Below, piece after piece: positions 1-64,000 of a stretch of DNA of 64,000 nt (position 1 is its first letter; each line of letters opens with the position of its first letter). The position numbers were made by a program, and so were the translations under genes. The stretch lies in the NCBI GenBank assembly GCA_016748015.1, contig JAAOMT010000369.1, positions 1-64,000 on the forward strand. Direction: 5' to 3'. The DNA comes from Geosiphon pyriformis uo1 (taxonomy: Eukaryota; Fungi; Glomeromycota). Below the pieces are notes generated by a model that was not told the DNA's origin, did no database searches, and saw only the letters and a list, made by a program, of their open reading frames with translations.

Positions 1-1410
1 AGACCTGTCCAGTGCAAATTTACACACTTAAAAACTGGAATAGAACTAATAACAGCCAATTTGGATGTCTCACTGTCAAAACAAACTACTATACATTTAT
101 CATGAACATACAAACTAAGATTATGGCCAATAAAACAAGTTTTTCTACCATATAATTCCAGCAAATCTGACAAATTATGAACAGTAGTATTCATTGGCAA
201 AGTATACAACAAAGTCTGATACAGATCTCTTGTTACCCATAATTCTTTGTTATTAGCAGCCAGAGCCACATGTACTAAATTTTTTCTTATAAATACAGAC
301 CAATTGGAAGCAACTGAACTAGCCATATTCATTAATTCAAACTTGATTATGGCTTTTTGTCATAGTCTAATCAATTGTATTTTGATTAAAATTACCTTAC
401 CAAATTTTGAAAACACTAATTCTAATACCAATTTAAAAAATTCTATTGGGACCTTCTTGATGATCATTTTCCAATCTAATTAAATGTTAGGTTTCTTAAT
501 AATATTATTAACCAAAATTTTGGCAGCAATAACCAACTCTCTAGCCTTTAGCAAACTTGACTCCAAAGTAAAAGAGGATTTGATTAGCCAAGGAAATTTT
601 GAGAGAGTAGACACTCCTCCCAAAACTGTCTATATAATAAAAAATTTTTTTTAGAATTAATAACTTATTACCAAAGGACTTGCCAAATATAGTTGACAGG
701 TCAATGTCCAATGTGTAAGACTTTTTCAATACAAAATTTCTTGTTTTTTTGCTCTATAACACATTCAATAATAACTTCTTAAAACCAACAAATTTGGGTG
801 CTAGAAGCATCAATATGGATTTATTTTTACTTAAGTTATTAAAGAAAGGAGCTTTTGGCAGCTGTTTCAGGATGTATGTTCTAGTTCGTATCTTCCTTGA
901 AGTTGTATCATCCATTATATTATCAGTTTTAAAGGCATTAAAATTCATGTAACTCATTTTCTTAGCAATAGTATTTTTCATGTTTTTAATGTCAGATATC
1001 TCATTAATACTTGTTTTTTCATTTTCAATCTTACTACTCCAAAATACTTTGTGTTTTTTACTGTCAGTATACAAATTGTTAATAGAGATAAAACCAGTTG
1101 ACAAATCCATCACACTATTGGTAACTCCAGAATTCTTAAGCTTTTTGTATAAAGGGCCATGAAAGTAAACATTCTCAATACACATTTTCTTTTTAGTGCT
1201 AGCTTAAATTTCCAACTTAGTTGAAATAAAACCAGAACTACCAGCTGAAGAGCCAATTAGATCCATAACAACAAATAAAAATTCATTAAAAGAAACAACT
1301 ACAAAAACAAAGAGGAAAAAGAGAAATAAAAATGTATTTCTTCACTAGTTCAATGTTTTTGCTGTAACCAAGGGATCAATAAAAGAAAAAGTTTTTTTAA
1401 AAAAAAAATT
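1..1410 (-). mobile_element. 5' part of a degenerate LINE (5' UTR + ORF1 N-half), truncated by the window start
   Basis: Minus-strand translation gives IKIQLIRL*QKAIIKFE...NWSVFIRKNLVHV...LLYTLPMNTTVHNL...RKTCFI, collinear with ORF1 of the LINEs at 25342-27129 and 57150-58945 (GLWQKA, WSILIRKDAV, LLYTLPMGTTAHD). Candidate ATG at 1266. Confidence 0.85.
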
Positions 1411-1608
1411 AATTTAATATTATAAAAATCAAAACAATTTTATTTAATACTATAATATTATAATTAATATTTATTAATTATTAATTATTAATTTTTTTAA
1501 TGTTTTTATAATTTATTTTTTTAATATTTAATTTAATTGATTATTTTATATTTTATTATATAAATTAATTATTAATTTAAATCTTAACTAATTATTTAAT
1601 CTAATATA

Positions 1609-3690
1609 TTTTAATAAAATATATTCAAATATTATTTAATACAATATATTATAAGATATAACTTAAATTAAATATGTTTTATGTGCTTTTTACATGTGAT
1701 TAATTACTTAAGTTAATTAAAACACTAATTAAACTAAATTAAAAAGAGCTAAAAGTAAATTCAACTTATTAAGTTTCTTAATAATATCATTCAAATTTCG
1801 AATAACAAAAATAAAATTATTAAAAATAGTTTAATTTGTTTAATATTATTTTTAATATTAGAATTACATATTTATTACAAAACAATTATATAATTATAGA
1901 TATTTTTACTTAAAGAAAATATTCTAATAATATTATTTTTATTTTTATTTATGTTGTTAAAATTAATTTTAATTTTAAAACTAGTAAAATTTTTAGATAT
2001 ACCAGCCAAAAAAGTAGTAAAATTTTTAAAAATATTAATTATAATAAGTAAATTTTTTTTTATTTTGTGTTTTTGTATATATTTTCAATTAAAAAAAAGT
2101 ACCCAAAGTTATTAAAAAATTAATTAGTTTAATAATTAATAAATTTAATTAACTTAGTCAAGCTTTTAATTTAAAATTTTTTAAAATTTAATTTAGATTT
2201 AAACTTAAAATTAATATCAAAAGCAATTAAAAAAACAATATAAAAAGAAGCCAAAAAGACAAAAACTTTAGCATAAAACTTTTTACCAGTAAAAAATAAC
2301 ATAAAAATTTAAATCCAATAACAAATTTAATAAACAACTTAAAAAAAAAGATAATAATACTTTATAATAATTTAATATTTATAGCAATAATAATACTTAA
2401 AAGTTTTTTTACTAAATATGATATTTACATAAAGTATTAGTTTTAATAATAGCAAAATTCAAAAATCCACAAAAGCCAAATATTATAATAACAAAATATT
2501 AATAATGATAAAATTTAAAAAAATAAAGAATAATCTTTTTTTAATTAAAAAAAAATCTGAATATTATTTTTTTTTATTAATACAGACTAGTTATTAAAAA
2601 TAACAATAGCAAAATAAGAGTTTTTAAAATAAACAACAGAATATTATTACAAATTAACAGATTTTAATTTAATTAAAATAATAATATTAAAACCATTAGA
2701 AGTATTTTTGATATTATTAAAAAATATGCTAAAAAAAACATTACAAAATACAATAAAAATAAAAAAAAGATTAACAATTATTACAAAAATTTTTGCAATC
2801 TTAAGTATAATCAAAAAAAGTAATTTATTAATAACAATTTTGATAATAATAACCAAAAAAAACTTAAAAGCAAAGTTTATACAAAACAATTTAATATTGT
2901 TTTTTAAAACAAATTTGAGTTCAACAAAACCAAACAGCAAATAAAACAAAAAATAATAAAGCCAATTTAATTTTAAAAATAAAACTAAGTACCAGAATAG
3001 AAATTATTTATTTAAAAAATTTTAATAACTAAAAATTGTTTTTTAAACATTATTAAAAACAGTATCAAAAAAAAATTATTTAAATTAGTTTTTATTTAAT
3101 TAGTCTAATTTTTATAATTAAGTAATTTAATAAATTGTTTTGTTTTTAAACTAGTAATAATCTGCTAAAAATATCATATTTGATAATACAACTAATAGTT
3201 AATCTTGGCTTATCTTAAAAAATATACTGTTATTATTATTATTTATATTAAAAAGAAAGCTAACTATTATTAAAAAAATTTTATTTAAGATTTTATCTAA
3301 AACTACAAAAAAATTTAATATAATAATAAAAATTACAAGTAATTATTACTGTTTTTTAAATTTTTTTGCTTTTTTGGTTATTTGTAAAATAATATTAATA
3401 ATATAAGTAATAAAAACAAAAAAAACTAATTGATTTATTATTAAAAACTTTGAGATTCTTAAAAAAAATAAAAACAACACTAAAATTAACTTTAATGTGT
3501 TTCTTAAAAAAAACTTTGATTAAAAAAAACTATTAACCAAAAATAAAAAAATGTTTTAAAAGTTATTAAAAACAGTTTTTTACTATTAATATTTAAGAAA
3601 AATATTACTAAATTATTTTATTTAGGTGTTTTAATAACAAAAAAAATTTTTTTTGTTAAAACTTTAAAACTTTTTTATTTTAAATTAAAT
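1609..3690 (-). mobile_element. Heavily AT-mutated ORF1-only non-autonomous non-LTR element (HAL1-like), copy 1
   Basis: 3' end (minus strand of ~1610-1730) aligns with the LINE 3' tail at ~63630-63750 almost entirely through transitions. Body translates IKLKSVNL**YSVVYFKN...NN*SVLIKKNNIQI, in register with LINE ORF1 IKIQLVGLWQKAMIEF...KWSILIRKDAVQV. No room for ORF2. Collinear with 30895-33180. Confidence 0.7.
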
Positions 3691-3719
3691 TGATTAATTG
3701 TTTTTTTAAAAATATTTAA

Positions 3720-6700
3720 CTTTTTTATTTTCTATGTTTATAATTTTTCAAAGAGCATTTTTTCAAAAAAAAAGTTTTTTGTTTTTCTTGTTGTTTTCTT
3801 TCAATATTTTTCAAGCTAATAACTTCTTTATTGTAAATTTAAAAGTCACTTCAAGTGGTAGTATGTTTAAAAAAAAAATGCTTAAAAAGACTTTTTATAA
3901 TTTTACTAATGGCTTTTTTTTCAAAAAAAGAGAATTATTTTTAGTAATGTTAAATATTCTGGTAATAAAAAAAATGTTTCTTTGATTAAATTTAATTCTA
4001 ATATTAGTGTATATTTAGATATAAACAGTAAGTTTAATAATAATAAAGACAGTAATATAATAGTCAGCATTAATAGTAGATTTCTTTTAAATTCAATTGT
4101 TGTTATTTCTAAAAAGAGTAAATACTAATATAAATTGTGGTTTTTTTTTTGGTTTTTTTAATTTTGAAATGGAAAAAAAATATTGGATCTCTTTTATTTT
4201 CTTTTAATATTTTCTTAAACAGAAAATAGATTGATCTCAAGATTATTAAATTCAGATAGAAGTACCAATCAGAAATTTATTTGTTTTAGATATTAATTTT
4301 TAACTATTAAAAGCAAATTAATTACAACAAAAACTTGGTTTATCAGAAAATTTTTTTCATTAATCAACAGTTTTAAAAAAGTCACTATTTTCTCAAAATT
4401 TGAAAAAATTATTAAATCTATATTTATATTAGAGAAAAGTATAAATAAAACTGTATTATTAATTAAAAATAAAAACATTAAAGTAAATAACAATATTAAA
4501 AGACAAGATTTTTATTTAAATTGAACTTTGGTAATCAAAAAAATTCTTATAATATACTAAAAAATATGATCATTACTATAGTAATTAAGTATAATCAAAT
4601 AGTATTAATTGAATTATAATTAATTGAATTATAACAAAAAGCTGTAATAAAATTCATTGAATTAAATTAAGTTAATATATTAATATTCAAATAATTGTTT
4701 TTATTTGGAAAAAATTCAGTATATATGACTAAAACTATAAGAGATTATAATATTTAAATATTTAAAAATTGGTTTAGAGCACTTTTATTTATATTGCCTA
4801 TAAAAACAATAGTTTATAATTTTAATGTTTTATTAAAAAAAGCTGGTAAGAAAACTTGTATAATTAATTGTTTATTTAAAACAAATAATAAGATTTGTTA
4901 TATTGTGGTTGATTTTAAATTAAAAGAAAATCTAGAATCTGTTTTTTATATAAAGCTAATTTTGAGTGGTGTAAAATTTTTTTAGGCTAAAATAAACTTG
5001 GTTTAATGTAAAAAGTGTAGACATTTTAGACATTTTGTTTTAAAATACAATATTTTAAATATATTTACCATTCTGTCTTTAAAGTTATATAAAAAGTTTG
5101 CTTTAAATAAAAATTGTCTTTAATTAATCAAATTATATACCAAGAAAAGTATTCATATTTTATGTTCTGCTGTTTTTAATAACAAATTCTGGACACATAT
5201 AATTTTACTAACTTCTATTTTTAATAATATTTACTCTGGCTCTGGTTTTAATTTTTCTCTTTTTGGTGTTTTATATTTTAATAAAACTTTTTATTCTTTG
5301 TAAAATGGCTTATCTATTGATATTTGCTTGGTTTTTTAGAATGTTTTTTGGAGTTGCTGGTTAACCAAGTATTTGGTATTGTATACAAATTAAGTAATAA
5401 AGATTTAATATTATTGGTTTTTTTTTCTTATTTATTTTAATAAATTTAATAATATCTGATTTGAATTTGGATTTAAACATAATTTTAGATAACTTATAAA
5501 TTTTGTTCTTTTTTTTTTATTAATAAGTGCTGAAATTCTAGTGTTGAGTTTAAGTAATTTTAAAGTTTTAATCACTAAAATGGGCAGTTTGGAGTTAAAA
5601 ATAATGGCTTTTAAGATTTTTATTAATTTAGTTTTGGTAAAGTTAATTGTATATTGGTTTAAGTTCTCTAATCTTTTTATTATTTTAATAAATAATTTAA
5701 TATGGAAGTTTATTATTTACAATATTAAAAATATAAACAATAAAGCAAAACAAGACAATATTATTAGATAACACAAAAACAATAACAATTTAGTATTAAT
5801 TATTATTAAAACAAAATTGAAAACAAATGCTAAATTTTTAATCAAAAACAAATTTGTTAGAATTTATGTGTTTAGTTCTAACATAGATGTAAGTTTTAAA
5901 AGTTTAAGTGTTGTTTTAATTGTAAAAAATTCTTTGGTTTATTATGTCTCTAAGATTTCTGAAGTTTTTAATTAAGTTATTTCTATTTAGTTTCTTTTTA
6001 AAAACAAAGTTTTATTGTTTATTATTGGACTCTATATTAATGTTTTAGCTAATATTAGGTTTTTTCAAACTGTTAATATTAATAATTTTATAGCCAATAC
6101 TATTAACACAAGTATATATGTGGTTTTGGATAGAAATTTTAATGAGAATAATTTTAAGTAAAGTACAAGTTTCAAGAAATGTGTTAATCTGAATTTACAT
6201 AATTTACTTTGTAAAAAAACAATGTTTAAACTACTAACTTGAAGCAATTTAATATGTATACATAAGACTATTGATTATGTTTTTGTTAATAAATATTTTT
6301 TATCTGTATTAATAAGTCAAAAAGTTTCTAATGTCTTTGAATTTTTTAATATTAATTATAAAGTTGTTTTGGTTTTTCTTAAATTATGTGGCTTTTTAGA
6401 TGTTCATTTAATTATTGTTTAAATACAAACTAATAAAATTAATAAAAATTTGGAATAAAGAATGTTAATAATATTAAATAGAAACACTTTAAGAATTATT
6501 TGTTGGCTAATATGTCCATAAGTTTGAATAATTTCCAAAATACAAAAGAGTAAAAAAATGTAAATCTAATATAAAAAATTTTAAGAAAAATAATAGTTGA
6601 ATTAGCAGATAAAATTTTTTTTAGGTATTGGTACAATATATCTAATGCTTTTAAGAATAAGCAATTTTTTAAGTTTTATAAATTAGAAGTATTAGTTTCT

Positions 6701-9700
6701 AAAATTTTTAAAGGTTTTGTGTTTGAAAACACTTTTAATGTTAATTTTTTTATAAAGATATGGCTGAAAATTAATAATATTAGAGCTTTAAGTATGTATT
6801 TTTTAGTAAAAAATAGAATAAAAACAGAAGAAGTTTTTAATACTTTGTTTAAAGCTAAAAAAAAATATTATGTCTTTAAGTTATATAAGTTAAAAACTGT
6901 TAAAATTACAGCTATTAAAAAGACAATCAAAAAAAAATGAAAAATTTTTACATAAATAAAAGTTACATAATTAATTTTGTTTTAGAAAAGCTTTTTTGCA
7001 AAGTTGTATTGAATTATTTATAAGAAAAAAGAGTTGGTTTTAAAGTCTAATAAAATAAAGCTTAAAGTAAATACAATTATAAAAAGTTGGATTAAGAAAT
7101 ATTTGGTGCCAAAAGCCATGTCTAATTTTTAGTTCTATTAATATATGCTTTCAAATTATGTAAATAATAATGTTTTTTCTGAAGTTATAGAGGCAATTAG
7201 CTTAAATAAGTTAAAATACACAATTGAAAGTCTCTTTAATGACAAAACTACTGGTTTGTTTGGTATTTTAAATAAACTGTAAAGGTATTGTAATAAATGT
7301 ATTCTAAATTGTTTTTTAAATTTATTAAATTGTTTTTTGGTTTTAGTAGTTGTTTTTGTTTTTTGAAAGAAAGCTTAAGTGTTAATAATTTTGAAACCTT
7401 ATAAATAGAAAAAAGTATTAACAAATATTAGACTAAATAGCTTTGAATAAGATGACTAGAGAAATTTTGTTTAATATTTTGTCAAATCATATTTTTTTTG
7501 CTTGTAATAAGTTTAATGTGTTTTATAAAAATAATTTTTCAGTGCTTAAGGTTATTTTTACACAAGTTTTTGTTTTTACAATAGGTTTTGTTATAAAAAA
7601 TACTTTGGAAAAAAACAAAAAGTATAACTGATTTTATAGAATATATGTAAAACTTATAATTTTGTCAGTTAAAATCATTTGCAACAAAGTCTAAAGCAGA
7701 TTAAAATATGTGAAAAATTCATTGGTTTTTTTGGCAATTTGCATAAAAACAAGATTAATTGTGTTATAACAAATTTTGAACTCTTGAAGAGATACAAAGT
7801 TCATAATAAGTTAAATAAAAACAAAGTTTTTTTATTTTTTTTGTGAAAAATTTTCTATAATCTACTTTTGTATAAAGTTAAAAGACATAAGCATATATAT
7901 GAATACCAAATTAACACTAAATTTGTGGTTAAGTTAAGCAGATTAAAGATTAATTTAAGCAAAACCTCTTTTTTTACAACTGGTATTTTTGTAAATAATA
8001 TAATTTAAGTAAAAAATAGTTATATATTAATATACTATATTTTAAATATTGCCAATAAATTTTTTTGTATTAATAATATTTTAATTAACAATAAAAAAAC
8101 AATAGTTATTCCTATTAATCAAAGAATCAGAAAAACTTTTTTGTTTATTAACAGTCTGCTAATTATGATAATTAAAAAAAACAAGCTTTACAGATATTTA
8201 AGCATTTTTTTGTTAACCAAAGGTATATTAAAGCCAAGTTTGGCTAAAACACATATGAATATCAGATTTTTTCCTGATTTGGTATTGAGAAAAACTTTGT
8301 TGAATAAGTAGTTTTTTTATTTAATATTTGCAGTTTTATAGCCAATTGTAAATTATAAGATATAGTTTAGTTTTGTTTTAAAGAATATATATAACAAATA
8401 GAATATTTTAATAAGAAAGAAGCTAAAAATAAAAGCTGATTTGCTGAAAAACTTTTTTAATAAGACTATATATTATCTTTTTTTGTATAATCTAAAGTTT
8501 TTTAAACAAATTCAGACTAAAAAAAAGATTGTCAGATTAATTATCTTTTTTAATGTTGTTAGTACTTTTAGATAGCTATTTAAATATTGTTTTTTGGATT
8601 TACAGATTATAGAATAGATAAATTTGTTATAATATTTAGTAAAATTAAGAATTAATCCAATAAACAATTTTTTTGTAAGTACAATAAGAATTCTTTAAAC
8701 AATAAAATCTTTTTGACTAATAAATTTCCTAATACTTTTTATTATCTTAACAAATTTTTAATATTAGTAATTTTGGAAGTTTCCAATTATTATAGTATTA
8801 TTAATTTATTAAAACATTTTGGTATGACTTTTGGTAATAGATTTTTGAATAAATATGATAAAATAATAGATTAAAAAACTTTTTGTTATTAAAAAAAATT
8901 TGATCTAAGATCTTGTATTTTTTTGGTTTATTATAGTCTTTAATTTTATATTTAATTTTTGTTATGAGTTTTTGAATTTGTTTTTCAATTGTAGTCTCTT
9001 TAATGTTTTAAATTTTAAGAAATTTTTGGCTGTTTAAAAACAATTATATGGAATTTGGTTTAAGAGTTTTAATATATATACTAATAGTTATTAAAAAATG
9101 CTAATTTTTTGTTTATAGCTTATAAAGCATCAGTTTTTTTTCAAAAATTAATATAAGCATAAGAATAAAAGTTTAAAGTTTAATTTTTTCTATAATAACT
9201 AAATTATAAACTATTGCTTTAATACTAGAGTATATGTTTTTATCTTGTTTTAGTGTTTTGTATTTGGACAGTTAAGTGGTTATTGATTTGTGTTCTTTAA
9301 ATTCAGACCTATAACAATCTGATTTTTGTGTTAATAATTAAATAAAGTAACAGCATATAAGTAATTTGATTAAGAATAAAAATATTTTGGTAAAATGAGT
9401 AAAAGCTAAGAGTTATTTAGATGTTATAAGCAATAACCAGACAAATATGTTCGTAAATATTGCAATTAGTTTGTGCTTTTTTTCTCTATCTCATTTAAAA
9501 AAAATTTATTGTTGCAGATTGTCAGCCTGTTTCTAAGAATATTTACTATTTTTTATGTATTATGTATATATCAATTTGTTATGCTTATTAGGAAGCAGAT
9601 TCTAATTTAAAAATTGTAGTTGTTTTATTTATTTAGTGTATTAATTGAATTTAGACTGTAGTTATTTGGCATTCAAATTTTTATATGTACTCTAAATTTA

Positions 9701-10476
9701 CTAGCAGTGTTTTGTTAAGCTTGTGCACTTATTTAATAAAAGCTATTTATAAAAAATTACTGGTAATTATTAGAAAATGACTTTACAATAAATCTTACTT
9801 TAATGTGTTGTGTTTGTTATATGACAAAATAAAGCTGTCTAATTATGTTTTTATCTGTTTAAAAAATATTAATTTGTATGTAAACATAGTTTAAAAAATA
9901 ATTGCAATATAAAAATTTTTGGCTAATGTTAAAATTTTTTTTTTATTAACAGTTATATAAACATTTTTGCTGAGTTTGTTGAATGCTAATTTTTATGAAA
10001 TTCTGTATAAAAGTTTTATTATAAATAATTAAATTAAATAACATTGGTAATGTTTAATAATAATAATAAAAACTGTTTTAATAGTAGTAAACTTTGCTTA
10101 TTGGTTTGTAAAATATTATAAATTAGTGGTATGAATATTTAAATCAAAAATTAAAGCAAATATAAAGCATTGTGGTTTAATTAGTAATATAAATATAATT
10201 TTTGTGCTGTTTTGCTTCTTGTTTTTTTATTTGTTAAATAATATAATATAGTTGTTTAAAATTAATAAGGTTTTTGCTATTATAAGTTTGGTTTTTTTTT
10301 TTTTGATTTGAATAACAGTATAATAATTTGGGTGAGTATTTAGTGTAGTCTTAATTGAACTAAATATTTGGTCATATGTAGTAAATACATAAATTGTATT
10401 TAGTTAAGATTTTTTGATTTGATTTTTTATATTAAATAATTATAAGACTGTACTTATAAAATTTAATAAAAAAAAA
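3720..10476 (+). mobile_element. Full-length but heavily AT-mutated LINE (ORF1 + EN-RT-RNase H ORF2 fossil)
   Basis: ORF1 remnant from ~3863. ORF2 start INNLIWKFIIYNIKNINNKAKQDNII at 5688 matches MNSLVWNFATCNVRGMNNLAKQDNVI. RT motif GAFVDDT decayed to GIFVNNI at ~7982-8002. 3' tail motif at ~10360-10410, A-run at ~10468-10476. Ends approximate. Confidence 0.85.
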
Positions 10477-10588
10477 TCTTTAAATAAAATCTTTTATAAT
10501 TATAAAAAATAAAAATTTATTTAAATATTAAATTTTTTGTTAATATAAAATTAAAAAAACAATTTATATATATAGTTTTTTTATTTGG

Positions 10589-11567
10589 TGTTACCAGAGG
10601 TTTTTGGTCTCTTCTTAGCTCTTGTATGTTTATTGTAATGCTGTTAATTCATGACTATGAGAAGTGTTTGAATCTCTGATAACTGAATTTATCTTCAAAT
10701 TATCTCCTATAATTTGAACTGCTGGGCTTATAAGTGGAATAGCCAGTTCTATGTCAGTTGCTTTGTGTAGTTACGTTGTAATAAACGTCAACTCTTTCCC
10801 AGAAATTGCTTATCTAGAAGCTTACTAAAAATGTGTAGTTACTTTGCTGTGAAAGTCAACTTTTCTACAGGAATCTTGTCTGTAGACTACCCTAATAATT
10901 GTAATAAGAAAAGAAAAGAAAAAGAAAAGAAATGTAAAAGAAATAGAATTCTGTCAAGAGAAACGTTTTCTATCCAGGCCTGGAGTCACTAACAGTTTAC
11001 TGAAATTGGTAGCTAATCAATTTTAAAATGTTAGTTGGGTTTTAAGAATTTTCCAAGTACAATAATTAAAGAATTTGGTTTTTCAAATTATTTGATATTT
11101 ATTTCTTTTTGTGTGTGTAGGAATAGTTCTAAGTAATAAATCTAAAGTAAGATACATTTTCTCGAAGAGAAAAGTTCTTCTTTTATACAACTTGTCATAA
11201 CACTATTCTATGAACTTGAACTTTGCTCTTTTCTATAATTTTGCTGAACTAAAGATACATTTCAGCAAATTACAAATTATTTCTGCAAACTATTAGATAT
11301 TTTGGTGAACTATCAATTATTTCAGCAAATTTCTACAAATTTTGGCAAACTTTTGAATGTTACATATTTCAGGGTATTGCATGATTGATCATTGCACTTA
11401 GGTTATATTTGTGTTATGTACAAATTGAGTTATTAATTAAATGATAATTTCGAACATTTTGCTAATGTAATAAGTAATAATTTGAAATGATAATATATGC
11501 TAATTAATGATAAGATTTATAAGAGTAATTTTATGCTAAACAATATCTCTAATTTTGTTTGGTAACA
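10589..11567 (-). repeat. 3' LTR of the Gypsy element
   Basis: 979 bp, TG...CA ends with inverted termini TGTTACCA/TGGTAACA; ungapped alignment to 19437-20415. Confidence 0.97.
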
Positions 11568-12255
11568 TAATCTCCTCCTTAAGACTGAGCTCCGTCAAAA
11601 TCCAAGTACTGTCTGTAATTTTCAGATAATAATCCAAAATTATTGAAGAAATTTGGTCTGAAAATTGTTGAAATTTCAGTTCTGTGAGCTTTTCAATGTA
11701 TTGAATCTTCAAAGACTGTAAAATTGGGTTTTGTAGGACGTTTTCACAGGTGTGGAATAGGTTATAAAGTCTAAAGGCAGCTCTTAGTTTATAATAATTG
11801 TTTGTAGGTCCAGCTGTTGTCTTGAATTTGTTGTGGAGTTGTTTCCAAATAGCTTTTTTTGTGAGGTTTACTGCTGTAAGCTCCCGTTTTCATTCATGAA
11901 GTGTTTTTTCAATGTAGAAATATCTATATATTGGAGTATAGTCATAGTTTTTTTTGTTAAGACACAGTTGAAGTTTTTGTTGAATAGTAGCATTTGGTGG
12001 AATACTAATAGGAGTGAGCATTAAGTTTTCTCTTAAAGCAAGCTTTAAAAGTTCTGGCAGGTGAATTCCAGAATAACTTCTTGTGTTTTTCTTATATGAG
12101 TGATATTTTCGTAAATTTGGAGCTAAATTTGTAACTACTTTTGTTTGAATATAATTAATGTGGTTTCCAGTAATAGTAATGGATAATTCGGGTATTGTTT
12201 TTAAAGCTAACATTAGTTTTTGGAATAATTGTTGAATGTTTTAAGGAATAGTCAT
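11536..12255 (-). pseudogene. Gypsy accessory ORF3 (~239 aa, unknown function) between integrase and 3' LTR
   Basis: Single frame from ATG 12255 through the PPT to TAG at 11536 inside the LTR, with only two internal stops (TAA, TGA), each one transition from a sense codon. Includes track ORF 11890..12213. Confidence 0.7.
11571..11580 (-). other. Polypurine tract
   Basis: Minus strand AAGGAGGAGA, 3 nt upstream of the 3' LTR. Confidence 0.85.
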
Positions 12256-12377
12256 TATAAAAGATTTAAAAATAAAAGAAAATTATTTTTGGTGTATGAG
12301 TTTTTATGTTATTTTTGCTTTGTTTTTGTGAGATTGTTTCTAAATTATAAGGAGATAATTATAATAATAAATTTAAG

Positions 12378-13763
12378 CTAAGTGTTTAAGTTAGGAGGTT
12401 GTTCAATGACAACTATTGGTTCTAAATTTCGGAGAATATCTTCAGGATTGATTAAAGGGGAATGTGTACCAATTTGTAGAATTAATGATTCAGGATTGTG
12501 TCTGGAATTATAGTGTTTCAAACAATCTCCATGTGCAACTTTTGCTAGGATTTTGTCATCAAGTCTTAGCTTGTATGATCCATTGCTTAGGACTTCATGA
12601 ATAAAGAAAGGTTTATCTCATTTATTTTCAAATTTTCCACTTCATTGTTTTTCAGCTTTAGTTCTGTGTAAGAGAACTTTGTTTCCGATTTTAAATTTAT
12701 TGGTAACTGAAGGCAATTTGTTTTCATGCCATTCTTTTTGTTGAGCTTGGGAGTGTTTAATATGGATGGCTACTATTCGTTGTTTTTCTTCCAATGTGCT
12801 AAGCAGAGTATAGGCTCTTCGTTGTAGTGTTTTCTGAAAGTTGTTTTTATTAATTGGTTGTACTGGATATGTTTTCATTATGAAACTAATTGGTAACGTT
12901 GCTGTTCTTTCATAGGTTAAATCAAATAGTGTGTGTTTTGTGGTATCTTGTTTTAGTGTTCTATATGCTAGTAACACTGATAGAATAAAGAGATCCCATT
13001 CTTGCTTAAAATCGGTTGAGACTTTGGCTAATGATTCACACAATATTCTGTTAAAACATTCTAGAAGTCCATTTGTTTGTGGATAATAAGGCGAAGATAA
13101 TGGTCTCTTGACATTAAATCATTCACAAATTTCCTGGATTAAATTGTTCATGAAATGTGTTCCTTGATTAGATAAAAGTTCTATTGGGCATCTATGTCTA
13201 CAAATGATGTCTTCATAGATAAAGTTTGCTATTGATTTCGCATCTGCTCGTTGAATAACTCTAGCTTCAGGCCATTTGGTAAGATAGTCTACAGCTACTG
13301 CAATATAATGGTTTCTTTGGTTTGTAATAGGTAGTGGTCTGACTAAATTAATACCAACTCGGTCAAAAGGCTGTCCAATTTTGATTGGGTTTAAAGGTTC
13401 TGTAGGGCGAGTTTCTCCTTTTTTTTGACAACTATCACAAGACTTAACGTATTCATGAATGTCTTTTCTCATTTGAGGCCAAAAGTAATATTCTAGTGTT
13501 CTCTGGGTGGTGCTGTCTTTTCCTAGGTGTACTGATGAAAGGTCTGAGTGCATGTTATATAAAATGGTTTCTTTTTCATGTTCTTGTATTAATCTGAGTG
13601 GATTGTCTGGGTTTTTGAAGTTTTGATAATAAATAATGTTGTTGTGTAAAAAGTATTGTTTGGTTTGTTGTTGTAACTGATGTTTTTTATCTGAGAACCA
13701 ATCTGTTGGAATTGTTAATGTCTCCAAATATTGTTTAAAATTGTTGTAGTTTTTGGGGTTTAT
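12378..13763 (-). pseudogene. Gypsy integrase (HHCC, DDE core, GPY/F-like C-terminus; no chromodomain)
   Basis: H-x5-H...YVKSCDSCQK, PFDRVGINLV, VAVDYLTKWPEA, LLAYRT, KPFFIHEVLSNGSYKL. One frame with internal stops. Confidence 0.92.
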
Positions 13764-13809
13764 TATTTGTTGTTTTGTTGTTAATTCAAATGGGTGTTGG
13801 TTTTGTATT

Positions 13810-15180
13810 TTAATCTTGTCTCATTCTTGACAGACAATCAATGTTGGTATGGAGTTTTCCTGGTTTGTGGTGTACAATATATTGGTAGCTGGCTAAAAAT
13901 CTTGTCCATCAGGTTTGTTTTGCATTTAGCTGAGTGTTTTTGTTCTGAAGCCATTTGAGTCCAATATTATCAATAATAATATCGAATTCTTTGGGTCTAA
14001 GGTAAAGGTTGAAGTGATATAAGATCCAGATTATTGCTGTAGTTTCTAATTCTATTGCAGGGTAGTTTTTTTCGGCTGGTTTCAATGTTCTGCTAGCATA
14101 AACAATTACTCACTCATTTTCATTGTCATTTAACTGCGATAGGATGGCACCAAAGGTGGTATAAAAGGCATTTGTTGCTAACTGGAATTGGTTGCTGAAA
14201 TCTGGGTAGGCGAAAATTGGAGCTGTTGTTAATTTTTTTTTGAGAATTTCAAATGTGTTTTGGTGTTTAGCAGTCCATTTGTATTCAACGTTTTTTGTGA
14301 TAAGCTGGTTAAGAGGTTTTGTGATTTCTGAGAATCCTTTGATAAACTTCCAATAGTAGAAGACTAACCCTATGAATCCTCTTAATTCTGTAGTGTTTTG
14401 AAGAGTTTTGAAGTTTTTGACAGTGCTGATTTTTCTAGGGTCTGGTTTGATTCTATCTTTACTAATGATATGACCAAGGAAGGCCAAACTTGTTTTTCCA
14501 AAGTAGCAGTTTTCAATGTTGAGTTTCAGTTCTGTTTTTCGTAATCGTTGAAAAACTTCTCACAGGTGTTTTAAGTGTAATTCGAATGATGGAGAATAAA
14601 CATCAATATCATCAAGATAAATGACTACTGACTTCTAAAAAAGGTCTTTGTAAACAATGTCTATGAGTCTTTAGAATGTTGCTGGTGCATTGCATAATCC
14701 GAAAGACATTACATTGAACTTGTAATTTCTTCCTTGAGTGGTGAATGCTGTTTTGGAGCGATCTTTGAGATTTATGACAACTTGCCAGTATCCACTCTCT
14801 AAATCTAATGTCGAAAAGTATTTAGACTTCCCAAGAGCATCTAGCATGTCATCAATTTGGGGAAGAGGGTAGGCATCTCTAATAGTAATACTGTTGAGTT
14901 GTCGATAATCAACACAAAATTGTATCTTTCCATTTTTCTTTTTAACTAAGACCACAGGTGAAGCCCATGGATTTATTGATGTTTAAATAAGCCCATTGTT
15001 GAGCATCTGTTGTACTTCTTCATGGATAAATTGGTAACTTTCTGGAACAACTCAGTAGACTTACTGTTGTTTTGGTTTGGCATTTCCTGTATAGATTTGG
15101 TGTTGAACCAAATCAGCTCTTCCTAAGTCATTGTTGTTTTTGGCAAAGATATCAGCAAATTCTGCAATTAGCTCTTTGAA
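13810..15180 (-). pseudogene. Gypsy reverse transcriptase + RNase H
   Basis: VLVKKKNGKIQFCVDYRQLN, YPLPQID, LDLESGYWQV, FGLCNAPATF, VIYLDDI (~14610), FLGHIIS, YASRTLKPAEKNY, HKPGKLHTNIDCLSR. Confidence 0.95.
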
Positions 15181-15653
15181 CTAGTTCTGTTGTTGTGGTT
15201 CAAGTTGTCTCATGTTGATTTGAGATAGTTTTTCCATGACAACATGGTAGTTTTCAGAGCTGGGATTTGGGTTGATTTTTGGTAGTGAATGTCCAATAAT
15301 TTCAGAGAAATTGGGGACTGTTTGGAGTAATTTTTGTTGAAAGATATTACTGTAAATAACTCCAATTTCTAAGTTATTTAATAAAACTATGAGGTAATTA
15401 TTGGGGTTGTAAAAAGTAACTTGGACTTTTTTTGTTCCTTCTGGGATGTAAATATTTGGGATTGAAATATTATGTTTCAAGCAGATTTGTTTATTGGACT
15501 CAAAAATTTGTTGGGTGGTTGTTGGCTTTGGACAGGTATAGATTTTGGGGTGTTCTCCAAAAAGTGAAATAATGATTGGTTGGGGAAGGTGTAAAATCTG
15601 GTGAGACTCATTCTGTTTATTGAGAGCTATGTTTACTGAAACTGTAAATTGTC

Positions 15654-16080
15654 TAGTTGAACCAAAACCTTGTGTTCCTCTTTCACTTTTTTTCAATTGT
15701 TTTCTTTGATTGACTAACTATAAGCCCAAAATGTTAATTAAGGGTAAATAGATAGCTTGAGCAATTTTTTCAGAATGTTCAATTTTGAAAAGTTTATTGG
15801 TTTCATTTTGGAGTATTACTGTTATGTTACCAGTATATCTAGCATCAATTATTTCTTCTCTGACATTGATTCCTTTGCTTGCCAGAGAGAACTAGGAGGT
15901 GATTTGAACCATTGTTCTTGACGGGATTTTGAAAGCAATTTTGAGATTGATTTTTGTGAGAGATTTGGGTTTGAGAACAAAAATATCCTTGTCTGAATAT
16001 CTTAGGTCATATCCAGCATCAATTTCATGTGCTTTTTCGGGTTTTATTCTTTGTCCGTTGTTATTGAAGTATTTGAGTTG
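15654..16080 (-). pseudogene. Trimeric-type dUTPase domain inside Gypsy pol
   Basis: All five motifs in the pol frame: PEKAHEIDAGYDLR, TS*FSLASKGI (decayed RSSLA), IIDARYTGNI, EKIAQAI, SERGTQGFGST. Confidence 0.92.
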
Positions 16081-17059
16081 TAAGACAGGCTGATTTTTGA
16101 TGAGATAGATGGGTGTTGCTTCAATTTCTTCTGTTGCTTCAAGTTCTCCAAATTCAATTTCATTGTTTTCACTGGGCAGAGGAATGCTAAGAGCATAGCA
16201 TTCAGGACACTATTGCTCATCGCAAAGCATTATGCATTTTTCACACAATTTAATGTTTATTTGCTCTAGCCATTGGACTTGAGTTTCTTTGGTTGGATAA
16301 GTATGACTGGCAATTTGGTGATATACTTCTACTTCATCTTCGTAGTTGTATCCAGCGATTTCAAAAATGTATGCAATGTATTCTGATTCTTTCATTTGAC
16401 AAACATTTTCTTAAGTGGCTCCGTTGATTAAAGCCATTGCTAGATCGAAAATTATTTTGGCATTGTGAGAGTAATGGTACAGTTTGTTGAGGGCACTGTT
16501 GTAAGCAGCATCAAAAAGGGTTCCTCTTGTTACTTTTTCTGAGATTAAAAGGGCATATTGGCATGTTTGATTACAGACTTCTCTTTTGAATGCAACATCA
16601 ATCCAATCACATTCATCAGATAATCATTCTTCACAAGTCAAACAGGGTGTTTTGTCCCATTTTCCACTTCTTTTGACTAGGTGTTCCCATTATTCTTGGT
16701 GGCAGGATTTGCAATAGTAACAGGTATAGTTTCCATATTCTTCCTTGGGTGAAATACAAGCTCCCATTGATAAGAGTTTTTTGTGGCAATCTTTGTATTT
16801 AAGTGGAATGTAAGGGCATTGTTTTCGTAGTTCTGGTTTTGAATAGAAGACATTTCATTTGGGTGTTACTGGTTTTTTTGTTTCAAGAGAATTGTTTGTT
16901 AAAAAATACTGTTGTTCAGTTTCATCAGCCCAATTGGAGGTTGATTTCAGTGCCATAAATGTTTCAATGATGGGTTTTTCTTCTTCCGGTTCGAATTCAA
17001 AAGCCGGGGCTTTTTCGGAATGTTTGTTGAATGTACCACAAGTGGCAGGTACTTGGACA

Positions 17060-17420
17060 TGTTGTCCTTGGTAGAAAATTGTTAACTCTTGTGTCTTCCA
17101 ATTCAGATTAGCATTGGCTTTTTGGAGCCAATCATTTCCGACAAGAGCTTGGTATTGGGGAGCATCCATGACCAGAACTTTGACTGGAATGGTAATTCCG
17201 TCAATTGTGAATAAGAAGTTGTTAATTTCTCCTACTGGAGTCTTTTTTATGCCATCAGCAATGACAATGATTGTCTGAACTGGTCAGTCAATGTTCTTTT
17301 TTAGCTGCTGCATTAATTGATATGTAATGATGCTTCCGGCAGATCTACTGTCTAGAATCAAGCAAATTGGCTTTCCTTTTGCTTCAGCTTCTGTGTACAT
17401 TGCAGTGATGGCTTTTTGTT
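17060..17420 (-). pseudogene. Gypsy aspartic protease
   Basis: ICLILDSRSAGSII (DSG decayed to DSR), IVIADG, YQALVGNDWL. Confidence 0.88.
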
Positions 17421-17699
17421 CATTAGCCACTGCATTGCTAAGTAAGAATGGTGATTCATTTGCTTCAAATTCGAAAGAGAATATATCTGAAAGGTTGGCA
17501 TTTTCAGCAATTCTGGCTGGTGGGATTGTGGTAGGAGTATAGGAAAGATTTTGTTGTTGTGCTGCAGCTCTACTTTCTGAGAGTGCAGTATAGTGAAAAT
17601 CCTGTTCTTTTGGCATTGTAAGATAACTAGGTTGAGTATGATAGTAGTTGGGTCTTGGTTGAGCTGAATTTCGGAAAACCAATTGGTTGTTCAAATTGA

Positions 17700-19390
17700 T
17701 TCTATTGTTGTTTACTTGGTATCAGTTTTGTGGTATGAACTGATTTTGCGGAATCAATCTTTGAGCAGGCACTTGATAATGTTGTGTGGGTGGTTGTTGG
17801 TATTGCTGTTGGGTTGGCTGTGGGGTGGGCTGATAATAGTTACTTTGGTATTGGGGTCTTGGTGGATAGTAAGCTGGTGGTGGCGATTGATAATAAGATT
17901 GCTGTAATGGAGGGTAACATTGATTACTCCTATTTTGTTGGTCTTTCATTGTAGCTTTCTGCAATCTCTTTTCCAGTGGCCAGGGATTCCACAGTAATGG
18001 CAATTCTGAGGCTGGTTATTAGAAAGTAGTGTGAAGTTATTTTGATTTTGTCTTTGGAGTGGTTGATATCTTTGGAGTTGCTGTTGTTGTTGTTGGTTGG
18101 TAAAATAGTTTTCAACTTTCTTGGTTAATTGGTCAATCTTTTCTTCAGCTGTTGAGCTGGTTTCTCCAATAGCCAGATTAACAAGTTTAGTACAGTTGGC
18201 TTCTTCTATGGCCATTTCATAGTTTTTTACCTGTTGAATAGCAGTGGCTAAATCTTCTGGTGCATGTGGGCAAACTTTCTTGATAAGTTTGTCTTTTAGT
18301 CCAGCAATGAATTGATCCAAGATTTGTGCATTGGAGTAGTATTCATTGGTTTCTAATTGTCAAATCTTTCTAAGCAGTTTGTTGAATTTCCCAAGATAAG
18401 TCATAACTGATTCACTTGGTTCTTGCTTGATATTTCAGAACCGATTTCAAAAGGTGATGGAAGTGTTATTGTCAGTGAACTGTTCTAGAAAAGCAGTTTT
18501 GAATGCTTTCCAGTATTCTAGTGGAGCTTTCAAGTTTTCAAACCATTCACCAGCCATTTCTTGTAAGAAGTATGGAATTGCTTTTAACATTCTGACAGCA
18601 TTCCAACCATTTGCATCTTCTGCTTTTGAGACTTTGTCAAGCCATTCTTGAGAACTGGTTTCACTGTTTTCTTCTGTAAATTCAGGGATTTTGCGATATA
18701 TGTGGAGGCTATTTCTTCTTTGTTTTCTGAGTCTTCTGTTTCTTGTTCTGATTCAGTCTTTTTACTTCGATTTTTTGCTAAGTAGTCAATAAGGTTTGTG
18801 CTGGTTAATATTGGTTCCTGTTGTTGAATAGGGCTTTTGGGTGACTGAAAATCTTTTATTCTTGAAAACTGAATAAGTGGTGAGCTTGGTGTTTGCAGTT
18901 GAGCAAGTAAAGCTGGAAATGGTGTGATTAAGAGTGGTAATTTAAAGCTGGTTCCTTGTTCTGGAGTTTGTAAATGTTTGGCAGTAGTTTTAGGTATATT
19001 GGGAGTAATTCTGAGTTTTTGTTTCCTTTTTCTTTTTTCTTCTTCTGTTTCTGATTCAAAACCAAAAGAAAATTTCTGTTTTACTGAGTAATTCTCTTCA
19101 CAATACTAAATGATATTGAAGTTGAGTTCTTGGAAATATGTTTCAAGTGTTTGACTGTTAAAATCCTGAGTGTTTAGACAAGAGTGATGTACTAAGCTTT
19201 CATATAAGTTGTGTCTAATTTCTGAAATGTTGTAGTCTCTAAAAAAATAATTGTTGATGCGATTTTCAATGTACTAGTAAAGTGTTTTCTTGAATGTTTC
19301 AATTCCATCTGGGATGTTAAATCTCTGCTTGCAGTAAGTGTAGATTGATTGATAATACTCTAGAGTTCTTGAATCTGTTTGAGTCGCCAC
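17700..19390 (-). pseudogene. Gypsy gag with ~230-aa N-terminal extension, capsid region, CCHC knuckle and Q/P/Y-rich tail
   Basis: IPEF...QEWLDKV...NGWN...AGEWFENL; DQFIAGL; CHYCGIPGHWKRDC. Frame nearly open from a GTG at 19390. Indels at ~18690 and ~17945. Confidence 0.85.
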
Positions 19391-19420
19391 TTTTGAAGTT
19401 GTTGTTGCTGTGTTATTTCT

Positions 19421-19434
19421 GTGAAAGAGCACCA
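19421..19434 (-). other. Primer-binding site
   Basis: Minus strand TGGTGCTCTTTCAC, 2 nt downstream of the 5' LTR (TGG complementary to tRNA CCA). tRNA identity not determined. Confidence 0.75.
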
Positions 19435-19436
19435 AA

Positions 19437-20415
19437 TGTTACTGGAGGTTTTTGGTCTCTTCTTAGCTCTTGTATGTTTATTGTAATGCTGTTAATTCAT
19501 GACTATGGGAAGTGTTTGAATCTCCAATAACTGAATTTATCTTCAAATTATCTCCTATAATTTGAACTGCTGGGCTTATAAGTGGAATGGCCAGTTCCAT
19601 GCCAGTTGCTTTGTGTAGTTACATTGTAGTAAATGTCAACTCTTTCTCAAAAATTGCTCATCTGGAAGCTTACTAAAAATGTGTAGTTATTTTGCTGTGA
19701 AAGTCAATTTTTCTACAGAAATCTTATCTGTAGGCTACCCTAATGATTGCAATAAGAAAAAAAAAGAAAAATAAAAGAAATGTAAAAGAAATAGAATTCT
19801 GTTAAAGGAAACGTTTTCTATCCAGGCCTGAAGTCACTAACAGTTTACTGAAATTGGTAGCTAATCAATTTCAAAACGTTAGTTGGGTTTTGAGGATTTT
19901 CTAAGTGCAATAATTAAAGAATTTGGTTTTTCAAATTATTTGATATTTATTTCTTTTTGTGTATATAGGAATGGTTCCAAGTAATAAATCTAAAGTAAGA
20001 TATATTTTCTTGAAGAGAGAAGTTTTTCTTTTATACAACTTGTCATAACACTATTCTATGAACTTGAACTTTGCTCTTTTCTACAATTTTGCTGAACTAA
20101 AGATACATTTCAGCAAATTACAAGTTATTTCTGTGAACTATTAAATATTTTGGTGAACTATCAATTATTTCAGCAAATTTCTACAAATTTTGGTGAACTT
20201 TTGAATGTTACATATTTCAGAGTATTGCATGATTGATTATCACACTTAGGTTATATTTGTGTTATGTACAAATTGGGTTATTAATTAAATGATAATTTCA
20301 GATATTTTGTTAATGTAATAAGTGATAATTTGAAACGATAATATATGCTAATTAATGATAAGATTTATAAGGGTAATTTCATGTTAAACAATATCTCTAA
20401 TTTTGTTTGGTAACA
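19437..20415 (-). repeat. 5' LTR of the Gypsy element
   Basis: 979-bp direct repeat of 10589-11567. Confidence 0.97.
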
Positions 20416-20664
20416 TTGGTTATAATAGTTTTATAATTTATAATTAATTATAAAATTCAGTTTAATTTTGTGTTTAAAAATATATATAATAGATAAAACT
20501 TGTTAATTAAAAATTAAAGCTATATTGTTTTTTTTTTTTTTTTTTTTTTTAACGAGTGAGGTCCAAACACTACCTAGTACAATACATCATATAAGTGATC
20601 TAAACTATACGTGAATCATGCTCTTTCTACACATGACCAGCCACTCAGACTAGTCAGAACAACA

Positions 20665-23600
20665 CTAGACATCTATATGCACAGAGACCATTTTACCTAC
20701 ACCAAAAAAGAATAAACTAGATTCACGAAACCCAAAACCAATACCAAATGCATTAGCTATATCCAACAATCTAACCATACTAGATGAGAGCACTGAAAGA
20801 AGACCAGAAATTGAGACAGGAATAGAACCATTACATGAGATCAGGCCACTCTTTTCCATAACAGCTCTGTGTTTCACACGTACCAGCCAAATATCATCTT
20901 GGAATGCAAGACAGAATTTGCGCACAAATGCCACGATATTCCAAGCTGCTGTTTTAGTGTCCTTGAAAACAAAAAAAGATTCACAATACCACTTATTGAA
21001 TACGAAGCCCTTATATATAGCCATACTAACAACAGCATCAGAAGCGCAAGCAGAAAGCAACTGTAAAACACATGAAGTCGAATGAGATAAACCTGAGCAC
21101 GTCTCCCAAACAGATGCATGAGCATTCATCAACCGAGCACAATCACCAGCATCAAATGGGCATAAAAACACATGATCTGAAATCTCAACATCGCCGCAGA
21201 ACAAACACAACACACTGGGGTATCCCTTATCATAAAGTTGCTTATGCACAGCAACAAGAAGACGATGATGCAATGCCTTCATAAAATACATCTAAGAACC
21301 AGCAGTACGAGCACTAGTGAAGCCAGCAGCCAAATGAGAGTCCAGATGCCACACCAAACACAATCTGGACCAATCAACATCAGCACACAGGCTGTCTACC
21401 AATACCCGAGAACCAGAACCGACCTCCCAATGTGCACAGTGAATAGAGCAAAAAACACCACAAACAAAATGTCTAGAATTACCAAAAACCACAATACCGC
21501 CAGCCTTGAGAAAATGTTCATCGATCCTGTGAGGAAAATGCACACCAGAAAACACTGCAGCCCTAGCCAAAGTGTCAGCACACTCATTGCCCAAGACTCC
21601 AAAGTGACCCCTAACTTTAATCCAATTAACATCCAAATTTTTGCGACAAATGACATTAGAAATATCGACCCAACACTGATTCCTGAAATCTGGATGCCCT
21701 AACATTAACTCTGACCTGCATGCATCCAAAGTGGCCTGGCTGTCCAAAAACAGATTAACCAAACGAGAAGGAGGGACACACTTAAGAGCCAAAGCAATAG
21801 CCTGCAGCTCTATCATGGTAGAAAAAACCAAACCAGAAACTTCCACACCTAAACCCAAATCAATGTTCTTAAAAAAAACAGCAGCGCCAGTCTTTATACC
21901 AAGAGTACCCAGCCCACACAGAGAACTATCCGTAAACAAAGAAAGGCGATCAGAATCAACCTCCAACAAGCGATTGCAAACAACATTAAACTTGTAAGAC
22001 ACAAGTACATTAGACGAGTCAACATTCAGTGGCAAAAAAGAACAAACGGAAGATGACCCAGAACCAAACAAAAAGCAAACAGCAGCATTGAACCAATCAG
22101 GAATCGGGCCCTGAAGGTCCAGTCTCTTTCACTGCTTGAAAGTCCTCCATTCGAAAACAGAACCAGTTCGATCGCAAAGCTGCTCAACAAAGGCAATTTC
22201 ATATCGCCGAAACAAAGAGACACATTTATAAAAAGCTAACTCGCCAAGAACAATAGACATTGGGGTCCCTTTTTGAAAACGAAAAGCTTTGGTCATGAGA
22301 CCACCCAGAGAAAGGTTGCAACCCAAAAAAATCCAGATGACACCAGCCAAAAAGTTATTCAAAGGACTGACACTAATATGAGAAGGGAAAAGCAGGGGGT
22401 AACAAGAGTGCCAGCTGAAAACCTGCAAATCATGAGACCTATGCACAAACAGACGGCCCAAAATACCCACAGAATTGGCAAAACAAACAACAGCAGCTGA
22501 CTTGCTCTCAGCCTGGACCTGTTCAAAAGATTTCAACTCATACAGAGAAGGATAATGAATAGCATCATTGGGAAAGTCGAATGGCAGGCCAGATTTAGAC
22601 TTCAAACCTTTATGAATCAAAGTGTCCCATTTTGCACACACACTAATAGGAACAAAACTAAACTGAGTCCTGTAGGCAATTATGGGGTAAAGAACCACTG
22701 ACACCAAATACAAGAACTACTTATTAGATATAGCCTTTTTCAGAACAAGGTTGGTAAAAAACTGGACATCCAAGCGTGCCTTAGCCAAGCTGCTTTGACA
22801 AACCTTCAGTAGACAGAAAGATACCCAGGTACCGATAAGGCTCTCCCCTTTTGGCTATCGAAATAGGCAAACCACTAATCAACAAATGAGGGCTGGAAAC
22901 TTTGCAATTAATGAGAATGGCCACTGTTTTGTCATTATTGATCGAAATGTCATTGACCCGAAAAAACTCACTAGCAACATTGAGAATATGTTGGGTGGTA
23001 GTCTGGCTGCTACCAATCCAAATTGTATCATTGACAAAAGCACCAGCAGCAAGGAAAGAAGTCAAACCAGCCCAAGATTCAGCACAACCAGTGTTGGCAA
23101 CAAAACGAGAGTCTAATCTGTATTCACATACACTTTCTTGTCTCTTGACTTCACACAAAAGGGGATCATAAAATATGCGCCAGAGAAGAGGAGAAAACAC
23201 CTCCCCTTGATCCAAACCATCATGTACCTGATATCCATCAGTCAACCCAAAATCCGTCATAACTCTGTTGACCCAATCATTGTGGATGCCACCAAAAAAC
23301 CGAATGAATTTGTCACACATTTTTATTCTGATCAAGCTCTTCCTCAGATGCTCCCAGCCAACAGAATCATAAGCCTTTCACATGTTTTGCAAGACCAGCC
23401 ACAGTTCTCAGTTCTTCTTCAAAGCATCCTCAATAACCGAACCAATAGCAAAAATGGGAGACTGCGTGGTTGTGTCTTTTAAAACAGAAAAATTATCTCC
23501 CCTCAGAACGTCGAAAACACTACAAGCCGAAAAAATTCTGTCCAAAAGCACTTTAGAAAGGATTTTGCGAGCCGTCTCAACCAAAGCAATAGGACGGGTA

Positions 23601-25342
23601 TTCGTGAAAACACCCTCCCACTTATAAGGTTTGGGGATCATTGATACCCAAGCCTCCTTCCAAGGCCCAGGAACAGATTCACACTCCAAGCAAACATTCA
23701 AAAGCACTAAAAGCATGTCCAAAACCAATTTGTCACTATGTTTCCACAACTCATTCAAGATACCAGAGAAACCAGCAGCTTTCCCATCAGGCAGGTTCAA
23801 AACGACACTAGACATCTCATCAAAATCAATTAGGCTCATTACACCAGAAAAAGCATTGTCAAAAACATACTCTAAAGACTGATATTGGCGACTCCAGACA
23901 CCAGTAACATCAGAAACTATATTGCGCTTCCTAGTCCATCCCTCCATAACTGCATCCACTTTGGCCTTAACCAGAGCAGGCTCCAAAACCAATTCACCAT
24001 CAACAATCAGATGATCCAAAGTTACTTTGCGAAAAGGACGTTCCAATACACTCCTAATAGTATGACCTTTGTCCAATTCAAAACTCTCCATCCTCTTATC
24101 TATTGCCGACCTGATTTGAGATTCCCTAACTCGCTCTGCTTCTGACATTTTGGATGCATGATAAGACTTTTTGACCTTATACAAAACTGACTGAATAGCA
24201 TTGAAGTAGGAACCTAATAGGAAGAGAGACTTCACCGCAGAAGCATTAATTGAATCCAAACCTTCTCACCTGTCGAACAGGAATGTAAACTCCTCAGCAG
24301 AATCCATATGAGATGCTCTAACTAACTTAGACATTAAGAGCTCTAGTTTGTGAAATTTGGATGAATCCTTGCTAAAAACTTTATCATATTCTTTGAACCA
24401 CTTTTTCCTGAAAACTGCTTCAGCAGACAGACACATCACTTTACGGAGAGCAACCCACATCAAATCCAAGTCTGAGTGGACCCTGGCTGCAAGAAAATCA
24501 TCACAAAACACAGCAGCATTTGCTGCCGTATCTTCCTTAAATTTGGCCCATTTAACATCATCCACACCTTTGCAATCGTACTTCCAGCGATCCCTATTTG
24601 CTTGTCTGTGAACAGAATTCAACTGAACATCAAGCAGACCACCCAAACTCACTAACACTGAGACAGCTTGATGATCAGTATCAAAGTATTCCCCAACGCC
24701 AAACACGTCGCGACCCACAACTGTATTGACCAGATTTGAAGAAACGAACATAAAATCAATCGTCTTAGCAATGCCCCGAGAATTAGACCAAGTCGGCAAT
24801 TTCCCACAGGAGCTCCGACCCAAGGCATTAACCAGACCCAAATCCAGACACTTTTTAAAACTCGTACACCTGTGAGAACTGTCTTCATTGAAATCGCCAC
24901 CGAGAACAACAAAGGAAGATTCATTAACAGCTTTTGCAATGAGAAAGTTGACTTTACTAGCCTAAGAGAACCGAACTGCTGAGGAAGCACCAGCATACAG
25001 ACCCAGAATAGACACCGAAAGTTTATTTTTGAAAAGTAACTTAATGGACAAGAGCTGACCAGGCACCTCTGACACTTTGCACACATGTTTCACCAAAGAA
25101 GAATTCATGACAACAGCGACACCAGCTCTCAGATAGCCAGATTCCAAACCAGAGGTAAACACCCACACACCATCATATTTGTTGACAATCCAGGAGCAAA
25201 TTTTTTTTCTTAACTTTGATTCTGTAAAAATAGAAACTAAATTGTTCTTCTCTATATGCCAACAAATGACATTGTCTTGTTTCGCAAGATTGTTCATACC
25301 TCTGACATTGCAAGTAGCAAAATTCCAAACCAGACTGTTCAT
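20665..25342 (-). pseudogene. LINE ORF2 (endonuclease, RT, RNase H, zinc knuckle)
   Basis: TCNVRG, TIDFMF, TDHQAV (APE); KAAG, RPIAL, GLDQGEVFSPLLW, AFVND (RT); FTDSS, ELQAI, DSQA, KVRGHFGVLGNECAD (RNase H); CLFC...HVFLC. Several stops and one frameshift at ~22790. Confidence 0.95.
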
Positions 25343-27129
25343 TAAGAAGAAAAGGAATTTGAACTCGCCCCAAAACTGTCCACTTTGGCTGAAAGTCCCA
25401 GAACTGTTTCCATCAAACACTTTATGCTGTCTTCTAACTTGGATACCAAAGATACATCAAAAGACACTGCTCCTGCAACAATCTCACCACTAGTGGCTGC
25501 ACCCAAACTTTCATTCATTACTATATCCGCTCCTTAATTTTGTGATGAAGGGGTCACCAACGGCTAACATCTAGGGCTTGGCTGGGAAACCATTGGCCCA
25601 AGTGCATCTAACCTCTTAGTCAGCTTACCTACCTGCTCCGCGAGACTGGCAAGACTGTGCTCAAGAGCAGCAAACCTATCATTGACTTTCACCAAAACCA
25701 GCAGAGATGGCTTCATCCCCAAAGAGGAACCAAATTCCACTGAAGCATTTCGTCCAAAGAGAGGAGGAAAAGAAGACCCACTAGCAACCTTCCCTCAAGA
25801 GAGACCACCAAAAGAGACTGGACGAGCAACTGGAGCTGATCACTTGGCATAGATGGCCGCCAATCTGCTTTTATCTGTATCTGACAGGACTCTACGCGAA
25901 GACAAACCTGAAGAAACTCTCCCACCAACTGTACAGCCCAATGACGTATGGCCTGATTTCTCACACTTGGCACACTTGGCCAAGACAAGACAAGACCAGT
26001 GTAGATTGGTGCCTCTCAACACTGGCATGGTTCCCACAATGGCATTCAATGATTCAGCAGAATCAAAACAGATGACAGCACACCTAGCCCTAGCATACAT
26101 AATTGGATGACGATCAATGACACACGTCTTCTCATCCACAGAACCAATAAAATCCCAGATGTCATGAGCAGTTGTTCCCATTGGCAGAGTATAGAGCAGC
26201 ACTCTATGCTGATCCCTCGCGTCCTATGATTCTTTGTCCAAATCTGATCTAGCCACCTGTACAGCATCCTTTCTGATTAAGATTGACCACTTTGCCGCAA
26301 CCAAATTGGCGTGATCTGAATGCTCAAATTCTATCATAGCCTTCTGCCACAGCCCCACCAATTGTATCTTGATCGACTTAATTGTCCCAAACTCAGAGAG
26401 TGTAGCATGCACAGCCTCAGCTGATATTCCAACTAGAATTTCTTTCAACACCACAGCCCGATCTGAGCGACCAGCCAATCTCTTAAGATTGGTGTTTACC
26501 ATGATATTCGCACCAGTAGCCTTTTCAGTGGCTTTCATTAGACCCGATTCGGAAGTGAACATTGCTTTGATGATCCCTGAAAATTTTGAAGAGGTAGATG
26601 CCCCCCCAAAACCATTAATTCCTAAAAATAAACTCCTGATTTTTTTGAGCTTTTCCTAGGCCGAATTTTTTTCTACTGCTTTTAGATCCAAATCCAAAGC
26701 AAACGACTTTCTAACAGAAACATTGACCAGGTTCTTAAGAGGAAGAGGAAGCACCAGAGGGGCATCCAGAAGAACATCATCATTATCATTGCCATCCAGG
26801 AAGTTGATCTTTCCCAAAGACTTTCCCAATGCTTTTCTAGTTGTCACTTGCGAATCTTTCGGCGTTTAATCCAAATCTCCACCAACAAGCACACTACCTT
26901 CACCATAATCGAAACTTGTTTCCTCTACAAGACACTCCTTTTCCATATCAACACTGTCAGATTCTGTGGTATAACCAGTCTCTGAACCCCATGAATGACC
27001 ACTTTGCACTTTAGCAGAACCCTCTTTAGCACCAGCATTGTCTTTAAGAACACTGCTTCTTCTCTTTTTCCTTGACAAAACAGTCTTGAAACCACCCACA
27101 GAGCCAGAACTTTCAACCGTCTTTTTCAT
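25342..27129 (-). pseudogene. LINE ORF1 (~595 codons; RRM-like segments, CCHC knuckle)
   Basis: Track ORFs starting at 27129, 26847, 26562 and 26202 are all in one frame ending at TAA 25344-25342; CAKCEKSGHTSLGC knuckle. Confidence 0.9.
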
Positions 27130-27299
27130 GACAGCAATACTAGGGCCAACAACGGCCTCGTAATCAAGCAGAAACGGTTTGGATTTATCGTACTGAATGG
27201 TAAAAAACTTCTTTCAAAAAACTTTTGACTTTTTTTTGGGATTTGTGGAGGAATGAGAGAAAGACCTATATTGTATAATTAAATTTTTATAAAAAATAC

Positions 27300-30200
27300 A
27301 ATTGAAATATGTAAATTATGTTCTATTATTAAAATGTTTTATTATAGAATTTTATAATTATTATTAAATAAATTATATTTATTTATTAAATCAATTAATT
27401 ATTATTATTATTGTTGTTATTATTATTATTATTATTATTAAAATATTGATTAATTGTTACTTGTTTTTTAAAATTTTTTTTATTTTTTCATATTTATATA
27501 ATTTTTTTAAGTAAATTTTGATATTTTATATTAAAATTTTTTTTTGTTAATTGCTTTTCAAATTTAATTACTTTTTTTAATGCTTTATATAATTTTATAA
27601 TTGTAATTATAACAGATAAAAATTTTTTAATATTTTTTCTAAGTTATTAATTGTATTGGTTTTAATTTAAGCATTAATTAAAATCATATTTACAATTTTA
27701 TTATTATTAAGAATATTTTCAATTGTCAATAATTTATCAACTACTATAGTATAATTTTCGAAATTTTTGACTAATTGTTGTATATTTAATAGTAAATTGT
27801 TGAATATATTCATATCAATTAATGTTTTGAATTCTTGAATTTTTAATTCTTGATTATAGAAAAAAATATTTGTTTTTTGTCAATAATTTTAAATTGTAAC
27901 AAATATTACTTAAAACCATAATTAAATAATGTAATTAATTGCTTGTTTTATATTAATTTATTTCTAAAAAATAAATTAATATTAGATAAAATTATATAAT
28001 ATATATTAATAATAATACTGTATATCTTATATTATTTAATTGTTTAATATTAATTTTTTGTTTAAATTAATATAAAATATATTAACAATATAAGTATTTA
28101 TATTTGTTTTTAAAAAATTTGATAATGTCAGCATCTATTAGTTAAAAATATAATATTATGTTTAAAAAAAAATAATGCAAAGTAATATTAGTTAATTAAA
28201 ATAAATTTTTTCTAATTTAAGTATAATAAAAAGTTATATTATTAACCAAAAATAATATATGCTAATTTTGAATTTGAAAGTTTTTATTTATATATTTGAA
28301 TTATATTTTTTATATATCTGAATATATCTATGCTTTGGAATTGAATTTGTAAATTACAGATAAGTTAAAAATATTAATTTTTTAAACCATTTTGGATTTT
28401 TTGTATATTCAATTATTAAAAATTGCAATTTGTAAGATTTAATTGGATTTGTAGTAAAAAAAATTGTAATTCAAGATTTATTTTATAAAAAACCCAATTA
28501 ATTTAATATAATAATAATATATAATAATAATAATTAGTAAATATAATATACTAATTTTTTTTTGTATTTTAATATTTTACAAATGGTTAATTTAGTCTTA
28601 TATAAAAAAATAATTATGTTTTATTAGTATTATATATGTTAACAAATTCAAATTCAAATATAATGGTTTTTAATTTTTTTTATTTTTCTAATAAACTTTT
28701 AGTATATATACTTTGTTTTACTATAAAATTGGTAAATATGTAATTGGTTTTATTTTTTGAATTTTTGAATCTATCTATTTGAGAATTGTATTTCATTTTT
28801 GTACATACCAAGAAATTTGGCAAATTTTTTTTCTTTAATTAGTTGATTATTGAATTCAATAATAATTGCAATTAGTTGTTTTATTTAATAATTTATAATT
28901 TAGTTTAATAATAAAAATTTAATATTTTTGTATTAAATAAATCTTTTTAAAATTTGATTAATTTTAATATTTAATTACTTTGTTTGCTTTTTAATTATTT
29001 TAAAAATAATTAGATAAAAAATATAAAGTTCTGAATATTTAAAATTAAAATAAGCTACAATATTATTATGCTTTATACTATAATAATTTTTGAAATAACA
29101 AATTTTTTTATAAAGAGTATTATTAATTGCTATTTGTTTTTGTTTTTTAAATAAAAATTTAATATTATGATAATTTAACAAGTTTGTTAAAAAATATATC
29201 TATAATAATAATATTAGATTTGGTTTTAGCAAATCTAAATTAAAATACAATAAAAGTTAAATAGTTATATATAAAAACAAACAAAATTAAAAAAAATAAG
29301 TCCAATATAAATTAATTTGAAAGAAAGTTAAGATAAAATAAATTTAATATATTCTAACTTTTTTTCCAATTACTAATTAATATTTAATATATGATAATTG
29401 TTTTTATATAAAAAAAAAATTGTTAATTAATTAATTAATTCTATAAAAAATATTCTTTATAAGAAGTTGTTCTTTTATAAAGAGTTTTTTTATGAAGATC
29501 TAACTATATAAGAATTTTTTTAATAAAACTATATATTATTTTTTATTATAAATTTAAAAATATTTGAATAAATTTAATTAAAAAAAATAGTTTTTGTAAT
29601 AATTTTTACGGATTTTTTAATTATAAATTAATGAATTTACAGATTTTAAATTAAATAATATAGAATTTATTTTAATATTTTATTAAGACTAAAACAACAA
29701 AAATTTTTTTTGTTAATAATTTCTTAATCATATTTTATTTTAAAAATTGAATTTTAATCATAAATATTTTAAGTTAATTAATATATTATAAAGTAATTAA
29801 ATTTTATTAAAAAAATAGTTTTATAAATAAAAATTAATTTGTTTTATTTATTTTGTTTTGTTTTGTTTTTGTTTATTTAATTTTAACTGTTTTAATATAA
29901 TTAAAACTAGTTTAATTAAAGTTTATTTAATTTATAATTTTAGTTTATATTAATAATTTTATTAAAATATAAGTTTTTTGAATATTAATAATAATATACT
30001 AACATATTTTTTAAATTTAAATTTGAAAATTAAATATTTATGATTTAATATTATTAATATTAACTAAATTATTAGCAATAATTTTAATATTGAAATATAT
30101 ATTAGTATTTAATAAAATTATTATTTACTTAAACAATTAAGTATTTTAAAATATATATAAATTAGAATTATTTGTATAATTAAATTTGATTTTCGAAATT

Positions 30201-30890
30201 ACTGTTAAATAAAAAAACAATATATTATTATTATTATTAAAAAAAAATTTATTTATTAAATAAATCAAAATAAAAATTTATTTTAATATTATAAATATAA
30301 ATAAATTAATATACTTATAAATAAAGTTATAAATTTAAAATTTTTGTTATTTATAAAAATACTTATTGTTTTATAAGAGATTTGTTTAATTTAATAAATT
30401 TTATTAAATAAAAAGCAAAATATACTATTAAATTTGTTAATAAGTTTTTGGTTAAAAATTTTAATTTAATAAAAACTATTTTAATACAATATTCTAATAA
30501 ATATTATAATTTAATTTGTTAAATTATAGTATTGTTAATTTTTATACCCATTTTATAAAAATATTGTACATTAAACTATTTGTTATTATAAAAAAATAAT
30601 TTTAAAATTTTAGTTATTTTAATATAAATTGCATTTATTATATAAAAAAACTTTAATTATATTTTTTATGTATTTTTAAAAAAAATTATTATTAATAAAT
30701 GTTTCAATAAATAAATTGTTTTATTTAACAAATTAATTTTAAATTTACATGTTTCTTAATTATTATATAATATTTGTATTAATAATTATTTATTATTATT
30801 ATTATAAATTATATTTTTAGAGATTAATTTTTAAGTTATTTATATTATTTAAAAATATTAAAATTAAATTATATATTATAAATAATAATT
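27300..30890. other. Extremely AT-rich block, probably fossil TE sequence
   Basis: Nearly devoid of C/G and CpG; no credible ORF. Similar blocks at ~35250-36700, ~50550-53600 and ~55900-57000. Confidence 0.5.
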
Positions 30891-30894
30891 TATT

Positions 30895-33180
30895 TATTTT
30901 TATATATTAAAGTTTAATATATAATCTAGCTACAATTTAATATCACGAATCAAACTAAGTAACACAAATTAAATATAATTTATGTATTTTTTATATATAA
31001 TTAGACATAAATTTTAGTTTAGATTAAGCTAAATTGAATTAAAAAAACTGAAAATAAATCCAGTTTACTAATTTTCTCAATAATATAATTCAAATTTTGA
31101 CTATTAAAAATAAATTTACTAAGAAACAATCTAATTTTTTTAATACTACTTCTAATATTAAAATTTGATATATATTATAAAACAATTATATACTAATTAG
31201 TATTTTTATTTAAAAAAAAAGTTATAGTAACTAATATTTTATTATAATATAATCAAACTTTATCTCAAATTTAAGACAAGCAAAATTTTTAAAAACACTA
31301 ATTAGAAGATTAACAAAGTTATTAACAGTACTTTTTTTAAAAAGCAAATTTTTTTTATTTAAAGTTATTTATATGTATTTTTATTTAAAAAAATGGTAAT
31401 CAAAATAATTAAAAAGTTAATAAATTTTATAACAGATTTAACCAAAATAACCAAACTTAAAATTTGGAATTCCAAAAAATTCAGTCTAAATTTGAAAGCA
31501 AAATTAATAGTAAACACAGTCAAAAAATAGCAAAAAAAATGCCAAAAAAGCAAAAGTTTTAGAATAAAATTTTTTATTAATTAAAGTTAATACAAAAAAT
31601 TTAGAGCTAACAGAAAACTTAACAGAAAACTTGAAAAAAAAAAGAATAATATTTTGCAATCAACAAACAAATAATTTAAATTTTAATAATAATAATAATA
31701 CTTAAAAGTTTTTTATTAAATATAATATTTACACAAAACATTAGTTTTAATTATAGCAACATTTAAAAATTTATAAGAATTAAATATTATAACAACAAAA
31801 CATTAATAACAATAAAAATTAAAAAAATAAAAAATAAAATGAGTATAATTACCAACTTAAAATATTATATTACTAATTTCAAAAACAGTATAACCAAAAA
31901 AAATTAATTAATTTGGTCTTAAAAGTATTATAAAAGACAATAATTTTTTTTGGTTAAAAAAAATCTGAATATTGTTTTTTTTAATTAATACAGACTAATT
32001 ATTAAAAACAACAATAACAAATAAAGAATTTTTAAAATTAACTATAGTATATTTATTACAAACCAATAAATTTTAACTTAACTAAAATAATAATACTAAA
32101 TATATTGAAAGCATTTTTGATATTATTAAAAAATATATAAAAAAAAACATTATAAAATACAACAAAAATGGAAAAAAAAACTATTAGTCATTACAAAAAA
32201 TTTTACAATTTTAAATTTAATTAAAAAAAAACCATCAATAAAAATTTTAATAATTACAAATAAAAAAGCTTTAAAAGCAAAATCTATACAAAATAATTTA
32301 ATATTGTCTTTTAAAACAAATTTTAATTCAATAAAACTAAACAACAAATAAAACAAAAAATCAACTAAAGCCAATTTAATCTTAAAAATAATACTAAACA
32401 CTAAAATAAAAATTATTTATTTAAAGAATTTTTAATAATTAGAAATTGTTTCTTAGATATTATTAAAAATAATACCAGAAAACAAAAAAAAATTAATTCA
32501 GTTTTTATTTAATTAACTCAATAAGTTGTTTTGCTTTTAAAATTAGTAATAATTTACTAAAAAATATTATATTTGACAATATAGTCAATAGTTAATCTTG
32601 GTTTATTTTAAAAAATATGTTATTATTGATGTTATTTATATTAAAAAAAAAGCTGATTATTATTAAAAAGATCTTATTCAAAATTTTATTTAAAACTATA
32701 AAAAAATTTAATATAATAATAGTAAATATAAGTAATTGCTATTGTTTTTTTAAGTTTTGATTTTTTTGGCTATTTGTAAAAAGATAGTAATAATATTAAT
32801 AATAAAAACAAAAAAAACCATTTTGTTAACTAGCCTATTATGAAAACTTTGGAGTTTTTAAAGAGAATAAAAACAATATTAAAATTAAACTAAGTATATC
32901 TCTTGAAAAAAACTTTAATTAAGAAAAAACCACTAATTAAAAATAAAAAAAATGTTTCAAAAGCTACCAAAAGCAGTTGTTTATTATTAATATTTAAAAA
33001 AAATATTGCTAAAATATTTTGCTTAACTGTTTTAATAATAATAAAATCTTTTTTTGTTGAAATTTTATTAGTTATTATAGAGAAATAATATTTAAAACTT
33101 TTTTACTCTTTGCTTTGGTTATAGTCATAAAATTAAAAAGAAAAAAAAGTTTTTTTTTGATTTTTTTTTAAATTTTAAAT
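30895..33180 (-). mobile_element. ORF1-only HAL1-like element, copy 2
   Basis: Collinear with 1609-3690 (track ORFs 32150..32401 and 2647..2949 are clear paralogs). LINE-like tail at ~30900-31000; decayed knuckle (...NLNYLFVDCKI); 5'-UTR-like A/T runs at ~33135-33175. Confidence 0.7.
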
Positions 33181-33787
33181 TAATAATTTAAAATAATATT
33201 ATTTAAGTTTTAATAATAATATTTTTTAATAACAAATTTTAATTAATAAACAATTTTATGTTAATTAATAAATTATATTATATTTATTTTATTTTAAAAA
33301 ACCATTTTTATAGCATTTAGTAATAATTTATATTAATTTTTTTAATAATTAATAAAGCTATAATTTTATAAATATTAATAATTAAAAATTTGAATTGATA
33401 AAATTAAAAATTAATTTTATAAATTAATTTAAATATTTTATGAAATTTTCAATTAAATTTGTTTTTTTACATTAATTATTTTTATCTTGTGGGTTTTGTT
33501 TATTTAAAAAAATTATTAAAAAGAATTGTGTTTTATAATTAAAATATCATTTTTTAAAATTAAAATTACTTGTTTATATAGATGTTGAAATAATACAAAG
33601 TTATTTAATTTTTAAATTGGTAAAATAAAAAATAAAAAATAAAAAATAAAAAGCGATTTTTCGTTTGTATAACGTGATTTTCTCTATTAGGTTGTGAAAA
33701 TCACCTGACATTGGAAATTGCTTTAAAAATGACGAATCACCCATCAACCTATAGGAAAATTTTCTTTTATTAATACAATTTCGTGAA

Positions 33788-34717
33788 ATGAATTGTTCAG
33801 TTGCAAAAGGAAACGAATTTGAAAAAGAAATCTTAAAAATCTTTAGAAAAATGAACGTTGAATTAAATAGAACGAGGTGATTTTTTTCACAGAGTTATTT
33901 GTTGAGTTGTTGTGTGTCTGAAGTTACGCTGCCACTAGAAGTAAATCAGAGAATTGAAAGCTCTTCGTGGCCACAGCTTGCGAAAGTTACCAGTCAGGTA
34001 TTCCAGACCTGATTTACGGTGAACGGCCTGCTGTGAACGTTCTTCTCTGTTTTCGAAAAGCTGACTGACATATGTATCGGAGCCTGTGGTGAATAGGATA
34101 CACGAATTATTATCGACTGACACATGTATCGGGATAATAATTCTTGACAACTATGATACAAATATACTCACCATTTTTTATTCATTTTTTTTAGACATGA
34201 ACCAGGTGACGGTGGAGTAGATTTGTTTGGTGGTTTCTTGGGATATACTATTGTAATTCAGTGCAAAGTAAATGTTTCATTTCATTAAATCAAATCAAAT
34301 CAAATCAAATCAAATCAAATCATTCAAATTTTATAATATTAATAATGTTTATAATTATGATTATTATAGAATCATATTAGAAAAATTGGACCGCAAACAT
34401 TACGTGAATTAGAGGGTGTTTTAACTAGATTTAATAAAAATACAACAATTGGTATTCTAGTAACTCCTTCTGTGGGAAGTTTTACTGGGAATATAATAAA
34501 TAGAGCTAAATCGTCTGAATATAAGGTTATCCTAACTGATCAGATAAGTATTTATTCAGATTTAATTCAATTTATTAATTCTCAAAAAATCAGAAGTTAT
34601 AAAAATATACATTTTATTTTTTTTCATTTTTATTTCATTATTCTAATATTGTGTACATTATTTATGTTATTTCGAAATAAATATAATGACTTTGACGATG
34701 ATGTCTACATTTATTAA
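33788..34717 (+). CDS. Mrr-like (Mrr_cat/RRG7-related) PD-(D/E)XK nuclease with C-terminal hydrophobic helix, 169 aa; exons 33788-33876, 34195-34267, 34370-34717
   Basis: Spliced translation KGNEFEKEI...PGDGGVDLFG...IVIQCKNHIRKIGPQTLRELEGVL...IGILVT. GT-AG introns keep the frame. Tail IHFIFFHFYFIILILCTLFMLF. Confidence 0.85.
33905..34152 (+). ncRNA. Candidate structured RNA element inside intron 1 of the Mrr-like gene (family not recognised)
   Basis: GC/CpG-rich relative to all other introns. Terminal pair AGTTGT/ACAACT; stems GTAAATCAG/CTGATTTAC, AGCTT-GCGA-AAGTT, CCTGT/ATAGG, GAATTATTATC/GATAATAATTC; 18-nt direct repeat. Confidence 0.55.
34287..34321. repeat. (AAATC)7 microsatellite in intron 2
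   Basis: Perfect pentamer tandem. Confidence 0.95.
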
Positions 34718-35329
34718 ATAAATTTATTCCATTTTATTTCTTAATTATTTTTATTCATCTCGAGAATTATTTTTTCATTTGTAGTAAATTTTTTGGAAAT
34801 TGAAATTTCTATGAAATCGAGATCCTAATCAGAGAAGCTAAGATGGCTAAACATAATAATACCCTAAATTCCTCTTAATTGTCAATTGCGGCTAGATTTA
34901 ATACATAAGCAGACCCCATTTCGATCATCACGGATTTTATAAGGAAATATGTATCAGAAGCAGAAAAATAATTCCCGAGTTTGGATAATCATATTTCCCA
35001 CATCACGGTGTGGCATAGTCTTTTTTCTCAAAGTTTCCGGCAAATACCAGGCCATATATTAAGTAACTTCTAAGAGAACCGTTGACCCAGAATTCCATGA
35101 TGCGATCATAATTACCTAATTTCTAATGGATGAAGAATTCAATTCTTTTGACCATTACAAAACATATTAATTAATCCTTTTATCCGCTTTGCTTAAATTA
35201 AACGAAGAATAACAAAATCTCAAAAATTACCTTCTATATTAAATATAATTTTTTTTAAGATACCAATCTTAATATTAAAAATATTAAAAACTTTTTTAAA
35301 ATTAATAATAACAATAATGTAATTTTGCT

Positions 35330-35520
35330 AATAAATAAATTTAAAATACTAAAAAAATAAAACAAATTTAATTATGTATTTAAAATAATTATATATTATT
35401 AATTTTAAAGACAGTATAATTAAATAAAATATTAATTAATTTGGTTTTATATATATATTATAAAAGACAATAATTTTTTTAATTAAAAAAAAAATTCAAA
35501 TATTGTTTTTTTTTTATTAA
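35330..35520 (-). mobile_element. Short fragment of the HAL1-like/ORF1 family
   Basis: Matches ~31810-31990 (acagtataa...attaatttggt...tattataaaagacaataattttttt...aatattgttttt). Confidence 0.6.
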
Positions 35521-36139
35521 AATTAATTAATAAACAAAAAACAGTTTTAAAAACTTTAGAAAACTTGAAATAAATAATAACAAAAATTAAAATTAAAACA
35601 AATACCAAGTTTTATTTTTAATAACAATATTTAAAAAAATTTAATATAAATATATATATAAACTTTATATAAAAAATTTAATATTGTTTTTTATGTTTAA
35701 TTTTAAACCAATATAAAAACTAAAATACAAATTTTAATATTCAAAGATTGTTTTATTTTTTTATTTTTTAAAAAATTATATTTATTTGAAAATTATATTT
35801 ATTTAATAAATTATAAAAAATTAATTTAAATTTATAAAGTTTTATTAATTTATTTTAAACTTTTTTAATTAAATTAATTTATAAAAAGTTTAATATATAT
35901 TAAAATATAATTTTCAAAAATTAAATTTATACTTTTAAATTAATTTTTTACAATTTATTAAAATTTTATTTGTTTTTAATAATATAATATAAAATATGTA
36001 ATAAATATTAATCATTTTATTTATTTATTTTTTCAAATTTTTATACAAATTTATATTAAATTCAATAATTATTATATTTATTATTATATTTTAATGTTTA
36101 AAATTGGGTTTTAAAAAATAGATTTTAAATCTACAATAA

Positions 36140-36188
<49 letters not shown>

Positions 36189-36729
36189 TAAAAATAAATG
36201 AAATATTTTTTTAAATTTATTATCAGATTTTTTGTTGTTATACCAAAAAATTTTTTAACAAATTTAGTAAATAATTCATTTTAATATATATTAATATATT
36301 ATTAATTCATAAAAGAAATATGTTGTTAAAATACAAAAAAGATAAAAAAACTGTAATTTTGGTAGTTATAAATTTTTTTAAAAAACACAAATTCAAATTT
36401 TTTTAAAAGTTTATTTTATTAATATAATTGTAATATAACAATTATTTTTATTAAAAGTTAATGAAACAGAATTTTTAAAAATTAGTTATGTAGAAATATT
36501 ATAAATATCAAATAAAAATATTTATTTGCAAAAAACGAGAATTTACAAAAATCAAATATATATATAAATATATATATATATATGTTTAAAATTATAATGC
36601 AAAGTAAAAATCATATAATGGTAATAAAATAATTTAAAAGTCATCATAATTAGTATTTTGCATAAATATATCTCAATAAATTGCAATTCAATCTTTAATT
36701 TTGCAATTTCAAAGTTATAATAATAAATT

Positions 36730-36880
36730 TATTCGAGTTTAATATTGTGTTTTTTGAAATTGAAAAAATGGTATTTTAATTCAAGTTGAATCGAGTTTAA
36801 GAGTTTTTAAAATCTTAACTCGATTGAACTCGACTCATAATTTTCGAGTCGAATATGAGCCAACCCTTAATTCGACTCTA
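36730..36880. repeat. CGAGT/ACTCG-rich palindromic cluster, possible end of a hAT/MITE-type DNA transposon
   Basis: Inverted repeats TCGAGT(T)TAAGA...TCTTAACTCGA and TCGACTC...GAGTCGA, next to CAACCCTTA (resembles a TAGGGNTG-type TIR on the minus strand). No partner end found. Confidence 0.4.
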
Positions 36881-37020
36881 TAATTTTATCAAAGAATAAC
36901 TTTTTGAAATTTGGAAAGTGATAGCTTCTTAACCAACATCATAATTTAATATATCTTTGGAAAATTTCCATTTTTCTCAAAACTTTTGTTTGACATAATA
37001 AAATTTTGTTAAAGCAAATA

Positions 37021-39474
37021 ATGTTCAATATGTCTACAATAAATGATGATAGAAATCTTATTACATTTCTTGAGGTTTTTTTTTCATATATTTTTTGATA
37101 TTAAACTTTTTTTCTGCTAACAATTACAGTGATCGATTAAATTTCATGATAGGAAATTTTACCTTCCCTAGATCATCAAGAAATCTCGGATAAGGAAGTT
37201 CGAGATCTTTTGACATACATGACAAAAATTATTAAAGTTTTAAGAAGTTGGTGTCAAAAAGTTGAGAATTCGATTATTACCGCGGAAAATGCAGGATCTT
37301 ATGAGAATTACTTTAACCGACTGAAATCAAACTATGGTCTATTGGTAAATTTTTCAAAAAGTTTGATGTTTAGTGTACAATTTCAAGCTTTTTGGCAATT
37401 AATCAGAATTTTTTTTTTTGGTTCCAGCTCAAGGTTTTTAGTATAGATGACAAATTTATTGTGCTCACTGCAAGGAAACTCTTTTTACAATGGGTACTTG
37501 TTCTCTCGACTGATGAGGTAAATTGATGATGAGTAATAACCTTAAATGGTTTTGGTGCATTTTTTTCTTATCGAGTGATCCTCTTTGTATCTCTTCAGAT
37601 CAATTTAATAGATGATATTAATCCCATCGATTTGCAAACACAAATATTATCCTCAATAAACGAAGTTATCACATTTTCCTTGAAAATATCTCAAGATTTC
37701 ACTGATCCCAAGATCTGGAATTTTTTAGCAGCAAATGCTTTGTTAGAAATACATCATTATATTTTAAAAGATTTCAGGAAGCTTTTGCGTGAACATGTCG
37801 AAGAAGATTATATGAATTCTGGGTTTAAAGGACACATTGGGTATCAACTTTGTTCCATACAAGAAAACTGGAGATGGATCGAGATATTTTTTAACCTTTT
37901 AAAGCTCAAAGTTGGTTATCATTGAAAAAAAAAATTTTTCAAAAACTTTACTTATCGATATTTAAACGTAATCTTTGACCTGTTTACTTTATTTTTTTGT
38001 AGACAGATTTCAAAGAATACCATCTTTTATTTGTGTCCTGCTTGACAATATTGGTAGATATTAAGAAATTACAAGAAATTTATGATGTGCAAGCATCATT
38101 CAAAGATGAAACCTTCCTTCAAAAATTAACATGTCAAATCGATCCTAATATAAACATGGTAGGTGTCAAGCGACAACTGTTTTCTGCAAATCTTAAAAAA
38201 AAATTCTATCGTAATTATTAATATGATTCACAAGATATCCAAGATTTTGAACTATAAACATATTTCAATTATTCGAAAAGCATTAGAGGTTCTACTCTTA
38301 ACGGCCAAATCAGCTAGAGATACTGTATTGGTATTATTTTTTGAATTAGATACAAATCAAAAGTTCGATTTTATGTTGACATTCTAGAATTTCAGAGCTT
38401 CTTTTAATATTATTTAGGTCTTCCAAGTCCTCGGTAGCATCTCAGAATACACTCGAAACCTTTTCGATTCGTTCAATGAATCACTTTTTGATCAAATATT
38501 ATCGGAAGATATTACTGAATTTTTTTATACAAAATATTCATTCTCACCCACAGAAATGATTTCGGATCAAGTCACCTTTTTGTTTTGCGATCGTGAATCT
38601 TTGAAACAGTTGACGGAAATATACATGACAGCTTTTATCAAACTGATAGATCTTCCATTAGAAAACATTGGAGAGGATAATGAAGTTTATCTTAATAATC
38701 AGTATTATTTTCAAACTGTGAATGAAGTAATTATTTTGTTGAAAGGTAAATATTTTAGGCAATCACTTCTAAAAATTACATTTCTGATTCATTTATTAAA
38801 CAAATTTTTTCTATTGTAATTAATTAGAACTTCTTTCTAGTCCAAATATTTTCACTTCTATATCAAGATTATACGGAGGTAATGATGGGGACATGATTGG
38901 ATTGATTTTGAACTTGATGAGATTCTTCATAGGCTCATCAAAATTCCATGAGGTTCCCGAGGAATTTACAGAAAAAAGGTTTTTTTTTTTAAATTGGTCA
39001 TTAGACTTTCAAATTCAAAAGAATCAAATTTTTACCTTTTCTGATTTACTTAGCTTTTTCGTAAACCTGTCTTCTTTGGTGACCGTCTTGGTTCAAAACT
39101 CTACCCCTCACGTGATCTTTCTCCGATTTTTGCAAGATATCGCGTTCGATCATTCAGTTTTATTGGATTTCTTGATTTCTAACGAGACTGCTTTTCTGGA
39201 ATTTATCATCATCTATTGCAAATATCTGGAAAATAATTCAAAATCATTTATCAATGTATGTGGGAAATTCGATGAACAATACCAAGATCAGGGTTTGGAT
39301 ATTTGGGAGAAAGAGGGATCTGAACCCTTTATCCTAAGATTTCTCAGTATGATTATTCAACTTCGAAAAGCAATTCAGTCTTTGATGTCAAGACAATTGT
39401 TTCCGTACAATGCGAAATCTTTAATCAATAGGCTCAAGTTAGTAGAAAGTATCTTTTCAATGGAATCACTTTGA
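37021..39474 (+). CDS. LINS1: Protein Lines homolog; approx. exons 37021-37074, 37153-37344, 37428-37517, 37599-37910, 38003-38158, 38235-38330, 38418-38745, 38828-38978, 39054-39474
   Basis: C-terminal motifs PHVIFLRFLQDIAFDHSVLLDFLISNETAFLEF and LFPYNAKSLINRL are characteristic of Lines proteins. GT-AG introns join the track ORFs in frame. Start could be 37021 or 37030. Confidence 0.8.
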
Positions 39475-40097
39475 ATTATATAAAAGAGAATAGCCTTGAT
39501 ATATAAATATATATATATATACATATATATTAAATATTGTCCAATTAGTCAAATTTGGTTCCATTCTTAGACTAAAATCTAAAATATTATTTTCTCACTT
39601 TTTTTATACTATCATAAACAGATAAAAAAAAAATCACCATATTAATGGTTTAAATTTTTTGGTAAATATACAAAACGAAAAATTTTCACGTTTCAACATT
39701 TGAAAACCGCAAAAGTACCAAACTTATTGAATCTTAATTACCATATTACATTAAACTTGATAAGTGGAAATATAAAATACCAAATGTATTTTGAATTAAA
39801 ATATTTATAGTGATTTTAAACATGTTAAATTTAATCCATCCAAAATAAACAAATATATAAGGTAAAAAGGGGGATGGAGGAATATTTTTGGTAAAATTTA
39901 ATAATTTTTGATGGAGTTGTGATAAAAAAGATTATAAAAAAAATAAAAAAAAGATAATTGTTCAATTGAGAAAATGGAATATTTTCACGCGTTTTTATTA
40001 TCCCACGCGAATTAATTTTTGTCAACTTTGTCATAATACTTTATTTTATATTCGCCACAACACCCCCACTTTTTACCTTATATATTCCAAATTAATC

Positions 40098-40104
40098 AAT
40101 AATA

Positions 40105-40164
<60 letters not shown>
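40098..40164. repeat. (AAT)n microsatellite
   Basis: Tandem AAT; similar tracts at ~36141-36188, ~47025-47071, ~48030-48113 and ~49567-49654. Confidence 0.9.
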
Positions 40165-40167
<3 letters not shown>

Positions 40168-41969
40168 TTATATATACATATAATAAAGGTTTTCTTCAAA
40201 TGAAACTAAAATAATGTTTATGTTTATGATACTCTATATATTTTTATTTTAACCTTTTATTAAAACATAAAAAATAGTATTCATATTTTTGGTAAAAAAA
40301 ATTGAAAATCAAAGTTTTATAATTAAAATGTCTCTAATCTTATACATCACCTCTCTTTCCCTGATTTTCACCAAAACCCTTTCTATTTTCCTGTTTTAAT
40401 CTAAATATCACAGTCTGATCTTCAATTTCTTATTTATTTTCTCCGTTATTTCTGTTTACCAAATAAAAATTCAATCTAAAAATTTCCGATTCTTATGATC
40501 GCTAATTTTAAACAATGTTTTGATATATTTCCCATGTTCCATGTTAATCGTCTCAAATATCTTCATCACAGGACATGTATTTAAAGATATTATTGCCCAT
40601 CATCCAATAAAACAAATTGCGTTCTGGAACAAATTCTCTAAAAAATGCGAAAAGGATCTTATAGACGCAGATTTTGAATCTTGCTCTCACACCTTCTCAT
40701 AGCATTATGCTCAAATATTTCACGCATAATGAGAATATATATCAAAATCCCACTTTTCATCATCCTAAACAATTTTAAAGCACAAGTTCAAATTATATCA
40801 AAGAAAATAAGAGAATTTACAAATGAAACAAATACAAAGTGGGGAAAATACATATTAGGAAAAAAATAGCTATTCAAAACACAAGATTAAAAAAAATCAA
40901 AATTTTGAAACATGAAAAAATGCATTGAACGCGCTCTTTGATAAATTTTTGAGGCGTGAAAAACAATGTTGATTGAGAAAAGATTAAAGATGCAAAGGTT
41001 AATTAATCTACTATCTCTTCCTCATCCCCCAACCCCAAAGAGAAAATAATAATATGTGCAGAGCATTCGTGGTTTGTCCACTGACTGGTTGCCGTTGTGT
41101 GCGTTGAACGTGTATCCGAATACAACACAATTTGTTTATTTCCAAAATCGACGGACGATGTGTTATGCACGTATCGTACCGATGGTGATAATCGGTGTGT
41201 ACAAAAACTATCTTGCGTTTTAAATAGTCGGAGAGGAAAGAGAGAAAAGCTGGGTGATCGACGCGAAAATTTATTTAGAATACGCGTACAACAGATGGAG
41301 CTTGACTTAAAATAATCGTAAAGTTAGAATTGTAAATCTCTTGGATTCATACTATATAATCAAAGGGGAATAGGAACAATGGGAATAAAAACAAATTTTC
41401 TACAAGAAAAAGGGATATGAGAGAGAAAATACTAACATAATGGGGAAGAGATTACTAACAAGTGAAAGTACTACAAAAAAAAATGTTTATGTTTTGTGCA
41501 AATTGGTATGTTTGATCGAGTTTGCGTGGTGGTCAAAGTATAAGTAATGTAACAAAGAATCACTTACAATCAAAGAACTATTTTTACAAAAGTTTTGTTA
41601 TGGTTGTAAAAAAACAATGTCAGAAGATGAAGATGTGAGAAAAATGAATTGGGGAAAAAAGAGGAGGTGAATGTGTGGTTGTGCGTTGTACATCATACAT
41701 ACAAAAATGTGGAGTTGTTTCACCCCACCACGCAAAATTCTAGATCAAGAGGTTGTGCTGGTTTTTGTAAAATAAAGAAAAAATACAAAGAATATATTAC
41801 TAAAATAAAATGAAGAACGTTAAAGGAGAAAAAGTAATCGAAACCGTCACCACCAGAACGTCAAGACTGGTGTATTCTCTTTCATCCCTCCAGCAGAAGC
41901 AACATAAAAAAAAGATGACTGTCGGGAAGAAAGAATAAGAAAATGGGAAATTATGGAGGGGAAATTTTT

Positions 41970-44900
41970 TTACAAGTATGAATATGCGGGTGCGTAATCG
42001 TTCAACCCAATCATGCCAAGGTTGTTAAGGTTGTTGAAATTGCCGAGTCCGTTAAACGGATACCCGAGCATATTCAAATTGTTCATATTGAGGTTACCAA
42101 TGGAGTTCATGGCCTGTAATTGTTGCTCACGGTGCAATTTTCCTTGGATACGTTTACCATAGGGTGTGTTTCGAATGGCTGGCAGCAAAGGCCTAATGCA
42201 ATCCACCAGCTAAAGAAGAGGCGAATTAAGTCAATACATCTGAGTACGATATTTCCCATTATCAAAATAATAAAACGTTCAAACCCACTTGAGCACGCTG
42301 TATAGGATCTGCATAATCCAGAGAGGTCTGAACCACGTAATTCGCATATGAATCACGTAATAACTTATCAAGACGGCTCTTATTAAGCATCTCTTCAATC
42401 AAGTATTTTCGCGTTTCTGGTTCTGCAACCCGGATGCACTTTAGAATAGGGAAAAAGACAATGTTCATCGATTTCAGTATAACCATAATTTAAAACTGAA
42501 TAGTTTTAAAAAATATTTTTTTAATCACCTTTTCCATGACATTAGAGCTAAACTTTTGCACTGATAGCAAACAAACATGCCCAATGAAACGGCGAATCAA
42601 AGAATCGGTGAATCGAATATCCCCAAGATCCAAAACGTATTGGACGACGTAATTGCCAAAAGGATCCTATTTTTCCAAAAAATTTGGGTAATTGAAGAAT
42701 TGTATTGAGGAATTTGAACATTCAAAAATTTGGAGTATCTTTTAGGAAATTTTCAATTATTTTTACCAACCTGTACCAACGTTAACGCGTGATAAGTGAT
42801 TTCGGTGACAAGTTGGAACTTTTGAGCTTCAGAGGCATGATCAATACAGCGTTGAAGTACACAACAGCCGTGACGATGGGTCGCAACTTCGACACAATGC
42901 TGACTGACTGCATTGTAAATGAACTAGAATTAAAATCAAACAGTTAACTTGGTGAATTAAAGTGTCTCGTCATTGAATAAATTCTCTGATAAGATAATAA
43001 ACCCTACTTGATTATCATCAGAGCTCAAACGATTCAGGCATTTCTGAATCACGTGATTGCCGTTCAAATCCTTAATCAAGGTGACCACGTTAGGATTCAA
43101 GGCAACAATAACCATTCGAATCTGCATCTTGTTCTTTGAATTAGCAAAGTAGAGAATTTTGGTTAGTGGAGTTCGATGATTGAAAAGAAGACGAGAGAAT
43201 TAGAGATGTTTACTCACAGCTGCCCGACCAGTTCGTCTGATTTGTTGCGACGTTGACAAGAATTCAATCATTTTTTGAACCGCGCGGGTACCATGCATAT
43301 TCAGAGAAATATTGACTAATTCCGGAGCAACCGTCTCAACAATTATGGTACGTTGATCATCATTACAGTACTCGAGCAGTTTCTGACACAAGTAATTACC
43401 AAAAGGATCTAGATTTGTCGTTTCAAAGAGAAAGGTGAGAATTTGAATGTGAATCGCAAAAGATTGTAGACGTGAAACAATTACTAACCGGTCATAAGTT
43501 CAACGAAATGGCTGAAAACTTCGTTGAAAATCATGTTGATATACTTTTCATTCTTTTCTTCCAACTTCTTTTGAAGATATCGACAACCGTGTTGATCTTT
43601 GCAAAGTGAATAAATCTCGCCGATTAAATCGTCAAGCAAGACGCCGGAAAATCGATTCACTAGAGATGGCGAGTTGGCAAGAAAATTTTTGATTAGTAAA
43701 TTTTTATTTAGGTAGAAGATGACGAGATACGATTCCAAATTCTTTACCTTCTAGTTCACTATTCATTCGTTTTTGATTGAGTTTCGCAAGGGCAATGTTG
43801 TTCGAATGCAGAATTCCTCGGTGCCCATTGAGGGTGGCATTGAAAGCGAGATTTTGATTATATCCAAACCCATTTGAACCTTGGAACATGCTCATTCCTC
43901 CAAGTGTACCACCTAGGCCATTCATACCATATTGTCCATATAACGCGGCAGCAGTACCTAAAGAAGGCATGACGCCAGGATATGCCAAATGTGCAGCGAG
44001 TCCCATCGAAGATAATGAGCTACCCCCACTACTACTACTACCCGAACCCGCACCCAATCCATGATGAGTATGTGCATATTGACAACGTTCACCACGTGAG
44101 CAGAAACCTTGTTGATAAAATCGACAAATCCCGGAAGCGGCAGCCCCAAGATCAGTCCCATTGTGCATCTGAATAGCTTGAGCGAGTTGTGAATCAACGT
44201 CTACCAGATCAGTGTAAGATCTTTCACGACGAACCAAACGACCTCCACCAGCTTGTAAGTCTGGTGTCGAGTAGGAGTTGGAAAGTTTGGGTATTGGCTT
44301 TGATGGCATAGATTCTGTGACCAGATTTTCCAGTTTTTTCCTATCGTTCGCATAGGTAGTTTCATTAGAAAGATTTTCAGCGGACGACTTCCTGGTTGCG
44401 GATGAATTATTCGATTCCGAGAAAATTGTCGTCATTTGATCAAGATGTGACCTCTGATAACGTTCAGATGTTTCGTGCGGCTTCGGAATGGCATATTGAG
44501 ACCAATCGACGTTGCGTAGTGCCTCTAGGCCCCGAGAATGACGAGGTGAAGTTTGAGCTAATGGCGCCAAATCCAACGCAGCTGATGAAGCGGATAGCTA
44601 AAGAGATTTTGAATGGAAAAAATGTGAGAGGTGAAAAATTTTCCTCTAAATGATATCGTTTAAATGAGAACACGCACCATTCCAGGATAACTATCACGGC
44701 GTACGAGGATCGGAAACTTGTCATCATCAGTGTTCATTTGAAGATAACGATGTACGTAAGAAGACGACATACTAGCATTTTCTATATAGATCAAGGAAAA
44801 ATTTGAGAAATTAGTGATTTATTTCACCGATATAAATATCTATGGTAGATGGACGCGATTTGACTTTTGAAAACAAAAATCAGATTTTAAAGAAATATAC

Positions 44901-46684
44901 CTCCAGAAGCTTCTCCATCATCTTCAAGGAGGAATTTATCGTTGAATTGGGAGAATAATGGGCCATCAGAAGAATTCGTTGAGACGTTCGCCACCGTTGC
45001 TTCATCTATCATGTTGCGTGTGAGAGCTGCTTGAAGTAAATTTTGAGGATGTGCTGAGAGACGTTTCGTAGTTTTCCTAATTTAAAATTAATGAATTAAT
45101 GAAGGATTCTAATGCCTTTGAAATATTAATTTAGATTCTGAATAAAGTTAACTTACTCAGTCTCATTTTTGGATTCATCTTCTTTTCCGTTGATAGTTAA
45201 TTTTTCAATCTCTGGCCACTCTGGTTTTTCTGATGTTTCGTTCGAATTGCGTCTGGAGGTTGGAACAGAACGTGATACGTTCGGAAGTCGAGGTAACGGT
45301 AGCGGTTGCGTCTGCTGTGATTGAGGTTGAGGATTTGGACTATTATTTTGATTCTCATTATTAATTTTTTTATTTTTGCCAAGAGTAGTAGTTTGAGTGA
45401 CAACCGATTGGGAATTATTTTTCGCTTTTGATGTGGTGGTGGAGGTGGTGGTGGTGGTGGTGGTGGTGGTGGTGGATGAAGAAAGAGCTAATATGCCAGC
45501 AGAAGGAGACGAGAGTTTAGGCATGGTGTTTGATCTGGCACGAGTGTCATTAGGTGACATCGCCGGTGGTGTACTGGGAGCACTGTTGCTATTATTGGTT
45601 GATTGATGTTGTTTGAGCAAATCTTGTTCTTCTTGCAATTGTTGAAGTTCAAGCATTTTCATGTGCTTCTCGAACAATTTTCGTTGTTCCAAACGTTGAC
45701 GTTCCCATTCCAAACGTTTTTGTTCCAATTTCTTTAACATACAGACGGTAAAAAAAAATGGTAAGTTGTTGAAATTACGAAGTACGAAAAAGAAAGAAAG
45801 AAAGAAAGAATATACACGCAATAAACACAATAGAAATAATTGGGTATTTAATTTATAAAAAAGTTCGTGACTTACAGCGTCAACTCTGGAAGTATTTGTT
45901 GGACTTGATTTACGCTGATTATGAGGGATCTTTAATAAGATGCAAAAAGGAATAAAAATCAGGAAATTTTTTGATAAAACAAAGATTTCCTCAAGAATGA
46001 GCAGGTTTGATTTATGTTTGATAAAGCTAATGATTGATTATGAAAAATAAATACCAATTTTGGTTGTTCTAGATCCGAATCAAAAGCGGCTGGGAATAAA
46101 TTTAATGATGATGATCCTTCGTTCATGTCTGACTCTCGGGTAGGAGAATTCCGATCAATACAGCCTTCAAATTTAATGTCCAAAGCAGAGGACGATTGAG
46201 TAGAAGAAGATGGGAGTGGTGGAGAACTCAAAGCACCACTAGACGCTTGACGTTGTAATTGACGAAGAAGAATTTCCCGATCATTTGATGCGTCTGATGA
46301 TAAAGTGTGATTGTTGGGATCAGAGATACCATTGTCAAGATTATTCGTAGTTGTAGGATTTAATAATGATATGGCCGTTACATAACGTGTAGTCTTCGAA
46401 TCGAGGTTATTGTTATTGGTGCTGGTACTGGTACTGGTACTGATATTATTGTTATAATTATAATTATTATTATTATTATTATTATTATTTGTTGAAGTAC
46501 GATTCATGTTGTTATTTGGCTGCATTGACGACGATGATGATGAAGAAGATGAGGACGATGATGATGATGTTACGGAGGCTACGGACGATGAAGACGATTT
46601 CAAATTTCCAGGATGATATTCTTTTGTATAAATATTGTGCGGAAATAAGGCAGCGCCAGAATTTGACGCAGCTAAAGCGGACAT
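41970..46684 (-). CDS. PUF4: Pumilio-family RNA-binding protein of the Puf4/Mpt5 subgroup with CCCH zinc finger; multi-exon
   Basis: Eight PUF repeats across exons: KDQHGCRYLQK, DPFGNYLCQK, NMHGTRAVQK, DLNGNHVIQK, HRHGCCVLQR, DPFGNYVVQY, QKFSSNVMEK, DSYANYVVQT, then TPYGKRIQ. CRFYQQGFCSRGERCQYAH finger, N-terminal coiled coil and TDDDKFPILVRR motif. Start ATG 46684 inferred. Confidence 0.93.
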
Positions 46685-47023
46685 GCTGGGGATGTACCGA
46701 ATTTGCAATGTGATTATGATGTAATTTGCTTCACGGTAAGAGATATTTCAAGTTAAGAAACTCAGCCTAAAATTGAGTTTGTATTTAATTGAATTGGGTG
46801 AAGGGGGAGAGAAGGAATATTAATAAAGAAATTAAGTTGTTAGAAAAGCGATTTCAAAAACTTCTTGAAGATAAAAAATTCTAAATTTGAAAAATAGTGA
46901 AAGTGATATTCTATATTAGGGTAGTTGTGAAGTTTTGGAAGATTAAACCAACAGTCAGACACGCAAATCAGTGTTCTTTATGGTGGTAAAAGTACAGATA
47001 GTGATAGTAATGATAATAATAGA

Positions 47024-47073
<50 letters not shown>

Positions 47074-47797
47074 TAATAGTAATAATCCTAGTAATAGTAA
47101 TAATAGTAACAATAGTAGAGGATAAAATTCTATAATACTATTAATTAATAATAATAATAATAATAGTTTACAATTTTAGAAAAGAAGTCTAATAGTGAGG
47201 AAGAAAAATTGAGGAGGAATGAATAAAAAGGAGCGTGGGATGCAAATAATAATCAAAATATAAAATTATCAAGACGAATTGAACCCTGTTCAGTCAATCT
47301 TAATTAATAAAAATGAAAATAATAATAATAATAATAAAAATAATAATTAGGAAAATATGTAGAAAGAAAAAGAGAGAGGGAAACCTAAGAAAGATTTTAA
47401 GCTAATGGAACGTAGAATATATAGGAAGCAGCATGTTCTTTCAAGTTAGGTTGGCTGACTGGATAGCTGGCTGGTTGGTCGGTTGGTTGCTTGGTTAAAG
47501 GGTTGCGCCAAGCAGGAGAGCGACTTTATGCACCCGGTGCAGCTGGAGAAAGCGAGACAAACTAATATATGTAGGTGTGGTAGTTAAGTGTACCTATGTC
47601 TCTAACTTTTTAGTTGATTCCTCTTTTTTGGTCGGTAGATTGAAAGAGAACAATGAAAAGTTCATGAAACTTTTTAAACTTTTGTTCAAGACCTAAAACT
47701 TTGGAGAAAGAGAAGCCAACTTCTACACTTTGTATTCGCTGTTGAGAGTTAAGGATCGTCCAAGCTTATTATTGCTTTATTCGGAGTGTTTTTGTTT

Positions 47798-47819
47798 GTG
47801 GTGGTAGTGGTGGTGGTGG

Positions 47820-47856
<37 letters not shown>

Positions 47857-47866
47857 GGTGTTGGTG
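47798..47866. repeat. (GGT)n(TGT)n compound microsatellite upstream of PUF4
   Basis: Tandem trinucleotides. Confidence 0.9.
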
Positions 47867-48028
47867 ATTGGTTTGAAAGGTGATGATTAGCGGTGTGCGC
47901 TTTGTAAAAGTTTGAATTCGGGGCGTATGTCCGGGATCAAAACAAGTGCCGATTCCGAAAAAGTCGAGTATAACGCGTTTTGAGCCAATCAAAACAACAA
48001 AAATAATAATAACAAAAACAATAATAAC

Positions 48029-48086
<58 letters not shown>

Positions 48087-48755
48087 GTAATAATAATAAT
48101 AATGATAATAATAAAGGAAGGATCAAATAATCACAAGAAGAAAAGAAGCGAACTAAAAGGTATCTCTTTTGAAATTCTTTTACAAGTCTGACTGATGGTT
48201 TATCCCGAAAAATAACAAAAAGAACCTTGGAGCGGCATGGGTGTGGGAAAGAAAACGAAAAAGCAGGGAAAAAACAATCATCATCAAATATATGGCTCAC
48301 CCGATTGATAACATAAACAAGCGACCGAGTAGGAAACAAGAAAAAGTTTCGAAACTTAGAATATCGTCCTCGTTTGAACTTTGTCGTCTCCGTTATTATG
48401 TAAGAGTATTAGAATCGGAGTGGTACTCAACCTGAAAGTCGAGGAAAAAAAAGAAGAGAGAAAAATTTTTGTGCTTGTTTAGTTTGCCCTGTGTTTATAT
48501 GGAGAAAATTTAGTGGGTGTATTAAAAACGTGGGTGGCAAATTTGTAGTGGTTTGCACTGTTGATGACGATTATGACGATAAAAGAAAAAAAAAAGTTTA
48601 CTATCAACAGAATAATAGGGTGTGACAGTACAGATAGAAGTTTACTCAATTGACGATTTTTTTAATAATAATAGAAGTTCAATGTTATTCTTTAAAATTT
48701 TCAAAGAAAATATTCAACTTTAAAAAATATTTTTTTCCCGTTGGCTACACCAATT

Positions 48756-48790
<35 letters not shown>

Positions 48791-49566
48791 ATCTTCTGAA
48801 CACAAAAAAATAATAATCTTCATCAACATCTTTTTTCCAATACTTCGCACAAGGCAAATCATTGGTCTATAAGCTCAATTTTAGATCTTTGTACTTTTTG
48901 TATTCAAAAAACTATTGCTCAAAAAATATTTGAATCACTCTCCGAATATTATATAAAGCTATTAAATTCATTTTTTCAGCTTTTTTCAAATTAAATACTT
49001 TGCCCCCAAAGATAAAAAAAATTTCTGATATGTTACGATCTCATATTACAAGCCTTATCAGTTATGGAAGAATGAAGACGCCGTTTTGATTGCGAATTAC
49101 CGAATCTGGAAAGTTTTGAAAAAAAACTTGTAATAATTTTTTCTCACACAAGAAATTTTCGGTACTTCCCTTTTTACTATTTAATCTTCAGACCAATTGG
49201 GGGGAGGTGGAGGGGGAGGGGCATTATTAAAGAGGAGGGAATTCAATTTCTTAAAATAAAAAATTCATAAATATATAGATGAAATTCAAAGAATGAGATC
49301 AAAATGATTTCTTATTTCTTTTGTTTCTTATTTTTCTTTTTTTCTTTTTGACTGCGCATTAGATATTCTTTTATTGTAATTTTCAACCTTGGGGATAAAC
49401 AGTGGCTTTAATAAATGCAATTACTAAAAATTTTCCGAAATGATCAGAAATTCATCACAAACTTTTAATTCATTTTCGGAAATAATCATCCCTCATCAAA
49501 AATGGTACCCACTCGAAGGATTTTATTTATCATAACTGATAAAGAATACTCTAATAATAATAAATA

Positions 49567-49654
<88 letters not shown>

Positions 49655-49748
49655 NNNNNNNNNNNNNNNNNNNNNNNNNNNNNNNNNNNNNNNNNNNNNN
49701 NNNNNNNNNNNNNNNNNNNNNNNNNNNNNNNNNNNNNNNNNNNNNNNN
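49655..49748. other. Assembly gap (94 N) flanked by (AAT)n and poly(C)
   Basis: N run. Confidence 1.
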
Positions 49749-50793
49749 CCCCCCCCCCCCCCTTAGAGATCTCTCATTCACCTATTTTTTGATGGGTACC
49801 AATTTCAAAAATTAGAAATATCATTTGAATGAATTGATCAGAATTAAAAAATTTATATATATATTTCATAATGAACCAACTTATTTTACATTATCCGATT
49901 TTTAAAAAAGAAAAAAATATCTGAATTCCTTTTGTGGAAATAGACGATAAGTTAAGAAAGTTCTTTTTCAGCTGAAAACCATAATCAAAAAATGCTCCTT
50001 TTTGACTTCATTTTAAATTTTGTATCATCATCATCATTATCATCATCATCATCATCATCATCCTTTTGGAAAATCAAAAACGGTTGAAAAGTATTTGTTC
50101 ATTCAACAATAGACTATTGTTATTTGAACACCTTAATAAAGAGGAAAATAAAGTTTCGAAGGCCGCCATAAAAATTCAGAGTAAAATGATTTTTTTTTTT
50201 TTTTTTTTTTTTTAACGAAAATTTTAAGAAACTTTCCTAAAAAGATCGGCAAGGGGTCGGCAGTAGGGTATAGAACGTCCAACTTAAACAATCTAAGATT
50301 CCCTCATAGAAAATCCTACTTTTACATAATCATTTGATTTCTCAAGAGGAACTCCCAACCACAGCGGTGAGAAATGTGCCAAAGTTCAAGTAGCAAATCA
50401 AAAGTTTTTCAATTACCAAGATATTATGTCATAATGTTATGAAACTGATCTTCAAAGGCGATCATTTCAATCGGATTGATGTTCAGAAAAATATAATTGA
50501 TTAGTGTATAAAATAAGGTTTTATCTTTAAAATTTTTTATATAATTTCAGTTTTTTTAACATATAGATTTGTTCTCATTATTAAAATTTTACATTTTTAT
50601 TTATTTATTTATTTATTGTATATATAAAAAATTAATAGTTAAAAAATAATAATAATAAATTTATAACATATATTTTAATTTGGTTTTATATATAATAATA
50701 CAAAATTTATTTAAAGCCAATATTTTTTTTTTTTTTACATACAATATTAAATATGCAAATTAAATTAATTAATTAAAATTTATAATAATAATA

Positions 50794-50832
<39 letters not shown>

Positions 50833-51039
50833 TATTTTTAAAGTTTTTAAGTCTTTTTTTGTTTAATTAAATTAATTTTAATAAAACAATAATATTTAAA
50901 AAAAAAATTTATTGTATTTTATAATATATTTAAAAAATTATTAAATTAACTTATTATTTTTGTTAAATTAATTTATTTACAACATATAATATTATTTATA
51001 TCATAATTTTATATTTAATTATATATAAAAATATATTAA

Positions 51040-52450
51040 TAAATTTATAATTAAAGAGCTTTAAAATAAACTTAATAAGTTTTCTTTTGATTTTACAAGT
51101 AATTATATCTTTTTATAAAATTACAAATTATATTTATATTATTATTTCTAAAAACATTATATAACTTTTATAAAATTATAATACAAATTCTTAATATCTT
51201 TATATAATTTTAAACCAATAAATATTAGTATTTAATAATTCATAATATTAAACATAATTATAAGTTATTTAATAATATTGCTAAATATTCTGTTGTTTAA
51301 TTACTTAAATTTAAACAAAAAATATTAGTTTTACAAATACTAAATATAAATATTATATTAAAAACAATTTTAATAATATTATAACAGAAAGATCTTAAAT
51401 AACATATAATTTTAAAACTTATTTATAATAAACAAACATATTTTCAAAAAATAAAGTTTACTAAATATCTATTTATATTGATATTATTAAAAATACTTAA
51501 AAAAACTAATTATTAATATAATTATGCTTATAATATTACTAATAAAATTACATATTTGTTTTATATATATTCTGAATATATTGTTTTTATTTAAAAATAT
51601 TTATATATTGTTTTAATAAATTGTACATATAAAACAAATTAATTTTAAATATTTATATTTTATATTATTAGTATAAATAGTTTAATATATTTTTTATAAT
51701 TGTTATTGTTTTTATTTATAAAAAAACACAAATATATTATTAATAAACTTTAAAGTAAATTACAAAATATTATATATATATTAAGTTAATTATTATTATT
51801 ATTATTATATATTAAAAATATATATTAATATATATACTTTTTTTTATTTTCTACATATTTATATATTTACTTTGTATTTTAATATATTCAAAAAAAAATA
51901 TTTATTAATTGTAAAAAATATTTTGTAAATAGTAATAATTAAACCAATTTTTATTTAGAATAAATTAATATAATTTAATATGTATTACCAAAAGTATTTA
52001 ATATTAAATAAAATATATTAAGTTATAAATATTTAACAATTTAAATTTTTTATAAAGAAAAATTTATTGTTGTTTAAATTAATAAGAATATATATTTTAA
52101 TAATATTAATTTATTATAGATAAAAAATTAACATACTTAATTAAAAAGCTATTTTAAAGTTTTAACAAAAAATTTACAAAAAATTTAATTACAAATATTA
52201 AATGTCTTTAAAAATATGATTAAAAAAGTTAAAATACAACACAATATTATATAACAGATCTTAATTTTTGTTTTAAAAACAGTTTATAAATAGCATTTTT
52301 TTGCACAAAAACTATTAAATAATAATATAACATCTTGTTTTAATGTTTTTTTAACAATAATAAGTTTTTTATATAAATATTAAATTTAAAATATGCTTAT
52401 TATTAAAAAAAATTTTTATAAATCAGTTTTATTTTATTTGGTATTTAGTA
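51040..52450 (+). mobile_element. Heavily decayed MULE transposase remnant (copy A)
   Basis: Collinear with 54760-56160 (shared aaataaacttaataagttttcttttgattttacaagtaatta; DCTYKTN read as NCTYKTN); lacks the segment ~54930-55095. Confidence 0.8.
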
Positions 52451-54759
52451 AATACAAATTATATTTTATAATAATTAATTTTAAAGTTAATATTTTAACA
52501 GTTATTTTAAGTTTGAATTTATTATTTAAAAAAATAAATTAAATATATTAACTTTTGACTTTATATTAATAAAAAACAATACATGTTTAATATTAATTTA
52601 TTTGTTAAATAAAGTTGTAATTATTTATAGAAAAAATTAATTAAAAATTAATTTCATAAAATGTTTTATGTAAAAAATTGAATTTATTATTAATTATTTT
52701 TTAATATATATTAAACAAAATTAAATATTTATTAATTAAGTTAAAACTATATTTTAAATAATTTTTAAGATAGTATAAAAAACTATAATTAAAACTTTTA
52801 AAAAAAATTATCTTTATTATTATATTAAATTTATTTAATAATTAATATAAATTATTGAAAATAATATTAAATATAATAAATAAATTTATAATAAATATAA
52901 TTATTAAATTATTGTTTTAGTTTTTTTTAAAAAAATGTTATTTTACTATAAAAAAATTGTGCTTTATTAATTTAAAAATATGTAAAAATATTATAATTAC
53001 AATAATTAATTTATTTTGTCTTTATTTAATTTTTTTTAAATAAAATTACAAAAATTAAAATTTAATGTTTTTAGCTTTTTATTAAGACTAATATTATAAT
53101 ATACAAAACTGTATATTTTTTATTTTTTAGGTAATTTTAAAAAAAAACAAACAAATATTATCTTATTTAAACTTAAAAAATTTTATAACAAAATCATATA
53201 ATTATTATTAATATAGTTATTAAGTCTTATTAAAAATATAATTATGTTTTCATATTGTTTTAAAAATAAAAAAATATTATTATGTAAAAGACTTATTATG
53301 TTGTATAAAATTTTTATTTATAAATAATAAATTTGTTTGATTAAATATTTATTAAAAAAAATTGTTAATTTTATATAGTTTCAATTCATATTTAAATATA
53401 ATTTTTGAATTTAAAAGCAACAAATTTGAAAATAGCAGTTGAAAAATTGGTATAATGTAATAAAATTTAACATAAACAGAATTAAAATTAAAATATAACA
53501 TAAAAATAATATTAATATATATTGCAACTTATAATATAAATATAGTAAAGAAAATAAATAAATATTTAAATAAAAGAGTGCTTTGATTAATAATAATTAT
53601 GTAATTAAAAGAATAATTAGCTGAAAAAATAGATAATAATGTAATTGATGTATTTTGGTATTACTTTATCAAATAAAAAATAATTTGGCTCTAATGAAAC
53701 AATTAGTAAGATTCGCTCAAAGAAAGAAATTTGAGTATATTGAAATTTTATAATGTAATTTCACCAAATGTAAAGTTCTATAAATGGATAAAGTCTGAGA
53801 ACGACTCGTTTCGCTGTTTCTTCTGTGAACTCTTGTCTCTTAAGTCAAAGCATTTTAAATAAAAAAATTGTTCATCTGATTTTATCATTATAGGTTTTAG
53901 GAATAAATTGATCCTTGTAGGTCAAACTCAGAATAATAAACAAAATTAAATTTAAAATGAGATTAATCATTTACAAAAGGAAGCAAATTTAGCAAGACGG
54001 AAATATATTAAAGAAGTTTCGTGAAGTTATAAAAAATACTAGCGTCTCTTTTTAATTGATATAATATTTAAATGAAGTCGAATCAATTATTTAGAATAGA
54101 CTTTTTATAAATTTAATTATAATTCGAAGTCTACTAACAAACTTTATTAACTTTAAAAAATACCTGTTTAATTAAGTTTTTAATGTATATATATTTCACA
54201 TTAGTCAATGTTTTAATTTTCTTAAAAACCCCAAATTATGGGTAAAAGATGGTTTAATAAGTGTCTTAGAAATTAATGAATTCAGTTATGTATTGGGTTT
54301 GCTGACAAATATACTTCTTTTTTTCTAAAGCATTTATTGAATCAATTTGCTGTAATCTTTGTAATCATTCTATCGCTGGTTTAGCTCAAATATCTTGACG
54401 TAACAATTAGTCATAACTTTTAAAGTATTCAATAAAAACGATTAAAAAGATTCTTAATTAAAATTATTAAAATTAAAAAATCAACTATTTTAAATTGAGT
54501 TCCATGATCAAAAATTCCAGTTTTTGTATGTTCCTTATAATTAAACTTTAGTGATATCCGACTTCATCATTTGCTTTAACTTAATAAATCATTTTTTTTT
54601 TTTTTTTTTTCAAAAGATGCTTATGTCTTAACTAAAACCGATCACTAGAAATATAAAATCTACTAAATATTACTACTATTTTTAAATAATAATTTTTTTA
54701 TAAAACACAAAACAAAATGACCTTTTAATATATTAAGGGAATTGCTATTTATAGGAACA

Positions 54760-56160
54760 TATTAACGAGTTTATAATCAAATAAACTTAATAAGTTTTCT
54801 TTTGATTTTACAAGTAATTACATCTTTTTTTATAAAATTACAGATTATATTCATATAATGTTACCAACTCCAGAAACATCATATAGCTCTTGTGAAATGA
54901 TGATACAAAGTCGTAACACTTTTACATACTCCCAAGGATATGTAGTTACAAAACAACACTCTGCTGCTAATGGTACTCGTATTACCTTCAAATGAATATA
55001 ATGCTTCTAAAAGACTTGTATTAGAAGATCGACAATGAAAAAACAGCAAATCGATTAACAAACTGCCCTTTTACTGTATATGGACGATTACTCAAAGCTG
55101 ATAAACACTGGCATTTAACAGTTCGCAATGTTGAACATAATCATGAGCCATCTGATAATATTGCTGGACATCCTGTTGCTTGACGACTTAAATCCAAACA
55201 GAAAGTATTAGTTTCACAAATTTTAAATGCAGGCATTGCACCAAAAGGCAATTTTAATAGCATTACTACAGAAAGATCTTGAACAAACATGTAATTTCAA
55301 AGACTATTTATAATGAACAGATATATTTTCGAAAAATAGAACTTGCTAATCGTCCATCTATACTGGCATTATTGGAAACACTTAAAAAGACCAATTATCA
55401 ATATGACTATGCTTATAATGTTACCAATAAAGTTATACATTTGTTTTATAAATATTCTGAATGTATTGCTCTTGCTTAAAGATATTAATATACTGTTCTA
55501 ATAGATTGCACATATAAAACAAATTTATTTTGGATGTCTATGCTTCATATTATTGGCATAAGTATTTTTAATACATTTTTTACAATTGCTATTGCTTTTA
55601 TTTGTAAAGAAACACAAACATATTATCAATAGGCTTTAGAGTAAATTGTAAAGCTTTATACATATATTAAGCCAATTATTATTATTACAGACCAAAAATA
55701 TGTATTAATGTATGTATTTTTTTCTATTTTCTCTATATTTACAAATTTATTTTGTGTTTGGCATATTTAAAAAAATGTACTTGCCAATTGTAAAAAGCAT
55801 TTTGCAAATAAAAATAACCAAAACAATTTTTATTCAGAATGAACTAATATTATTTAATCTGTATTACCAAAAGTATTTAATATTAAATGAAATATATTAA
55901 GTTATAGATATTTAACAATTCTAATTTTAATAAATTATTTATAAACAACTTAAATTTTAAACAAAAAAAAATTTATTGTTACTTAAATTAATAAAAATAT
56001 ACATTTTGGTAATATTAATTTATTATAAATAAAAAATTAATATGCTTAATTGAAAAACTATCTCAAAGTTTTAACAAAAAATTTATAAGATGTTTAATTA
56101 TAAATATTTCATGTTTTTAAAAATACACTTAAAAAAATTAAAACACAACAAAATATTGAG
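54760..56160 (+). mobile_element. Mutator/MULE transposase remnant (copy B)
   Basis: SQGYVVTKQHS, TNCPFTVYG...WHLTV...HNHEP (FAR1/WRKY-like), VLIDCTYKTN...IIG...AIAFICKETQTYYQ*AL...PIIIITD (MULE core). Stops and frameshifts; no TIRs identified. Confidence 0.85.
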
Positions 56161-57149
56161 CATATTTGAATTTTATAATAAAATATTTTTTAAATATAAA
56201 ATATTATAAATTACTTAAAACATAATAAAAATTTAAATATATAATTTATATTTAATTTTATATAAAAAAAAATTCTTTTTTATTCTAATTAAATTAATAT
56301 TTATTAAAATTATTAAAATTTTATATATATTAATAAATGAATTGATTTAACAATTTTTTATATTTAAATTCAAATTGGTTAAATTTTTTTTAATTATACT
56401 GTTTTTAAAATTAGCAATATATAATTATATAAATAAATAAATAAATAATTATTATTAAAATAATTATTTATTTACATATTTTAAATTAATTTAAAAAATT
56501 TTAATAAATAATTTAATATTTATAATATTATATTATAAAAAAAATTAAATTTTAAAAATTTAGAAATATTAAAAATAATTAAAAATGTTAAAATATTTTG
56601 TATTATTAAATATATATATATAATAATAATAATAAAATAAGAAAAAAACATTTAAAAAATTCAAAATTCAAAATTTAACAAATTATTTAAATTATTTAAT
56701 TATTAAATAAAAATTTATTACATTAAAAAAACTTTATAAATTTTATATATTATTGTTAAATTATTTATACTGTTTTTTATAAAAACAGATATTAAAAGCA
56801 TAAAATTAATAAAATAAATTAATTTTTAATATAATTATTAAAGAAAAAAAATTAATTAATTTTATAAAATATACAAAAAATAATAACTTAATAAAATTTT
56901 TAAATAATTATATTATAATTATTAAAATAAAATAATAATTAATTTTAAATTTATATATAAATATAAATTATATAATAACTTAAATTAAAAATTAATTAAC
57001 AAATAAAAAAAAACTTCTTTTTCTCCTTTGTCCAAAATTCCCAAAAAAGAGTCTAAAGTTTTTTTGAAAAAAGTTTTTTTACCATTCAGTACGATAAATC
57101 AAAACCATTTTTCGATTACAAGGCCACTGTTGGCTCTGTTATTACTGTT

Positions 57150-58945
57150 ATAAAGAAGACTACCAAAGTTTCTAGTTCTGAGGGTAATTTTAAGACAGTT
57201 GCATCAAGGAAAAAGAGAAAAAGTGGTGTATTGGCAAAGAGTGTTGATAATAGTGAAGTTGCTGATAAAGTTCTCAGTAATCATTCATGGGATTCTGAAG
57301 TGGGTGACACTACTGAATCTGAAAGTATTGACATGAAGGAGAAGTGCTTGGTTAAGGAGACCAGTGTTGACTATGGTGAGAATGGTGCTTTCGCAGGAGA
57401 GAATCCTGATCAAATGCCTAAGAGTTTGCATGTAAAGACCAAGAAGGTGTTAGAGAAGTCTCTAGATATGATTGATTATGGTACTGTCAATGTAGATGAT
57501 GACGTGTTAGATGGTTTCTTTCTTCTCCCACCCTCTTTGCCTATCAAACCATCTGTTCAGGTGCCTGTTCACAAATCCTTTGTTTTGGATATTGATCTCG
57601 TAGCTATTGCTGGGAAATCATCTCAGGAGAAATTAAACTTTGTCAGAAAAATTTTCTCAGATATGAATGGTTTTGGGGGGGTCTCTGCTCCCTCAAAATT
57701 TGGTGGAATTATCCAGGCATCTTTTACTTCTAAAAAGGCGATGATGGCGGCTGCTTAATTGGCAAATAATCATGGTGTTATGGTAAACACCGATCTTAAA
57801 TGCCCCATCAACAATCATACGAATCGGACAATTGTGTTGAAAGAAATTACTGTAAGAACTTCCATCAAGGCAGTGCGTGCAGCCATTTTCAAATTTGGGC
57901 TTATTAAGTCGATCAAAATGCAGTTGGTGGGTCTATGGCAAAAGGCAATCGTCGAATTGGAGGATCAAATTCAGGCTGATCTCTTGGCGGCTAAGTGGTC
58001 AGTCCTAATTGGGAAAGATGCAGTGCGTATGGCCTGGGCTGATGTTGACAAACAAACATGGGATGCCAGAAATGAGTTCAGGGCTTTGCTTTACACTCTC
58101 TCTATGGGCACTACCACTTATGATCTTTGGAACTTCATTGGTTCAGTTGGTGGGAAAACATGTGTTATTGAACATAGCTCTGTCAGTTATGTCTGAGCAC
58201 ACTGTGCTACTGCGTGCTTCGATTTTGAGGGTAGCCTTATTCAGGCGATGACAAACACTCCTGTTATAAAAGGCATTGGTCTCTATTGGTCTTGTTTGAC
58301 TGCTGCACTGTGCTCAATTTGCAGAAATTCCGGTCATACTTCTTTCGCTTGCCGTATTGCTGATGTGTCCTCAAGTCCTAGAAGCAAGAGAGCTCTCTTT
58401 TAGCTCAGGATCAGCTCCATCTGGCTAAGATATATGAAAAAAAATCTGCCCCCGTTTCCCGCCCTTTGGCTTTCGGTAGAAAAACCTGGGCCTCCGTAGT
58501 TGGTAAACCACTTCCATTAGTGTCATTTAGTGGTCCAGCTCAATCTGGTTCTGTATCTTATGGTAAACCTTTCCCAACTGTTAGTAGTGAATTGGAAGAC
58601 TGTTTAAAAAATATTGAGGGCAGTCTTGTCAGTCTCATAGAACAAATTGGTGAGTTGGCTAAGAGGTTGGACTCATTTATGCCGGCAGTTTCTCAGTCTA
58701 GCCCTGGATGTCAGCTGCCGGTGACCCCCCCATCACAGAATCAAAGAGAGGATATAGTGATGGGAGTGGATTCGGATGATGCCACTAGTAACAAGACTGC
58801 TGCCGTTACAGGTTCAATTGCCTTATCTGAGGTTGTAAAATTGGAAAACATGTTAGAAGATCTCTCTGCTTTGGTCATGAGCTTATCAGCACACTTGGAT
58901 GGTTTGGCTTTGGCAGGTGGTGCTCTTCTTCTACCTCTTTCTTAA
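57150..58945 (+). pseudogene. LINE ORF1 (start ATG decayed to ATA; stops and one frameshift at ~58400)
   Basis: Homologous to 25342-27129 (SHSWDSEVGDTTESESIDM, GLWQKA, CSICRNSGHTSFAC). Confidence 0.9.
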
Positions 58946-61900
58946 TGAGTAGTCTAGTGTGGAAAATTGCTATGTGTAATGTTCGTGAGTTGAACATTTC
59001 TGCAAAGCAAGATGATGTCATTCATTGGCATAGGAATATGGACAATTTAGTTTCTATTTTTACTGAGTCAAAGCTTAAAGGGAAAGTTTGTCTGTGGTTG
59101 GCCAACAAATTTGATGGTGTTTGGGTTTTTACTTCTGGTCTGAATTCTGGTTCTTCGGATGCTGAGGTGTTAATCGTCATGAATTTTTCTTTAGCAAAGC
59201 ACGTCTACAAGATTTCTGAGGTGTCTGGTCGGCTCCTATCAATCAAATTGTTGTTCAGAAATAAACTCTCAGTGTCTATTTTGGGGATCTATGCTGGTGC
59301 ATTAGCAGTAACTTGGTTTTTTCAGGCTGGTGAGATCAACTCTCTCATTGCTAAAGCTATTAATGAGTCCTCTTTTGTTATTCTTGGTGGTGATTTTAAT
59401 GAGGATGGTTTCCACAAATGTGCCAGTTTCAAGAAATGTTCTGATTTGGGTTTGGTTAACTCTCTGGGGGGGAGCTCTTTTGTAAAGACATCTACTTGGT
59501 GCAATTCTTGTGGTATTACTAAGACAATTGACTACATGTTCGTTTTTTTTAATTTGGTTGGTGCGGTAGTGGATCATGGTGTGGATGGTGTTGAGAAATA
59601 TTTTAATACTGATCACAAGGCTGTTCATGTTTCTGTGAGACTGGATGGCCTACTTGATGTTCAGCTGAACTCAATGTGCAAACAGGCCAATAGGGATCAT
59701 TGGAAGTATGATATCAAGAATGCCAGTAAGGTTAAGTGGTCAGAATTCAGGAATACTACGGCTGCTAATGCTGTTTTGTTCTTGGATAAGTTTGTTGTGG
59801 CTAAGCAGTTTTCAGATCTGGATGCAATGTGGGACATTGTTCGTAAGGTTGTGGTGCTTTCTGCTGGTGAGACATTCAAGAAAAAATGGTTCAAGGGTTA
59901 TGATAGTGTTTTTAATAAGGTTTTGTCCAGGTTTCATTGTCTGGAGCTGCTGGTATCTAAGCTGGTTAGAGATTCTTGCTTGGTTTCTGGTGAGAATTTT
60001 GCTTCTTTGTTGAAAACATGGGATAAGCTTGATTCTTCTGGTGTGTTGAAGGTGAAGTCTCTGTTTCTTTTAGGTTCTGGTTTTGATCACATTCATTCTG
60101 CACTGGCTAAAGTAAGAAAGTTGTATCATGCTTCTAAGTTGTTGAAATCCAAACGTGCTGAGGAATCTTCGATCAAGCAGACTATCAGTAAGAGGATGGA
60201 GAGTTTTGAACTAGACAAAGGTCATACCATTAGGAGTGTTTTGGAGCATTCCTTTCGCAAGGTGGTCTTAGATCATCTGATTGTGGGAGATGAGTTGGTT
60301 TTGGAGTCTGAATCTGTTAAATCAAAGGTAGATAAAATCATGGAAGGTTGGATTAGGAAGCATCAAGTGATTGATGATGTCTCGGATGATTGGCGCCTCC
60401 AATATCGGCCACTGGAGTATGTTTTTAATGAAGCTTTTTCTGGTGTCATGTGTTCGATTGAGTATGATGAGTTCCTTGGAGTGGTTTTTGATCTTTCGGA
60501 TGGTAAAGCGGCTGGTTTGTCAGGTATTTCAAATGAGCTTTGGAAACATTGTGATAGGTTGGTTTTAAATTTGTTGTTGGTGCTTTTGAATTCTTGTTTG
60601 TCTAGTGAATCAGTGCCTGGCCCTTGGAAAGAAGCATGGGTCACAATGATTTCCAAACCTTATGAGTGGGAAGGTGTCTTGATAAACACACATCCTATTG
60701 CCTTAATCAAAACGGCTCGCAAGATTCTCTCCAAGGTCCTCTCTGACAGGATTTCTTTGGCATGTAGTACTTATGACATACTTCGGAGAGACAATTTTTC
60801 GGTTCTTAAGGGCACAACAACCCAGTCTCCTATTTTTGCAGTTGGTTCAGTGGTCAAGGATGCTTTAAAAAAAAACAGGGAGCTTTGGCTGGTTCTACAG
60901 AACATACGGAAGGCGTATGACTCGGTTGGCTGGATGCATCTCAAGAAGAGTTTGGTTAGGGTTAAGATGTGTAGCAAATTTATTTGGTTTTTTAGTGGTA
61001 TTCATGGGGATCATACCAACCAAGTCATGACTGATTTTGGATTGACTAGTGGTTATCATGTGCACAATGGTTTGGACCAGGGAGAGATCTTTTCTCCTCT
61101 TCTCTGGCACATATTTTATGATCCTCTTTTGTGTGAAGTCAAAAGACAGGAGAGTGTATGTGGGTATAGGTTAAATTCTCACTTTGTTTTCAAGAATGGT
61201 CATTCCGAATCCCAGACTGGGTTTTCTTCTTTTTTCGCCACTGGTGCTTTTGTTGATGATACGATTTGGGTTGGCAGCAGTTAGACGGCTATTCAACATA
61301 TTCTCAATGTTGCTAGTGAATTTTTTCATGTCAATGACATTTCTATTAATAATGACAAAATAGTAGCCATTCCCATCAATAGCAGGGTTAATAATCCCTC
61401 TTTTTCTATCAGCAGTTCGCCCATTTTTATTGCCAAAAAGGGAGAATCTCACTGATATTTGGGCATTTTTATATTGACTGAGGGTTTTTTGAAGCCTAGC
61501 TTAATTAAGGTGCATTCAGATATTCGCTTTTTTGCCAATCTGGTGTTGAGGAAGGCAGTCTCAGATAAGCAGTTCTTGTATTTGGTGTTGGCAGTTCTGT
61601 ATCCAATAGTCAGCTATAGAACTCAGTTCAGTTTTATTCCTGTTGACATGTACAACAAGTAGGATGCACTGATTCGTAAAGGCTTGAAGCTCAAGTCTGG
61701 TTTGCTGCTTGATTTCCCTAATGATGCAATTTATCACTCTTTGTTTTATAGTTTAAAGTCATTTTTTCAAGTTCAATCTGAGAGCAAGGTTGCTTCTCTT
61801 GTCAGTTTTGCAAACTCTGGTGGTATCTTGGATCATTTGTTTTCCCACAGGTCTCATAACTTGCAAGTTCTGTGTTGGCGCCCTATTCATCCATTGAGTT

Positions 61901-63633
61901 CTCCTGTTTGTATTCGTGTCAGTACATCTAATAACTTTCTGGCAGGCATAGTTTGTGTTTTTCTCGATTGCAATGTGTCTCTGGGTGGCTTTTTAGTTAG
62001 TTCCTTTTGGTCTTATGATGGAGTGCCTATGTCTAAGGTTTTGGGTGAGTCAAGGTTTCTCAGATTTCTCCCTTCCCTTCGGTGGTATGGTATTGCCTTT
62101 GTGGATCAACTTTGCGACTGTCATGGTGCTATTTATAATTGGCATACTTTCAAGTAGTGGAAGAGATTGGATCTCCGTGGCCCAGTTCCTGAGTGGTTCA
62201 AGCATTCTGTTTTGTTTCTCAATAGTGTGGGATCTTCTCACGCTCAGTCTTTTGTTTTGGGTGATGGTGATCCTTCGAACATTTTTAAGTCTAGTGAATT
62301 TATGTCTGTTTGTAATTGTCTCTTGGCGACTGGTACTAGCAGCCTGTCAGTATATACGAATAGGTCTCTCAGTAATCTTGGCATGGTTGGCTGTAGAGCT
62401 GGCACTGCTGTTTTTTTTGAGGACATTGGTTTGGATTTGGGCATTAGTGTATTGGGTTTGATGTTGTCTACTTTGGTGGAATTGCAGACTGTTGTCTTAG
62501 CTCTGGAGTGTGTTCTCTCATCAAGCTCTGTTTGTTTGTTTTCAGATAGTCAATTGGCTTTGGATGCTTGCAGATCAGAGTTGGGTCTAGTGCATCCCAA
62601 TTTTCGTAATCAGTGCTGGGTCAAACATCATCATATTGTCAATGTAATTTGCAGTAAGAAGTTGAGGGTTAGTTTTCACAAGATAAAGGGTCATTCTGGT
62701 GTTTCGGGAAACAAGCATGCTAACACGATTGCTGATACCACTTCTTTTTCCAATTGGTATCTTCCTCCTCACTTGAGTGAACACTTCTTGTCGGCTGATG
62801 GTGATATTGTTTCTGGAAATTCAAGACATTTTGTTCGTGATATTTATCGTTCTATTTGTCGTGCACAATGAGAGGTTGGTTCTGGTTCTGGGGTTTTGGT
62901 GGGCAGCTTGTCTTTTGAGATTAATTGGCCCCATTCATCATTGGTATGGCATTCTGATTTGCACATGGCTGCAGGTTTCACCAGCAGGTCTTCATTCAGT
63001 ATACATACTTACTTTATAAAGTCTTTACACCATTAGCTGCTGGTTGCTGTTTGAAAGTGCCTCTACAATAGACATTATCCTAGCGTGTTGTGCTTGTATT
63101 GTGGTGAGGTGGAGGTGTTGGATCATGTGTTCTCTTGCAAGGTTGATGAGTCTGTTTGATGTCAATTGTTGGATTCTCATGTAGGGTCCTGGAAGGTGTT
63201 TTCTGGTTCCTCTCATTCTTCCTCAGGTATATTACAGCTGTTATCTTCTGGTGTTTCTGATTCCTTTGTGTCCATGGCTCTTTTTAAGGACTTCATTTTC
63301 AATGGGTGGTTTTGCGAGGCTGTTTCCGTTTTTCATGACCCCAAAATTGCTATTTTGGAGATTGTCAAGTTTGTGCACTCTCTTGGTCTTGCTTTCAAGG
63401 AGGATGTCTGGTCAGTTCATGTTAAGCATTGTGTGTATATGAAGAAGAATGGTCTGATCCTGCTAGATAGTTCGGCCATCATTTCGGTTCATGGTTTGGC
63501 TTCGAGGTTCTCTGCAAGAGTAGTTAGGTTACTTGGCATCACTAATGCTTTGGGTGTTCATTTTGGTTTTCGCAAGTCTTGCTTGTTTTTTTCAGGCATA
63601 GGTGATTCGGTATCAGTTCATATAGCTGGGTAG
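58945..63633 (+). pseudogene. LINE ORF2 (~1562 codons; EN-RT-RNase H-CCHC), single frame with about 8 internal stops
   Basis: GGDFNE, TIDYMF, TDHKAV; KAYDSV, GLDQG, AFVDDT; ELQTV, FSDSQ, KIKGHSGVSGN; CLYC...HVFSC. Confidence 0.95.
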
Positions 63634-64000
63634 TGTTGTTCTGATCGGCCCAAGTGGCTGGTCATGTGTAGATAGTGCATGATTCACGCTTAGTTTAGAT
63701 CGATTTCTCAATATATAGTGCTAGGTAATATTTGGACCTCACTCGTTAAATAATAATAATAATAAAAAAATTAAAATAAATTTTTTTTAACTATTTCATA
63801 AAAAATTTTTTACAATTTATTATTAAGTAAAATAAAAAATTATAAAACTATAAAATACATACTAAATTATTAAAAAAACAGATTTTTTGCAATTAATATT
63901 TTTATAAATAATATAATATAAATAATTTATAAATATATTATTATAAAAATTTCTTTTTTTTTATATTCAAAATTCTCCAAAGAACTAACTTAATAAAAAA

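Follow-up and report, generated by a model that had tools for sequence, protein, structure and literature searches.

A large conserved RNA fold that pairs both splice signals of an intron in a nuclease-like gene family of Glomeromycota-type fungi

The first intron of a nuclease-like gene in Geosiphon pyriformis uo1 is filled almost entirely by an undescribed conserved structured RNA, which constitutes a new RNA family. The gene lies in a 64,000 nt stretch of contig JAAOMT010000369.1 (assembly GCA_016748015.1, positions 1 to 64,000, forward strand), hereafter termed the window, to which all coordinates refer. On the sense strand the RNA folds over about 290 nt, from the 5′ splice site as far as the branch site. 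The fold is backed by covariation, has persisted throughout a rapidly evolving family of nuclease-like genes in Glomeromycota-type fungi, is found exclusively in that family, and engages both the 5′ splice site and the branch-site region in base pairing. We consider it most likely, with a probability of about one half, that this RNA acts in cis as a gate on the splicing of intron 1.

A structured intron within a PD-(D/E)XK nuclease-like gene

The host gene consists of three exons on the + strand. Exon 1 (33788-33876), defined by its open reading frame and GT donor, encodes the N-terminal helix (..GNEFEKEI..) of the Mrr_cat/RRG7 domain; exon 2 (34195-34267) carries ..GDGGVDL..IQCK, the catalytic motifs of the fold; and exon 3 (34370-34717) matches RRG7 and supplies the C-terminal hydrophobic tail with which proteins of the host family end. 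In protein and profile searches each exon was queried singly rather than as part of one joined protein. Exon 3 of the window alone scored 23.9 bits against RRG7 (PF10356; Pfam cut-off 22). Two homologues in which exons 2 and 3 form a continuous frame scored above the Mrr_cat cut-off of 21 bits (PF04471), L058 at 32.8 bits and L091 at 25.9 bits, and L058 also matched RRG7 (28.3 bits, cut-off 22). The Mrr_cat matches and the D...QxK motifs assign the host protein to the PD-(D/E)XK fold. Exons 1 and 2 are consecutive parts of Mrr_cat, and intron 1 splits the domain at approximately profile position 30. When the donor is read through, a stop codon follows immediately after exon 1 (AG|GTGA).

Gene callers miss intron 1 or read through it. 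Exon 3 of the window as a protein query found nothing, exons 2 and 3 of L058 matched only gene calls from ENA metagenomes that continue across the 3′ end of the intron, and a protein atlas search returned bacterial Mrr_cat clusters only.

Intron 1 (33877-34194, GT..AG) is 318 nt long, roughly three times the length of the 102 nt intron 2. Both its limits and its excess length had been noted in a first-pass annotation of the window, which proposed that the intron houses an elaborately structured RNA with a GC-rich core. The composition agrees with this proposal, in that GC content is 45-49% in the core, 22-33% in the exons and 3-18% in the surrounding intergenic DNA. The same holds for folding energy, which is better than that of shuffled sequences both for the core (z = -2.7 on the + strand and -2.1 on the - strand) and for the whole intron (z = -2.84, with none of 100 shuffles equally stable). 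The annotation had also recognized no motif of a known RNA class. The Rfam 15 covariance models gave nothing at gathering score anywhere in the window, and at E<=10 the interval 33600-34500 contained four noise hits only (E 3-4.6). The Rfam TPP riboswitch model did not match the element, and our literature search found no paper that describes it. Resemblances to U6/U6atac, 7SL and U4 were discarded, as they had no support from Rfam. A poison exon between two mini-introns was likewise rejected, since the upstream mini-intron would measure merely 28-30 nt.

Homologous introns and the covarying fold

Searches of the 128-Mb Geosiphon genome with BLAST, sequence patterns and a covariance model of the 5′ leader revealed 6-8 paralogous loci, most of them decayed. 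On contigs C714, C560, C594, C673, C656, C544 and C710 the element follows an exon-1-like piece, or precedes an exon-2- or exon-3-like piece, of a paralogue; in addition, C788 bears a tandem unit and C595 a fragment. Most paralogues are disrupted by stops or exon loss, and their elements show partial deletion or a drift towards AT. Since pseudogenized paralogues carry decayed elements, the RNA is not maintained without the gene. The suggestion in the first-pass annotation of a mobile intron within an intron did not hold up, because a low copy number and a constant intron position and context are not the pattern of a mobile element. The sole copy outside a nuclease-gene setting, that on C595, is a truncated 5′ half beside unrelated sequence. 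A transposon, MITE or introner-like element was rejected for the same reason: the loci are too few and, C595 excepted, all belong to one gene family.

To find homologues elsewhere, metagenome contigs were scanned with an 18-mer of the conserved block A (33920-33941) as key. The scan returned 47 loci, of which about 38 are true homologues by BLAST, located on soil and rhizosphere metagenome contigs. In nearly all of these ~38 loci, exon-by-exon tblastn found pieces of the same gene on either side of the element, exon-1-like peptides before it and exon-2-like ones after it. The proteins, or exon 3, are only 25-50% identical, whereas the RNA blocks are 75-100% identical. Internal module duplications are present in the introns of L049, L057, L067, L077, L085 and L088. 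A metagenome pattern of two blocks separated by a gap returned no loci, and viral contigs yielded chance 15-mer matches only, with no BLAST match to the core among L092-L125. Thus, where the annotation had left it open whether homologues would lie in introns of unrelated genes or in nuclease genes alone, they proved confined to this one nuclease gene family. The element occurs only with this family, and some tie to the host gene is therefore real.

The secondary structure was derived by a covariation scan combined with reading of the sequences, and was scored on an alignment of 20 introns (A2). Among the 1186 cells of this alignment 87.9% are paired, as compared with 37-55% in controls in which the strands were slid. 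Changes on both sides of a pair affect 24 pairs and 74 cells (slid controls, 8-15 pairs and 17-32 cells), and in four of five measures none of 500 shuffles reached the observed value. About 13% of the cells are G.U, which assigns the fold to the sense strand; an RNA from the minus strand was rejected because these cells would become A.C and because the minus-strand fold is weaker. Compensatory changes back helices P0, P1, P2, P3, H1 and H3 as well as a loop-loop kissing contact. Homologues and covariation therefore agree in confirming the central claim of the first-pass annotation, that of an undescribed conserved structured RNA resident in the intron.

These data also bear on the idea that intron 1 is a functionless relic, whether a transposon in decay, the remains of a coding sequence or a structure arisen by chance. 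Such a relic would fit the single-sequence folding score, with z only about -2.7, and the finding that several genome copies are fragments. Against it, the copies are few and share one intron position in one gene family, covariation is strong, and GC content is kept far above that of the surroundings, whereas pseudogene copies drift towards AT. A coding relic in particular is ruled out by stops in every frame and by indels of 1-2 nt between copies, which are not multiples of three. The family-bound homologous introns and their covariation already contradict a relic of any kind, an origin that we find scarcely credible.

Helix P1 (33906-33912, GTTGTTG, with 34145-34151, TGACAAC; 95.4% paired, two of seven pairs covarying) corresponds to the AGTTGT and ACAACT segments that had been taken as the bounds of the module. 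P1 closes a three-way junction that joins the P2 domain, comprising P3, H1, the variable segment V2 and the invariant junction strands, to hairpin H3. P2 (33913-33919, TGTGTCT, with 34096-34102, GGATACA) is 100% paired and P3 (33947-33953, CAGAGAA, with 34043-34049, TTCTCTG) is 96.4% paired; four of seven pairs covary in each, and both helices were recovered independently by RNAalifold. P3 is extended by P3b (33956-33958, GAA, with 34040-34042, TTC), whose middle pair is GC in 10 introns, GU in six and AU in four (RNAalifold). The 11-bp stem noted earlier at 34104-14/34133-43 is H3, in which 77% of cells are paired and five of 10 pairs covary.

Domain H1 (33972-34035) contains a lineage-specific insertion that is absent from short-type introns. 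Its closing helix (33972-77, CACAGC, with 34030-35, GCTGTG) is 84% paired with two of five pairs covarying, and the closing pair changes from C-G to U-A in four loci. The insertion holds hairpin CAGGT/ACCTG (33995-99/34007-11), which becomes CAAGT/ACTTG in L055 and L068, and the segment CAGTCAG (33991-97), which forms the H1 side of the kissing contact, and the H3 loop, within 34104-34143, supplies the partner GACTGAC. This contact is 86% paired and four of its seven pairs covary; most introns have AGUCGAG/CUCGACU and L080 has AGUCGGA/UCCGACU, while in the window CAGUCAG faces either CUGACUG or CUGAC. Two partners exist in the window since V2 (34061-34081), a variable hairpin in short-type introns, contains CTGACTG, also complementary to 33991-97, as the first copy of an internal direct repeat whose second copy is carried by the H3 loop. 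The long-range pair CAGTCAG/CTGACTG suggested by the annotation thus corresponds to a covarying loop-loop contact.

Between these helices lie strongly conserved strands. Block A (GAAGTTACGCTGCCACTAG..) is a junction strand that is identical or nearly so in all copies, an invariance that in the metagenome loci reflects its use as the search key. A conserved block, GTGAACGTTCTTCTCTG, around 34040-34049 contains the 3′ strands of P3b and P3. The conserved segment 34084-34102 comprises block D (CTGTGGTGAATAGG) and the 3′ strand of P2; GTGGTGAA shows no variation among 20 introns chosen independently of it, and the remainder of block D is nearly as constant. A helix P4 between blocks A and D (33930-35/34086-91) is plausible, its invariance being due in part to the choice of block A as key, and RNAalifold gives an alternative register.

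Although every complementary segment listed in the first-pass annotation is present, several of the pairings drawn from them give way to the covarying fold. The 3′ strand of the proposed long helix (33928-49/34009-27) falls within the insertion that short-type introns lack, and its part GTAAATCAG/CTGATTTAC has three uncompensated mismatches in L083. The AGAG/CTCT hairpin clashes with P3 and the CCTGT/ATAGG hairpin with P2. The GCGA-capped hairpin is restricted to window-type introns and overlaps the H1 closing helix, while the GTC-A-GG/CC-A-GAC hairpin is better drawn as CAGGT/ACCTG. Pairing of GCCACAG with CTGTGGT is possible, in competition with H1 and P4. Finally, the module borders at 33905 and 34152 were set too narrowly, as the fold also takes in the 5′ splice site and the branch site.

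Pairing of the splice signals and a candidate splicing gate

Spliceosomal signals (GTGAKT or GTAAGT, CTNAY and YAG) are conserved in 26 introns, and the donor is itself part of a helix, P-alpha (33877-33890). In the window, GTGA of the 5′ splice site (33877-80) pairs with TCAC (33887-90). Across the 26 introns, the donor GURAG pairs with a YUYAC sequence 8-20 nt downstream, with 96.8% of positions paired as compared with 36-65% in slid controls. The combination GUG/CAC occurs 21 times and GUA with UAC or UAU three times, such that all three GUA donors face a U where the 21 GUG donors face a C.

Directly after P-alpha comes the 5′ strand of P0 (33892-33902, GAGTTATTTGT), a conserved CUAAGUAAUUG-type sequence that is complementary to the branch-site region. 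Its partner (34158-34169) carries a branch-like TACTTAC or TACTCAC, which in the window is TACTCAC at 34165-71, so that the two together span 34158-34171. The candidate branch adenosine is A34170, a position suggested by the fungal consensus CTNAY and by the distance to the AG; a pyrimidine-rich tract and the AG of the 3′ splice site follow (34172-34194). P0 is 77% paired, with the rows of window-type introns misaligned by one column, and three of 12 pairs covary, as exemplified by TAAGTAATT/AATTACTTA and TAAATATTTG/CAAATATTTA. A P0 duplex with a branch-like CTNA forms in the same register in 21 of 22 introns (mean z -3.4 relative to shuffles). The single-sequence minimum free energy structure of the window intron contains P-alpha, P0, P1, P2 and H3.

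The pairing of both the 5′ splice site and the branch site points first to an action in cis on splicing, which the first-pass annotation had not considered. Together with the split catalytic domain, the immediate stop codon and the decay of the element along with its gene, it leads us to infer a splicing gate. The outermost element is P-alpha, where the 5′ splice site is bound by a YUYAC sequence that resembles U1, and within it comes P0, in which a U2-like sequence binds the branch-site region. A kink-turn (k-turn)-like loop links P0 to P1, and the H3 loop kisses the H1 loop. In the mechanism that we envisage, the closed fold would keep U1 and U2 off their sites, and the retained intron would impose a stop right after exon 1, yielding no nuclease. 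Opening or remodelling of the fold would permit splicing, and the split nuclease domain could then be made. Control of splicing through splice-signal pairing is thus an interpretation of the arrangement of the helices, and several observations could speak against it. P-alpha has 4 bp in the window and P0 is AU-rich, so that both could be opened easily, and the same geometry could aid splicing rather than block it. The anti-donor UUCACUA, for its part, is complementary to UGGUGAA of block D as well as to the donor. This pairing, which does not vary among copies, would allow a mutually exclusive alternative to P-alpha.

If the geometry aids splicing, the fold might loop out about 260 nt, stack P-alpha on P0 and thereby promote removal of an intron of three times the usual length. 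Pairing of donor-proximal and branch-proximal segments assists the splicing of long yeast introns. In the present case the 3′ strand of P-alpha continues directly into the 5′ strand of P0, stacking of the two helices is possible with the branch adenosine at their junction, and the first nucleotide of the intron would be brought beside that adenosine for efficient splicing. However, the helices here involve the splice signals proper, and this would be an obstacle to binding of U1 and U2. Moreover, a single helix would suffice for this purpose, leaving the invariant junction strands and the kissing contact superfluous. We consider a helper role of this type unlikely.

Proximity of the branch adenosine and the 5′ splice site in the stacked model would also suit a ribozyme, whose conserved core would let the intron cleave or branch itself. 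Unpaired junction strands without variation, a kissing contact and a compact core of several helices are all reminiscent of the architecture of ribozymes. Nevertheless, the element matches no Rfam ribozyme or group I/II model, it conserves ordinary spliceosomal signals (GURAGU, CTNAY, pyrimidine tract and YAG), and it lacks a conserved bulged branch adenosine. These observations render catalysis very improbable.

The splicing gate must also account for the large invariant core, which exceeds the needs of a simple mask and hints at some additional activity, be it sensing, protein binding or catalysis. A core devoted to sensing or to protein binding is suggested by the invariant junction strands (block A, GUGAACGUYCUUCUCUG and UGUGGUGAAUAGGAU) together with the kissing contact and the k-turn-like loop. 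With respect to a possible riboswitch, the analysis found junction blocks that do not vary and masking of both the donor and the branch site. We tentatively propose that the core might serve as a sensor, either as a riboswitch-like aptamer for a small molecule or as a binding site for the host nuclease, whose occupancy would govern release of the donor and branch site.

The asymmetric loop between P0 and P1 has the appearance of a k-turn. Its 5′ strand (33903-33905; T, G, A) resembles box D′ (UUGA) and its 3′ strand (34152-34157; a TAT bulge followed by G, A, T) resembles box C′ (AUGAU). In the alignment the 3′ strand NAUGAUA is nearly invariant (A300, U301 and G302 in 19 of 20 introns each, A303 in 20 of 20), and the 5′ strand reads UU(G/U)A. 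For window-type introns, a k-turn would have TAT as its bulge and the pairs G34155.A33905 and A34156.G33904, the second of which would be A.U in 16 of 20 introns. The boxes are ordered as in a C′/D′ motif, with the D-like UUGA/UUUA 5′ and the C-like AUGAUA 3′, and the canonical stem P1 lies internally. A canonical box C/D snoRNA was rejected on account of this reversed order.

Transcript data are available from a rhizosphere metatranscriptome, which holds homologous intron RNA with variant contigs at a word depth of 33-128. In three sources, contigs of 211-224 nt consist of the core alone. Four public runs, whose contigs derive from other organisms, cover the core and leave the diverged exons uncovered, with no splice joints. 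The core-only contigs end inside H3 and not at domain borders, and we therefore read them as effects of coverage or AT bias rather than as ends of an RNA.

High depth in the metatranscriptome would nonetheless also fit a stable excised RNA. Such an RNA, a compact fold with a k-turn that would be protected from exonucleases, might act in trans within an RNP as a partner or guide of the nuclease or as a snoRNA-like RNA. The k-turn-like loop with its conserved AUGAU, the core-only contigs and the strict co-inheritance with the nuclease gene are all consistent with this possibility. The contig ends inside H3 fit AT bias or low coverage, however, and the order of the D-like and C-like boxes provides no terminal box C/D motif. 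Furthermore, the variable segments are internally paired rather than free in the manner of guides, the 5′ splice site is included in the fold, which is sensible only in a precursor, and the element decays along with the gene. A stable trans-acting product consequently appears doubtful.

Relation to known systems

To our knowledge, eukaryotic nuclear genes seldom contain RNA folds that are both large and conserved and include tertiary contacts, and we know of very few natural cases of structure-controlled splicing. The element is a new RNA family on this known principle, unusual in its size and complexity. It raises the question of whether these fungi control a potentially toxic nuclease through intron retention. 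Were the core a small-molecule sensor, it would represent only the second riboswitch class in eukaryotes; were it bound by the nuclease, a PD-(D/E)XK enzyme would have its RNA partner encoded within its own gene.

The TPP riboswitches of fungal introns, such as that of Neurospora NMT1, are likewise conserved intronic folds that pair splice signals and control splicing by RNA structure. In contrast to them, the present element is about three times larger, shares neither sequence nor structure with them and has no known ligand. Its host is nuclease-like rather than metabolic, and it pairs both the donor and the branch site. In the autoregulatory pre-mRNAs of yeast RPL30 and RPS14B, a structure in or close to the 5′ splice site keeps the spliceosome from assembling, and in RPL30 the switch is a k-turn at the 5′ splice site that is bound by an L7Ae-family protein. 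The k-turn-like loop described here is instead situated between P0 and P1, away from the donor, in a fold that spans the whole intron and has no known protein partner.

Intronic box C/D snoRNAs share with the element their location in introns, a k-turn-like motif with UGAU and UGA, and a closing helix. Their box order is the reverse of that found here, and the element, at three times the usual size, has no terminal C/D motif or identified guide and decays when its host gene decays. The donor-to-branch ‘zipper’ stems of yeast introns (e.g. RPS17B/RP51B) similarly bring together, through long-range pairing, the sequence that follows the donor and the one that precedes the branch site. Unlike in these stems, the splice signals of the Geosiphon intron lie within the helices themselves, and the helices enclose a large conserved core.

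A direct repeat within the structured intron

Introns of the window type carry a direct repeat of 17-20 nt, with one copy in the variable segment V2 (34061-34081 in the window) and the other in the loop of the 11-bp hairpin H3 (34115-34138). The same arrangement is present in three homologues from metagenome contigs (L083, L055 and L061) and in the Geosiphon copy on contig C710 (L128). The repeat sequence varies between loci, and the two copies within any one locus are similar. The 6-7 shared nucleotides that pair with the loop of the H1 domain account for only part of this within-locus likeness.

The host gene and its surroundings

The C-terminal part of the host protein (34600-34717 in the window; 1130-1217 in L091 and 1150-1236 in L058, both metagenome homologues) includes a coiled-coil-like stretch and ends in a strongly hydrophobic segment, which suggests that the host proteins are tail-anchored membrane proteins. 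Three metagenome contigs (L055, L073 and L061) encode two tandem nuclease-like genes of the host-gene family, both of which have a structured intron of their own. In the window, intron 2 of the host gene contains an (AAATC)n pentanucleotide microsatellite (34287-34323). Immediately downstream of the gene lies a GC island (34800-35150; 32-41% compared with 3-15% in the surrounding DNA), which may represent a UTR or a further small gene.

Diverged, truncated and decayed copies

On the minus strand of Geosiphon contig G000:C788 (L137, about 331900-332700), a 393 nt unit is tandemly repeated, and every copy includes a diverged intron element bounded by GT and AG. The flanks of these elements are exon-like and rich in proline and asparagine, and are not nuclease-like. 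The copy at L004 (G000:C595:339205-339310) has been reduced to its 5′ half, comprising the leader, the conserved junction strand block A, helix P3 and a short H1. This remnant, probably a rearranged relic, is joined to unrelated sequence of higher GC content with a weak uridine-kinase-like match. L153 (G000:C656:1122349-1122650) is a pseudogene copy whose exon 1 contains a stop. Its intron element has drifted toward AT, for example with GGTGAATGTTTTTTTC replacing GTGAACGTTCTTCTC, and the locus shows how the element decays in the absence of selection.
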